Under the pieces are notes generated by a model. That model was not told where the DNA came from, did no database searches, and worked only from the letters and a program-made list of their open reading frames with translations. This document shows positions 1 to 64,000 of a stretch of 64,000 bases of DNA, piece by piece. The position numbers were made by a program, and so were the translations under genes. Source of the stretch: Mytilus edulis (lineage: Eukaryota). The stretch covers positions 23,064,001 through 23,128,000 of the forward strand of contig NC_092355.1 of NCBI RefSeq assembly GCF_963676685.1. Direction: 5' to 3'. The stretch's first letter is position 1, and every line of letters starts with the position of its first letter.

Positions 1-191
1 AGTAAAGTAAAAATGGCTAGAAATGGCAGAATGAAAAATGTATTTTAACATTCTATTTTTTATCAAGTAATTGAGAATCTATTTCATTTCCTTCATTTCA
101 TAGATCATTGTCAGATGTTTGCCTGAAAATATTAAATTATTTTTATTTTATTGAAGAGAACGCTATTATAATTAATTAATTCTATTTACAG

Positions 192-354
192 ATTTATGAT
201 GGGTCATCATCAAGTGCTACACGGCTAGCCAAATATTGTGGAACTTCAATACCAAGCCCTGTTACAGCTTATTCTGGACAGATGTTTATTGAATTCTATT
301 CAGACCATTCACAAACCAGAAAAGGATTTCAAGCAGTCTTTTCAGATGCATCAA
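192..354 (+). CDS. Exon 1 in window: C-terminal half of CUB domain
   Basis: acag|ATT..A|gtatgt; [50 protein letters not shown]. Confidence 0.9.
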
Positions 355-3300
355 GTATGTGGCAATGTTATTCTAAATTATATCCACACTTGTAATCATT
401 GTGTTAATCCTTCCAACTCTTAAGCTTGTCTGTCCCTCTGTTCTTTTTTTTGTCCATCGATCCTCAGGATTACTCTTTTTATCAACCAATCCAGTTTTTA
501 AATGGCTATTTTATATGTAAATATAGTATGTAATTAGTATTTCAATTGGTCTTTTATATTGACAGATCTCATTTAACTTTAGGATGATTAACACAAGACT
601 TTGGAAATCGCTCAATTGGTGATCTTTCTTCAGTTTACTGTGGATTCATATATTTTCATGGGTACCAATTCTAATGAATGGATGAAACCTTGCATTTTCA
701 TGGATACATGTCATTTCTGTCAAAATCTGGATACAGCTTTATAAAAATTTGTAATTTGTAGGCATTTAAATACATGGTTCACCTGAAACCACTAATCCAA
801 CTATACTTGGTATCAAACGAATAATAATGAATCCACAGTAAATAAATTTGTTGTGCCTATAAGATCCACTGTCAACAGAAAACTCAGGGTAGATAACTCT
901 CTTAATTTTCATGAAAAGTAAAGCAATAGTTATCTATCTTTTTCTGACACATATTTATTGATAATTCAGTCAAAATCTAGAAGATTATTCAATTACCACA
1001 TGGTAAAATTTAAATTATTTAATGCCCAAAAAGGCGCAAGCCAGGGCCGACCGTGCAAGGGCTGTATAGCCAGTCAAGGTCGTTAAAAACTTCCATTTGT
1101 TGTATCTAGAAGATGAATTCTGGACTGAGACATTAATGCTGGCATTTTAATTTTTGATTTTAGTTTCTTGTGTATAGTACAGAATTAAGCATGATGTCCA
1201 TTATCAGTGAACTAGTATACATATTTGTTAAGGGGCCAGTTGAAGGAATCCTTGGGATGTGGGAGTTTTTCACTACATTGAAAACCCATTGGTGACCTTC
1301 AGCTGTTGTCTGCTCTATGGTCAGGTTGTTGTCTCTTTGACACATTCCCCATTTCAATTCTCAAATTTACAATAACACTGATACAAGATTTTTATTTTCA
1401 GTTCACACCAATTTCACAACAACATGGAGACCAACAAGTTACACCAATTACACAACACCTTATACAACAACCACCAATTCACCAGGAGGTAAGGTTAATC
1501 ACAACTACCATTGATTTATTTATTTTCATTGAACCAATTTTTTGTGGATTTTATAAATTCTTCATACCAGCCTATTGGAAATATTATTTATGAGGAAGGC
1601 GCTACCTTAAATGCCAGCTTTATAATGTCCTAGATATTGATATGTTGTTGGTTGTTTAACGTTCAGTGGCAAATATTTCATGCATGTTCAGAACGAATGT
1701 CCAAGGCTACAATAGCGTTTTGTTTATGTCTAAAATAAAATTATAAGTTCAGATGGAAAATGCTATTTTTCTTGAAAAAAATATTCTGATTCCCAAATTG
1801 ATGAATAAAAAAGCATAGGACAAAAAAATATTTTGAATCCAGATCTTTTCCAAAAATGATTTTATCTTTCAGATATGCAAAATAAATTTAACTTTTATAT
1901 ATCTAAAAACATAAAAACTTCCCAGACCGCACATGTCAGTCTGTACACAGTATTTTTTAGGTGATAATAAGACTGTATTTGCCAATTTGTTATGATAAAC
2001 CTTAATACTAGTGTTTAATTCATGGTATATCTTGACACTCATGACATCCATTAAGATTAGTATCCTTTGAATGGTAATGAATTATATACACAGTTTCAAG
2101 AAATTTTATTGGTTAAAATAAATCTAAACAATGAAAAGAGAAATGATAGCTATCCCCATCCACCTATACACAAGCAATCAATACAGACCCACATAACCAT
2201 TCAACTCAGAAATCTTAAAAGTCAGCATGTTTAAGAAAATTCAAAGTTTAACATTTTTAAAACGTAATGTAATATCTAAGTAGTTCTTCTACAGGAATAA
2301 CTAGTCTGGCATCACTTAAATTTAATTTAGAATCACCCTCCTTGCATTTGACTCCAGTCTTAATTGACCACCAATTGCCAGTTTTCCTGTTGAAGGTTGT
2401 GGTTCTCTCCAGAAACACTTGCTTCCTCCAACAATAAAAAATGTCTGCTGCTATAAAGCTAAGCTTTGTATAGAACATCAGTATCTTAAAAATGAACACC
2501 ATCAATAATGGCATCATTGGTATCCATAAAATAAAAGGTTTTATTGCCTCTTTTTTTCCATTAACCTTGGGATTTTGTTAGAAAGAAATGTCTTGAATTC
2601 ACATCTGGGTAAGACTGCTTATTTTTTCAGGAATTTGGAATGACACCCCTCCTACCCCTTGTAGATATAAATATAAAAAAGAAGATGTGGTATGATTACT
2701 AATGAGACAACTATCCACAAGAGACCAAATAACACAGAAATTAACAGCTAAAAGTCACTGTGCATTCTTCAACAATTAGAAAAGCCCATTCCACATAGTG
2801 AGCTAAAAAATGCTATGAAATAACAAATGTATAACAATTCAAACAAGAAAACTTATGGTCTAACTTGGGTACAAAAAAAATAACATATTTTTTCAAATAA
2901 ATAAAATCTAGTTAATTTTTGCAGCATGTGGTGGATATTTCACTGGACTTACAGGAGTTTTGGCATCACCAAATTATCCTGGAAACTATCCAAATTCCCA
3001 GCGTTGTTATTACTTTATTACGGCACCAATTGGTTACACAGTAGTGTTGACCTTCACCCATTTCTATACAGAAAACTGCTGTGATCATGTGGATGTAAGT
3101 ATTACAATGCTGAAACAAGAGCTAAATGGTATTTAACTGCTAATGGGTCCATTTTGTTTAATATCCCATTGGTTTATTAAGAATGCGATAAATGGAAAGG
3201 GGAGTGTTTGTTCTTTGATCCCACTTTTTATCTGGAAGGGTAGGATATATTCTTTTTAATTTAATGCAAATTTAACATAATATTTACCTGATAATGCCAT

Positions 3301-6300
3301 TCACCCACTCACAGTGCTCCTACTATACCTTTTTTCCAAAATGATAGTCATTGTTGTTTTCAGAATAATTCTGAGGGTTTCTAAAACTGTACTGTCACTG
3401 TCATGAAATAGAAGTTCCTTTGTTATATAAGTTCCAAGTTTTTCTCTGTGCTACATATACATCATTGAAAATTTGGAGGAAAAATAATCTTTATGCTATC
3501 CTATTTTATAGGTATTTGATGGACTAATTTAACTGATAGTGATTTGTGATACATTAATTAGTGTAAATTTGGATGAAGAATTATATATGCATACCCTATT
3601 TTATAGGTATTTGATGGACTAACTAATAGTGATTTGTTATTGGTCACCTTGAGAGGTGTTGTGAGTGGACAAAGAGTAGTACAGTCAACGTCCAACAAGA
3701 TGATGGTATACTTCTATACTGATGGCAGTGTTGTTTATAATGGTTTCAGGGCTATTTACACCACAAACATGGAGCGTAAGTTAACCTGAATACAATCGTT
3801 GTATTCCACTTATCTATGATTACTTCATTAAAATCTGAATGCACAGACAAAGAAAAATTAAATAATTTTTTAAGTTTTAATTTTTTTACCATGAGTCCTA
3901 TTTATAATTATTTCTATTTAAATCACATGCTACATTTCTTTAATTTCGAGCGTCACTGACGAATCTTTTGTAGACGAAATGCACGTCTGGCGTAAATATA
4001 AAATTTTAATCCTAGTATCTACCTAGTACGAGTTTATATGCTTTTGGTTTTACTAAAATTTTCAAAGGTGAAATTGTTCTGAAGAGCACCCATTTTTTGG
4101 AGGAGCCTCAGACAGACTACAAGAATAGGTAGTGACTGATTTGTTGTTTACTTTCAGATTGTCCTATAGACCAGGTGCAGTGCTCTATGAGTGCATCAGA
4201 TTGTGTATCTGTGTATAAACTGTGTAATGGTTATACCCAGACTGTGTGTTGTTTTCTTTCAGATTGTCCTATAGACCAGGTGCAGTGCTCTATGGATGCA
4301 TCAGATTGTGTATCTGTGTATAAACTATGTAATGGTTTAACCCAGATTGTGTTATTTATTTCAGATTGTCCTATAGACCATGTGCAATGCTCTATGAGTG
4401 CATCAGATTGTGTGTCTGTGTATAAACTGTGTAATGGATATCCAGACTGTGCTAATGGATTTGACGAACAGCATTGTCTAAATTGTAAGTTATTGTATAG
4501 ATATGAGGACCTGGATGGGGTTTATAACAAAATAGAAAGTAATGGGACTAGATTACATAAAAATAGGGGGGGGAGGGTGCTGATAGAGAATAATGGGCCA
4601 AAGATATAAGATATAGGAAACGATGGATAAAAATATATTATGAAAAGAGAAAAATTACCATTAAGATTGGAGGACTCCTTATATGAGTTATTACCCTTGT
4701 TTTTGTTTATTATAAGTAAACTATATACAGTATGGGTTTTTCTCATTGTTGAATGGATGCCTTCAAAAATATTTAACGATATAGAAATGAAGACCCCTCA
4801 TTCAGACCCTCAGATGTGGTATTATTAAAAGAGGAAGTGTTGTATATGTAAATGAAACAGAAATCCAACAACAACACTACAAGAACCATTATAGAGATTT
4901 AGAGGTTAAATATTGTCATCAATAATTGACAAATTTCTTTTAACAAATTGTGCCTGACCCTAATGGGCAGTCAAGGTTGATAATACTTTTCACATTTGTC
5001 AGACGTTTTCTTGTTTCTGATACCGTTTGACCTTGAGTGGTGTATGCTCAGCATGGCAAAGCATTCTTGCTAGTTTTTTCCAGAGCTGTTTTGACATATC
5101 TGATAAAGAGAATTATTTTATAAAAGATTATTGAAAATGTTTGTGTTGAGAATTATTGTGCAAATAATTGGAAAGTATCATTGGGTGATGTCCACATTCC
5201 AGCTTTTAGACCTCTGTGTTTATTTATTGTTGATTCATTATTATTTGTTGGATATATAAAAAAGAAGATGTGGTATGATTGCCAATGAGACAACTATCCA
5301 CAAAAGACCAAAATGACACAGACATTAACAACTATAGGTCACCGTACATCCTTCAACAATGAGAAAAGCCCATACCGCATAGTCAGCTATAAAAGGCCCC
5401 GATAAGACAATGTAAAACAATTCAAACGAGAAAACCAACGGCCTTATTTATGTAAAAAAATGAACGAAAAACAAATATGTAACACATAAACAAACGACAA
5501 CCACTGAATATACAGGCTTCTGACTTTGGACAGTGAATTTTGGGTCCTCAATGCTCTTCAACTTTGTGTTTGTTTGGCTTTTTAACTATTTTGATCTGAG
5601 CGTCACTGATGAGTCTTATGTAGACGAAACGCGCGTCTGGCATATAAAATTATAATCCTGGTACTTTTGATAACTAACTACATACATAAATAATGTTAGC
5701 GGTATCCCAACCCTCCCCTAACCTGGGACAGTGGTATAACAGTACAACATAAGAACGAACTATAAAAATCAGTTGAAAAAGGCTTTTTTTGTGGGTACAA
5801 GGTAATCCTGAATTTCAATGTTCAACGAACTACAAATTTCATAGACGTGTATGCAGACTTTTGCAAGACCACGAAATTTAATATCATCGAAAGCGTAATT
5901 TTTTTTTCAATCCACGAAAATTGGTACCCACGAAAATAAATAAATGATTCTACAGTAAGTTAATTACCAAGACAGATAATGGTCAATTATTTAATGTAAT
6001 AATGCAATAATGTTTTAGATACAACACTGACTAGTACCCAAAGTACACCATCAGCCAACGCTACCACCATAACGACCACACTGCTGCCACACAATGCCAC
6101 TTATACGACTAGAATACCTACTACTCCTGTCGCTAGTAACATAGGTAAGGCATTCTAATATAAACATAGAGTACTCCTGTATATCAAATTATCTACTGTA
6201 AATTCAGCAAAGCAAATAAAGCAAAGAACCTGACCCATTGTGTACTCTTTATTTCACAATCCAAGATGGCAGTATACAGTTAATCTACTGTGGATTCATT

Positions 6301-9300
6301 ATTGTTTGTTGGATACCAATTTTCGTGGGTTTCGTGAGTACAGGTCAACCACAAAATTTGTGGCACAAATTCAAATGTTCGCCAATTTACAAATTTTATA
6401 TAGGCCTTGTTTGCATAGACTAGCAAATTCATGAAATTTAATGTCCACAATAATGTAACTTTTCCTCAATCCATGAAAAATTGATACCCACAAAAAATAA
6501 ATGAATCCACAGTTATCTACCTTAAACTGGGTTTGTTTAGGAAGAAATCAGATTTCATTATATCCTTTTCAAAAATTTACATTAGTTTAGCAAGGAAAAA
6601 ACGTAAATATTTGGTCCATTTTAATAATTCCACTTTCACAAGTCTAGAAGAGATACTTAATACATAATTTGTCGTAAAAATTATTTTTTGTAGAATTGCG
6701 GCTTGTTAATGGATCTAACTGTTTGGAAGGAAGAGTAGAAATAAAAATAAATGGAGTATGGGGAACTATATCTACATATAATGCACCATTTACTACAAGA
6801 GAAGCTAGTGTCATCTGCAGAGTGTTAGGATTCAGGTGAGAGTTATAGATTTACTATCTGGGAGGCTGGTGTCATCTTTAATTTTTATATTAGGCGAGGC
6901 TAGCATAACAGTTGGTTTCATTTGAGGTTTTACTTTCCTACAGGCTGGCGTCATCTATAAAACTTGGTGTCAGGGGAGACAAGTGCAATCTGTCATCTAA
7001 TAAATATTGGTTTTATGGCGTAATGGGAGAGCTCACCGTTAGAAGAGCAGGCTTCATCTATAAACAAATATGTTCTGGACACGATTTCCTACCTATTCTT
7101 CCCTTAATTTCTGTTTTGTTAAAAAAAAAATTTGAGCCTTGGTGGCCGAGTGTTTTAAGTAGGTTGTGTATTTCACTCTAATCTTAATTGACTAATACTG
7201 CCAGTTTTCCTGCAATTTATGTTGTGTTTCTTTCAAGCATCCAAGCTTCCTCCATAGATATATAACTGGCAGTTATTTTAAAGCCACTGGGCTCAAAGTG
7301 GCATTAAATACAAACTTCAATCAATAAACAAATATACTAATCAGCAAATTTTCATTTTAGTGGAGAAGATGCAATACCATATCAGTATGGATATTTTGGA
7401 CAAGCAGATAGCACAGTACCTGTATGGTATACCTATTTGTATTGTACTGGTTCTGAATCAAGGCTGGAGCAATGTTCAAAACAAAAATATGCTGTTCTTA
7501 GCCATGCCTATGATGTGGGCGTCAGATGCCAAGCAGGTACGTCTGCATGCATACACAAAATAATATGGATTCAATTTTTAGCTCATCGGGGCCCCTTCGG
7601 GCCCCATGTGAGCTTATGCCATCACTTGGCGTCCGTCGTTTGTCGTCGTAAACTATTTCAAAAATCTTCTCCTCTGAAACTATTGGGCCAAATACCTTCA
7701 AACTTTAACTAAATGGTTCTTAGGGTACCTAGTTTATAAATTGTATCCGGAAGTTTTGATCCATTGACAAACATGGCCACCATGGCTAAAAATAGAACAT
7801 AGGGGTCAAATGCAGTTTTTGGCTTATATCTCAAAAACTAAAGCTATTAAAGCAAATCTGACATGGGGGTAAAATTGTTCAATTGGTCAAGATCTATCAG
7901 CCCTGAAATATTCAGACGAATCGACCAACCCATTGTTGGGTTGCACCCTCATGAAAATATTTTTCTGAATTTTTTCTGAACTCGATGCTGAAATTTTACT
8001 GAACACATTCAGTAAACCCTTTTCTTAAAAATGCCTGAATTTGGCACGTTCCAGCAAGTTTTCAGCACATTTTCAGTAAAAATTCAGCAGTACGTTTTCA
8101 GTAAATATTCAGCAATATTCAGAAATAATTCAGCATTAATTCTGAATTTTTCTGAACACCTTGCTGAATTTTACAGAATCTATTAAAAACCTTTTGCTTA
8201 AAAATGTCTGAATTTGGCACATTCCAGCACATTTTCAGCAAATTTTCAGTAACAATTCAGCAAGTTATTTTCAGTAAATATTCAGCAATATTCAGAAATA
8301 ATTCAGCATTAATTTTGAATTTTTCTGAACACCTTTCTGAAATATTCAGAACCTATAAAAAACCTTTTGCTTAAAGATGGCTGAATTTGGCACATTCCAG
8401 CAAGTTTTCAGCAAACTTTCAGTTACAATTCAGCAAGAGTTTCAGTAAATATTCAGAAATAATTAGTATTACTTCTGAATCTTTCTGAACAACTTGCTGA
8501 AATATTCAGAACCTCTTAAACACCATTTTCTAAAAAAAACCAGCTATAATTTAACCCGCTCTAGTTTTCAGAAAATTTTCTGTTAAAGTTCATCTAAGAC
8601 TCTAAAGGTAAACTTTTTAGCATTTCTTTCAAAAATGTTCAACAAACAAAACAATATTTAAGCAAATATTCAGTAAAAATTTGAATTAATCTATACTCAG
8701 CCAATATTCAGTCTTCAGCTATTGTTCAGGATCGGGTTCAGACCATTTTCAGCTTTAGCTTACATTTTTCAGGAAAGGTTCAGATGATTTTCAGTTATAA
8801 TTCAGGAAAGTTTCCATTGGTATTTAGACAATATGAGCTTTTTAATATTCTGTCTGAAAGACACTATTTATCCAAAACAAATAAACATTATTTAAGAAAT
8901 ACAATGGTGTCATATGTGAAGTAGAATAATTAGTTGTGTCTTTGTCTTTTTTATTATTGCTTTTTATTTTGTGTCTTATATAGTTGCAATCAGATCAGTC
9001 AAGCCTTTTACAACTGATGATTAGTTTGTTATGTTGTGACATCAATGACCCAGCATTGTGACATAAGAAATTTATGAGAAAGTGGACACATTTTGAAGTC
9101 GGTTATACATAATACAGTATAGATTTTGCCCATTTTAATCTTTAACTGACCAGTAATGACCGTTTATTATATCTCTGGGTTTTTTGTTTTTTTTTATCTA
9201 TGAATTGTTTGCTCAGCATCAATCATGCCACATCTAATTATTTTTATATTTTGTATAATAAACTTATAATTGTCCCAAGTGAAAGCTTCCATGCTGCTGT

Positions 9301-12300
9301 TGATACTTGGGCCAAGTATTGTACACCGTTAGGTAACCACACGAAAGGAGCACTACAGTAAATCTACATGTAATCTCACGTCTTTCACTTGAAACATTTC
9401 GTATCTATAACAGTAACATTAACAATATGCGTCTTGTTCTATTTTTCCGACTAAAAAAAAGAAGTCTTTTGGACTCTTTCCTGTCCTTCAACCCTTTGAA
9501 ATTTTCTTGTGTTAATAGGGAAAATCATCAATCCAATTTCAACGGCCTGATAATTATTTCAAATAATGTGAATCATGAATTATTCATGAACTTTTGATTC
9601 TATTAATTCAGAAATTGAGAATCATTTGTATATTAAATAAAAATCAGATTATAATATATGTAAACTTCTCTTTCTTTCTGTATTAATCAAAATTGAAGTT
9701 TCAGAGCTTCAAACTTAGATCAGTTCAATTTCTGCTTGAATTTCAAAAAGTTTCTGTGGAAGATGCAGGATTTTCACCTGCAAGAAAATACAATCCACAA
9801 AGAATCCAATGTCTTACTTATTTTTTAATTCAATATAAATTATGATATTTTATAATGCCATTTTTTTAATTGATTGATTTAATATCATGAAAAAAATAAA
9901 TTTTGAAGGGAAGCGAAAAAAAGTATAAACATTTCTTAAGAGTTTTCTGTATTGAAAGGTGCAGATCCATTATTTTGTTAGAGGAAAGGGCGCCCCTTTT
10001 TTTTAATGATCAATGCATTATCGATTTATCGATTTGAATTGGGACATATAGTTGCCACACCCCCACTTTTTAAAATGTCTGGATCCGCTCCTGTTGGTGT
10101 GAATACTTGTAAAAAGTCTATGCAATTATCATATATATGAAGCTCCGTATGTGGGACCCTGCCACCCTGTATCTGCCATTGATTGATACTTTCATAAAGA
10201 AAAGCAATGTGTCATTAACTAAGTTCAGGTTAGGGGCACAATATCATGAATATGGTTCATTTCCGAAATCCTGCTTTTTTGTATTTTTTTTTCCATTATT
10301 CCTCTCACATCTGACATCCTCCCCCTCATTCAATTTCATATCCCCACAATCCCCTATAATTCACATCCCAAAATTTGCAAAAGCATGCCCCCCCCCCCCT
10401 TTTTGTCCCTCAAATTAAAAATATGGTTCATTTACCAAATCGGGTTATTTTGTAAAAAAAAATCATGAATTCTCTCACATTCTCCCCCTCCCTTTGTTCC
10501 ATATTCAACCCATGTATCTCACATACCAAAACTTGCAAAAGCATGTCCCCCCTTTTTCTTTTTTCCCCATTAAAGTAAAAAAACAGCTGGTTTCTTAAAA
10601 AAACCAAGAACATTCCCCTTCCTCCTCTGATTTTCTCTAAATACATGTAAGTTGAATGGTCAGAACATAATGATGTGCACAAGTTCAATACATAATTTCA
10701 AGGATTTTCTTCATTTTTGATCATTTTTATTTATTTTCTGGTGTTGACTTTCTCAAAAATGGTATTTATAGATTGTCTCAATAAACATTTCAGTTCAAAC
10801 TGTAATATACTTATCTGATAAATATAGCCATCATTTCACAAATCGTATTTAGGGCGCCTAAATAGTTTTTTGTTGACGTAATTTATTATGCGTTTCCGGT
10901 TCAGAAAGGTTTCACTTATTAAACTGGCATCTACTTTCTACGAACATAGTGTAGTAGCCAGCAGGGGACCAGCTTAGATCATGAAAACGTTTTAACTCCC
11001 TATATAACTGACTGTACTATCAGTGCTTGTAAATAACACTGTATTAGTTTACAATTACAACGATTGACTAATCTGATATTTTTCTTAGTTCTTTTTTATG
11101 CAGAAATACAATTAAGTAAGGCATATTTAAGAACTTGGAGAGAGATTCAGAAAACTTCTTCTACAGATAAAATTAACACTGGCAGTGCACCAGCAAAAAC
11201 AGATAGGCTATCGAACAAATCGCAAATAATTTCAACGTAAGTTCCCTTTTCAAATTTTGAATTTTTATAAATACTTCGACACCAAGACACATTGACACCT
11301 GGCAAGACCTCCGGTGTCAATATTTTAATATAACATAGGTGCTTGCTGGTATAATTTTGGTATGCCTCTCAAGTCTTCATATAAATGAATTTTAGACATT
11401 CCGGCACCTTGTCAAATCGGCACAGTTATAGACAGTTCGGCACCAAGTCAAATCGGACCTGGTTAATTCGCCCCCAAAATTAACATTATGTTTAGCAAGT
11501 TGGGGAATCATGACTTTTAAAGAAAGGAAATTTATTATAGAAAAAACAAACTTGTTATAAATTGTAATTGATATAAGATCTTCAGTTTTTAATGTGATTA
11601 CCAATCATAGCATTATTAATAGAGTACTCATGACTTTAAACAGAAAGCCAGCTTATTATAGTGTATTGTAGATTTCACAGGTACCTGTGGACATGATTAC
11701 ATTTGGGTGCCCCTGAGTGGGAGAATCTAAAATGACACCCACCCCCTTTTTTTGGTACATGTAGTTAATGATTTTTAGATTTTTTTATTTGTTTATATAA
11801 ACTATTTTCACTTTGAATATATTTTGATTTTACTGATTGGCTAATATCTCAAAAAGATACGAACCAAATTCTTAAACTTTCCCTTAAAAATCATATGTCA
11901 CAATGCTTATGTTATATCAATTACTCTGCTCTGTGGATCTGTTTGTCTGTCTGTTTGTCCGTCCATTCATCTGTCCGTCTGTCTGTCCCGCTTCAGGTTA
12001 AAGTTTTTGTTCAAGGTAGTTTTTTATGAAGACTTGAAGTCCAAGCAACTTGAAACTTAGTATACATGTTCCTAATGATATGATCTATCTAATTCTAATG
12101 CCAAATTAGAGTTTTACCTCAATTTCAAGGTCCATGTACGAATCACATAAAGTTTAACTTAGGGCGAAGAAATGAGTATGCGAGTTAAGTTGCACCATGT
12201 ATCTATCTTTTATTCTTTTATAAAATCATATGGTCGCTAATAATCGATTCTCTACAAATAAAGAATAATTTCACATAAATAAAATACATAAATTATAATA

Positions 12301-15300
12301 AGATGTACATGTTTAAGTATTCATATTAAACTAAACAAACAATAAAACCATTTCATTCATGTATCATAATTTCTCTCGTAAGTTAAATTACGTTTAAAAT
12401 AATAATTAAAAGTTACGCATATTTCTAATAAATAGTACACAATGTTTTCTCTCTTTAAATAAGTTTTGATATAATAAAAAGATAGTATACATAAAAAGTT
12501 TCTTACCAACTTTGATCTGTCTAATAAAATAATGTGCATCCGTATGTTATCAAAATAAAGTCTAGACGACGAAGCGCACGTCAAAGGCGTAACGTCATAA
12601 AACAGAAACGGGAAAATGTGTTGTTCAAAAGAGCGCAACGTTACATTAGCGCTTTCATAAATAAATAGTAAAAACTGTGTTTCTTATTCTTACAAGAATA
12701 AATGAATATGTTAGTTAAACATTTAATAAATAATAAACTTATATTTAAAATTTGAATATTTCAAATCTTACAGTCCACTAAATATAGAATATGATAGTGT
12801 GAGTGGGGCATCTGTGTACTGTGGACACATTCTTGTTTGTATTATTTTCAGAAGATTTTCAGTATTCTGTCTGAACTGTTCAGCATCTGGCAAATCTGTT
12901 CATATAAGCACTTACAGCTGTTCTGAACAGTTCAGCTTTCTATCATTTCAGAAAGTTTTTTTTTAGCTGTTTTGAACAATTCAACACTGTCTGAATAGTT
13001 CAACACATTTTCAGATGTCTCTCTGAAAAATTAAGCAAGTATTTATTCTGTTCAGAATGATTTCAGTATTGTTTCTGAACATTTCAGGATCTTGAAAATC
13101 TGTTCAGAAAGTTTTCAGGGCTGTTCTGAAAAATTCAGCACTGTTCAAAGATATCAAAAAATTTTCAGCATAGTTTCAGATGTTTGTCTGAGGAGTTCAG
13201 CAATAACTGAACGTTTCAGATGTTTGTCTGAGGAGTTCAGCAATAACTGAACAGTTCAGATTATTTTCAGCTTCAGTTCAGCGATGTCTGAATTTTTCAG
13301 CACAGTCTGAACTTTTCAGAAAATGTTACAGCACTTTTTCAGCAAATCTGAACATTCCAGTAAGTCTTCAGTATTTGTTCAGAATTTGGAAAAAGTGCTT
13401 CAGCACGTTTTCAGATCCCAAAATTTGGTTCAGCATGCATTCAGCTAGGGTCCAGAACCTATTCAGCAAAACTCAGCAAAAATTCAGACATTCTTTTTCA
13501 TGAGGGCTGCTACTAAATTGGTAGTTTTAAGGAAATTTTGCAGTTTTTTGTTATTATCTTGAATATTATTATAGATAGATATAAACTGTAAACAGCATTA
13601 ATGTTCAGCAAAGTAAGATCTACAAAAAAGGTAATATGACCAAAATTGTCAATTGACCCCTTAAGGAGTTATTGCCCTTATAAGACCATTTTACACAATT
13701 TGTTCATCAAGTTTGCTAACATTTAAAAATCTTCTCCTGAAACTGCTAGGCCAAATACCTTCAAACTTTAACTAAATGTTCCTTAGGGTATCTAGTTTAT
13801 AAATTGTATCCGAAGTTTTGATCCATCGACAACCATGGCAGCCATGGCTAAAAATAGAACATAGGGGTAAATGCAGTTTTTGTCCTATATTTCAAAAACT
13901 AAAGCTTTTAGAGCAAATCTGACATGGGCTTATACTGTTCAATAGATCAAAATGTATCAGCTCCTGAAATTTTCAGATGAAACAAACAACCATTGTTGGG
14001 TTGCTGCCACTGAATTGGTAGTTTAAAGAAATTTTGCAGTTTTTTGTTATTATCTCAGATGGTGCCATTAAAACAAAATACATATATGGTTTGGCGATAT
14101 CTGGCCACAGCTTTTATTCATAATATGATAGATTCATACAATATATAATATATATATATAGATAGATAGACCATAGACCCATGTATATGTAGATAGATCT
14201 ATGGTCGGTTACCCGAAGATAATATGGCAACCAGGTAGATAGATAGATGTGAAGATAGATATATATGAAAATGTAAAGATGCACCGTGGGATACACTGGT
14301 GCTTTAAATTTAGAAAACACCGTGGGATACACAAGTGTAGTCTGTATTATCCAAAAACCTAAAATTTCATAGTTAACATTAAGATTCTATGCAGCGAATT
14401 CTGCCATTTACGGGAATATATTTATGATGCTCAAAGTTCAAATAAAAGTCACTTTTCTCAACAGCAAACAAGTTAACATCATTAGTCAAATCTGTATCAT
14501 CACTATCACCGACACAAACCTGAAAAATAAATACAAAAGAGCAGTATCTTGTTCTATAAAAAGGAGTGGGAGGGCGGGTTTTCAAGTTTACCGCTTACAA
14601 AATTTAAACAGCTTGCTTGCTGCGAGGAAATTCTAAAAAGGACTTAATGACGTCACAGAATATATCGTCACACATGTTGGGTAAATCTAAAACATGAAAC
14701 ACAATCCGTGAGTGGCCCCGGCGATAACTGAATTTAAGTCTATTAACTTAAATTCTATTATCTCAGATGGTGCCATTAAAACAAAATACATATATGGTTT
14801 GGCGATATCTGGCCACAGCTTTTATTCATAATATGATAGATTCATACAATATATAATATATATATATAGATAGATAGACCATAGACCCATGTATATGTAG
14901 ATAGATCTATGGTCGGTTACCCGAAGATAATATGGCAACCAGGTAGATAGATAGATGTGAAGATAGATATATATGAAAATGTAAAGATGCACCGTGGGAT
15001 ACACTGGTGCTTTAAATTTAGAAAACACCGTGGGATACACAAGTGTAGTCTGTATTATCCAAAAACCTAAAATTTCATAGTTAACATTAAGATTCTATGC
15101 AGCGAATTCTGCCATTTACGGGAATATATTTATGATGCTCAAAGTTCAAATAAAAGTCACTTTTCTCAACAGCAAACAAGTTAACATCATCAGTCAAATC
15201 TGTATCATCACTATCACCGACACAAACCTGAAAAATAAATACAAAAGAGCAGTATCTTGTTCTATAAAAAGGAGTGGGAGGGCGGGTTTTCAAGTTTACC

Positions 15301-18300
15301 GCTTACAAAATTTAAACAGCTTGCTTGCTGCGAGGAAATTCTAAAAAGGACTTAATGACGTCACAGAATATATCGTCACACATGTTGGGTAAATCTAAAA
15401 CATGAAACACAATCCGTGAGTGGCCCCGGCGATAACTGAATTTAAGTCTATTAACTTAAATTCTATTATCTCAGATGGTGCCATTAAAACAAAATACATA
15501 TATGGTTTGGCGATATCTGGCCACAGCTTTTATTCATAATATGATAGATTCATACAATATATAATATATATATATAGATAGATAGACCATAGACCCATGT
15601 ATATGTAGATAGATCTATGGTCGGTTACCCGAAGATAATATGGCAACCAGGTAGATAGATAGATGTGAAGATAGATATATATGAAAATGTAAAGATGCAC
15701 CGTGGGATACACTGGTGCTTTAAATTTAGAAAACACCGTGGGATACACAAGTGTAGTCTGTATTATCCAAAAACCTAAAATTTCATAGTTAACATTAAGA
15801 TTCTATGCAGCGAATTCTGCCATTTACGGGAATATATTTATGATGCTCAAAGTTCAAATAAAAGTCACTTTTCTCAACAGCAAACAAGTTAACATCATCA
15901 GTCAAATCTGTATCATCACTATCACCGACACAAACCTGAAAAATAAATACAAAAGAGCAGTATCTTGTTCTATAAAAAGGAGTGGGAGGGCGGGTTTTCA
16001 AGTTTACCGCTTACAAAATTTAAACAGCTTGCTTGCTGCGAGGAAATTCTAAAAAGGACTTAATGACGTCACAGAATATATCGTCACACATGTTGGGTAA
16101 ATCTAAAACATGAAACACAATCCGTGAGTGGCCCCGGCGATAACTGAATTTAAGTCTATTAACTTAAATTCTATTATCTCAGATGGTGCCATTAAAACAA
16201 AATACATATATGGTTTGGCGATATCTGGCCACAGCTTTTATTCATAATATGATAGATTCATACAATATATAATATATATATATAGATAGATAGACCATAG
16301 ACCCATGTATATGTAGATAGATCTATGGTCGGTTACCCGAAGATAATATGGCAACCAGGTAGATAGATAGATGTGAAGATAGATATATATGAAAATGTAA
16401 AGATGCACCGTGGGATACACTGGTGCTTTAAATTTAGAAAACACCGTGGGATACACAAGTGTAGTCTGTATTATCCAAAAACCTAAAATTTCATAGTTAA
16501 CATTAAGATTCTATGCAGCGAATTCTGCCATTTACGGGAATATATTTATGATGCTCAAAGTTCAAATAAAAGTCACTTTTCTCAACAGCAAACAAGTTAA
16601 CATCATCAGTCAAATCTGTATCATCACTATCACCGACACAAACCTGAAAAATAAATACAAAAGAGCAGTATCTTGTTCTATAAAAAAGGAGTGGGAGGGC
16701 GGGTTTTCAAGTTTACCGCTTACAAAATTTAAACAGCTTGCTTGCTGCGAGGAAATTCTAAAAAGGACTTAATGACGTCACAGAATATATCGTCACACAT
16801 GTTGGGTAAATCTAAAACATGAAACACAATCCGTGAGTGGCCCCGGCGATAACTGAATTTAAGTCTATTAACTTAAATTCTATTATCTCAGATGGTGCCA
16901 TTAAAACAAAATACATATATGGTTTGGCGATATCTGGCCACAGCTTTTATTCATAATATGATAGATTCATACAATATATAATATATATATATAGATAGAT
17001 AGACCATAGACCCATGTATATGTAGATAGATCTATGGTCGGTTACCCGAAGATAATATGGCAACCAGGTAGATAGATAGATGTGAAGATAGATATATATG
17101 AAAATGTAAAGATGCACCNNNNNNNNNNNNNNNNNNNNNNNNNNNNNNNNNNNNNNNNNNNNNNNNNNNNNNNNNNNNNNNNNNNNNNNNNNNNNNNNNN
17201 NNNNNNNNNNNNNNNNNNAATGTGTAAGATGACTATGTACACTGTAGGAGTGAAATTATTATAATGTAAACGCCCATAAATACGAAGCAAGAATAACTGA
17301 ATCAACTCAGGCAAACGCAAATTAAAAGAATGACTTTGAGAACCCTATATTAGAGTCTACTATAAATCCATGTATGCAGAAACAAACATTTAGTATAACA
17401 GCAGCAACCACTCTCTCTCTCTCATCTTAGGTTTGAACCAGGTTGCCCACATGAAACCTTATTTCCATTAAAGGACAAGGTGATTTGAACTTGGATATCA
17501 CAAGAAAGCCTATATTAATCAAAGTAAACCTGGTTAAAGTTACCTGTTAGGACATCCAAAAGTTATAAAAAATGACCTGTGTTACACAAAAAACAAAGCA
17601 CAAACAAGTGCTTAACAACATCTAGATACCCTCATAATTAAAAGCATAACATTTCAAATAGTCCCAGCATTCATGCTAACTGATACTGAAATTCAACCGG
17701 TACTATAAATCATAATAAATAACAACCATAATTTGGAATCAACTGTTGCTAAGCAACCAGTAGGGCCAATGATTTATGCAAATGAAAAGTTCCTCGTAAT
17801 GCACCAGCCTAAAATAACAAACAGCACCTAAACATACAGTGTACGATACTCGTAAATTGGGCAACTTCTAGAATTCCCACGATGAAGATTACAATACATT
17901 CTAGACTAGTATATATATAAATTAAAGCTGTTTTCGACACCTAAATACTTAAGATTTTTAACGGTGGAGTAGACTGCAAGACAAGCTGTAAATAATTACT
18001 TAGTTTGTAATAGATTTGCTAATATTACATGTACATATCCGTTTAACTGCTACTGACAAATTTAAATTACACAAAACTTAAAATAGTCTCATTTAAAAGT
18101 TGATTACAAGATAAACCCATTGCACCCCTTTTTTCCCTTAATATATATATATACATGTATAGAAAAAAAATCAATAATAATGAAAATGTTCAAAACCCTG
18201 AGACTGATTTGTAGGGTTTGTGGCAAACAGCAAAAAGAAGTCTGTCCTAAATTAGTGATCAATAAATATACACATCTATAAACTTTTGTCCTTTAAATTG

Positions 18301-20308
18301 TGGTACTTTATTGCAAAATCTGTATTCATGCAGTGCATGCATATCTGATTTTTTATCAGGTTATTAAACAAGATAAATATTATAATGTTATATAAATCGA
18401 TAGCGTCCTCCATTCAAAATTCATTTAATATATATATATTATATAACAATTATATAGAATGTACAAAATGTAACCTCATATTTACGAAAGTTTTTTATTT
18501 CAAACACATGATGCGGCATCCCATCATTGTAAGGCCATATAAATTTGTAAAAGTAACACATTCAGCAATTAAGTTTAGAAACTAAAATATAAACGTCACA
18601 CAAATCTTTTCAATCTAACCCATAAGAGTAGAAAAAGTTGTCGTAATCTATATAAATATGTTTGTTATATGTTGTAATCACATGTACATTTGTACATGCG
18701 GGGGTTTAACTTAAAAGTAATATACTGCTTTTAACTAGTAAATCTGACGATTACCTGAAAAATTCTCAACTGGATCATACCAATGCAAAGCTCTAGGGGT
18801 TGGCATAAATAACATCGATGATGATTCAATGTACAAATGTAGGTGACCAAAGGAGTTGAGTTAGTGGCGTTATGAGTCGTGAATCCAGTCCAGTCTGGTA
18901 ACCCATCTGTAAAAACTAGTGTGTCCTTGTTGTCCAAGTCTCTGGTCCAACTGTTCCAACCCTTGGCCGTGTTCTGTGGCCGAGCAAGGTCTCTAACTGA
19001 TTTACCCAACATTGTGCTACAACTCAACAAAAAGTAAATATTAGTTCCACCATTCTACATAGCATTGACATAAGAAAATCAAATGACTGTTATTCACTGT
19101 ACAAAGAAACAATAACAATTAAAAATTAAAAACCAATTCTTCAGAGAACAATTGAAGGTCTTTCCACCTCGATAATTAGAATGAAATTGAGAAAAAGATG
19201 TTAGAAAGGGTCACTCCTTGTTGATGTAATTTGGTACCTCAACTGATATAGAAAAATAAGATTAATAAGTATATGCAGAAGACTTAATTGTTTTATAATG
19301 AACAAAAACAAATTTAAAGCAAAGGTCAAAATCTAGAACGTCAAGTTGACCTTTGACCTTGACCTCAATTTCAAGGTCATAGGTCAGTGATCTCAAATCA
19401 AAAGACCCCAGGTCAATCACTTGTATGGTTGAAAAGAAATATCGATTTCAAAGACAAAAGGGGAGAAAACTCATAAAAGGGTTGACCAAAACACTTCGAC
19501 TTAAATGGGTTGAAGTTGCCCCTTGTTGTAAACAATAATTTGGCAAACACATCGTATCATTAACTGTTACATTTTCTTTTGAATAACGATAACAAGCAAA
19601 AATCAAAATTTATAACATGACCTTGACCTTTGACCTTGACCTCAATTTGAAGGTCATGGGTCAGTGAACTTAAATTAGAAGGTCCGAGGTCAATCACTTG
19701 TATGGTTGTGGAGAAATAATGATTTCAAATACATAAGGGGAGAAAACTCCTATAAGGGTTAACCAAAACACTTCGACTGATTAATTTGAAGTTGCGCCTT
19801 ATTGTAAACAGTGATTTTGCAAACATATCATATCATTAACTGTTACAGTTTCTTTTGAATAACGATAACAAGCAAAATTCAAAATTTATAACATGACCTT
19901 GACCTTTAACCTTGACCTCAATTTTCTTTATTTGGACCAAGGACTTCATATCAAAAGACTGTAGGCCTCTACAACTTATACTGTCTGAATTAACCCAACA
20001 TATCGTTTATTTGAAATTTTCAAAGGGAAATAACTCCCATAAGATGTCTTCTGATTCCCTCAGTCAAAGTAAAACAAATCATTCTTAAGAGTAGACGAAC
20101 AATTTGGTGAAAACAGTTTGTAAAAATCTTATACGGTTTTAGAGATATAGCGATAACAAGAAAAAGGGGACACGGGGAGATAACTCCTATAAGAATAAGT
20201 GTTCGGTCACACAGGGTGAGTTTTGAAACCTCCATTACTGAACAACATCGTTGGCCAAACATCCATTAGATATGTTGTAAAACAAAAAAGCATCTCAGAC
20301 GGCAGAAG

Positions 20309-20348
<40 letters not shown>

Positions 20349-23300
20349 ATCAGAAGAAAAACAAAAGGTCTTTCCACAAAAAGTGGAAAGACCTAATTAT
20401 GTATACTCATACATGTAGTTGTGTCGATAATAGTTACAATAATTTAAAAAAAATTAATTCAAAATTAGTATATACACAATGTATACAGATTTATATATTT
20501 ATTAAACTTAAATCCATAGTCAGTTGATAGTAACATACATGTAGTGTAATATTAGTATATAATTGAGTTATTACAACAATAATTCAAGCTGTGGCCTGTT
20601 TACATATGGCTAAATTCTTGATTTAACTGAACTATTCATACCATTTCGACCTAGTCTAGGCTAGAAAGTAGTAGCAACTAAAAAATGTATACATCATCAT
20701 GACACTGTGATGAACGGTTCTGGACAATTTTTAGTACACAAATGTGTAGGTACACGCAAAATTTATAGCCGGATATATACAGATAATGATAATATTTGCT
20801 TAAATCCACCAGCAAGCTAACATTTGGCAATGATTTCTTTTGGCTACTGCTTCTTAACTCCGGGTATCGTCTCTGTTCAAGATTTCCAAGATTTTTGTTT
20901 ATTTGTATCGAAAGTTGAACTTCCGGTTACGAATCTGGGTACTTCGCCCCAAAGAGTACGTCCCTTTTACGTTCATATCCTTTCATGGAATATTTGCTGT
21001 ATATGTGCTATAAAAGATCTAGATACACAATTACCGATGTATACCCTCTTAAGGAAAATTTACTTTTAATTCGGAAGTTTTCGGGAGTTCATTAAATACA
21101 CGTTACTAACCTGCATGATCTGTTACAGCGCAAAATACAATTTGTTAGGCTTACCCATAGGCAGTAGACGATCTGTCAATACTCAATTTCAATAGTATAA
21201 GATATAGGGAAAAGGTAATATATAAAAAAAATTAAACTAAAAACAAATTAAACTCGTCGTGCATCTAATTTATGTAGAAATATACAATGACGCATGGTAA
21301 ACATGATAATCATTATAGTCTGCAAATCTTAGGACAATGTTGCATCTAATTACTCACACTTGTAAAAATTAAATAATTATAAAAATGAAAACGAATAATC
21401 CATTCATGGGACCAATTTCTCATTCAGTCTTTGCATGTGCTCTCCACGTGGGGATGCAATATGGTTAAAAAATGGATCGATAAAACGAATTCTTTCTAAG
21501 ATTAGTACTTCTAATAAACATTAGAAGCATGAGTCAGTTTATAACCATACAAATTCTTACAGTAGTTTACTTTATCATTTAATTTTCAAGTTTACCGCTT
21601 ACAAAATTTAAACAGCTTGCTTGCTGCGAGGAAATTCTAAAAAGGACTTAATGACGTCACAGAATATATCGTCACACATGTTGGGTAAATCTAAAACATG
21701 AAACACAATCCGTGAGTGGCCCCGGCGATAACTGAATTTAAGTCTATTAACTTAAATTCTATTATTTTGAATATCATTATAGATAGATATAAACTGTAAG
21801 CAGCAATAATGTTCAGCAAAGTAAGATCTACAAAAAAGTTAAATTACCAAAATTGTCAATTGACCCCTTAAGGAGTTATTGCCCTTAAAAGACAATTTCA
21901 CACAATTTGTTCATCAAGTTTGTTAACATTTAAAAACCTTCTCCTCTGATTTGCAGGTGAGCGATTCAGGTTCTTGAGAGCCTCTTGTTTGTGGATATGA
22001 TTACTGTGGATTCATTATAATTCGTTGGATACCAATTTATGTGGGTTCTATGGGTACAGATGAACCATGATTTTAAATGTTTAATGAATTACAAATATTT
22101 TATAAGGTTGTATGCAGACATTGGTAAAACCAAGAAATCAAGTATCCACAAAAAAAGCAAGCTTTCCTCAATTCACTAAAAATTTGAGCCCATGAAAATA
22201 AATGAAACCACAGTATCATGAATTTAGGGAAAATAATACTGTCTTGAATGCTTTGTCTTCTGGGCTTTGAATAAAACTATATTAACGGATCAGTAGAAAA
22301 TGAAATTAGGTTTTTGGTATTCCATAAATAATGATGAATGCACAGTATTATGGCACGATGTATCGGGATAAGTCAAGGTCATTTAGTAACTAGAAATAGA
22401 GCTAAATTTGTGAAGAAAAAGGTTTTCTGGATGCTAAACCAAAGTCTACATATGGGACTGCAACCTTATACTTGCATTATAAATGGTTACATTTAACAAT
22501 AGAAAGATCCCTATTGATTTTAGATTAATAAGGTCAAGGTCATAGTGACTAAATTAGACTGAACTTTGTGCAAAAAAGTGGTATCTGGATACCAAATCAA
22601 TTACTACATATGGGATTGCAACTTGGATATATGGTCATATAGAATAAAAGGAAGATCCTGATTAATTTTAAGGTCACTATGTCTAAGGTCAAGGTCGTAT
22701 TGACTAAAATTAGATTTTAATAAAAATTATAGTTTTGTGAATATTTGATTTTTAGTTTTGCCATAATCTGCATATAAGCCTATAGTAAATTTGTACCTAG
22801 CTGAACATTTTAATTCATTGGTTTTTTTTACCCATGAAATTCAATCATGGGTTGTGCAAAATTATCAGCTTATGTAAGGATTATACAATGAAAAAGCATG
22901 TTTGTGTAAATAGTAGGAAAACTTAATAAAGATAGAATTCTAAAATTAGAAATGATAAAATAAATTTTATAATGTGTTTTGAGTAAATAAAATTATCAAG
23001 GATTATCTCCCTCTTTTTTGTGTTGCACAATAAAACAGATAGATAAACTTTACATTCCAGCTTAAGTTTAATAAAACTAAATTGTTTGAGTGATCTCCCC
23101 TTAAAAAATCAAAAGTTTTAAAATTTTGAATTGATGCAAATTTTTATGCCCCACATAATTTTTCGGTCTGTGTGTCCGTTTGTCCGTCGTACCGTTGGTC
23201 CGTCTGTCCTGCCTCAGGTTAAAGTTTTTGGTCAAGGTAGTTTTTGATGAAGTTGAAGTCCAATCTTGAAACTTAGTACACATGTACCCTATGATATGAT

Positions 23301-26300
23301 CTTTCTAGTTGTAATGCCAAATGAGAGTTTTGACCCCAATTTCACAGTCCACTGAACAGAGAAAATGATAGTGTGAGTGGGGCATCCGTGTACTATGGAC
23401 ACATTCTTATTCTTTTTTGGTTAAAAAAGATGCTGCCATAAGAGAAAATCATAAATATTGAAATGGAAAGGCTAACAAACAATTAAATTATATTTCTGCA
23501 TCACATTTGCTAATTTTAGTAAATATCTATACCAATCATTTGCAGCCATTTGCAATCAAAAAATGAATTGAAAACCCTCATTAACCTGAAGGGGTGCAAT
23601 TTACTAATATTCATATAGATTTTTATAATATATAAGTTATATTTTTTTCAGGTATATCTGAGTACTATTGTTCATTCAACTCTGATTGTATGTTCTTGTC
23701 AGCTTCATCATCGTCATCAGTGCACTGGCTAAGGCGTTCTGTAAGTATCATCAAGTAGAGTTTTGAAACTAGAAAAATGTTATGAATAGTATTACCTGAT
23801 TGATTGCTGGTTAATCCCCAGAAACAATCTATTTAGATATAGGAAGATGTGGTGTGAGTGCCAATGAGACAACTCTCCATACAAATAACAATTTAAAAAG
23901 TAAACCATTATAGGTTAAAGTACGGCCTTCAACACGGAGCCTTAGCTCACACCGAACAACAAGCTATAAAGGGCCCCAAAATTACTAGTGTAAAATCATT
24001 CAAACGGGAAAACCAACGGTCTAATCTATATAAACAAAACGAGAAATGAGAAACACGTATTTGTCTGGTAGCGGCTCTCATTAAGTGCAGGAAGTCCTGT
24101 TTTTGATGCCAAGTGAAGTCAAACCAAAGAGCTTCTTTTCTTAGCACAATACATTTGAATATTTTAGAAAAATTAAAATAAAATGTATTGTGCATCATTG
24201 ATTCTGTAATCTTAATTGCTATACAACAGATTAAGAAAATTTGAAGTATAGTCTCTCAAGAGATAAATCAATAGAGTTGCTGTCCCTTTTCAGTCAAATT
24301 AAAGAAAAAAATGAAAAAAAATGTTGAGAAAAAAATGAAAGAAAAATGTTGATAAAATGTTGATAAAAAATCTGTTCATTTAATCTTAAGATCAGAAACA
24401 TAGATGTTTTGACATATTCCATTTTTTAAATTTTTATGCATTTATGAAGAAACATATATATGTTTGTGATATTTCAGGGTTGTACACCATCCACTGCTAC
24501 TGGTCCCTGCACTGGTCATGATGGTAGCAGTTCAAGTTATTATATATTTATAGAAACCAGTTATGGGTCAACTGGTATGACAGCTTCACTGAACACAAAT
24601 GTTACCTTTGATTGTAAGATTTATTTAAGATTGCAACCCTTCCACTTTTAATACCTTTATCAAAAGCAAGATGCACTTATAAAAGAACACACAAAGACTT
24701 CTATAGCCAACTAAGCAGTATGACTTTTGCCCTACAGTGACCTATGTTTATTATAGTTGTTTCATTTGCAATCATACCACATCTTCCAACTATCATATAT
24801 ACAATAAAAACCTGTACAGGAAAAGCACTAACTCTAAAGATGACTGTATAATAGATTCCAACAGCACTTGATAAATAACAAATTATACATAATTACTAAA
24901 TTATTTTTCTTACAAGAATTTGTATGATTTTTCTGATTTATTTGCAGCAACTCCGAGATGCCTTTCTTTCTATTACCACATGTATGGTTCTACTATAAAT
25001 GAGCTTCAAGTTAAAGTTAGAAGTAGTACTGATTGGAGTGGGACTGTTGTTTGGTCTAAGAAGTACGATCAGGGAAACATTTGGCATTCTGCCAGTATTG
25101 ATATTCAAGCTGTTTCATCATTACAGGTATATAGGCTTGAATACTATTTACTGTAAATTCAAAAATTATTGTGTTCATTCATTATTGCGATTTTTTAATA
25201 TTGAAGAAAAATGTGAGATTAATTATTGCAATGTCAGGAAAATATGTCAGTATCCATTTTTACAACACAAAATTTAGGAGGTGTTGGTTTCTGCAGTTCC
25301 TTTTTATCTTTTTTAGAAAGGAGTAGGTCCGGTAAGGACTCATTTTGGCCTCAAATTTCAGTTTCATCTGACGAAAGATTTTGACCACTTTCTAAACACT
25401 TAAGTGACTATTTCACTTGATTCTATTAGTTTATGTGAAAGATTTTAACTGATTAAGTCATTAAAAACGATCTGATTGAAGCTCAAATATGAAAAATCTT
25501 TCAAATATGCCAAAAACGTCACTTTTCAGATGGTTTTTGTCAAAAATGAAAGTGGCCGCATTCATGTTCATCCACAACCTTTATATATGTTATGTATTAT
25601 CATAAAATACAACTTACATTGCAATATTAAGGATGAACACGAATGCGGCCACTTTCGTTATACACGGAAACCGTCTAAAATTTAACTAAAATGATAGAAT
25701 TTTGAAGATTTCAGTAATTTAACATGACTTAATGGTGCTACAACACGATATATGTGCATTGTATTGTCAAAAACAGTCATATTTATGTAGCAGAAGCATT
25801 CAACTGTCCAATAAATAACTAAAAGTTTACATTTTAACAATTTTGTAAAACTGTTATATTTTTGGGCCAAAAAGGGGCCTTACCGGACCTACTCCTTTGA
25901 TTATATAATATATTTGATATGTTTTGTTTTTTTCAGATTCAGTTTATTGGAATAAAGGGTTCATCATACACAGGAGATATAGCTCTGGATGAAATTAAAC
26001 TTATGAGGGGAACATGTAGTATGTATTAACTCTAGGTTATCGGGGGCTCTTTTTACAAAAAATCTTAGTGTTAAAAATCTTAGTGTAAAAATTTTAGTGT
26101 TAAAATCTTAGTGTGAAAATCTCAGTGTTAAAAATCTTAGTGTAAAAGTTATTCAAAATCTTAGTGTAAAAATACTAATAAGTCATACACATTTCAGTAT
26201 AATTTATGATGAATTTAAATTATGAGATTTTTTGTGAAAAGAGTCACAGAACCATATGGTGTTAGAGATTAACAAAGAAGTTGATGTTTTACATCTGTCA

Positions 26301-29300
26301 ATGATTAAGTTTTTCACCAAATATCTTAATGGTAAGATCACTCAAATGCTAAAGAGACTTTATAATTTGGTAACTTTGTAGGGTAGACATTTTACAATTT
26401 CTTGAGCTAACATGATCAGTTTTATTTTACATTAAAGATGAGGTACCCATATGAGTCTTTATTATCAATAAGTTAATATTCTGTAGTTTAATAACCCAAT
26501 ACAGATAAATTTATAATCCTAACAAAAAAACATATTTTCATAAAATATGCAAATTAGTACACTGCAAAATAAGGAAGTTAATAGGTAATACTGATTTTAA
26601 ATTCTGATTAATTACAAAAATATTTTTACAGATTCCGTATCAGACTTTGTATGCCCAGCAGATGAAGAAGAACCAGGGGTCAACTGTACTTTTAGTAATA
26701 AAGAGGCATGCAACTATACCATAGAAAGTATTAAAGGGGATACAACCTGGCAGTTTAAAAGTTTCTCTTTATCAGGACAGAATCTACCTTCTTCTGATGT
26801 TAGTGGCAACTCTATTGGTAAGTACAAGAGATTCTCTCTAGAAATATAAATCAGACTGAGTATATAACTAAGCAATAACAGTATGAAACTACACAAAAAT
26901 TGAGTAATAACATAAAATAATGACTCAACTCGGCAATTACAGTATTGAATATAAAAAAGAAGAAATGGTATGGGTTCAACAATGAGCAAAGCCCATACAG
27001 CATAGTCAGTTATGAAATGCCCCGAAAAACAAATTCAAAAACTGAGTACACATTAATTCAGTTATAATGGATAACAATCTAAAATATCCATCTTCCTGTC
27101 TTTGATATGTATTACCAGTAAAATGCATTTGTGACTGTCAATTTGTCAATTGAAGACAGCAACTCTTCAACTACAGTACTCATGATCATTCCTTTTAAAT
27201 TTCAGAGTTTTGCTTTATTTTGCACTTTAAATTTATAGGTACTGCAAAATATTGTAGATAAGTATATAGGTAGACTACCTATTACAAATTTAGTAATTTC
27301 ATGGTAACATTACTTTTTGACACTGAAATATTTTTTGAAAATCAATTCAAGTAGAGTATTTTACCTATTAGAATAAAAAATGAAAATAAACAAATCCTTC
27401 AGGCAAAACGTTAAGTAGAATCCGTATACTGGTAACATATAAGAAAATTATTAAAAGATAATAACTGTTTCAATTCATCACTTTTACTAATATATATATG
27501 GCACTCACACCACATCTTCCTTATATCTATATCTATATATATTTTTAAGACAGATAGATAGATTTTTTTGAATTTAAAGTTGAGCTTGGTACATTTACAT
27601 GAAAGACAATATATTACAATTTTAAACATATGCAGTCAATAAGCATTTATATTTATATTTTTATGTATAGGATATTTCTACTACCAGAATAAAAATGGAA
27701 ATGAAGGAGATTCAGCCAGACTCCTGTCACCAAAATTTACATCTTCTTCCATGTCAACATTACAATTTTACGCCTACTTTGATGGCAGCGATGTAGGTTC
27801 TCTACAAGTTTCCTCAGTAAATGGCAATGGTCAGAGATCTTCATTATGGAAGAGAGAGGGTGAACAAGATGAAGGATGGCTTATGTCCTGTGTACCCCTT
27901 GCACAGGAAGGAGATTTGTTGCTGGAGTTTGTAGCATCCCGGAGCAGCGGTGATGATGCAGTGATTGCTGTTGATAATGTGACAGTGTCAGATGAACCAT
28001 GTCATTGTAAGATTATATTTATAGATTATCATTGGTCATCTCAACGAGATTGATTTTCTCGTTTGAGCTGGTACTGCAACGAGTTGAGATGACTAATGAT
28101 AATCTGTTTATTGCTATTTAACCTATGACACCATTGTTAATTTCATTGACAACAGTATGTGTGCCCTTAGTTTCTAGAGATAATTTTTCATATCACTCAT
28201 CTGTGCTTAGAAAAGAAATTATCAGTCAGTAAAATCAAAGTACAAATTCATAAAATAGTGGTTATCAAAATAATATTGATTTTTTTTTTACGATAATGGC
28301 ATAAAACATTCTGGTTATATTTCGGCTCAGTTTTTTTTAACAATTGCATATATTGCATTATAACGGATGGTTGATTTTTCAAATACACCTTTTTGTGAAA
28401 TGCAAAAACTAAATCAAGTCAAAATGTCTTGAAGATGTAGAGTAGTTACTTGTTCATTTTATTAATTTTTGCATCCATAAGTCTTCATTCTTTAAATTAT
28501 TCAAAGAAAACCTAGATAATTACTTTAAAGTAGACACAATGTAAAATATTTTTTAACAAGCATACTTCAGGTGTTGGTTCACTTATAGCATTACAAGCAT
28601 AAAAAAAGTTTAAATTTGTGGTTATTTTTATCCATGAAGTTATAGTATATGTTTTAATCATAATTTACAGTTGGAATATCAGAAGAGAAATGTCGATTTG
28701 ACCAACCATTTATCTGTGGCTACAGTGTAAACTGTACTTGTACACTTCCATCACACACTTATAAGTGGATCAGACATAGTGGACCAACAATGTCGAAACA
28801 GACTGGACCAGACTCAGACAGTGATGGTACTGTATAGCTAGCTTTAATCACAATACAGTAGAAACATTAATTTTTAGAAGTGTGAAAAAATTGTGGTTTT
28901 GTCTCTATAAGATTTTTTAGGGATTTAGTTGTGTGGTTTCCATTAAATGGAAGTGATATTATATTAAGGTTACATTTTTGTGGAGTTTTTAATTTCGTGG
29001 ATATATTCTTTCCACAAAAAAAACCCACAAAATTGTCAAATCCTCCACTGCTTTTACAGTAGTTATAAGTTAAAGATGTTAACATTATGATAGACAATTA
29101 AAAGGCCTATCAGAATCATTTTATGTTAGTTCTATACCCAATTTTTTTTTCAACTCAATTACCTGAGCTATAATCCATTGCATAAGAAATTTTTAAATTT
29201 TGAATGAATTTTTATTTTTGAAAGTTAAAAATATCTGTATATTTCAGGATATTATATGTATGCTGAAGCAACATATGGTAGCCTTGATGATGCAACAGCC

Positions 29301-32300
29301 TTAACCTTCCCAGAATTCAAAGCAACAGAAAGTCAGAAACTTCAGTTTAAATATCATATGTATGGTAATGATACAGGCACATTATTGGTTCAAGCCAAAG
29401 ATAAGGGAGATAATTCTCTTACAACAGTCTGGACTTTAACTGGTCCCCAGTTGGATGATTGGAAACAGGTTTGCATGCCACTTACTATACCAGCTGGCAA
29501 AGATGTAGAATTAACTTTTGTAGCAGTCCATGGAGATGGTCCCCTTGGTGACATTGCTATAGATGATGTTCTAGTAACAGAGGAAGATTGTCCTCGTAAG
29601 TTTGTTTTCAAATTATTTTTAAAGACCTTTTCTTGTCAAACTAGCTGTGAATAAATAGTCCTTGATAAAATTGATTTTTATGCCCACCCTACGATACCAC
29701 CTACGACAGTAGAGGTGCATTATGTTTTCTGGTCTGTGCGTCCATTTGTCCGTCCATCCATTCGTCCGTCCCTTCGCTCGTCCGTCTGTCCCACTTCAGG
29801 TTTAAGTTTTTGGTCAAGGTAGTTTTTGATGAAGTTGAAGTCCAATCGACTTCAAACTTAGTACACATTTTCCCTATGATATGATCTTTCTAATTTTAAT
29901 GCCAATTAGAGTTTTTACCCCAATGTCAGGGTCCATTGAACATAGAAAATGATATTGCGAGTGGGGCATTCATGTACTGGGGACACATTCTTGTTTTTTA
30001 TACTTTAAAAAAAAAAAAACTATGGTATTAGCTGCATCAGATAGAAATTGTCCTTATGCAAATGAGTATAAATACATGTGTTAACTTATTTTGGGTTCAA
30101 AAACTCACCTGGCAAAGTCTGTAACTTTTATGAAATTTTGTTGATAAAAAAAACAATTTTACGATTAATGAAAAAACAGCCAAAGAGACTAAAGTTAATC
30201 TTTTATGTTGTATTTAAATGTTCCAAAGACTTGTAAATGAACATATCTATACTTTTAAATGAGTAGACTTCATTTTGTGTGTCACTTCTCTTCCTTTCTT
30301 AATAAATTGATCATTATAACTCTGAGTCCTATAGGTACCATGTATAGTCTATTTGTCATCCTTGCTTATGATTATTCAGTTTGGGTTATTTTGGTAGAAA
30401 AACAATAATAATGACGTCTGGATATTGTTTCCCCCACTGGACAGACTTTAAAGTCATTATGAGACTTACGTTCTGGGCTGTTTTACCTATACTAATTCTT
30501 AATACAGATACTTAAAACCTATGATTATCAATATCAGAATGTTGAAAGATAGCTTGAATCTGTTCGTATGGAAATCTTAAAATTTAAAAAACACATAATA
30601 TTAGCTTGGAAAAAAACACCTTTTTGCTCAAAGAAATATCATTCATTAAATATTGGAGGACATTTAAAATTCAGTGATTTTTATGAAAAATTTTTGTTTT
30701 GACTAGACTTAATTTAGATTTTTCATAAATAGAATGAGTTGTCTTTGTAATGAAAGTATGTTTAATAAATGGACAAATATACATTTTCTTTATGTAATTT
30801 CAGATCTTGCTTCATGTGACTTTTCCTATGGGTCATGTGGTTATCTTGTTACCTGGAATGATTACAATGTGAAGTGGGTCAGAGGTCAAGTTAATGGTGT
30901 TCCAAATAATGCCATTGCAGGTAAAATATAACAATGTTTTGGTTGTTAAAACAGACTTATATGTAAAAAAATAAATGTGAAAATATCTACTTTTTCCGAA
31001 AAATGTTCATGTTTTCACATAAGAGAAGATTCAACTTTGACCTATTTTGCTGACAATTTGTATTTACATTATTTTCTTATTGCAAAGGGTGGTTAAATAT
31101 GCTGCTGGAAAATATGAGTTGGATTTTAGTGTATAGGGACAAAGTGAATAAGTTAACAAGCATACTAAATTTATACTCTTTCCAAAATTGTATTTAACAT
31201 TGGAAAAATTAGACTTTTAAAAAAGTTTATTTATTTCAGGAAGTTACTTTTATGCTACAAGTGACAGTTCAAAAGAAGGTAGTCAGACTTATCTTTTCAC
31301 AAAATTTTTCAAAGCTTATGGTACAGAGAGTGTTACATTAGACTATTTGAACTCGCGTTATACAAAATTTGAAGTTGGATGGATTAGTGAATCTGGTAAT
31401 ACTACAATGAGAAGCATAGAATATAGTGACATCAATATTTTATGGACCACAACTAGTCAAGCTGATCAGTGGTCAAAGAAATGTATAAGTTTGGGTGCCG
31501 TGACCGGGAATATAGCAATAGTATATGTACATACAACTACTGTTTGGAACACTCAGATAACTGCTGTGGATAATGTTGAAGTATCAACAGGTGGTTGTAA
31601 TGGTAAGTTTTGAGCTAGCAACAATCATCAGTTCAATGTTAAACTGTTATAAATAATTTAATATTTAACATAATTATTTAATTTTAAATACAAGTGCTGA
31701 TCATTAATTTATGAATTGCACATAAATAATTTAATATTTAACATAATTATTTAATTTTAAATACAAGTGCTGATCATTAATTTATGAATTGCATACATGA
31801 ACATGAAGAAATTGACTAAATGCCATATATATGTTATAAGTGAGAATCAAAGCATTGTATATTTCAAATCAGCCTTATTTACCTATTTACAATCACTCAT
31901 CTAATGTTTTTTTTATTGTAGATGGTATTTATGAATCTGTATGTGGATTTGATCCCTCTGATTTGTGTGGATATGATATCATCACACCAGATAACTGTCC
32001 CACAGTATATACATACAGATGGACTGTTAACAACACTAATAGTGGTAAGTATGAATCATGGGAAATATCTGTTTAAAAAAAGAATATGCCTTTTCAGAAT
32101 CTGAAGGACTATGGGTAATCTCATTGATCCTACACCAAAATAAAAGTTAGGTCATTTGTTGAATTTCCATTGTTTATCATGTTTTAAACCAATCACAACC
32201 TTTTGATGTTTGCTTTTAAAAATATAACCCAGAATGCATTAGATTCTGAAACGTGAATTGTTGTACTCTTTAAAGTACTTGAATCTAACATCTTTTTAAG

Positions 32301-35300
32301 GGTCAGGGACAGAAGACTTGATGATAAATAGTTGGTGTGTGGTTGTTTGCTGATGAAATGTATTGAAATTATAATGAGTTACAAGATTTACATTTATGTT
32401 GATGTTTGAGGATGGGGTGGAAAGCTCTGACAAAAAAACTAATGTACCGGTATATCAAAAAGGATAATATTTGGATTACCAATGAGATAACTATTTATGA
32501 TTTGATTTCAGATAATGTTTTGGTTGCCAATGGATCACTAGGAGAGGACGGGGATACAGCAATGGTAGAATTTCCCAGTATCACCATATCCTCCACCATA
32601 TACTTACATTTCAAATATATGATAGGCAATTGGAACAGTGCTCAAAACCTGATGTATTCCATCAGTAAAGATGGAGATTTTACATCAGTTATGACAACGA
32701 GGCCAATACTAGCTGCATGGCAGTCATACTGTGTCAGTGTACCATCTCCAGGGGAGGTAACTCTGAAATTTAAGGCTGACAAAACTCAAATGAATAACCA
32801 TACTGATGTATCTATTGATGATGTTGTGTTGTCAGCTAAAACCTGTCCAGGTAAGTTATTACTGTAAATTGGGTTATTTTCTGGTTAGGTTTTGCTCAGA
32901 GTTTGTGCCTTAGATAGGACAGCCGAAAATCTTTGCTATGTTCATTATTCATTTTTATGGTCTTTAAGGTGGTACCCAACACTTTTGCTAAAATTAATTT
33001 GGCTCGTTTAATTTTCATAAAATTTTGACAAAGTATTTACTTTGACATTTTAACAAAAATATAAAAATTTCAAAACTTTTGAACCAACCGTTTTGTCAGA
33101 AAAAATACACTGGTTATATAGCAGTTTGACAAACACTAATTTTGATCATTGAGAAGCTTAATATTTCCCTAACAACACAACGTAATTAAAACGTTTAGCT
33201 GATTTTACAGAGTTATCTCCCTGTAGTGTTGGGTACCACCTTAACAACGAAATTAAAATCCTCCTGAAGAGTAATTTTTCACAGATAAAGGTCTATATAA
33301 GACACATGTTTAAATTGAAGTCTACGTAACAATTTGATATAAAATTAACAAATACAAAAGCACGCAGCTAAAAGTGTCAGGTGATGCTTTATAGTTTCAC
33401 ACATATTGACCCATCACAGACCTTTTTCAGAGACACAATCATCACCAGTCATTAAAATTCTATGAGTTTACTACATTACTAGACTCAATTTGGGTCAAGT
33501 TGAGCGAATTGAATTTACAAAAGAATCACCTTTTTACAATGTTTGACATAAAAGGGATGTGAAATACATGAAAACAATTTATTTACTTAGAGGTTGACAA
33601 ATTTTAGATTGAATGTAGAGGCCCAAGTTGATAGGAATGTATTTATATAAACTTATAAAAATATTTACAGTTAAATCTTTGTCCTGTGATTTTGATGACT
33701 CTGCCGTATGTGGATACTACATGTCTGATGCCTGGAAGAGAAAAGAACATGACAACAGGATGGGAGGTAAGCTTGATAGGGGGTCTCATTTGGGGGGTTC
33801 TGATTTTGATGACTCTGCCGTATGTGGATACTACATGTCTGATGCCTGGAAGAGGAAAGAACATAACAACAGGATGGGAGGTAAGATTGATAGGGGGTCT
33901 CATTTGGGGGGTTCTGATTTTGATGACTCTGCCGTATGTGGATACTACATGTCTGATGCCTGGAAGAGGAAAGAACATAACAACAGGATGGGAGGTAAGA
34001 TTGATAGGGGGTCTCATTTGGGGGGTTCTGATTTTGATGACTCTGCCGTATGTGGATACTACATGTCTGATGCCTGGAAGAGGAAAGAACATAACAACAG
34101 GATGGGAGGTAAGATTGATAGGGGGTCTCATTGGGGGGTTCTGATTTTGATGACTCTGCCGTATGTGGATACTACATGTCTGATGCCTGGAAGAGGAAAG
34201 AACATAACAACAGGATGGGAGGTAAGATTGATAGGGGGTCTCATGGGGGGGGGGGGGGGGGGGGGGTTCTGGTTATGATGACACTCTGCCGTATGTGGAT
34301 ACTACATGTCTGATGCCTGGAAGAGGAAAGAACATAACAACAGGATGGGAGGTAAGATTGATAGGGGGTCTCATTGGGGGTTCTAATTTTGATGACTCTG
34401 CCGTATGTGGATACTACATGTCTGATGCCTGGAAGAGAAAAGAACATAACAACAGGATGGGAGGTAAGCTTGATATAGGCTTTATGCAAATTATACGCCT
34501 GTCTAAATATAGAGAATACTGACGATTCATTTATTTTTGTGGGTACCGATTTATTGGATTAAGCAAAACTTACAAGTTTGTTGAATTCTTCATACAGTCC
34601 TATAAAGGAAAATATGTTATTTGTTTGACATTTAAAGGAGAAGGTTCACGAAGGGTTAAAATCAGCCCTGATTTTTTTGTGTTTTTTAAATCGGGCCAAG
34701 AAATTACAAATTTCACTCAAAAATACTTGTGATAATACCATTAAGACAAAAATATTTTTTTCTGACACTTTCCTTTACAATTTATGGAGCTATGACCCCT
34801 TCAATAAACATAATTTGTATTAAAAGGTCAATTTTGGTACTTTTTCTCATAATTTTAATTGTTTTTGGCATAATTAACCTTGGCCGCCATCTACGATCCA
34901 AAAAGTTTTTATATTGATGAAATCTATATCAAAATTGGGATCTTTTGGTGACAACACATTTTGGATCGTAGGTGGCTGCCAAGGTGTTTCTAAAGCTTAT
35001 AGGTCTGAAAAATGCACAAAATCATTATATTTTGACAAAAGGTCAAAAATGGGCTTAATACTTTGGAGAATATTATGTACTCTTATGAAAAGAACTGATA
35101 TATTTAGCATATAGACTTTTGAAATATACCCATTTACGAACCAAATTGAGACCTTTTTGGTGTTTTATGATAAAGTTGATATTTTAGGCCATTTTGTGCC
35201 ATAAGGGAACCTTGTCGTTTGTGGTTCATCTGTACCTTCGAAATATACAAAAACTGGTATCCAACGAATCATAATGTATACACAGTAGACTATTTAGTGA

Positions 35301-38300
35301 TATTATTCAGTTAAAAAGTGACTGGTATATGAAATAGATTATTTTCTAATTACCAACTTTAGACTCCAGAGTTTACATTTTTTCTGCAGGTTACCTACTC
35401 TTTGGTAGGACATCCTGGTACTTGGTCAACTGTGATCAATTTCAAGAAGTAAAATCAAGCTTACAATTTGTACAATTTTGAGGGAAAAATTTCTGTTCTA
35501 TTTTTTCTATGCATGATAAAATCTTAAAAAAAACAGTAAACTTTCTAGAATATCTTTTATTTATTTGGTTTAAATCGAAAAAGATAAAACTCTTTAACAT
35601 ATATATTACAGATTTTTACATGTCAGTCACAGCCACCAGTTACACGAGATCTTTGTTAGTTTCACCAAACCACCTCGACTCGAGTAATACCCAGTGTTTA
35701 CAGTTTAATTACACGTTCACAGGGAGTTCAATTGCTCATCTTATATTGTTACTCAATAGAGAAAACTCAGAATCTACTAGAGTCATCTTACAAGGAACCA
35801 GTACATGGAAGAGCTTCCGTTACCAGATAGAGGAACAGTTTGATTTCATTAATTTTGAGTTAGCTCCCTTTTCAATGAGTTCTTCCCGTATTGAAACAGC
35901 TGGAGTTGATAATATATTTATTTCACCAGGAATTTGTCCCCCTATTGGTGAGTTGTATTGAAAATTGATAAGAAAAGTTATTTCCTCAAACACAAACATC
36001 ATAATAATTTGTTTAATTGAGCTCAGGTTGCAAGCTAGCTTTTCTATTTTAATCTTTGATTGCAGATAATTCAATTTTTTTTTAGAGCATTTATTATTGT
36101 GATTTATAATTGAAAATGCTGCATAAAAATATGAAATATGAAATGCTGTCTTCCCTTGGGAACAGTTCAGAATGGTGAACAATCAATTTTTTCATGTAAA
36201 TTTCACAAAATCCTATTGTAGAGCCCATTTTAACATCACAATTTTGCAATCGTGACAAGGGATCAAAATTGTGTAAGATGGCAGGTATAGAATGATATAT
36301 GATATACAAATTCTTTGGTCAAAATATTCTCTTCTACACCTGGGCTCATTTAGCATCAAATAGCAAATAAACAAAACAATGTCTTGAAAATCTGACTAAA
36401 GAAAACATAATCATATATTTTTACAGTTTGTGATGCTGATGAACATAGATGTGCTTCTAACCTCCAATGTATCCCACAATCCTCTGTTTGTGATGGTATT
36501 AAAAATTGTAATGATGGAAGTGACGAAAAATCTTGTGGTGAGTGTTATTTCTTTTTAGAACATCCTTTGGAATGACCAGGTTGTACTTATACGTCTCGAA
36601 CATGATAGTAAGAGTTGCCAAGAACAGTAGTTCCTTAAATAATTATATTGATTTATCTGCACCAATATATCAAAGAGTGGGAAAAAATTAACCTTTATTT
36701 TGTGATTATTTTAATAATTCTAGCAAATAAATTTCAGCACCAATATTTCACAGTGTTCAAGACTTTTTTAAATTAAAAAGAATCCAAGCACCTTGCTATA
36801 GCTGATTTAATATACTGTGATAAAGATGTTATAAAGAAAGCTAGCAACATCAGGACATGGACCATTAATTATGTGCTAACAGTTATCTCCCCTGAAACTA
36901 AATTATCTCCCCTTTATTTATCCTATGTAATTTTTTTGATTTCAGATTCCTCCATCTCGTGTGATTTTGAATCTGCTCGGGCTTGTGAATACAACATAAC
37001 AGGCAATTATATCATCAGGGTCAATGATTCAAGTAAGTAGGAATATTTATTATATAGTATTCAGTTTTAGATATCATTGTATTTTAAAATAAATGAATAA
37101 ATAACTTATTCTCCATAAAAAAAATCCGAATATTAAGCCCATTTGATTAATACACAGTACATAAACTGCATTTATCTCTAGTTATGATTAAAAGAAGAAG
37201 TGGTTTTAGTTATCCAACTACACACCAAGTCTATCTTTATTTGTAGTTTATGTGATTCCCTGAGCGACGTTTTCACTCTGTTTGTATATACTAAGTTGTA
37301 TAACAAGATAAAAACACAATACCCTATTATTTATACATCAATAAAACATAAAACAAAAAAGCAAAAAACACACATAATCTAAAGACATCTAGGAGTTCAT
37401 TCAGAGATGATTTTCATTGAAAAAAAAGTAAACTATCATAGGTCAATTAAAGTACAGCCTTCAACATAGAGCCTTAGCTCACATCGAAAATATTATGAAG
37501 GTCCCAAAATGACTAGTGTAAAACCATTCAAACAGGAAAACCAATATTCAAAACTATCTGAAGAAACAAGATACATCTCACATCAACAAATTAAAACAAA
37601 AATGTAAAATTTTATTCCTATTGGAATTTCTTTTCAAAAATCTTTATAACAAATCTCAAAGTATCTGTCCATTTTTCAACAATTGCAATAATAAATGCAT
37701 GTGAAAACTTCTGAATGTACAGTATTAAAACTGAAGTTTAAGTTTCTTAAATAATGTGAGAATTTAATCTATCCTTATTTATATTTTCAGGTGGCAATCA
37801 TCACATATATATCTCCATGGCTGGCTTCCACTTACTACGCTCTCCAATGGAATATATACCTACCGTTTCTTGTCTTTCATTCTTGACCCAGTCCTATCCT
37901 TTTACCAATGGTCACTTGAGAGTGACACTCCAAGATACAGATGGTCTTGTTTCACCATTGTATACAATCAATAGCATGATTGGAAGTGCATTCTGGGTAA
38001 AGTACAAGACTACTGTTCCAAGTGGAAATTTCAGTGTGATATTTGAGACATTTTTCCCGTCCAATAATTATGGAGGTTTACGAATTGATGATATTGTTTT
38101 ACAGCCAGGGGAATGCATGGAAGGTAAGTTAATAGGTTCTTTCAAAAAGTTTTTCCAAATAAGTATTTTGACTATGATTTCAACAAGGTAGTTTAAAATG
38201 AAATTGATGTATTTAAAAAAAATGTGGTGCCAATGAGACAACTCCACAAGAGACCAAATGACACAGAAATTAACAACTATAGGTCACTGTACAGCCTTCA

Positions 38301-41300
38301 AAAATGAGCAAAGCCAATACCGCATTATCAGATATTAAAGGTCCCAAAATAACAAATGTAAAACAATTCAAACAAGAAAATTTGACTCTTAGTACATGTA
38401 TATATGATGTTCATTATGGTGTGAGCTTTTAAATTTATGTGCTGTATTAGTGTTTAAACTGATTTTATTATTCCCTGAACATGGGGAGAAAATGAGAAGA
38501 TGCAGTGGGGCAATCAAATACTAAATGTCTTATAATAGCAGACAACAACAAAGAAAAAAAAGGAAAAACAAGAATAACAAAAAGCATTGCACAGAAAAAG
38601 TGTTGAAAATCTGATAGTGAGCAGAGCATGATTTCCCCCAAGGACATATGCTAATGTTTTATTATTTTTTGAATAACATGAAGAATTTTACATTTTTGTA
38701 GTGAAGTATAAAAAAAAAGGTGAGTTTTTTTATGCTTGCATGCAGCCTGAAATAAGTTTGCTATATTTGTATAATTGCAGGTTGTGGAGATGGATATTTT
38801 AACTGTTCCATGGATGACCTTTGTATACCTCAGGAGAATGTATGTGATAAACAGTGGACATGCTCTGATGGACAGGATGAACAAAACTGTGGTAAGATAA
38901 CAGATTTGTAAGGAATATTTAGTAGGGATGACTAGCTTTTTTTGGGGTAAGAAATGTAGGAGTTTGAAAAAGTGATTTTAGAAATATTGTTCCTTATTAT
39001 TTTCTTTAGATTCAGATTTGCAAGTTGAATATTTTGCACTCATTTCTTTACAAAACTTGTTTAACTGTAAAAATAAAGCTATAATGTTGTTTCTTACATC
39101 ATTTTTATGATATTTTTTTTACTTTGATTTTTTTTTTTAATTATTGTTTTAAACATGTCCTTTATTTCATTACATAAAAAGTATTGTAATTTATTTTACT
39201 TATTTATTAATCTTTACACAATACAGTATTTCTGACATTAAAATTAAGTTTCATGATTTAAAAAAGAAAAGTTTAATTAACTGATTTATATGAAATTCAT
39301 TTTGAAAATATAGAGATATTTTATCTACAGACCAAGACCAACAGTAACTTAAATCATTTGATCTTTTTTTTCAGACTATAGTATAAGTTGTACTTTTGAA
39401 GAAGAACACATGTGTGAATATGATATTGGTTCATGGACAAAGAGATCCAGTGTTATTGATCCAGACTTTTATCTGGAGGATCACACCTTTCACAATTCTT
39501 CTCATACAGGTAAATTTAGATCTAATTAAAAATATGTGGTATGATTGCCAATGAGACAGCTCTACATTACCATTCTGGAACATCCTAAATGATACTGAAT
39601 TGAGTCCAGAAGGATAAAAAGAACTATCTTTAAAAAAGTTATCTGACGTATTTAAATTTAAGTATATGTTTAAAACTATCATTTCGATAACCTTCAGAAG
39701 CACAAAGATACCATTTAAATAACGTTTTCTCTGTTTGTGTTCAGTATTCTCGGTCCTTGTATCTTTCTGTTTACATTCACCAAAACCCAGCAGAAATCTC
39801 ACATGCGTAGGTGCGTTCTAAAAGTCATGTACGTTTGTACAACAAAGTTTACATTAAAAATTATATAATTGTCCCAAATAAACAGCTATCATGGATGCAA
39901 AGAGCTATTGGAGAAACAATTATTCTAATAAAAATATAAATTTTGTAAGATCTAGTTCAAATATTAATAGTTTTTTACTTGCTTTCCATCACCATATAAT
40001 TAACGAGACGTTTTTTCAAACACAACCAAATCACCCACCATGACAGCATTTTGTCCAATCACAGAAAGGATTTTCGAGCATGCGTATTCTGTTGCCATAG
40101 TTAAGCGTCCTTAAGTTCAAAGGGCACAAACCGAAACTATACCGACTACATCCGAAAAAGTTAGGGGGGGGGGGGGGAACAAATGTGGTTATGGCCTAAT
40201 GGGAAAACTTACTAAATGCTTTTGTAGGGTAGTTGGCTATTACAAATCACCATTTAATTAATCACAGTTTCTGGTAAAATAGTGTCAAAGTATGTTAAAT
40301 CATTTTGTTTTTATATTTAGACTAAAGAAAAACATAAGGTACTTGATAAAAAAGCATGCCTCTGGGTGCAGGATTTTTCTGCTTTGAAGACCCATGGGTG
40401 GCCTTTTGTTGGTGTCTGCTCTTTGATCAGGTTGTTGTCTCTTTGACATAATTCCCACTTCCATTCTAAATTTTAGTTTAACAAAAATATCAAAACTTTA
40501 TAAGTATGTGTGACTTTTTTCAGGATCCTTTATGTACACTGGAGATTTGGATGGATTGTATGAAGACAAAGAAATGAATTCTCCCTACCTCCAAACTAAT
40601 AATCCAATGTGTGTAGAATTTTTCTATATTGTTTTCCGACCTCATGAATATTCATCAGCAATTTTGACAGTTCATCAGAACACTTCTAACATGAACAATG
40701 AAGTGTTTTCATTGGTTGAATATCGGACAGATGTTAACATTCAATGGCAGAGAGGTCAATTTCCTGTAGCTGCTGGTGTGTTTAGTTTGAGGTTTACCGC
40801 TGAAGGTCATAGGTCAGTGGTAGCTATTGACGATGTTCTGTTATATAATGGAAGCTGTTCAGGTTAGTAATAATTTGTATTTTATATCAACATGAATCTA
40901 AATTCTAAAATGCAACACAGTTTGTAATGTTCATTTTGATTGGATAACATCACCAATTCTTATGTCATCAATTTACTATCGATGCCATGAAAATGTACGC
41001 CCAAGCGCAAACAAAGTACGATAGATTTTAAATGATTTGACGTGATATGGGTATAACAATATTGTGTTTTTAGCTCCAACGGCATCAGAAAACTCAATTT
41101 GCAACCATCACATCTAGGCCCGTAGCCAGGAATTTCCAAGGGGGGGTTCGTTGGACTCATGAACTCGACTTTAACAGTCACAATTTGAACAAAACCTTGA
41201 CTTTAACAGTGCTTATTTGATTTCAAGGGGGGGTTTGTCCGAACACCCATAACCCCCCCTGGCTACAGGTATGACATCACCAATTGATGCCGCCTGAGCT

Positions 41301-44300
41301 TAAAATACAATACAGTTATGTCCTAAGTGAAGCTACATGTTTGGTCAGAATTGGCCTTATAATCTCAAGTACAGTCAAACCTGTTATTAAGTATAAATGT
41401 ATTTTTGTTAGGTCAATCTCTTCTTGTCCCTCTATTGTAAGGCTTTAATAGGCTGATAAATATAAGCAGTTGGAACTAAATAAGAATTATCTCACTTATC
41501 CGCTTATGATTTGAAATGATATTTGTATTAAATATGGTATCTGTTGGTCCTAGAGCATGCTTTTTTCTTTTAATGCAATAAAGAAGTTTTTTTTTTCTGC
41601 ACTTTTGGTAATTTTATCTATGTTTTTGAAGTTTGAGCATTTTAATTTTTTTGACAATTTTATAATGATTTTGAAAAGTTGCATTATTTTATTTATTGAT
41701 AATGTTAAATGCAGAGGTAGATGTCACAACTCCATATGCATGGCAGTGGCAGACCACAGAAGAAACGACTGCTGAATATCATCCTGGACAAACTATGGAT
41801 TTACAACCAGAAAATAGACCAACTACTGATTTTGAACCAGGAAATGGACCAACTGCTGAATCTGAGCCAGAAAACGGACCAACCGCTGAATCTGAACCAG
41901 AAAATGGACCAACCGCTGAATCTGAGCTAAGAAGTGGACCAACTGCTGAATCTGAACCAGAAAATGGACCAACCGCTGAATCGGAGCCAGAAAATGGACC
42001 AACTGCAGAATCTGAGCCAGAAAATGGACCAACTGCTGAATCTGAGCCAGAAAATGGACCAACTTCTGAATTTGAGCCAGAAAATGGACCAACTTCTGAA
42101 TCTGAGCCAGAAAATGGACCAACTTCTGAATCTGAGCCAGAGCATGGACCAACTGATTCAGAACTCACGACATATGCTGAACCAGAAAATAGACCAACTG
42201 ATTCAGAATTCACTACTAATATGGAACCAGAAAATGGACCAACAACAGAATTTGGAACAACATCAATGCCAAGATCACCATTTAATGGTAAGTGACATAA
42301 AAGTTAAAACAACCAAATTACTTTTAATGCAAGTATGTTGATTTATTACCTTGAAAATTTCCAAACATTAGATTTAGCATATCAATCCTACCATGTTTAT
42401 GTCTTGACTGTGACATGTAATACACAATTTATGTATAGATTTAAGAAGATGTGGTATGAGTGCCAATGAGACAACTCTCCATCTAAGTCACAATTTATAA
42501 AGGTAAACCATTATAGGTCAAGGTACAGCCTTCAACATGGAGCCTTTGCTCACACCAAACAACAAGCTATAAAGGGCCCCAAAAGTACTAGTGTAAACCA
42601 TTCAAACGAGAAAAACCAACGGTCTAATCTATATAAAATGCTAGCCTACTGTACATCAGATTCCTAGATGTTCTTGTGAATTTACAGTAATACGTTATAC
42701 TGGCTTATATCTTTTAGATGAATGTTTTAACCATAAACCATACATATGTTTTAGTGAATTTACAGTAAAACTTTATACTGGCTTAAATCTTTCAGGTGGA
42801 TGTTTTAACCATAACACATACATATGTTCTAGTGTATTTACAGTAAAACCTTATACTGACTTATCTTTTAGAGGTTAGTTGGATGTCTTAACCATAACTC
42901 GTATATATTTTTAGTGAATTTACAGTAAAACCTTTTACTGACTTGTATTTTTCAGATGGATGTTATAACCATAACACAATTGTATGTTCTGATTATTTTG
43001 GAATGAACTTTACATCCTACCCAAATGTCTTTGGTCAGAATGATTACTATGAAGCAGTAAATCAATGGCACAGCTCTTGGGCAAGATTCCCCTTTGATAC
43101 CTGTGGTATGGTGTATTCACACACAATGTGTGCTTTATTATTCCCTACCTGTCAGAATGGTACCACTCAACAGATCTGTCGACAAAGTTGCCTGGGTATG
43201 TAGTAAGGATGTTTGCCACTATGTTTCAAAACAACAAGCTTTTTAAAAAGTAAAATCACAAAAATACTGAACTCCGCTGAAAACTCAAAACAGAAACTCC
43301 CTAAGAGATAGTCATAAAATGATAGTATATTGATAAAGGAACTAAAAAAGCAGAATTTTGAAGGGTTTGTGTCAAGGATCCGGAAATTTTTTCATCTAAT
43401 TTCGGTCATTTTCATACAACTTAAAAGTTGATGCCCCTTTTCAAAAAATGATTGTCAAAATCACATTACTGCATGAGACTCATTATGATTATGCTCATAC
43501 TCGATCGTCATGTTCGTAGCATCAACAAACTTGTTTCACTGTTGCATCGCATTTGCTTCATGATTTGTCCTACCATTTTCCAAAAATCGATCAAGAGCAA
43601 TTAAGGGAAGGCAACAGTTTAAAAATAAAATGATTTTAATGACTCAAAACGATAATATTCTCAGTTATGTTTCTTTCGATCCTGAAGTCAAAATTCAAAC
43701 CGGATGTAAAGCGACAATACTAAAACGAACAATTCCGGACTCATTTCCGGGATTAGTTTTGTTTACCCAAATCACAGGAAATCATCGGCTTTTTAATATT
43801 TTACCTTTAATAGTGCAAGAATATTAATTAAAATAGTTGCACTAGCTTTATTTAGGATGAAATTATTTTAAATTTACGATTAATTGTCTAAATCTGTGGA
43901 AGAGAATTTCAAGCATGCGTATTACATAGTAAACAAAGCACGTGTGTTAGAAGTTAAAAAAAAAAAAATTCTACGTATATTAAACCAAGTTTTAATTTAA
44001 TTTTAAATCATAATTGACAATTGTCTGACCTGTTGGGTAATTAAATAATGAAGCCAGTTGGTATGGAATTTTTATTTCTTTATAATAATAGTTTGGAGCT
44101 TGTGATTAATTGCCAGGTGTGAATTAAAAACACAGGTAAAGAGATTAATTAGCAATCATTAGCCAATAGCTCCCAGAGGCATTAATATAGTTATTAGGAG
44201 GGCCCTCAGGATTATAACACTTTATTGGAGTGGCAGTTTAATTACAGGAAGTTGATAGATAACAAAACAAAAATATGTTCAAAATGGCGATTTTGAAAGT

Positions 44301-47300
44301 CAATCTCAACGAAATGACCGAAATTATTACTGTTGAAAAATAAAATTTGACCTAAATCCCAATTAAAAGTTTAGGACATTATAGTTTCAGTTTAGGACAT
44401 GACTGGCAAATATGACCGTTTCCGGACCCTTGGTTTGTGTGCTTATTTTCAAGAGATCTAAGCCATTGAAAATTTGGTAGGAAATGAGTCTCTCTAGATT
44501 GGAGTTTTTGAACTATTAACATTGACTACTTTTTCTCTTTTAAAACCTATGTAAAAATAAATAGGATTTTATAAGATTTTACAAATATGTCTTTTTAAAC
44601 TGTATGAAATAAAAATTTTAAAAGAAAAGTAGGGGTCAGTTGACAAAAAGTTTTAAAGGCAATAAAGCATGGATAAAACCAGAGGATTTGCATACCTGCC
44701 AACTGTCACTATTTGTGGGGGATTTCCCCCATAGAGGCTCCCAAATTGAAATTTTTAAAGAGCAATTATGCCCACAATTTTAAAAAAACAATTAAGTTTA
44801 CAATGAATTGAGGCTTATAAAAGTATGAAGACGCCAAAAAACAACATTACACTGTATTTGACGGCCGACTTGAAGGTTTTTTTAGGAGTATGGCAGCCAT
44901 TTTGCACGCAAAACCCCCATGGTCATTTTGAAAACTTGGCAGGTATGGGATTGCAGATTTGAAATTTAACGGAAGATACAATAAATTACCAAAAACTGTT
45001 AACAGGAATTACTTACAATACAGGTATGTCTACTCTTGTATGCAATTTGTCTGCCTTTACATGAAACCATAAAAGTTCCTACAAACTAATGCATCACAAT
45101 TCAAAACATTTGTCAATAAACACATGCTATATTGATTTTATTAGTTACATAGTGTGCTAGTGACGTAATACAATATGTATGGGGTCAGTGAATTCCTTAT
45201 GGCGTGATAGTGAAATGAGCCCCGCTTTCTAACCCAATATGGAACCCTACTAACCTAATATGAAATATACACGGTTGAATTTAACCAATCATATTCCTAG
45301 GAATGTATAGGAGGAAAGATAAGATTTTTTATCTATTTTTTGTCATGAATGTTTTATTAACTATATTTTACAGATGCCTTCCACATATTACATTTTGGAG
45401 TATGTAGTCACAACAATTTATTGAACAACTACGATCTGGTTTACTTCTGTAATCTGTTACGTGATGATGAGGATTGTATAAAGTTACCAGGTAAGTTACG
45501 TCGGATATTCATATTAATATCCTTTTCATATTGGATACAAACTTTATTAAGTCTGATGCAGACATTTTGTAGTCAAAGCGTTCAAACTGAGGTACTACAC
45601 AGGCGTCAAATGGCCTCAATATATATGGAGTAAAGGGGGTGGCATCAAAAAGCGACATTACGGAGAAAAGGGTTTTTAAAGCAGGATGTTGGAATACTCA
45701 GGTGTTGGATTAGGCAGATTACACTGTAATGTTATGTTGTTCTGTTACACCACTGTCCCAGGTTAGTAGCACCTACAAACATGTTTAAAACAGCTACATT
45801 CTTTATGTGCCTGTCCCAAGTCAGGGGGCTGAAATTCACTGGTTGTTATTAGTTCATGTCTGTCATATTTGTGTTTTGTAATTTGTTTTGTTATTATTTT
45901 AAGGCTGTTATTTTTCTTGTTCTATCTGTTTTACATTTTTGAAGTGCGAGTGAATATTCTTTTTTTTCAGAAATGCAATATTAAAGTATTTAGAAGAAAA
46001 CATTTTGTTGTCAAATTTAAGCGTAAATTTTCATTACAATATTGATGCACACAAATTGAATTCCTTAATATTTTTTATACTAAAATTTTGATTAGAGTGT
46101 CATATTGATTTTATTTCAGACTATGTTGGAAATAGTAGTACAGTAACTAGGCAATCATCAAATTATTCCACTAGTACAACCCCTAGAACTACTCCTTATG
46201 GAACAAGTAAGTATTGACTATTAAGCTATTAAACCAAGAGTTCAAAATGGTGAAGTTGAAATCATCCCTTTGTACAGATGCCACCACGAGTCGGTTGAAA
46301 GTTATGGAATATCCATTTCACAGATGATATCTAATATGTTCTTTATGTGGTAACTACAATCCTCTTCACTTTTCATGAATGTGACCTACTGAATTAGACT
46401 ATTTACAGGATTTGTTATCACATAAGCAACATGACGGGTGCCACATGTGAAGCAGGATCTGCATACCCTTACAGAGCACCTGAGATCATCTCCAGTTTTT
46501 GGTGGGGTTTGTATTGCTTAGTCTTTAGTTTTCAATGTTGTGTCTTGTGAACTATTATTTGTCTCTTTGTCTTTTTCTTTTTTTTGCCATATATGCATGG
46601 CGTTGTCAGTTTATTTTTCGATCTATGAGTTTGACTGTCCCTATGGTATCTTTCACTCTTCTTCTTTTTTTTTTTTTGAAATTCCGTCATCTAATTAAAC
46701 AAGAAATTGATGTAGGACAGATTTAACTAAACTTTGAAAATAAGAACTGGTATTCCACTAAAACTTATCACTGTATGCTTATAATCATAAAACACAGGTC
46801 AAGTTTGAATGTGGGTGGCATTAACTTTTACAGTTCTCTAAGTATACCCCTGTAAAACATTACATGCAAGCAGGGGCATCATCTATCTCCCATGAACAGA
46901 TTCTCCATTTATTTATTATAGAATGTGCACAAATGTTTAAAATGGTGTATTGATTGTTATTTGTTTGTATTTTATAGCCAAAATATCCCATATGGATGTA
47001 CTACCAACAAGTAATACCACTTCCGGTATTGAAGGGATCGTGGAAATTGTTATCAACCAACAATTTGGTTATGTGTACTGTTATGAGACAACATACTGTC
47101 CATCTTTAGTCTGTCAGTATCTAGGATATGCGTAAGTCCAATTGGCCACTGCACATTTATTGCAGCTATATTGAATAAAGGGCAGTTTTTTGGAATATAG
47201 GGGAAAATAGTAAGAAAATTGGGGAATGTTATGCATGTTTTTTTTAACAGCTGTTCTGTTTCCTGTGTTTTTCAAAGCACTTTCACCTCTATTATGGAAA

Positions 47301-50300
47301 TTTCTCCCCTGATCAATATATATGGCTGCAATAACCATTAAAGGGCCTATTACCAATATTATTTAATGACTATATATTGTTACAACTTTTTTTTCATTGA
47401 TATTGCAAACCAAATGAAACTTTTTTACAGAGTCATATCCTATTAGTGAATCTATTTAAACAATAGTCAGTTCTATTGTCCCATTGAGTAAACACAATAG
47501 CTATTGTACTCTGTATAGTTTAATCACTTTGAAAGTCTTTTAACTCTTTCAGCACTATGGCCTGGTTTAACGGCAAATCCATCTTACTTCCATAAACACT
47601 ATAGCCAGCTAAACTGGGCTTTGCATGTTACCTTTTTATAACTGAGATGTCCATTGGTCAGTCATTGGGAAAACTCCTTTAAATTAACATACTAGCGTAA
47701 TATATATTCATTTGAGTTTCCCTGGCTTTTCCCCTACCTTAAACGTGAAATAAACAAAATATTGCTCTATTTTTAGCAATGAAAATTTTTGGAAATTTTG
47801 TATACAAAATGGCAGATAACGATAGTGAAAACGAACGGTCAGGTTACGAAATAAACAGTGAATAAACTACACCGAGAACAATAGCTATTTATTCAATGGG
47901 ACAATAGAACTGACAAAAGTTTAAATAGATTGACCAATAGGAGATGAATCTGTGGAATTGAATCAGGCCATCGGTTATATCATTTGAATTAGTTTCACTA
48001 TTTGTCATGTCAGTGCCTTTTATAGCTTTCTATAGCATATGGGTTTTGCTTACTGTTGAAGGCAGTATTGTGACCTCTAGTTGCTTACATCCACGTCATT
48101 TAGACTCTGATAGATTATTGTCTCATTGACAATACTACCACTTTTTTATTTTACACTAAGTAATTTTCTATTTTTAGGGCTGGATCAGTAACAGGGAGCT
48201 ATACTGAATACGATATTCCAAAACAGATTGTACAATGTTCATCAGCATCAAAGCATCTATCTGACTGTACCATTTATCCTTCCATTAATTATTATACAAT
48301 ACGTGTATTAAGATGTGGTAAGTCTATAAATTGTGTTCTAAATTATTTTCAAAACAAATGGTGTATAAATTAAGGATAGATTGCTGAAATATCTATCACC
48401 ATGTTCCAATTCATTTTTCTCATAAGTTTATCAATCTGAGGATACATCTCCTTAAGGATTGGACAGGATACAAAGGAAGTTAACAGAATGTTGTCTTACA
48501 ATATGATTTTATCACCAAGTTTTGAAACAATCTCATTGTAAAACAAAAATCATGCATCCATTACCTAAAAGCAGTTTATTTTCACAGATACTTTATTTCG
48601 CTTTTAGCCCTTTCTAATCCACTTCACGGTGATTTAATTTTGTGATTTTCAAATATATTTGATGTAGTTAAATAGGAAAGATCAAAGTTTTACATATTCG
48701 CTTCGATTTATATTCGCGATATTTTTCTCCACACGAAAATGAGTTGGTTTACAGTATCTAATTGTAATAAAGACTTACAGAAAATTAATGTCCATTTCAC
48801 AATGAACGATAAATTAAAACAAAGCTTACTTTCTGCTCTTTTACCATTTGCATAACCCACCAAATAATCCAATTCAATCATGTACAGAAACACTTGAAAT
48901 AAAACCCTGCAAACAAAATTCATGTAAATAACTTTTTACCATGGGCATTGAATAATGACACAAACATTTGGTAATAGAAATACAGGACAGACAAAAACAG
49001 GCAAAGAAACAGGTGCTAGGAGCTATAGTAAACTTGCAGTGCGGTGTGAGTTTTTGCTTCATGTTCCATGTTGAAGGTCTCTCAGTGACTGAGATGAAGA
49101 ACAGCAATAAAAGCGCTCAGCCAGTTCCTTTGCTTTTTGTGTATTTTTTGCTGTGCATGCACTAATTTTGTGTCTTGATTGAATACCCATATCCTTTCTT
49201 ATCGATTAAAGAAATGTATAATATTTTTATATTGATGTTCTAGTTGATGCTGTTCAGACTAGTGCAATAGACTGTAAATTTGGTTATTACAATCAGGGAA
49301 CCTGTTTCTACACGGTCAACAATGTCGGCACTGGATGGTCGCATCAAAATTATGGTATGTGTTTTTTTCTTTTTTCTTTTTTATATACATATAAAATTGA
49401 GAATGGGAATAGGGAATATGTCAAAAGACAACAACCCAACCAAAGCAGAAAACAACCAAAGGCAATCAATATGGGTCTTCAACACAGCAAGAAAATCCAG
49501 CACCTGGAGGCGGGCTTCAGCTGGCCCCTAAACAAAAATGTAAAATGTATACTTTATTGTAACACAGTCAACCCTGTTCGTCACAGTTTCATATAATTAC
49601 TCGCCAAAATGTAATACTACAAATATATTAAGGAATGAGTGTATATATGAATTTAAGGTGCAATTACTATTAAAGTACACCACCTACCAAAACCAATAAC
49701 AACAGCAACAAGATACTAAGGTTGTTTTATTTTATAGTAGATTCAAGAGCTATGAATCATTTCCTATGAAAACTGTAAATTCAGAAATTATTGTGAGGTT
49801 TTTGTTATTGCAAATAATATGACTGGTGAGTAACGCAATAATAAGAACTCGCATTCTGATATTTAACACATACAGTTAACTCTTGTTGTCTCGAACTCGG
49901 TTGACTCGAAATTTCGGATGAGTCGAAGTTTTCATGTGGTCCCGAACTTTATTCCATACAAAAGTATGTAATTCGACTCCTGATGAGTCGAAATTGGATG
50001 AGTCGAAATTTCGGTTGAGTCGAACTAAATTTACGGTCCCAAGGTTAACAAAGCATTCAAAATTTATTTTTTATCTCGAACTAATAAACATATGTCAAAA
50101 CATGACCTCCGGGATTTAAATGGATTGAAGAGTTAATCTGACAATACACGTGTAATTAAATTTCCGGTCACTGACCACTGTGTTGATTTATGACATGAGT
50201 GTTTACCAAAGATTATCTTTTATAGAATTTTGATAAATAATTAGTGATGCATTGTTAATGTTCATGAAAAAGTATTTAAAATGTTTACAAAACAATTAAT

Positions 50301-53300
50301 TTGTGATTTACACTAATGAGCTTGGGTGTGTATAAAGTGAGGATTATGGCTTCCGTTGATGATCACCTAAAAACTACTCAAACGGCGTCTTTAATCGTGT
50401 TATATTTTCTTTTGAAAAGAAAGTGTAAAATAAAACAAAATCAATAGAAATCAAAATTTTCTTAAATCTCTTGTATCCGAGACACAACCACATAAATCCT
50501 TTCCAATGCATAATTCAACTCAATCAAAGTGTACTTTCCGTGGGGATGTATATGTTAGGGGCATATATTGACAATTTCTATTGTAGGCATATATGTTTAC
50601 TTCATACATAATATAAAAAAAGAAGATGTGGTATGATTGCCAATGAGACAACTCTCCACAAGAGACCAAAATGACACAGAAATTAACAACTTTAGGTCAC
50701 CGTACAGCCTCTCACAATGAGCAAAGCCCATACCGCATAGTCAGCTATAAAAGGCCCCGAAATGACAATGTAAAACAATTCAAAACAGCCTAATTTATGT
50801 ACAAAAAATGAACGAAAAACAAACATGCAACACATAAACAAACTACAACCACTACAATTACAGGCTCCTGACTTGGGACAGGCACATACATACAAAAATA
50901 AGCATTTTATGATAACAACAGTCTCAAGTTTTTGAATATGCATTTTTTTTCCATATATAAAAGTAATATTTTAGGCAAGTTCTTAGAAAATTTCTTTAAA
51001 TCACAAAATGCTACAGAAAACTTAACATTGAGCTAAGTGGAAGGTGAATTTAGATGCTTTGGAAAAAAAGGTATGCAATTCCTGTTCCACTTATGGCACC
51101 TGTTGTTTTGCTCATAGCAAAGAAATAAATATAAGTCATATAAAAACATTGTTTGGAGGGTTGCTTCAGATTTACAAGTTGCTCAATGATAAAGAAAATA
51201 TTATTTGTTTATTCCACAGCTTATGCCTTATATTCTTATTCTGGAAGTGTATCATCGGAATTAATATCAAACATGTTCACAACGCCATCTAGTGGAAGTG
51301 TATTCCTAAATTTGACAATTGGACATCCGGCTGTACAGTTACATGTTCAACTTAAGACAGCAGATATGACCTACGACCTTGGATATGCAGAAGACGGAGA
51401 TACAAGTGCTTGTTTTGATTTACCATCATTAGTAAATGGTAACTTGGTTATAACAGGAAAACTTACTTACATGTATCCTCTTCCTGCTGGTTATCAGGTT
51501 GCAATTGTTTATGAGATCAAGGTTCACAAGCAAGAGATATGTCCAAGTGAGTTATTTTCATTGATGTTATAAACTTTATATTTATTGAAATTTTACTTGT
51601 CTTAAATTGACCTTATGCAAATGAATATCAATACATCAGTTAACTTATTGAGGGTTGAAAAAATCTCTATGCAAAGTCTGTAACTGCTTGAAAATTGATG
51701 CGATATATATGAAATAAGAACCTATACAAAACATACCAACAAGTATCTTTTATTTCGTATTTAAATGTTACGAAATCAATCAAAGTCTTTTTAATGTATA
51801 TGTATATACCAACTTATTTTCGCGGATACTTTATTTCGCATTTATCTCCAGCTAGTCTACTTCACGCTGATTTAATTTCGCAATTTTCTAGTTAACTTGA
51901 TGTAGTTTAATAAGGAAAGGTCCAAGTTATACATAGTTGCGACGATTTAATTTCGTGTTATTTTTCTACTTGCGAAAATCGCAAAGTCGCAAAAATTAAT
52001 CGCTCGCGAACTTAAGTTGGTTTACAGTATATGCACTTGCATAAGGTCGATTTTTACCTGACACAGCTCATATATAAACTTTGTGTTCCTTTAGCACAAA
52101 TAATCATATTAGATGTGAGGCAAGACTCTGTGTTAAAGGCCATACTTTGACCTATAATGGTTTACTTTTACACATTGTGGCTTGGATGGAGAGTGGTCTC
52201 ATTGGCACTCATACTACATCTTCTTATATCTATGTATTTTAAAAAGATTAAGTTCAATAAGGGATATATTTGGCTTGATTATTTAGATGTTTCAAGATAA
52301 AGAATGTTTAAGGTGGTACCCAACACTTTCACTAAAATTAATTTGGCTCGTTTAATTTTCATAAAATTTTGACAAAGTATTTAATTTGACCCTTTGACAA
52401 AAATATAAAAATTTTAAAAATTTTGAACCAACCGTTTTGTCAGAAAAATTACACTGGTTAAATAGCAGTTTGACAAACTCCAATTTTGATCATTGAGAAG
52501 CTTAATATTCCTTTTACAACACAACGTAATTAAAACGTTTAGCTGACTTTACAGATTTATCTCCCTGTAGTGTTAGGTACCACCTTAAGTTGATAAAAAC
52601 ACTTGTGATTAGTGAAATAGAACGTATTTTTGTCAAAGTTTTATTTGAAAGCATTGATTTAAACATTTAATGTACTGGTAGGTAAAAAATTGAGATTTAC
52701 CCATAGTGGAAAATCAAAATGAGTGCTACATTTATTAGTGACATCTTGAATAAAAAATTTCCACAAAAAGACATGCTCTCTATACACCTTATCGCTATTT
52801 GTCCGCCATTGCTGGATATCACACAGGTTCCCGTAAAATTTTGACGTCATAAAACAAAATATCTGACGCCACAATGGAAAAGTGATTGTTGTATGCGTCA
52901 AAAGTTCAAGCGGCCGGGAGCTGGGATTAGCGATAAGGTGTATTTAGCAACTGTATTAGATATGATTCATTGTGATATTGGTCAATAAGTTCAATTTGAA
53001 ATTTAAGTAAGAAATAGGGGCATTGTATTACTCGATTTATTTCATTTGACTGGGTGGAGTTTAACCAGTTCGCTCATAATAAACCAGTCCATCTATAGAT
53101 AGGTGTTTTAGGATAAACTCATCAATGAAGTGTCCAGTCATTGTTTTGTAAATTTGTTTGATGACACTGATAGGTGATTAGAAAACAAACTGTAATAATT
53201 ATAACGGCAATCATCCTTATCACACACATCTTCAAATAGACTGTCCCTATGCAAATTAATTTGTAAGCTCCGCCCCAATCAGTTGAAATAACATTGGTAA

Positions 53301-56300
53301 TTGATCAATGACATGAACATGATTCAAAAGCAACAAATTATAATTAATTAGGATATCAATGAAGTTTAAAACTTGGAATTTCGTAAACTGCATTAAAATG
53401 ACTTTAACATAAAATGGAGATTTGACAAATATTGATGTGAACTGTTGACCCAGTACCAGGATGTTTTAACACAGAATAGGTAACCTGTTGGAAAATTAAA
53501 AATTCAAGAGTCAAAATTAGGTTATATGAAATTTGGAGTTTTGAATTTTATGACATAATGACATAAATCGTGTTGCATTTTCCTCAAAATTGATAGTATA
53601 TCACATTGCAAAAATTACTGAATTTGCAGTATAATATATGAAAACTGACACATATAAAATAAGAAACTAAATGTTTATATGTATATATTTTTTTAATTTA
53701 CAGAGCCTTTCCCCTATAGTATATGTGAATTTGATAAAAAGTGTCCATGGGATATAGAATGCTCCACCAGAATAGCTGATCCAATACCATTCCAATGGAC
53801 ATGGGCAGGTTTTAACACTTCTTTGTCAGGTAATTTTTAATATTTTAGGTAATATATGTTACGATAATATGATACTAAACCCCTAACGGGAGGGATTGTG
53901 CTTGATTTTCATATGATGTAGACATAATCTTTCAATCAGTTTAATTGAGGTCTGGAGCTGGCATGTCAGTTACTGCTAGTAGCATTTATTTGTTATTGTC
54001 ATTTTACTTAGTTTCTTTCGTTACCTATTCTGACATTTGACTCAGACTTTCTTTGATTTTCTTGCTGTGGTGAAGACCCATTGGTGGCCTTTGCCAGTTA
54101 TTTGCTCTTTGGTCGGGTTGTTATCTCCTAGACATATTTCCCATTTCAATTCTCAATTTATTATAGTATGTAAAAACAATTAAGACACCTCTGTTCTTAA
54201 GAAGCATGCAAAAAGAGAATCATAGTTAACTGATGTTGTACACTTTAATTTATGCACTGTCATATTTTGAGGATGAATCACATTATTTACTTACTTGCAA
54301 AATCTTCCGATACACTTATTTTAGTCTGCTTAGTTCTAGGATCTTCTAGTGCTCTGTAAAATAAAAGTTTATCAGTCAGCACAGTTTCCAGATTTACCAA
54401 TTTGAACAAACTCATCATAGATACCAGGATTAAAATTTTATATTTACGCCAGACACAGGTTTCGTCTACAAAAGACTCATCAGTGACGCTCTAATAAAAA
54501 TGTTTTAACAGGCCAAATAAAGTATGAAGTTAAAGAGCATTGGGAACTTTGATGATTCTTTATTTTGTGTTAAGTCTTTTCTATCCTATTTTGCTGCATT
54601 TTAATATTACATTGTACTGTTTCACTTATTCTTATTGCTTTTTTTACACTTTGTTGTAACAAATTATTTTTTACCTCATTTAGATGCTGGTAAATATCTA
54701 ACAGCAGATGCATCATTTGGAAAACATGGTGACAAGGCCAAATTTACATTGCCACTCAATGCAACAACCAGCCACAATCTGAAATTAAAGTATAGAAATA
54801 CTGGCAGCAGAAATGATAGCTCTAGTGGATCTTTACAGGTATTTTAGTATTTGATTTGATTTGATTTTTTGCGTTTTTAACGCCACTTTTAAGCATAGCC
54901 TTTGGGCTATTACATGGTGGCCTGTTTTTATTGGTGGTTGAAGCAGAAGTGCCTGGAGAAAGACTTTTTTTGCCCCTATCATAGCGGAGGGGGCATGAAG
55001 AGTTACTATAGATTGTCTGTACTTACGTACCAAAGTTGAATTCCATTCTCTAACCTTAACCTTAATCAAATGTTTTGAGACTTATACACAGTGCTTATTA
55101 CAACAAAATACAGATCAACTTTAAATTTTGGGTGTGTCACTTTAAGTGTTATGGAGTTATGCTCCTTTACAAATGCAAAAAATGCTGAATTTTTTGTTTC
55201 CCTTCTTTAACTTAAGTTAGCCTTGTTCCTTTATAACTTTATATTTGTTATGTCTCTTTATCACTTTATATTATATATTCCAAATAATCATGTTTATTTT
55301 GTTCAAGGTGAATTTGAACGAAAATGGAGTAACAAAACAAATATTCATGAAAGACAATCTGGACACCTATGGATCATGGGAATCAGCTTGTGTGCCAATG
55401 TCAGAGTTCACCACAGGGGAGATAATCAATGGTCAACTGGAATTTGTTGCCACTAGAGGGAGCTCATATGCTAATGATATTGAAGTAGATGATGTTGAAC
55501 TGTTAGGAACTGAATGTCAACGTAAGATTGTACTTCTATTGTCGTAACTACAATCCTGATCCCTTTTCCCTGAATGTGACCTAAAAAAATCAAAACTTTT
55601 ACTCTTTGAATTGATCCTGTGAGTTAAACAGGTTAAAAACAGTCATTTTAATCTCTTTTGTCCTTTGAATCGATCATGTGAGCAAAACAGGTTTAAAAAC
55701 AGTCATTTTGATGTGATGAAAAAAAAGCCTCATAATAACAAAAAAGGATCTGTAGGTTTTTCCAATTGCAACTTTTAACACTGCAATTCTTTTAATCGGC
55801 ATAGCGATTGCACATAGGTCATACACAATACATTTGGATTTAAGTAGAGGTATATATATTGTAAGATCCATTATTATGTACATCTCAGAGTCTGTATAAG
55901 ATATATTAAGAATTTTATCACGGTTTTGGTTACAAAGCGAAAGAAGCACATCATATTAGAATATTCTATTAAACCCTTTGAGACCCTCTTTTTTAACAAA
56001 GATCTTCCTATTGTAGATTTTGCATCATGTGATTTCCAGTCGGCCACATTCTGTCATTACAACAGATTGTCAGAGTCACGTTTTGCTTGGAATTGGGGAA
56101 CATACAATCTGATACAACTCTATTCTTCTATGGCACAGTATGTACCAAGGGTAGATCATACTGAAGGTACCAGTTCAGGTAAGTTTTTACTGAATCCCTT
56201 ATTCGAGAATTATATAATTAAACGATTTGTGAACAAAACAAACAGACATAATAGGTAAAAGTGTCAAAATATAGAAGTATGAATTCATAAAGTATTAATT

Positions 56301-59300
56301 TAAAAAAAAAAAAAAATGGAAGTTAGCAGTATGAAAATTGTATGTTGTCTTTATATACATATACAGATAAAATCAGTAAAATGTCATTTTTAAAACAGGA
56401 AACTTGTTGTTCATGTAGGTCCTTGGTAACTAAGACAACCAATGTAATCATGATATAATCTTTTACATTTTTGCAATTGCTTTAATATCTCGTGGCAGAA
56501 TGTTTGCCTCAGGTTATAAAGTAGGCTATGAGTTCAATATCTGGCCAGCTTAAACCAAAGACTTGAAAATTGATATCTGTTGTTTTTCACAAAGATGCGA
56601 GTATTTAGGAGTAAAAGCAAAACTGGTCTCCTTGTGACCTAAGTCGGGTGATATTTCTTTCTTTCTTTATTCCGACTATTACCTTGTGCACTAGAAGTGA
56701 GACTCTATTATTGTATCTTCACTTAGGGTTGTTTCAAATAAACATACTTTAGACCAGGGAAGGCAATATGAATTTTCCAAATTATTCTCAAATATTCCCC
56801 TTTATAACTTTATATGCATTGGTCAGTCCAATTTGAGTTGGGGCATTTGTGTCCTCAAACACAATGATGCCATTCTTTTATTTTTAATATATAAATACCG
56901 GTATATGATTTCCTTATTCTTGTAGGAGGTTACATGTATACTTCAACATGTTTGCCCAACACATATGAAGGAAACCTTGCCCATCTTACCACCGTTCCAT
57001 TTGAGGTGCAGCCATCTAAACCAATGAAGGCGTCATTCTACTACCACATGAATGGAGTCAACATGGGAACATTCCAAGTTTCTGTAAACCAGCAGGGTAC
57101 TGTTCTCCAAACATCTTTGGTATTTTCCATGGCTGGAAGTCAGAGTGATGAATGGTATTATTCCTGTGTAAATCTACCATCTGGTAATGCATCCGTGACA
57201 TTTTCCGCTGTTTTGGGTGACGGATGTGATTCTGTGTTCGCTCTTGATGATGTTGTGATTTCAGACGGAATGTGTCAAGGTAAGTACCAGAATTCACTTT
57301 TGCAGAATCAAAAGGACTATGGGTAATCTCATTGTTCATACTTGAAAATGAAAATAATGTCATATGATTGGTTTTTGATGTTTTTAAACCAATCACAATG
57401 TTTTGGTGTACACTTTTGAAAATATTTCCCAGAAGTTGGCACAATGCAATTGATTCTCAAATGGCGAATTTTTCTGATGAATGATTATTATTACAATGAT
57501 AACTTCTTAAACCATAGAAAGGTTTTAATTCCATATATGGTTAGGTATTATATCTATATCTATTATTACTTAATTATATTGTAACTTCAGAAATTATTGC
57601 AAGGTTTCTATTAGTGTAAATAATGCGACTGGTTCAGTATTGCATTGAGAAGATTTTTGAACATACATCTTTATGCAGTTTTTTTTTGTGTAATCGCAAT
57701 AGTTAATCTGACATTTTTATACGACCGCAAAAATTTTAATTTTTTGGTCGTATATTGCTATCACGTTGGCGTCGTTGGCGGCGTCTACGTCGTCGGCGTC
57801 GTCGTCGTCGTCCGAATACTTTTAGTTTTCGCACTCTAACTTTAGTAAAAGTGAATAGAAATCAATGAAATTTTAACACAAGGTTTATGACCACAAAAGG
57901 AAGGTTGGGATTGATTTTGGGAATTTTGGTCCCAACATTTTAGGAATAAGGGGCCAAAAAGGGCCCAAATAAGCATTTTCTTGGTTTTCGCACTATAACT
58001 TTAGTTTAAGTGAATAGAAATCTATGAAATTTTGACACAAGGTTTATGACCACAAAAGGAAGGTTGGGATTGATTTTGGGAGTTTTGGTTCCAACAGTTT
58101 AGGAATTAAGGGCCAAAAAAGGGCCCAAATAAGCATTATTCTTGGTTTTCGCACAATAACTTTAGTATAAGTAAATAGAAATCAATGAAATTTTAACACA
58201 AGGTTTATGACCACAAAAGGAAGGTTGGGATTGATTTTTGGAGTTGAGGTCACAACAGTTTATGAATTAAGGTGGTACCCAACACTTTCACTAAAATTAA
58301 TTTGGCTCATTTAATTTTCATAAAATTTTGTCAAATTATTTACTTTGACACTTTAACAAAAATATAAAAATTTAAAATTTTTTGAACCAACCGTTTTGCC
58401 AGAAAAATTACACTGGTTATATAGCAATTTGACAAACACCAATTTTGGTCATTGAGAAGCTTAATATTCCTTTTACACACAACGTAATTAAAACGTTTAG
58501 CTGATTTTACAGAGTTATCTCCCTGTAGTGTTAGGTACCACCTTAAGGGCCAAAAATGGGCCCAAATAAGCATTATTTTTGCACCATAACTTTAGTATAA
58601 GTAAATAGAAATCTATGAAATTTAAACACAAGGTTTATGACCATAAAAGGAAGGTTGGGTTTGATTTTGGGAGTTTTGGTCCTAACAGTTTAGGAATAAG
58701 GGGCCCAAAGGGTCCAAAATTGAACTTTGTGTGATTTCATCAAAAATTGAATAATTGGGGTTCTTTGATATGCCGAATCTAACTATGTATGTAGATTCTT
58801 AATCTTTGGTCCCGTTTTCAAATTGGTCTACATTAAGGTCCAAAGGGTCCAAAATTAAACTTAGTTTGATTTTAACAAAAATTGAATCCTTTGGCTTATT
58901 TGATATGCTTTATCTAAATATGTACTTTGATTTTTGATTATGGGCCAAGTTTTCAAGTTGGTCCAAATCAGGATTCCATATCAAGTATTGTGCAATAGCA
59001 AGAAATTTTCAATTGCACAGTATTGCACAATAGCAAGAAATTTTCAATTGCACAGTATTGCACAATAGCAAGAAATATCTAATTGCACAATATTGTGCAA
59101 TAGCAATTAATTTTCAATTGGAGTTATCTTTCTTTGTATAGAATAGTAGTTAATAATATATGTTGGAAATTTGCCAGGCATGACTATGATGTCATTTTCT
59201 ATTTTTATTTGCCAATAACTTTATGTAAATAACTTCATTGGAAATTTGCCAATATAAAATGTTGCTGATGAAGTTTTTTTTATTGTTTTATACAATAAAC

Positions 59301-62300
59301 AATGTATATTCACTTTTACTACCAACCAATCTTTACCATTCAGTGATAACAAGCACTTTATTTTACATTTTAATATTTTATGATGTATTTAAAAGAGTAG
59401 TTATTGTTGCAAACTCCATTAGAAATTTGAATTGATATCAGTTTTGGAAAAAGGGAAACGGGGATGTGAAAAAAAAGGGAGGGGGGGGGGGTTAATTTTT
59501 CTCATTTCAGATTTCATAAATAAAAAGAAAATTTCTTCAAACATTTTTTTGAGAGGATTAATATTCAACAGCATAGTGAATTGCTCAAAGACAAAAAAAC
59601 TTTTAAGTTCATTAGACCACATTCATTCTGTGTCAGAATCCTATGCTGTGTCAACTATTTAATTTTAGATTTAAAAAGTTTGAAGAAGAAATCTTTAATT
59701 GATTTGTAAAATCTTGACATTTGTTTTGTGTAAAAAAAAACCATGTAATGTCAAAAATTTGATCACAATCCAAATTCAGAGCTGTATCACGCTTGAAGGT
59801 TTTGTCCATACTTGCCCCAACTGTTCAGGGTTCGACCTCTGCGGTCTCATAAAGCTGCGCCCTGCGGAACACCTGGTTATCCATTTGTCAAGTTTCAAAT
59901 AATAAATGCAGACAATAATTTCTAAATTTACAGTATTCAAAACAGCTGTTAAAGAATGGTTACAGGTCACTTTTGCCTACTTTTAAATTTTGAGAAAAAA
60001 ATTGTGTGTACATATATGTGAATATATTTGCAGAACGACTGGATGAAGTTACATGTAACTTTGAGGGGACCAACACTTGTCAGTACTCCTCCAATTGTAC
60101 CATAGGGTCTAAATACCAATGGTCCAGACAACAAAGTAAGACTCCATCAGATAACACTGGACCATATGGGGATGCTTATGGAAATCTTGCAGGTAATTTA
60201 TACATTATGTTATAACAAGTTAGTTCAGTTTCCCCATGGTCCACTCTTATAGTTTTTTTTTCATAATTTCTTTTTATCACAGTGCCAATATGACTGATAA
60301 AATTCACCTCATAAAGTGTGCTACTTTAATTTTCAGAATGAAATGCAGTTAACAACATGAACAATAAGGAAATGAATGGTCTTAACATTACGTTATATAG
60401 CTACCATTAGATATAATTTTGAAAGTCTCTAAATTCCCAACAATAAAGAACACATAGCATGCTTCTACTCGATCCCATGCCATACAGAGAGATATTAACT
60501 ATGGATTCATTTATCTTCATGGGTACCAATGTAGTTTGGAAAAAACAAGCAAATGAAGTTTCTTTAGTGGGACACTGGCTTGAAATGTCTACTTTTAACT
60601 GTTCAGTACAAATTTATAAGAAATGTATAAACAGATAATGTAAGTAAATTCTTTCTAGTTTATCTGAGATATTCATACTTTTCATCTTTTTATCAGTCAT
60701 AAATTACCAAGAGATATTGTTGTAATTGTCATTATCATTCACAGAGGGATAATTTCAAAGTTTGTTTTTCAATTACAGGACATTTTATGTATGTTGAGAG
60801 TTCCCATGGGAATCCAGGCGATACAACCTACTTATCCTTCCCATCATTCACCAGTAATAACCCCAGTAGTTTATATTTCTCCTACCACATGTTAGGAGAT
60901 GATATCGGCACTTTAGACATCATGTCACATGACACAGGTACCTCTACTGTTACCCCTCTGTGGAGTAAGACAGGGCAGCAGGATATGGCTTGGATTAAAG
61001 GGTGTGTCACCTTACCAACTGACACTGAACAAAATATATATTTTGTGGCAACAAAAGCTTCAGGATTTAAAGGAGATATAGCTGTAGATAATGTTTTTGT
61101 TATGGACGGTAGTTGCCCAGGTAATAATTTAAAGTTATTTTTCTATTAGATGTGACTTACACTTTTGGGTATTTAGCTGAATTTACTCTAAATGACACTC
61201 CGAATAACCTTCTGGCAACATCACTTTTTTTGGAAAGATTAGAACTTGTTCTAAATCTTTACTTAGGCACCGGCCTCCCTAACAACAGGACAGGTTAGCT
61301 ACTGTTACTAAATGTATTCACACTGAAATATAGTTCCCTATGGTTATCATGTATGTGCACATAATACACATATAAACTGAAAAAATTAGTATATTATTGG
61401 AGCAGTTCATTCAAGAATGTATGTCATTAAGGTGTGTTGATGTGCAGGCTTTTTTAAAAACATTTTGATTAGGTAAGGGGGTATTGATTCAATACTAGTA
61501 TGATTGACAACTGTCATTATCATTAAACAATCAGAGACAAGGTGGACCTTTAATTACAATACCCCACCTCCTTAACTGCCACTCAAATTGACCACATTAC
61601 CTATCAACCTCAGTATTACATAATTATACAGACCACTCAATATGCATCTAATTTTTAATACACAAGTATTTGACCTCATAATTGAATGCACAAATGTGTA
61701 TATTAGATGTTTGATATTTATAAGGATGATAGATTTATTTATTGCCTATTACTTTTGATCTACATTACATAAAGTGATTCTGTAAATTATATCTGAAATA
61801 TAAATGATGAATGGATTAACAATATTTTAAAAAAATGAAATATGAATATATATATAAGGTATTCAAGTAAGGCCTATAATTTACTTGATTAGTTTCCAAT
61901 AATCATCTGTAATTTATCAACAATTTAGATTAGTTCACTTTTTTTTTTATCAGGAATTGGCTTGAAACAGTTTTAAAATTTTAAAACTTTTAATTATAAC
62001 AAACCTTTGTATATTAGTTTATTTCCCATCAATCATTATGTCTATTTTAGTTATTTGAATTTTTATTAGACATGTTATTAGAAGTGAATATATATTTTTG
62101 CAATCAAGAAAGAATCCACATTTCAATAAAATAAGTTTTTTAATTGGTTTACGTTGAAAAAGTACATTTTCAATGCCCTGTATTAAAAAATACTTAAAAA
62201 TTTGATCAAAAGGCGCTCTAAAACTTTAATCTTCTAGCAATGTCAGATAACCTCTGTTTCAACTTACAAAATGCCCCAAAACAACATTTTTAGATTATTT

Positions 62301-63886
62301 TTGTTGACACTTTAAAGTTTTAGCTGTTGGTCTAGATTTATGTCTTACAAGGCTATAGTTGGTAACATTTACTGGAAGAATTTTTGATTTGCATTTTTTT
62401 GTTTTTTTGAAACATGTTCAGAACTGGCAACATAAATTTCCACAAGATATAAACTGCAGTTTAAATAAAATTGTGCAAATTAAGAGACCCATATTATTTA
62501 ATTTGAGCTCATTTTATCCTTGTACATGTACTGGAAAAGCAAGTTTCCTTCTAAAGACCTGCTGTTAATGCAATTTTCAGCAATAGTGCTTTATAAATGT
62601 TCATTTTCCCCCACCATACCTTAATATGAAATAATTCAAACTACTCTTCTAATCTTTCCATGAGTGATTTCCATCACTTTGATTTATTATGAGGTCAAAT
62701 GTTTTAGATTGCAAAATTTTGTGGGAAATTGTTTAATTATGTAATTACTTTAAGTAAAAAATATGTTACTATTGCCAATTTGAGATAAACTATTTACCTG
62801 AGAACAATGGATGTAGATTTGAGGTCATTCAAATAACTATAAAGCCTTCAACAATGACCAAATCAAAACATTATAGTTAGCTGTATAAAAGAACCCAACA
62901 TTTCAAAATACAAAACATTTGAAAGAGAAAAAATAACTGATTAATGCTGAAGTAATAAACAAGTTAAATATGATATACAGCAATCGATGACAATCCCTGT
63001 ATGACAGGATCCTGACTGAGAACAGGCATGTATAGATGGTGGCGGGGTTATACCATGTTGGGGTGCCTAACCCTCACCGTTCTTAAGGACAGTGGTGCAA
63101 ACAAAAATTAACAATCTGTGCAGAATCTTTGATCCTTGATTTAAACAAACTGTTCCCTGTATAATTTCTGTGTACATATATTTATTTTTTATTTTGTAGG
63201 GACCAGTGTACCATGTGATTTTGAGGATAAGACATTTCTATGTGGTTACAGAAATAACACCAATCTGTTAAGTGATAGTGGTTGGACGTCAGCATCACAT
63301 GACTCAGACAATATGGTTGCAGTAGCTAGTTCAGATACTGGTATGTTCTACTTATTGACCTTTAAAGCTTTACCTTTATTTTACTCTCTGATCATTACTA
63401 AATAATATATATGGATCAGTAGCATGCCATAATTTTATATAGATGAAAATCAATAAAAATACATTTTTTTCCTAAATTCATGAATATTTGTATCCACAAA
63501 ATTAAATGATTCCACAAAAGATTTTAACATGTTTTTGTTTTTTGTAGGACGGTTTTTATATTGTAATTCAAGTAACTTCCAAGACAGCTGCAGTGTGTTA
63601 TCGCCAATGTTATCGGTAACAGAGAAATCCTGTATAACTTTTGATTACTATACTAAGTTTCTAGCAGGATATAATGCTTCATTATCTATATATATGATGT
63701 CATACCGTTTTGGAAATGTTGTTTGGACCCCAGCATGGAGTATGAGAAGAGACTCAGGCAGTTGGAATCAAGGACAGTTTGAATATACAGGAAATTTAAC
63801 AGATGCTTCTCTAATCATTGACATGCAACTTGGACAGGCCGGGATTGATAACATCGCTATAGTACCAGGAGATTGTCAAGAGATAT
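192..63886 (+). CDS. Multi-exon gene, 5'- and 3'-incomplete, encoding a giant MAM/LDL-receptor class A/CUB/SRCR/Frizzled-domain extracellular protein (MALRD1/MLRP-like); 45 exons in window
   Basis: 45 GT-AG exons whose splice phases join into one open frame (8896 nt). Recognisable motifs for 2 CUB, 3 LDLa, 2 SRCR, 13 MAM and 1 FZ domains. No start or stop codon in window. Orthology to MALRD1 not established. Confidence 0.9.
636..840. mobile_element. MITE family A (TA-flanked, Tc1/mariner-type ends)
   Basis: TACTGTGGATTCAT...ATGAATCCACAGTA terminal inverted repeats; related copies at 5225-5956, 6286-6514, 22002-22215, 34517-35287. Confidence 0.7.
1160..1368. repeat. Dispersed SINE-like repeat (3' part ...gttgtctctttgacacattccccatttc..)
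   Basis: Same sequence recurs at ~40350-40475, 49395-49540 (opposite orientation) and 54060-54160. Confidence 0.55.
1402..1488 (+). CDS. Exon 2: Thr-rich linker
   Basis: ttcag|..G|gtaagg; [28 protein letters not shown]; phase 1-1. Confidence 0.8.
2672..2890. repeat. Dispersed SINE-like repeat (aagaagatgtggtatgattgccaatgagacaac family)
   Basis: Further copies at ~5254-5783, 23835-24060, 38220-38380, 42437-42640, 50610-50895, 63920-64000; reversed fragments near 27500 and 52135-52230. Confidence 0.7.
2925..3094 (+). CDS. Exon 3: N-terminal half of CUB domain
   Basis: [56 protein letters not shown]|gtaagt. Confidence 0.92.
3607..3775 (+). CDS. Exon 4: C-terminal half of CUB domain
   Basis: [42 protein letters not shown]; tag|..C|gtaag. 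Confidence 0.9.
3950..3993 (+). ncRNA. Type I minimal hammerhead ribozyme (degenerate copy) in retrozyme-like remnant (~3938-4038)
   Basis: gcgtca-CTGACGA-atct(tttgt)agac-GAAA-t(gcac)GTC-tggcgt; the first stem II pair is mismatched. Confidence 0.7.
4141..4450 (+). repeat. Three tandem ~102-105 bp copies of splice acceptor plus LDLa exon 5' part
   Basis: ttcag|ATTGTCCTATAGACCA at 4158, 4263, 4365. Confidence 0.9.
4365..4484 (+). CDS. Exon 5: LDL-receptor class A repeat
   Basis: [37 protein letters not shown]; alternative in-frame acceptors at 4158 and 4263. Confidence 0.88.
5225..5956. mobile_element. MITE family A copy interrupted by SINE-like repeat (5254-5783), itself interrupted by a retrozyme fragment (5534-5679)
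   Basis: MITE halves flank the SINE-like copy; the uninterrupted SINE-like copy near 50870 reads gggacaggcacatacatac where this one has the insert. Confidence 0.7.
5600..5643 (+). ncRNA. Type I minimal hammerhead ribozyme (non-LTR retrozyme/Penelope-type)
   Basis: gcgtca-CTGATGA-GTCT(tatgt)AGAC-GAAA-C(GCGC)GTC-tggcat: perfect core, 4-bp stem II, palindromic stem III (ACGCGCGT), GUC cleavage triplet ending at 5637. Confidence 0.85.
6019..6144 (+). CDS. Exon 6: Thr/Pro-rich linker
   Basis: [41 protein letters not shown]; phase 1-1. Confidence 0.8.
6286..6514. mobile_element. MITE family A copy
   Basis: TACTGTGGATTCATT...AATGAATCCACAGT. Confidence 0.7.
6694..6835 (+). CDS. Exon 7: SRCR domain, N-half
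   Basis: [36 protein letters not shown]|gtgag. Confidence 0.92.
7361..7536 (+). CDS. Exon 8: SRCR domain, C-half
   Basis: [38 protein letters not shown]. Confidence 0.92.
9958..10092. mobile_element. Small Harbinger-type MITE
   Basis: aggtgcagatcca...tggatccgctcct imperfect TIRs. Confidence 0.45.
11930..12838 (+). mobile_element. Short HINE-like element (gtcc microsatellite family) interrupted by a TG..CA insertion
   Basis: Matches intact copies at 23141-23416 and 29675-29997. Confidence 0.7.
12135..12772. mobile_element. 638-bp TGT...ACA insertion with 5-bp TSD (solo LTR or Ginger-type MITE)
   Basis: GTCCA duplicated at 12130-12134 and 12773-12777; empty site visible in sister copy near 23345. 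Confidence 0.75.
14048..17118. repeat. Near-identical 708-bp tandem array (4 full units plus partial), ending at the assembly gap
   Basis: Junction TATTATCT at 14048, 14756, 15464, 16172, 16881; repeated ORF-track peptides with 708-bp period. Confidence 0.95.
17119..17218. other. Assembly gap (100 N)
   Basis: Run of N. Confidence 0.99.
19129..20398 (-). mobile_element. HINE/Helentron-like element nested in the composite element
   Basis: subTIR ggtctttccac at both ends; ggtctttccac-aaaaa-gtggaaagacc stem at one end; terminal hairpin at the other; ~290-bp internal tandem repeats (tgaccttgacc motif); long poly-A tract. Confidence 0.7.
22002..22215. mobile_element. MITE family A copy
   Basis: TACTGTGGATTCATT...AATGAAACCACAGTA. 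Confidence 0.65.
23141..23416 (+). mobile_element. Short HINE-like element
   Basis: tttttatgccccac...(gtcc)n...gtggggcat plus hairpin plus attctt. Confidence 0.7.
23652..23740 (+). CDS. Exon 9: MAM1 start
   Basis: [20 protein letters not shown]|gtaagt. Confidence 0.85.
24478..24613 (+). CDS. Exon 10: MAM1
   Basis: [28 protein letters not shown]. Confidence 0.9.
24948..25126 (+). CDS. Exon 11: MAM1
   Basis: [37 protein letters not shown]. Confidence 0.93.
25317..25898. mobile_element. Kolobok-type MITE
   Basis: Perfect 21-bp TIR AAAGGAGTAGGTCCGGTAAGG / CCTTACCGGACCTACTCCTTT; TTAA TSD degenerate. Confidence 0.7.
25937..26018 (+). CDS. Exon 12: MAM1 end
   Basis: [27 protein letters not shown]. 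Confidence 0.92.
26044..26245. repeat. Small inverted-repeat element with internal 13-14 bp tandem repeat (aaaatcttagtgt)
   Basis: ctctttttacaaaaaatctta ... tgagattttttgtgaaaagag, with ~6 tandem units between. Confidence 0.5.
26632..26817 (+). CDS. Exon 13: MAM2 N-part
   Basis: [28 protein letters not shown]. Confidence 0.85.
27671..28006 (+). CDS. Exon 14: MAM2 C-part
   Basis: [43 protein letters not shown]. Confidence 0.92.
28022..28106. repeat. Fold-back (24-bp inverted repeat) fragment of a palindromic element
   Basis: tagattatcattggtcatctcaac / gttgagatgactaatgataatctg. Confidence 0.5.
28671..28826 (+). CDS. Exon 15: MAM3 N-part
   Basis: [31 protein letters not shown]. Confidence 0.9.
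29248..29595 (+). CDS. Exon 16: MAM3 C-part
   Basis: [38 protein letters not shown]. Confidence 0.94.
29675..29997 (+). mobile_element. Short HINE-like element
   Basis: tttttatgccc..(gtcc)n..gtggggcatt..gacacattcttgtt. Confidence 0.7.
30804..30920 (+). CDS. Exon 17: MAM4 N-part
   Basis: [28 protein letters not shown]. Confidence 0.88.
31240..31602 (+). CDS. Exon 18: MAM4 C-part (divergent)
   Basis: [30 protein letters not shown]. Confidence 0.87.
31649..31793. repeat. 73-bp intronic tandem duplication (2 copies)
   Basis: ataaataatttaatatttaac..gaattgca repeated. Confidence 0.85.
31922..32044 (+). CDS. Exon 19: MAM5 N-part
   Basis: [20 protein letters not shown]. Confidence 0.87.
32512..32850 (+). 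CDS. Exon 20: MAM5 C-part
   Basis: [31 protein letters not shown]. Confidence 0.9.
32968..33240. mobile_element. Kolobok-type MITE (273 bp), TTAA TSD
   Basis: ttaa|GGTGGTACCCAACACT...AGTGTTGGGTACCACC|ttaa; near-identical copies at 52312 and 58271. Confidence 0.85.
33671..33766 (+). CDS. Exon 21: MAM6 N-part
   Basis: [31 protein letters not shown]|gtaag; six further donor copies downstream. Confidence 0.85.
33687..34474 (+). repeat. Seven tandem ~114-bp copies of exon 3' part plus splice donor
   Basis: GAG|GTAAG with GT at 33767, 33881, 33995, 34109, 34222, 34352, 34464. Confidence 0.92.
34636..35218. mobile_element. Probable Kolobok-type insertion inside a family A MITE (34517-35287)
   Basis: ttaa|aggagaaggttc...gaaccttgtcgt degenerate TIRs; interrupts the catttaa..tggttca motif intact in the 636-840 copy. 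Confidence 0.5.
35612..35947 (+). CDS. Exon 22: MAM6 C-part
   Basis: [30 protein letters not shown]. Confidence 0.9.
36427..36537 (+). CDS. Exon 23: LDLa repeat
   Basis: [36 protein letters not shown]. Confidence 0.95.
36946..37032 (+). CDS. Exon 24: MAM7 N-part
   Basis: [18 protein letters not shown]. Confidence 0.85.
37791..38123 (+). CDS. Exon 25: MAM7 C-part
   Basis: [25 protein letters not shown]. Confidence 0.9.
38781..38891 (+). CDS. Exon 26: LDLa repeat
   Basis: [36 protein letters not shown]. Confidence 0.94.
39375..39509 (+). CDS. Exon 27: MAM8 N-part
   Basis: [30 protein letters not shown]. Confidence 0.9.
40524..40862 (+). CDS. Exon 28: MAM8 C-part
   Basis: [30 protein letters not shown]. 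Confidence 0.92.
41116..41272. mobile_element. Small PIF/Harbinger-type MITE
   Basis: aggcccgtagccagg ... cctggctacaggtat TIRs with G7/C7 subterminal runs. Confidence 0.55.
41715..42287 (+). CDS. Exon 29: acidic Pro/Thr/Glu tandem-repeat stalk
   Basis: ~11 x 30-bp repeat encoding [10 protein letters not shown] plus two 15-aa variants; phase 1-1, in frame. Confidence 0.87.
42668..42990 (+). repeat. ~78-bp degenerate tandem copies of acceptor plus FZ exon start
   Basis: gtgaatttacagtaaaac..tttag/ttcag|atggatgtt(t/a)taaccataac; AG ending at 42717, 42795, 42871, 42955. Confidence 0.8.
42956..43195 (+). CDS. Exon 30: Frizzled-type cysteine-rich domain, N-part
   Basis: [42 protein letters not shown]. 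Confidence 0.85.
43373..44432. mobile_element. Non-autonomous P-element/hAT-type DNA transposon (1060 bp)
   Basis: TIR CAAGGATCCGGAAA / TTTCCGGACCCTTG (13/14); perfect 8-bp TSD GTTTGTGT. Confidence 0.85.
44691..44947. mobile_element. MITE with CATACCTGCCAA TIRs
   Basis: 12-bp perfect TIR; imperfect ~7-bp TSD ggatttg/ggattgc. Confidence 0.65.
45374..45490 (+). CDS. Exon 31: FZ domain C-part
   Basis: [29 protein letters not shown]. Confidence 0.82.
46120..46206 (+). CDS. Exon 32: Ser/Thr-rich linker
   Basis: [28 protein letters not shown]; phase 1-1. Confidence 0.78.
46214..46670 (+). mobile_element. Decayed retroelement 3' fragment, probably Penelope-like RT C-terminus plus 3' UTR
   Basis: Frameshifted [19 protein letters not shown] / [15 protein letters not shown] resembles the KLLxQGY..KFYGRHH thumb region of Penelope-like RTs (recognised from memory, not searched). 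Confidence 0.5.
46978..47131 (+). CDS. Exon 33: divergent SRCR-like domain, N-half
   Basis: [27 protein letters not shown]; same phase-2 intron position as SRCR1. Confidence 0.82.
47427..47953. mobile_element. Fold-back MITE with ~90-bp imperfect TIRs
   Basis: tctatttaaac..gtcagttctattgtcccattga..aatagctattg mirrored by caatagctatt..tcaatgggacaatagaactgac..gtttaaataga. Confidence 0.7.
48178..48317 (+). CDS. Exon 34: SRCR-like domain, C-half
   Basis: [19 protein letters not shown]; phase 2-1. Confidence 0.8.
49244..49354 (+). CDS. Exon 35: MAM9 N-part
   Basis: [27 protein letters not shown]. Confidence 0.8.
51220..51546 (+). CDS. Exon 36: divergent MAM9 C-part
   Basis: [30 protein letters not shown]; phase 1-1. 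Confidence 0.8.
51803..52029. mobile_element. TA-flanked MITE (related copy 48569-48755)
   Basis: accaacttattttcgcg...cgcgaacttaagttggtttacagta. Confidence 0.55.
52312..52584. mobile_element. Kolobok-type MITE (273 bp), TTAA TSD
   Basis: Same family as 32968-33240. Confidence 0.85.
52782..52943. mobile_element. Small MITE
   Basis: 16-bp perfect IR ATACACCTTATCGCTA / TAGCGATAAGGTGTAT. Confidence 0.6.
53704..53829 (+). CDS. Exon 37: MAM10 N-part
   Basis: [19 protein letters not shown]. Confidence 0.85.
54446..54489 (-). ncRNA. Type I minimal hammerhead ribozyme in retrozyme-like remnant (~54410-54545)
   Basis: Reverse complement: gcgtca-CTGATGA-GTCT(tttgt)AGAC-GAAA-C(CTGT)GTC-tggcgt. Confidence 0.8.
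54684..54838 (+). CDS. Exon 38: MAM10 middle
   Basis: [28 protein letters not shown]. Confidence 0.87.
55308..55521 (+). CDS. Exon 39: MAM10 end
   Basis: [35 protein letters not shown]. Confidence 0.9.
56017..56178 (+). CDS. Exon 40: MAM11 N-part (alternative in-frame acceptor at 56002 possible)
   Basis: [30 protein letters not shown]. Confidence 0.88.
56926..57279 (+). CDS. Exon 41: MAM11 C-part
   Basis: [33 protein letters not shown]. Confidence 0.93.
57714..59878 (+). mobile_element. HINE/Helentron-like element with central ~160-bp tandem repeats
   Basis: 5' tttttatacgacc..ggtcgtata stem, (gtc)n microsatellite, ~160-bp repeats (57825, 57984, 58145..), 32-bp repeats ~58990-59105, 3' tgcggtc..ataa plus hairpin. 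Confidence 0.78.
58271..58542. mobile_element. Kolobok-type MITE inserted into a tandem unit of the HINE
   Basis: TTAA duplicated; neighbouring unit shows the empty site ggaattaagggcc (~58102). Confidence 0.9.
60034..60192 (+). CDS. Exon 42: MAM12 N-part
   Basis: [34 protein letters not shown]. Confidence 0.92.
60779..61120 (+). CDS. Exon 43: MAM12 C-part
   Basis: [38 protein letters not shown]. Confidence 0.94.
63200..63340 (+). CDS. Exon 44: MAM13 N-part
   Basis: [20 protein letters not shown]. Confidence 0.88.
63548..63886 (+). CDS. Exon 45: MAM13 C-part
   Basis: [37 protein letters not shown]. Confidence 0.9.
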
Positions 63887-64000
63887 GTAAGTGTAATTTT
63901 ATTTTAACTATATTTAATAGAAATAAGAAGATGTGATATGAGTGTCGATGAGACAACTCTCCATCCAAGTCACAATGTCTAAAAAGTTAACAGTCATAGG

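Follow-up and report, generated by a model that had tools for sequence, protein, structure and literature searches.

Does a hammerhead ribozyme that lies in the sense orientation in an intron act on the expression of its host gene, or is it a passenger, and which enzyme wrote it there? The question is raised by a motif at 5600-5643 of the window, that is, the whole stretch of 64,000 nucleotides of Mytilus edulis DNA analysed here (contig NC_092355.1), to which all positions refer. Published work is cited for what the available parts of each paper state.

The motif exceeds chance, and its placement is ordinary given the copy number of its family, since the 1.37 Gb genome holds 12,590 intact hammerhead cores, or about 0.6 per 64-kb window. 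A search of the window with 4,227 Rfam families returned a single family match, RF00163 (Hammerhead_1), on the forward strand at 5600-5643, with 35 bits against a gathering score of 34 and an E value of 5.2e-5. A first-pass annotation, made from the letters alone, had recorded an intact CUGAUGA/GAAA core, a GUCU:AGAC helix II, a palindromic helix III and a cut after C5637, all at the right coordinates (Table 1). It had also called the motif a minimal type I form, which does not hold. In the minimal hammerheads of Penelope-like elements (PLEs), helix II has 7-8 pairs and is preceded by an extra unpaired base, and helix III is small or absent (PMC4209133); here helix II has four pairs and the extra base is missing. 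The motif is of the canonical type I. It has the conserved CUGANGA, GAAA and UH elements, a 4-pair helix II closed by the G10.1-C11.1 pair that defines this class (PMC4209133), here G5613-C5625, and a short helix III with a palindromic loop. Only helix I departs from the canonical form with its six pairs, all present in the array copy of the family: four contiguous pairs remain, followed by a C-A mismatch and a G-U pair.

Table 1. Positions in the window of the ribozyme, the retrozyme copies, the interrupted repeat and the neighbouring host-gene features.
Feature	Position	Strand	Basis or detail
Type I hammerhead ribozyme	5600..5643	+	Rfam RF00163 and motif positions
Helix I	5600-5605 with 5638-5643	+	C5601-A5642 mismatch
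Core CUGAUGA	5606-5612	+	Sequence
Helix II	GUCU 5613-5616 with AGAC 5622-5625	+	4 pairs
GAAA	5626-5629	+	Sequence
Helix III palindrome ACGCGCGU	5629..5636	+	Monomer: 2 pairs and 4-nt loop; dimer: 8 pairs
Predicted cut site	after C5637	+	Motif positions
5'-truncated retrozyme copy	5534..5676	+	Monomer positions 252-355 and first 39 nt of next monomer
39-nt tail past cut site	5638..5676	+	Stops at the family's usual insertion end, before the Naiad-like stem-loop
Three extra letters, 3' junction	5677..5679	+	Absent from array and empty site
Left part of unrelated dispersed host repeat	5254..5533	+	95% to L093
Right part of same host repeat	5680..5785	+	2 nt lost at site; further 17 nt missing 16 nt downstream
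Older decayed copy, second retrozyme subfamily	3948..4017	+	84% to monomer; in previous intron 3776-4364
Third copy, antisense to host gene	54414..54542	-	81% to monomer; helix III altered
LDL-receptor class A exon	4365..4484	+	PF00057, E 1.2e-7; + strand RNA reads; between the two sense copies
Host intron	4485..6018	+	GT-AG, 1,534 nt, phase 1 at both ends; splice signals and frames
Threonine-rich exon	6019..6144	+	RNA contig X15 record 7 starts at 6019
SRCR exon	6694-6835	+	PF00530; RNA contig joins the 6019-6144 exon to it

The reading as a retrozyme fragment is borne out. The copy at 5534-5676 is identical in 141 of 143 letters (98.6%) to a natural array monomer (G000:C11, L008/L009), the two changes being at 5568 and 5642. 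Metazoan non-LTR retrozymes were taken here to have monomers of 150-450 bp with low GC, arranged in tandem arrays with one hammerhead each; the family has 355-bp units with a GC content of 0.39, one hammerhead per unit and tandem arrays, whereas the locus holds only 143 nt. The tandem arrays that the annotation proposed to look for were indeed recovered by a genome search, which gave 2,021 candidates, 355-bp arrays being among the 40 that were scored.

The copy interrupts a dispersed host repeat. The pattern of the empty site, with both flanks joined, has 2,389 matches in the genome, and in all of the 100 that were listed two letters stand between the flanks. The insertion has put 146 nt in place of 2 nt, and comparison of the flanks with the empty site found no target-site duplication at 5534-5679. 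The extra letters at 5677-5679 probably arose when the reverse transcriptase slipped during priming. At another 3' junction of the family (L002), the last letters of the tail are irregularly repeated several times, which resembles repeated priming slips. DNA contigs from four runs end in the flanking repeats on both sides, with loose ends at 5254 and 5785, and no second haplotype of the locus was found in the assembly. The host repeat (5254-5785 of the window and about 17 further places) is very abundant in DNA and RNA. RNA joints 5533-5693 were seen, of which other copies of the repeat could be the source.

The locus thus holds one ribozyme rather than the two that would release a monomer, its nearest partner being 1,650 nt off and defective, and the Naiad-like stem-loop discussed below is absent from the copy. 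For lack of a second ribozyme and of the hairpin, it is unable to free a monomer or to be recopied. Like the domesticated intronic ribozymes, namely the amniote intronic hammerheads and CPEB3 (PMC7761336), it is a self-cleaving motif in sense orientation in an intron. However, those are rare and conserved, whereas the window copy is young, one of thousands in a dispersed family, nested in another repeat and marked by a destabilising change.

The host gene encodes CUB, LDLa, SRCR, MAM and Fz domains and is expressed. Stranded RNA and splice signals agree with the annotation that the copy lies sense in an intron: in three stranded RNA runs, which carry another organism label, exon reads have only the mate direction that marks + strand RNA, with depths of about 1-6x in most exon bins for X22 and X24 and of 0-0.5x for X23. 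The cut site at C5637 lies 381 nt upstream of the intron acceptor. Splice signals and reading frames point to a junction 4484-6019, although no spanning read is among the reads listed. Several other features of the window were observed. The acceptor and the start of the LDLa exon are present twice more in tandem at 4156-4364; these additional copies lack donor sites and have an RNA depth near zero, in contrast to the complete third copy, which reads do cover. Within the host gene, part of a MAM exon is tandemly amplified in units of 81 bp at 33660-34560, and the repeat at 41750-42230 is coding, with much Glu, Pro, Asn, Gly and Thr. A 708-bp tandem repeat occupies about 14100-17350 and contains a stretch of N near 17,100.

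Retrozyme RNA is abundant in cells, as had been supposed. When 6% of each run was sampled, the repeat was about 840-2,800 sense reads deep in all three raw-read runs, some hundreds of times the depth of the host exons. The position equivalent to 5642 is a G in 789/843, 984/1,010 and 2,221/2,272 of the sense reads of the three runs, and the reads extend into array sequence at both ends; hence, the RNA reads over the repeat come from other copies. The reads span the cut site and no pile-up of read ends is listed at 5637, a weak test because repeat reads dominate and the runs carry another organism label. Reads that cross the cut site without such a pile-up fit circles or uncut arrays.

The family base at 5642 is a G, the exact 41-mer with this letter having 6,496 copies in the genome against 97 for the version with the A of the window. 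A5642 breaks a helix I pair, leaving four contiguous pairs instead of six. At 37 C, the constrained active fold of the window copy is 15-, 500- and 30-fold less likely than that of the array copy for three lengths; these folds are of secondary structure, apart from tertiary contacts and magnesium, and they give even the array copy a low active fraction although a mussel clone does cleave, so that only the ratio counts. An alternative hairpin that locks the core reaches a probability of 0.90-1.0 in four context lengths of the window copy, against 0.55-0.81 in the array copy. By this prediction, the window copy would mostly adopt a hairpin without catalytic activity, and it probably cuts too rarely to affect splicing.

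It may nevertheless be imagined that the copy, as a monomer, sometimes cuts itself and that the insertion does slight harm and awaits loss, with no regulatory role. The core is intact and helix I keeps four pairs, self-cleavage of a mussel retrozyme clone with a single ribozyme proceeds at about 0.1 per minute (PMC7229834), and in Xenopus a depletion of retrozymes from introns is reported (bioRxiv 2026.07.22.740005). Yet the locking hairpin and the short life of the intron weigh against such cuts, and we regard this possibility as unlikely for the present locus. More generally, given the Xenopus report and the up to 20-fold loss of mRNA caused in zebrafish by an engineered fast intronic hammerhead (PMC11856399), some intronic retrozyme copies may be mildly harmful.

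A further proposal of the first-pass annotation was that the intronic ribozyme would be cut either by pairing in cis with a second sense copy 1.65 kb away or in trans by retrozyme RNA, so that retrozyme levels would tune host splicing. Its intact core, its sense orientation within an intron and the great excess of retrozyme RNA over the host exons are what this model calls for. The window holds two sense copies and one antisense copy, and the distance to the second sense copy is as described, its cut site C3987 lying 1,650 nt upstream. In a double hammerhead, each core cuts the site of its partner (PMC4209133). For two array copies, this fold is the minimum free energy (MFE) structure, at -29.5 kcal/mol, and the intermolecular helix III has a probability of 0.62-0.73 at 37 C and of 0.03-0.43 at 18 C. 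The copy at 3948-4017, however, has lost the G10.1-C11.1 pair to an A10.1-C11.1 mismatch (A opposite C), and its helix III palindrome is broken. With this partner, the intermolecular helix III has a probability of 0.00 in all four co-folds and in the fold of 3900-5720, and an exon separates the copies, which belong to different introns. The cis dimer was accordingly rejected.

Pairing in trans fares better in part. The double-hammerhead fold is the MFE structure of a window and array 44-mer pair. At 37 C, the window copy reaches 0.70 as enzyme, or 0.38 with flanks, and 0.18 as substrate, or 0.00 with flanks. Pairing in trans would thus be possible for isolated pieces, but A5642 is predicted to weaken the window copy, more as a substrate than as an enzyme. 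The absence of a pile-up at 5637, weak test as it is, points in the same direction. Moreover, slower intronic hammerheads leave splicing intact, fast ribozymes being the ones that abort it (PMC2995048, citing Dye 2006 and Fong 2009), and the copy is young, unconserved in kind and one of thousands. Regulation of host splicing by this ribozyme is unlikely, and the full model, with cis or trans cutting and tuning by retrozyme levels, is given very little credit here. The copy is, with high probability, a neutral young passenger of its intron.

How the copy was written can be addressed at the level of the family. Ends were mapped for 60 loci, the first separate ones of contig C1 among 100 listed exact matches, with no other selection; two pairs of these loci have common flanks and so are not independent. 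The 3' ends are fixed, 56 of 60 falling at +34 to +50 past the cut site and 50 of 60 at +38 to +45, whereas the 5' ends are scattered, with 2 of 60 in the +34 to +50 interval. Identity to the template declines over +39 to +45, as expected from short pairing with AT-rich targets. In 21 of the 60 loci, the copy exceeds one monomer plus tail and keeps the same 3' end. A crude search of the 60 loci for target-site duplications gave only short or distant matches. The 5' ends are no more frequent at the cut site than at one control position, with 8 matches against 8, and a cleaved linear monomer was discarded as the main template on this ground. Because the copies cross the cut site and their 5' ends are not enriched there, the template must have been uncut or religated. 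This 3'-tail signature is the one linked to internal initiation by a Penelope-like enzyme in the PAc Poseidon element, in which reverse transcription starts internally and leaves a tail (PMC11167929).

A fixed 3' end and a variable 5' end are what a non-autonomous partner of Naiad would show. One locus from the genome search (L136) has a 1,053-codon ORF with an N-terminal GIY-YIG domain and CxC and DKA motifs, the diagnostic set of Naiad (PMC8557442), and 7 of the 44 loci scored have full-length stop-free ORFs. The start of L136 aligns with the stem-loop found at +48 to +105 of the retrozyme, with a score of 44 against a maximum of 36 in 200 shuffles. Among 50 loci from the GIY-YIG search, hairpin scores of at least 40 occur only in Naiad loci and in separate retrozyme copies. 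The stem-loop opens the intact Naiad elements and directly follows the point where retrozymes have their 3' end. In an alignment of nine sequences, pairing reaches 94% and 98% in the two outer stems, against 37-45% for slid controls, and only 80% in the apical helix. Three compensated pairs distinguish retrozyme from Naiad in the first outer stem; they represent a single event, which separates two lineages and is counted repeatedly, and 114 of 500 shuffles reach the observed number. Of 21 Naiad loci, 19 have their end 1-9 nt ahead of the stem (L154 does not cover the end and L157 gives no match), and retrozymes have theirs 3-10 nt ahead of it, so that the structure is placed alike relative to the 3' end in both. 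In L136, a 26-nt piece of retrozyme tail was also noticed on the reverse strand at about 4886-4911 (G000:C5), within the Naiad 3' untranslated repeat.

These observations suggest that the reverse transcriptase of Naiad probably copies retrozyme RNAs, although the shared hairpin may reflect descent from Naiad rather than present use. Besides Naiad, the comparison of helpers took in about five other PLE families. Another candidate would be a hammerhead-bearing element of the Penelope/Poseidon type, with a C-terminal GIY-YIG domain, which would move the family while the Naiad-like hairpin was simply inherited. Several such families here have intact ORFs more than 99% identical, and the retrozymes of Xenopus resemble the pLTRs of such elements (bioRxiv 2026.07.22.740005). 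However, no sequence common to retrozyme and Penelope/Poseidon-type elements was found in the 40 loci from the GIY-YIG search, of which 20 were extended; what matches the monomer there are separate retrozyme copies in the flanks. Their best hairpin score, 33, is within the shuffled range, and their outer ends reach TA microsatellites in all aligned copies, against about 3 of 56 retrozyme ends, counted by eye, and 0 of 19 Naiad ends. A helper of this kind appears quite improbable.

The Penelope/Poseidon-type loci, in which hammerheads were sought by pattern, are of some interest in themselves. L115, L116, L117 and related loci form three young families with hammerhead-like motifs after ORFs more than 99% identical. 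They have one or two fixed 3' ends that run into TA repeats, and in two of the three families a separate ORF of about 420 codons lies upstream. Hammerhead-like repeats of yet another family, the third, were seen at L121:1105 (+) and on the reverse strand of L128 at 1495; their 8-nt helix III differs and forms a palindrome in L121.

If Naiad is the helper, the following course may be envisaged. The Naiad protein would bind the retrozyme hairpin and would nick AT-rich DNA. Copying would begin 3-10 nt before the stem and would run back across the uncut or religated ribozyme site of a template that could be a circle or an uncut multimer. At the window locus, the enzyme would have fallen off after 143 nt. 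The copy itself is transcribed at a low level as intron RNA. As to the form of the template, an uncut linear multimer transcribed from an array, with arrays growing by unequal crossing-over, would account for the genomic data, which need only an uncut junction, and PAc uses unprocessed RNA in vitro (PMC11167929). But circles are the main form of the RNA in mussel tissue (PMC7229834), and the loci longer than a monomer plus tail keep the same 3' end. We consider the linear multimer a less likely template, yet one to be taken seriously; given a Naiad helper, the circle is moderately favoured. Taken together, the copy at 5534-5676 is best described, with fairly good confidence, as a young 5'-truncated copy of a 355-bp mussel-type non-LTR retrozyme, probably written by the reverse transcriptase of Naiad and probably neutral for the host gene. 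More tentatively, and with slightly less than even chances, mussel retrozymes would be ribozyme-circularised parasites of the hammerhead-free Naiad and would carry its start hairpin; the Naiad enzyme would start about 40 nt past the ligation junction and copy the circle repeatedly into the chromosome.

Several known systems can be compared with this one. In Mytilus galloprovincialis, a non-LTR retrozyme has a type I hammerhead in low-GC repeats of 350-390 bp, close to the present monomer, with two related ribozyme subfamilies, thousands of copies and abundant RNA, as here (Cervera and de la Pena 2020, PMC7229834); the match rests on this description rather than on a sequence comparison, and the locus differs in that it holds less than a monomer and a single ribozyme, mismatched in helix I. 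In the available text of that study, PLEs are named only as candidate helpers, and a fixed 3' end or start signal is not described. Naiad (Craig et al. 2021, PMC8557442) shows 5' truncation, partial tandems, a fixed 3' end with a 30-40-bp tail and no clear target duplication, all as in the retrozyme, with which the Naiad of this genome has the stem-loop in common. On the other hand, the retrozyme is non-coding and has a hammerhead, the Naiad unit has none, and an additional side stem is present in its hairpin; the available parts of the Naiad paper do not mention the hairpin. In PAc Poseidon (Frangieh et al. 2024, PMC11167929), the start is internal, at a stem-loop downstream of the hammerhead, targets are AT-rich and genomic ends mark the start sites, as in the retrozyme. 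Unlike the latter, it is an autonomous lizard element of another clade, and circles or parasite RNAs do not feature in the study as far as its available text goes. Vertebrate retrozymes (bioRxiv 10.64898/2026.07.22.740005) are non-autonomous PLE derivatives, hence of the same general helper class, and 42-44% of the Xenopus copies are intronic. That case is built on frogs, from co-occurrence and similarity to pLTRs; molluscs, a Naiad partner and a start signal are absent from the parts available.

Thus, the retrozyme family, its circles and a general link with PLEs are already known, and Naiad as the probable helper and the hairpin are new within the literature searched. No paper naming Naiad as a retrozyme helper or describing the hairpin was found in that search, which covered the available main text of open-access papers.

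The locus itself is a routine fragment, and it is the result at the level of the family that matters. In the available text of the mussel and vertebrate studies, the helper enzyme of animal retrozymes and the role of circles as transposition templates are left open (PMC7229834, bioRxiv 2026.07.22.740005). These questions can now be put to a direct in vitro test, since a helper family with intact genes has been named, the signal is delimited to 60 nt and the start position is predicted. In addition, with thousands of near-identical ribozymes in introns, it can be tested across the genome whether selection acts against natural intronic cleavage. If retrozymes are indeed parasites of Naiad, both the helper and the signal of animal retrozymes would be named, and a circular RNA would be shown to undergo target-primed rolling-circle copying.

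What the first reader, a model, noticed from the sequence alone, without database searches (positions are those of the whole stretch)
14048..21767. Element with (A-B)x4-A...unique...B architecture whose end-to-end junction matches its target site
Seen: the 708-bp unit is the element's left end (A, ~525 bp) fused to its right end (B, 185 bp), and B reappears alone at 21583-21767. There are no TIRs. The B-to-A junction reads aattc-TATTATCT-cagat and the empty host site reads ttgt-TATTATCT-tgaat (intact near 13552), so both share an 8-bp core, as in attP x attB recombination. Two models (inference): (i) a non-autonomous split-direct-repeat tyrosine-recombinase retroelement (Ngaro/PAT-type, reading A1-body-B1-A2-B2... 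on the minus strand) with an amplified terminus; (ii) a Helentron-type rolling-circle element, supported by the terminal hairpin, the 5' (GATA)n tract and ggcgata sub-terminal motifs, forming head-to-tail concatemers of a deletion derivative next to a long copy. Either way it suggests a circular intermediate and sequence-directed insertion, and may show a satellite forming from element ends.
Basis: partly seen in the sequence, partly recalled or inferred. Interest (0 to 1): 0.75.

Follow-up and report, generated by a model that had tools for sequence, protein, structure and literature searches.

The report
Gene-less Ngaro retrotransposon with amplified end
This is a young, gene-less copy of a known kind of jumping element (Ngaro) whose 708-base end piece has been copied at least four times in a row; it shares only two letters with its landing sites, and the point where its two ends join is predicted to fold into a hairpin kept across 14 related families, which may be what its recombinase cuts.

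Summary
The array, the lone B and the junction are real, but the anatomy and the 8-bp core need correcting. Other copies show the true repeat is 355 bp plus a 172-bp spacer. On the minus strand the element reads A1-body-B1-[A2-spacer-B2]x4+: a non-coding Ngaro tyrosine-recombinase retrotransposon. A relative on C9 with the same junction encodes gag-like, RT/RNase H, recombinase and SGNH ORFs. The Helentron model is rejected. Only TT is shared with targets: TTATCT follows 1 of 44 right ends. An empty allele lacks exactly 708 bp in 4 of 4 runs. The terminal unit is also amplified, without gaps, at 2 other family loci and in 2 sister families. The window's units share private variants, so the array arose locally; its length is unknown (gap). 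The junction folds into a covarying hairpin in 14 families, laid out like an integron attC site. Earlier scan notes proposed this on other DNA; it is untested at the bench. Known class, useful mechanistic lead.

The parts
14050..21763 (-). Whole non-autonomous Ngaro element including both TT (sense AA) cores; true length unknown because of the gap
21583..21763 (-).
   Evidence: 100% identical to the array copies, including a private variant
17219..21582 (-). Non-coding body, shared with other copies at 89-95% identity to the C10 copy; longest ORF 107 aa
17600..17857 (-). Broken relic of the gag-like ORF1 of the coding relative
   Evidence: tblastn E 3e-7, 36% identity, with stops
19128..20394 (.). 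Unrelated nested repeat with a poly-A tract, short sub-terminal inverted repeats and a terminal hairpin, absent from 3 sister copies checked; Helentron-like by recalled anatomy, not tested
17119..17218 (.). Assembly gap (100 N). By comparison with the C10 copy it hides about 2.3 kb of B1 and body, plus any further units
16883..17118 (-). Partial fifth B repeat (B1 or a further unit), cut by the gap
14050..16882 (-). Four tandem units A2-spacer-B2 (708, 708, 708, 709 bp)
14052..14406 (-). Outermost B2, the 3' split direct repeat (355 bp, holds the GATA-rich tract)
   Evidence: other copies match query 1-355 twice
14407..14578 (-). Spacer between A2 and B2 (172 bp); private variants at 14483 (unit 1 only) and 14555 (all units)
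14579..14759 (-). A2 of the outermost unit with the TT core at 14758-14759; private variant at 14645
14723..14762 (-). Predicted junction hairpin spanning B|A (outer stem with the core, 1-nt internal loop, 11-bp inner stem); repeated at each of the four junctions
   Evidence: DNA fold z -3.03; covariation over 14 families
13506..13738 (+). Empty paralog of the host repeat that was the target; single TT at 13554-13555
   Evidence: matches 14003-14055 at 93% and 21760-21945 at 94%

Best explanation
The element is a young, non-coding Ngaro retrotransposon laid out A1-body-B1-[A2-spacer-B2]n, likely copied through RNA and inserted by the enzymes of a coding relative, and its 708-bp end unit was likely multiplied at this locus by unequal exchange between B repeats. 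Shown: split direct repeats; descent of the body from a gag-RT/RH-YR-SGNH element; a 2-bp TT/AA core present once at the internal junction, once in empty sites and once at each end of filled sites; local origin of the units. Inferred: RT copies the transcript, and the internal B|A junction templates joining of the cDNA ends (the published model for this order); the tyrosine recombinase crosses that junction into a host AA dinucleotide with a weak preference for T on the 3' side. I think the substrate is most likely the junction folded as a single strand, as in integron attC sites (about 0.45, untested). Recombination between the two B repeats, 708 bp apart, would give both extra units and copies with no unit; recombination between A repeats would give solo A-spacer-B units. 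All these forms exist in this genome.
For: Layout: of 20 copies fetched, 13 show repeat-spacer-repeat-repeat-body-repeat with both ends inside 10 kb. Coding relative at G000:C9:31107162-31121223: A1/A2 100% over 180 bp, B1/B2 100% over 333 bp, termini 81-88% identical to the window, same 23-bp junction. Pfam: RVT_1 E 2.4e-9 and Phage_integrase E 3.3e-9 (both over cut-off), GDSL/SGNH E 1.4e-5 (under cut-off), no Dam; catalytic motifs present. Relics of ORF1, RT, YR or SGNH lie in the bodies of family copies, in the same order and orientation. Targets: TT at 56/56 and 55/56 left positions and 44/44 right; A before 40/56, A after 32/44, T next 29/44. Empty paralogs with one TT: 6 of 38 paired insertions had a close paralog and all 6 show it. 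Orthologous empty allele of a solo copy: exact 708-bp skip in 4 of 4 runs from 4 studies. Array: all 4 units share 2 variants absent from 15 other units and from 4 read sets; unit 1 has a third. Gap-free arrays: C10 n=2 and C13 n=2 in this family; C6 n=3 and C10 n=2 in sister families, 2 of 32 loci fetched. Hand count: about 22 single-unit, 3 arrayed, 26 solo and 8 unit-less loci. Hairpin: 87.6% of cells paired, 11 of 17 pairs with two-sided change, 0/500 shuffles as high, slid controls 27-51%.
Against: The array ends at a gap, and 11 of 20 family loci fetched also hold gaps, so unit number and the B1-body joint are not seen; only contigs, no long reads, were available. The one coding copy of this lineage is only 81-88% identical at the ends and the next YR is 51% identical, so the actual helper is not identified. 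A 2-bp core cannot be told from a 2-bp target duplication by filled and empty sites alone; only the single TT at the internal junction favours crossover. No circle was detected. The 14 families are related, which inflates shuffle tests (tool text). The sense strand folds better in 12 of 14 families but often by under 1 kcal/mol, while the DIRS-1 cDNA seen by experiment is antisense (PMC7192593, passages). No RT phylogeny against named Ngaro elements was built.
Confidence: 0.82

Rival explanations
1. Same Ngaro element, but the extra units were made before or during insertion: RT jumped repeatedly between B1 and B2, or small A-spacer-B circles were re-inserted at the junction by the recombinase.
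For: Units are 99.7-100% identical. Three or more extra units in so young a copy would need several exchange rounds, but only one copying event. Solo units can be young and absent from other individuals. The junction is itself a good target.
Against: Unit-less copies, the expected reciprocal products, exist (about 8). At C13 both units share a deletion that the innermost B lacks, which fits a hybrid made by unequal exchange. Shared private variants exclude circles from other loci.
Confidence: 0.3
2. The n>=4 array is an assembly artefact: the natural B-A-spacer-B loop was unrolled at a contig end.
For: The array ends at a 100-N gap, units are nearly identical, and unit 4 has a homopolymer difference. 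Gaps are common in this family.
Against: Unit 1 differs from units 2-4 at 14483, so two local spacer versions exist. Four other arrays have no gap, and the C13 one has diverged units and a nested insert.
Confidence: 0.15
3. The junction hairpin is not the recombination substrate but an RNA or cDNA signal for template jumping or priming, or a double-stranded pair of binding arms; insertion is by ordinary two-strand exchange on a double-stranded circle.
For: The published DIRS model uses a double-stranded circle and notes an RNA hairpin as a possible primer (PMC7192593, passages). Strand asymmetry in folding is small.
Against: The crossover lies in the outer stem, not between the arms as in classical YR sites (recalled). 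Two-strand exchange usually needs a longer matched overlap (recalled), yet only 2 bp match.
Confidence: 0.45
4. Helentron-type rolling-circle element forming head-to-tail concatemers.
For: Insertion at TT, a hairpin near one end and a GATA-rich tract. Non-autonomous Helentrons carry satellite-like arrays in oysters (PMC7492417, search listing only).
Against: The same ends enclose RT, RNase H, YR and SGNH ORFs on C9. The body holds relics of them. Ordinary copies have the split-repeat layout. The hairpin is shared by sister RT/YR families.
Confidence: 0.02

Closest known systems
Ngaro-like YR retrotransposons with SGNH hydrolase (Xenopus DIRS-53_XT; PMC9210276, passages and section 8 read)
   Same: A1 at the 5' end and B1, A2, B2 at the 3' end; the coding relative has overlapping gag-like, RT/RH and YR ORFs, then SGNH, with no methyltransferase.
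   Different: The window copy is non-coding, has a 172-bp spacer between A2 and B2, and its terminal unit is tandemly amplified. The parts read do not describe arrays, target cores or a junction hairpin.
Cafeteria burkhardae Ngaro types 1-4 (PMC8547959, passages and section 11 read)
   Same: A1-ORFs-B1A2B2 layout; solo AB repeats ascribed to recombination between 5' and 3' repeats, like the 26 solo units here.
   Different: Protist host, coding or 5'-deleted copies, preference for virophage DNA; no terminal arrays in the parts read.
TOC1 of Chlamydomonas reinhardtii, non-autonomous version of TOC3 (PMC5613634, passages read)
   Same: Non-coding partner of a YR retroelement. Its split repeats with a short unique spacer before the last repeat are recalled; the original paper was not held.
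   Different: TOC belongs to the PAT/DIRS group with a methyltransferase (PMC4157794, passages); the relative here has SGNH and no Dam match.
SIRE/VIPER of Trypanosoma cruzi (PMC6681497, passages read)
   Same: A short A2-internal-B2 element that corresponds to the end of a split-repeat retroelement; whether it moves by itself is left open there, as for the solo units here.
   Different: Kinetoplastid VIPER group; no SGNH ORF mentioned in the passages read.
Integron attC sites (PMC5027507 and PMC3458562, passages read); a works-like comparison only
   Same: Imperfect hairpin of two stems separated by an unpaired spacer, with a variable terminal loop; crossover in the outer stem at a 2-3 base micro-homology (AAC paired with GTT there; AAT or AAA facing GTT or TTT here); tyrosine recombinase.
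   Different: Bacterial cassette system with extrahelical bases and proven single-strand recombination. None of that is shown here, and the element is not an integron.

Membership tests
Ngaro (order DIRS) | Split direct repeats A1...B1-A2-B2, internal repeats downstream of the YR gene | tested here: met
   in the window B1 is cut by the gap
Ngaro (order DIRS) | gag-like, RT/RNase H and YR ORFs | tested here: met
   In the C9 relative; only relics in the window and other non-coding copies. The gag-like ORF has no Pfam match and is named by position and a Cys-His motif.
Ngaro (order DIRS) | No methyltransferase domain; SGNH hydrolase ORF after YR in some animal members | tested here: met
   No Dam match; GDSL/SGNH E 1.4e-5, below the curated cut-off. 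An unrelated element in L084 did show a weak Dam match.
Ngaro (order DIRS) | RT or YR phylogeny groups with named Ngaro elements | not tested
   No named reference sequences were in hand
Ngaro (order DIRS) | Insertion by crossover without a conventional target-site duplication | tested here: met
   Single TT in 6 of 6 close empty paralogs; 0-2 duplicated bases beyond TT in 37 of 38 paired insertions; exact 708-bp empty allele. A 2-bp duplication is formally equivalent.
Ngaro (order DIRS) | Circular cDNA intermediate | not testable with these tools
   The internal junction has the same sequence a circle would have, so contigs cannot separate them
PAT/TOC/Kangaroo | Methyltransferase domain after RNase H | tested here: not met
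DIRS1-like | Inverted terminal repeats and an internal complementary region | tested here: not met
Helentron/Helitron | Rep-helicase (plus endonuclease) ORF in the autonomous partner | tested here: not met
   The partner with these ends encodes RT/YR/SGNH. No genome-wide Rep-helicase search was run.
TRIM / LTR retrotransposon | Two terminal direct repeats (TG...CA) with a 4-6 bp target duplication (recalled definition) | tested here: not met
   The element continues past the second 355-bp repeat into a body and a different terminal repeat; no such duplication

The most novel reading that the evidence does not exclude
Ngaro retrotransposons integrate like integron cassettes: the recombinase binds the B|A junction folded as a single-stranded hairpin, exchanges one strand at a 2-base AA micro-homology and leaves resolution to replication. 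The A-spacer-B end unit is then a self-contained cassette that can be excised, stacked in arrays and re-inserted on its own.
Probability: 0.35. Interest if true: 0.78.

Novelty: new member of a known kind. Interest (0 to 1): 0.5.

Why it matters
The specificity of DIRS-order recombinases had not been tested by experiment according to PMC7192593 (2020, passages read), and how Ngaro elements join their ends and integrate is still a model. This genome offers a defined test substrate: a 40-nt junction hairpin with natural compensatory changes in 14 families, target statistics from 100 ends, and young coding copies. It also shows split repeats yielding a series of solo, unit-less and arrayed forms, a small route from a retrotransposon end to a tandem repeat. 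Searches found no paper describing Ngaro terminal arrays or an attC-like junction, but the key subscription papers are not in the library. The element itself is an ordinary member of a known class.

Tried and rejected
An 8-bp core: rejected. Targets mimicking the junction beyond the core: rejected; in a sister family the base 5' of AA is C in 13 of 20 where the junction has T, and the base 3' is T in 14 of 20 where the junction has A (one 5' row looks like an internal junction). Co-transfer of junction bases by heteroduplex: no positive link between A at +1 and T at +2 (Fisher p 0.17). A coding role for the 107-aa ORF at 18731-19054: no Pfam match. A closer coding partner: none; next YR 51% identical among 121 scored of 1552 candidates. 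Contigs of other individuals cannot resolve the array, and no raw or long reads were offered. Five insertions had only divergent paralogs with inconsistent spacing and were set aside; the middle of that output was cut. Rows dropped before the target count: 2 of 58 left ends (internal junction remnants) and 3 of 46 right ends (a B-B joint, a duplicate locus, a misaligned row); the window's own right end was added. In the hairpin test, loci without a resolved junction and repeat copies of one family were left out of the 32 sister loci fetched; core positions were set by hand from the repeat boundaries; the C9 row of alignment A1 is offset and nearly identical to the window row. PMC3783388 had none of the terms sought. 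PMC454463 was not held. No supplements were read.
Full report
Setting. The window lies at G000:C12:23064001-23128000 of a 1.37-Gb assembly. It is a mollusc genome by inference: one matching run is labelled 'mollusc metagenome', and earlier AI notes call it a mussel.

Observation. Four units of 708, 708, 708 and 709 bp start at 14048 and a partial fifth runs into a 100-N gap at 17119-17218. They differ by one substitution and one extra A. The last 183 bp of the unit recur at 21583-21765 with 100% identity. The ends are not inverted repeats (14 of 61 matches). The flanks, 14003-14049 and 21764-21945, are the two halves of a host repeat with an intact paralog at 13506-13738, so both sides of the gap belong to one insertion.

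True anatomy. The unit is a dispersed family: 81 exact matches to its start motif and 28 to the internal junction. Many copies match the whole unit and then its first 355 bp again. Of 20 loci fetched, 13 show repeat(355)-spacer(172)-repeat(177)-repeat(355)-body-repeat(177) with both ends in view. On the minus strand this is A1-body-B1-A2-spacer-B2, the split-direct-repeat layout of Ngaro and PAT elements (PMC4157794, PMC9210276, passages). The window copy has at least four A2-spacer-B2 units where one is normal. The body is about 5.3 kb in gap-free copies and has no ORF over 153 aa.

Coding relative. A recombinase hit on C9 lies 1.4 kb from a junction match. That element, C9:31107162-31121223, has identical A1/A2 (180 bp) and B1/B2 (333 bp), ends 81-88% identical to the window, and ORFs in the order gag-like, RT/RNase H (587 aa), YR (331 aa), SGNH (210 aa). 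Pfam gives RVT_1 and Phage_integrase above cut-off, GDSL/SGNH below cut-off and no Dam; the catalytic motifs are present. The window body keeps a broken ORF1 relic at 17600-17857 (E 3e-7), and other copies keep RT, YR or SGNH relics. This is the gene set described for Xenopus Ngaro (PMC9210276, section 8). It is the only coding copy of this lineage found; the next YR is 51% identical. Whether it is the helper is inferred, not shown.

Target site. From 56 left and 44 right ends, the only overlap is TT (sense AA). ATCT is always on the left end, so it belongs to the element; TTATCT follows only 1 of 44 right ends. Host bases are biased to A before the core (40/56), A after it (32/44) and T next (29/44). 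Six of 38 paired insertions had a close empty paralog and all six show a single TT, including the window and C9. At a solo copy on C2, contigs of 4 of 4 runs skip exactly 708 bp with 3 ambiguous letters. In a sister family the core is again AA, but the neighbouring host bases differ from its junction. So the crossover needs two matching bases and a weak preference, not an 8-bp att core. This resembles the trinucleotide rule proposed for DIRS elements (PMC7192593, passages).

The array. All four units carry two variants (14555, 14645) absent from 15 other units and from contigs of 4 runs; the lone A1 shares the second; unit 1 has a third at 14483. The units therefore arose locally and are not all one sequence. 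Gap-free arrays exist at C10 (n=2) and C13 (n=2, diverged, one unit with a nested insert), and in two sister families at C6 (n=3, 871 bp) and C10 (n=2, 1079 bp), 2 of 32 loci fetched. A hand count gives about 22 single-unit, 3 arrayed, 26 solo and 8 unit-less loci. This is the series expected from recombination between split repeats; solo units are known from Cafeteria Ngaro and from SIRE (PMC8547959, PMC6681497, passages). Against this: the array ends at a gap, 11 of 20 family loci have gaps against 0 of 32 sister loci, and no long reads were available. I put the odds that at least two units are real at about 0.85.

Junction hairpin. The sense strand across B|A folds as DNA with z -3.03: the last bases of B plus the AA core pair with a stretch about 30 nt into A. 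The same fold appears in 13 sister families whose junctions are a median 48% alike. B ends pair for 3.7 bases on average with their own A and 1.9 with other families' (0 of 100000 permutations). On a structure-blind alignment 87.6% of cells pair, 11 of 17 pairs change on both sides, and slid controls reach 27-51%. The families are related, so these are not probabilities; by eye there are at least four independent compensatory changes in the outer stem. The layout matches integron attC sites, where recombination occurs in the outer stem of a folded single strand at a short micro-homology and is resolved by replication (PMC5027507, PMC3458562, passages). I took that comparison from earlier scan note e1-9809039 and tested only the conservation of the fold and the 2-bp core. 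Which strand folds, and whether the recombinase, RT or neither uses it, is unknown.

Helentron model. Rejected for the main element. The hairpin and the ggcgata motif at 14720 and 21724 are arms of the junction fold. A 1.27-kb nested insert at 19128-20394 does look Helentron-like by recalled anatomy.

Verdict. A new, young, non-autonomous member of a known class. The terminal arrays and the covarying junction hairpin were not found in print in searches, which cover open-access papers only; the scan has noted gene-less Ngaro elements and the hairpin before on other DNA. Interest 0.5.

Noticed in passing
window 19128-20394: Nested repeat with a 38-base poly-A tract, short sub-terminal inverted repeats and a terminal hairpin, inserted at an AATT site of the body; looks like a non-autonomous Helentron (recalled anatomy).
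   Followed up: partly
L036 (G000:C11:32534215-32536536): The filled site has A right after the TT core where 53 of 53 matching units of the host satellite have T; a junction-derived base or a point mutation. One case.
   Followed up: partly
G000:C6:16315280-16332222 (L144, L176, L238): A coding sister Ngaro with a three-unit terminal array is nested inside a unit-less copy of the window's family.
   Followed up: partly
L084 (G000:C2 near 39.14 Mb): A YR element with a weak Dam match (DIRS/PAT type) ends 278 bp before a copy of this family.
   Followed up: partly
G000:C9:31104278-31122499 (L081, L082): The coding relative sits in one arm of a 1.6-kb near-perfect inverted repeat, and has about 8 kb of unexplained sequence between A1 and its first ORF.
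   Followed up: no
target sites of the family: Biases away from the core: a pyrimidine 3 bases left of TT (44 of 56) and A 8 bases right of it (28 of 44), possibly recombinase contact positions.
   Followed up: no
L100 (G000:C10 near 6.707 Mb): A solo unit followed directly by a second copy of the 177-bp repeat, a form not explained by the simple series.
   Followed up: no
window 33687-34475, 41807-42155, 57825-58272, 7963-8592: Other tandem arrays (114, 30, 161 and 173 bp periods); the 30-bp one lies in an open frame of 206 aa.
   Followed up: no
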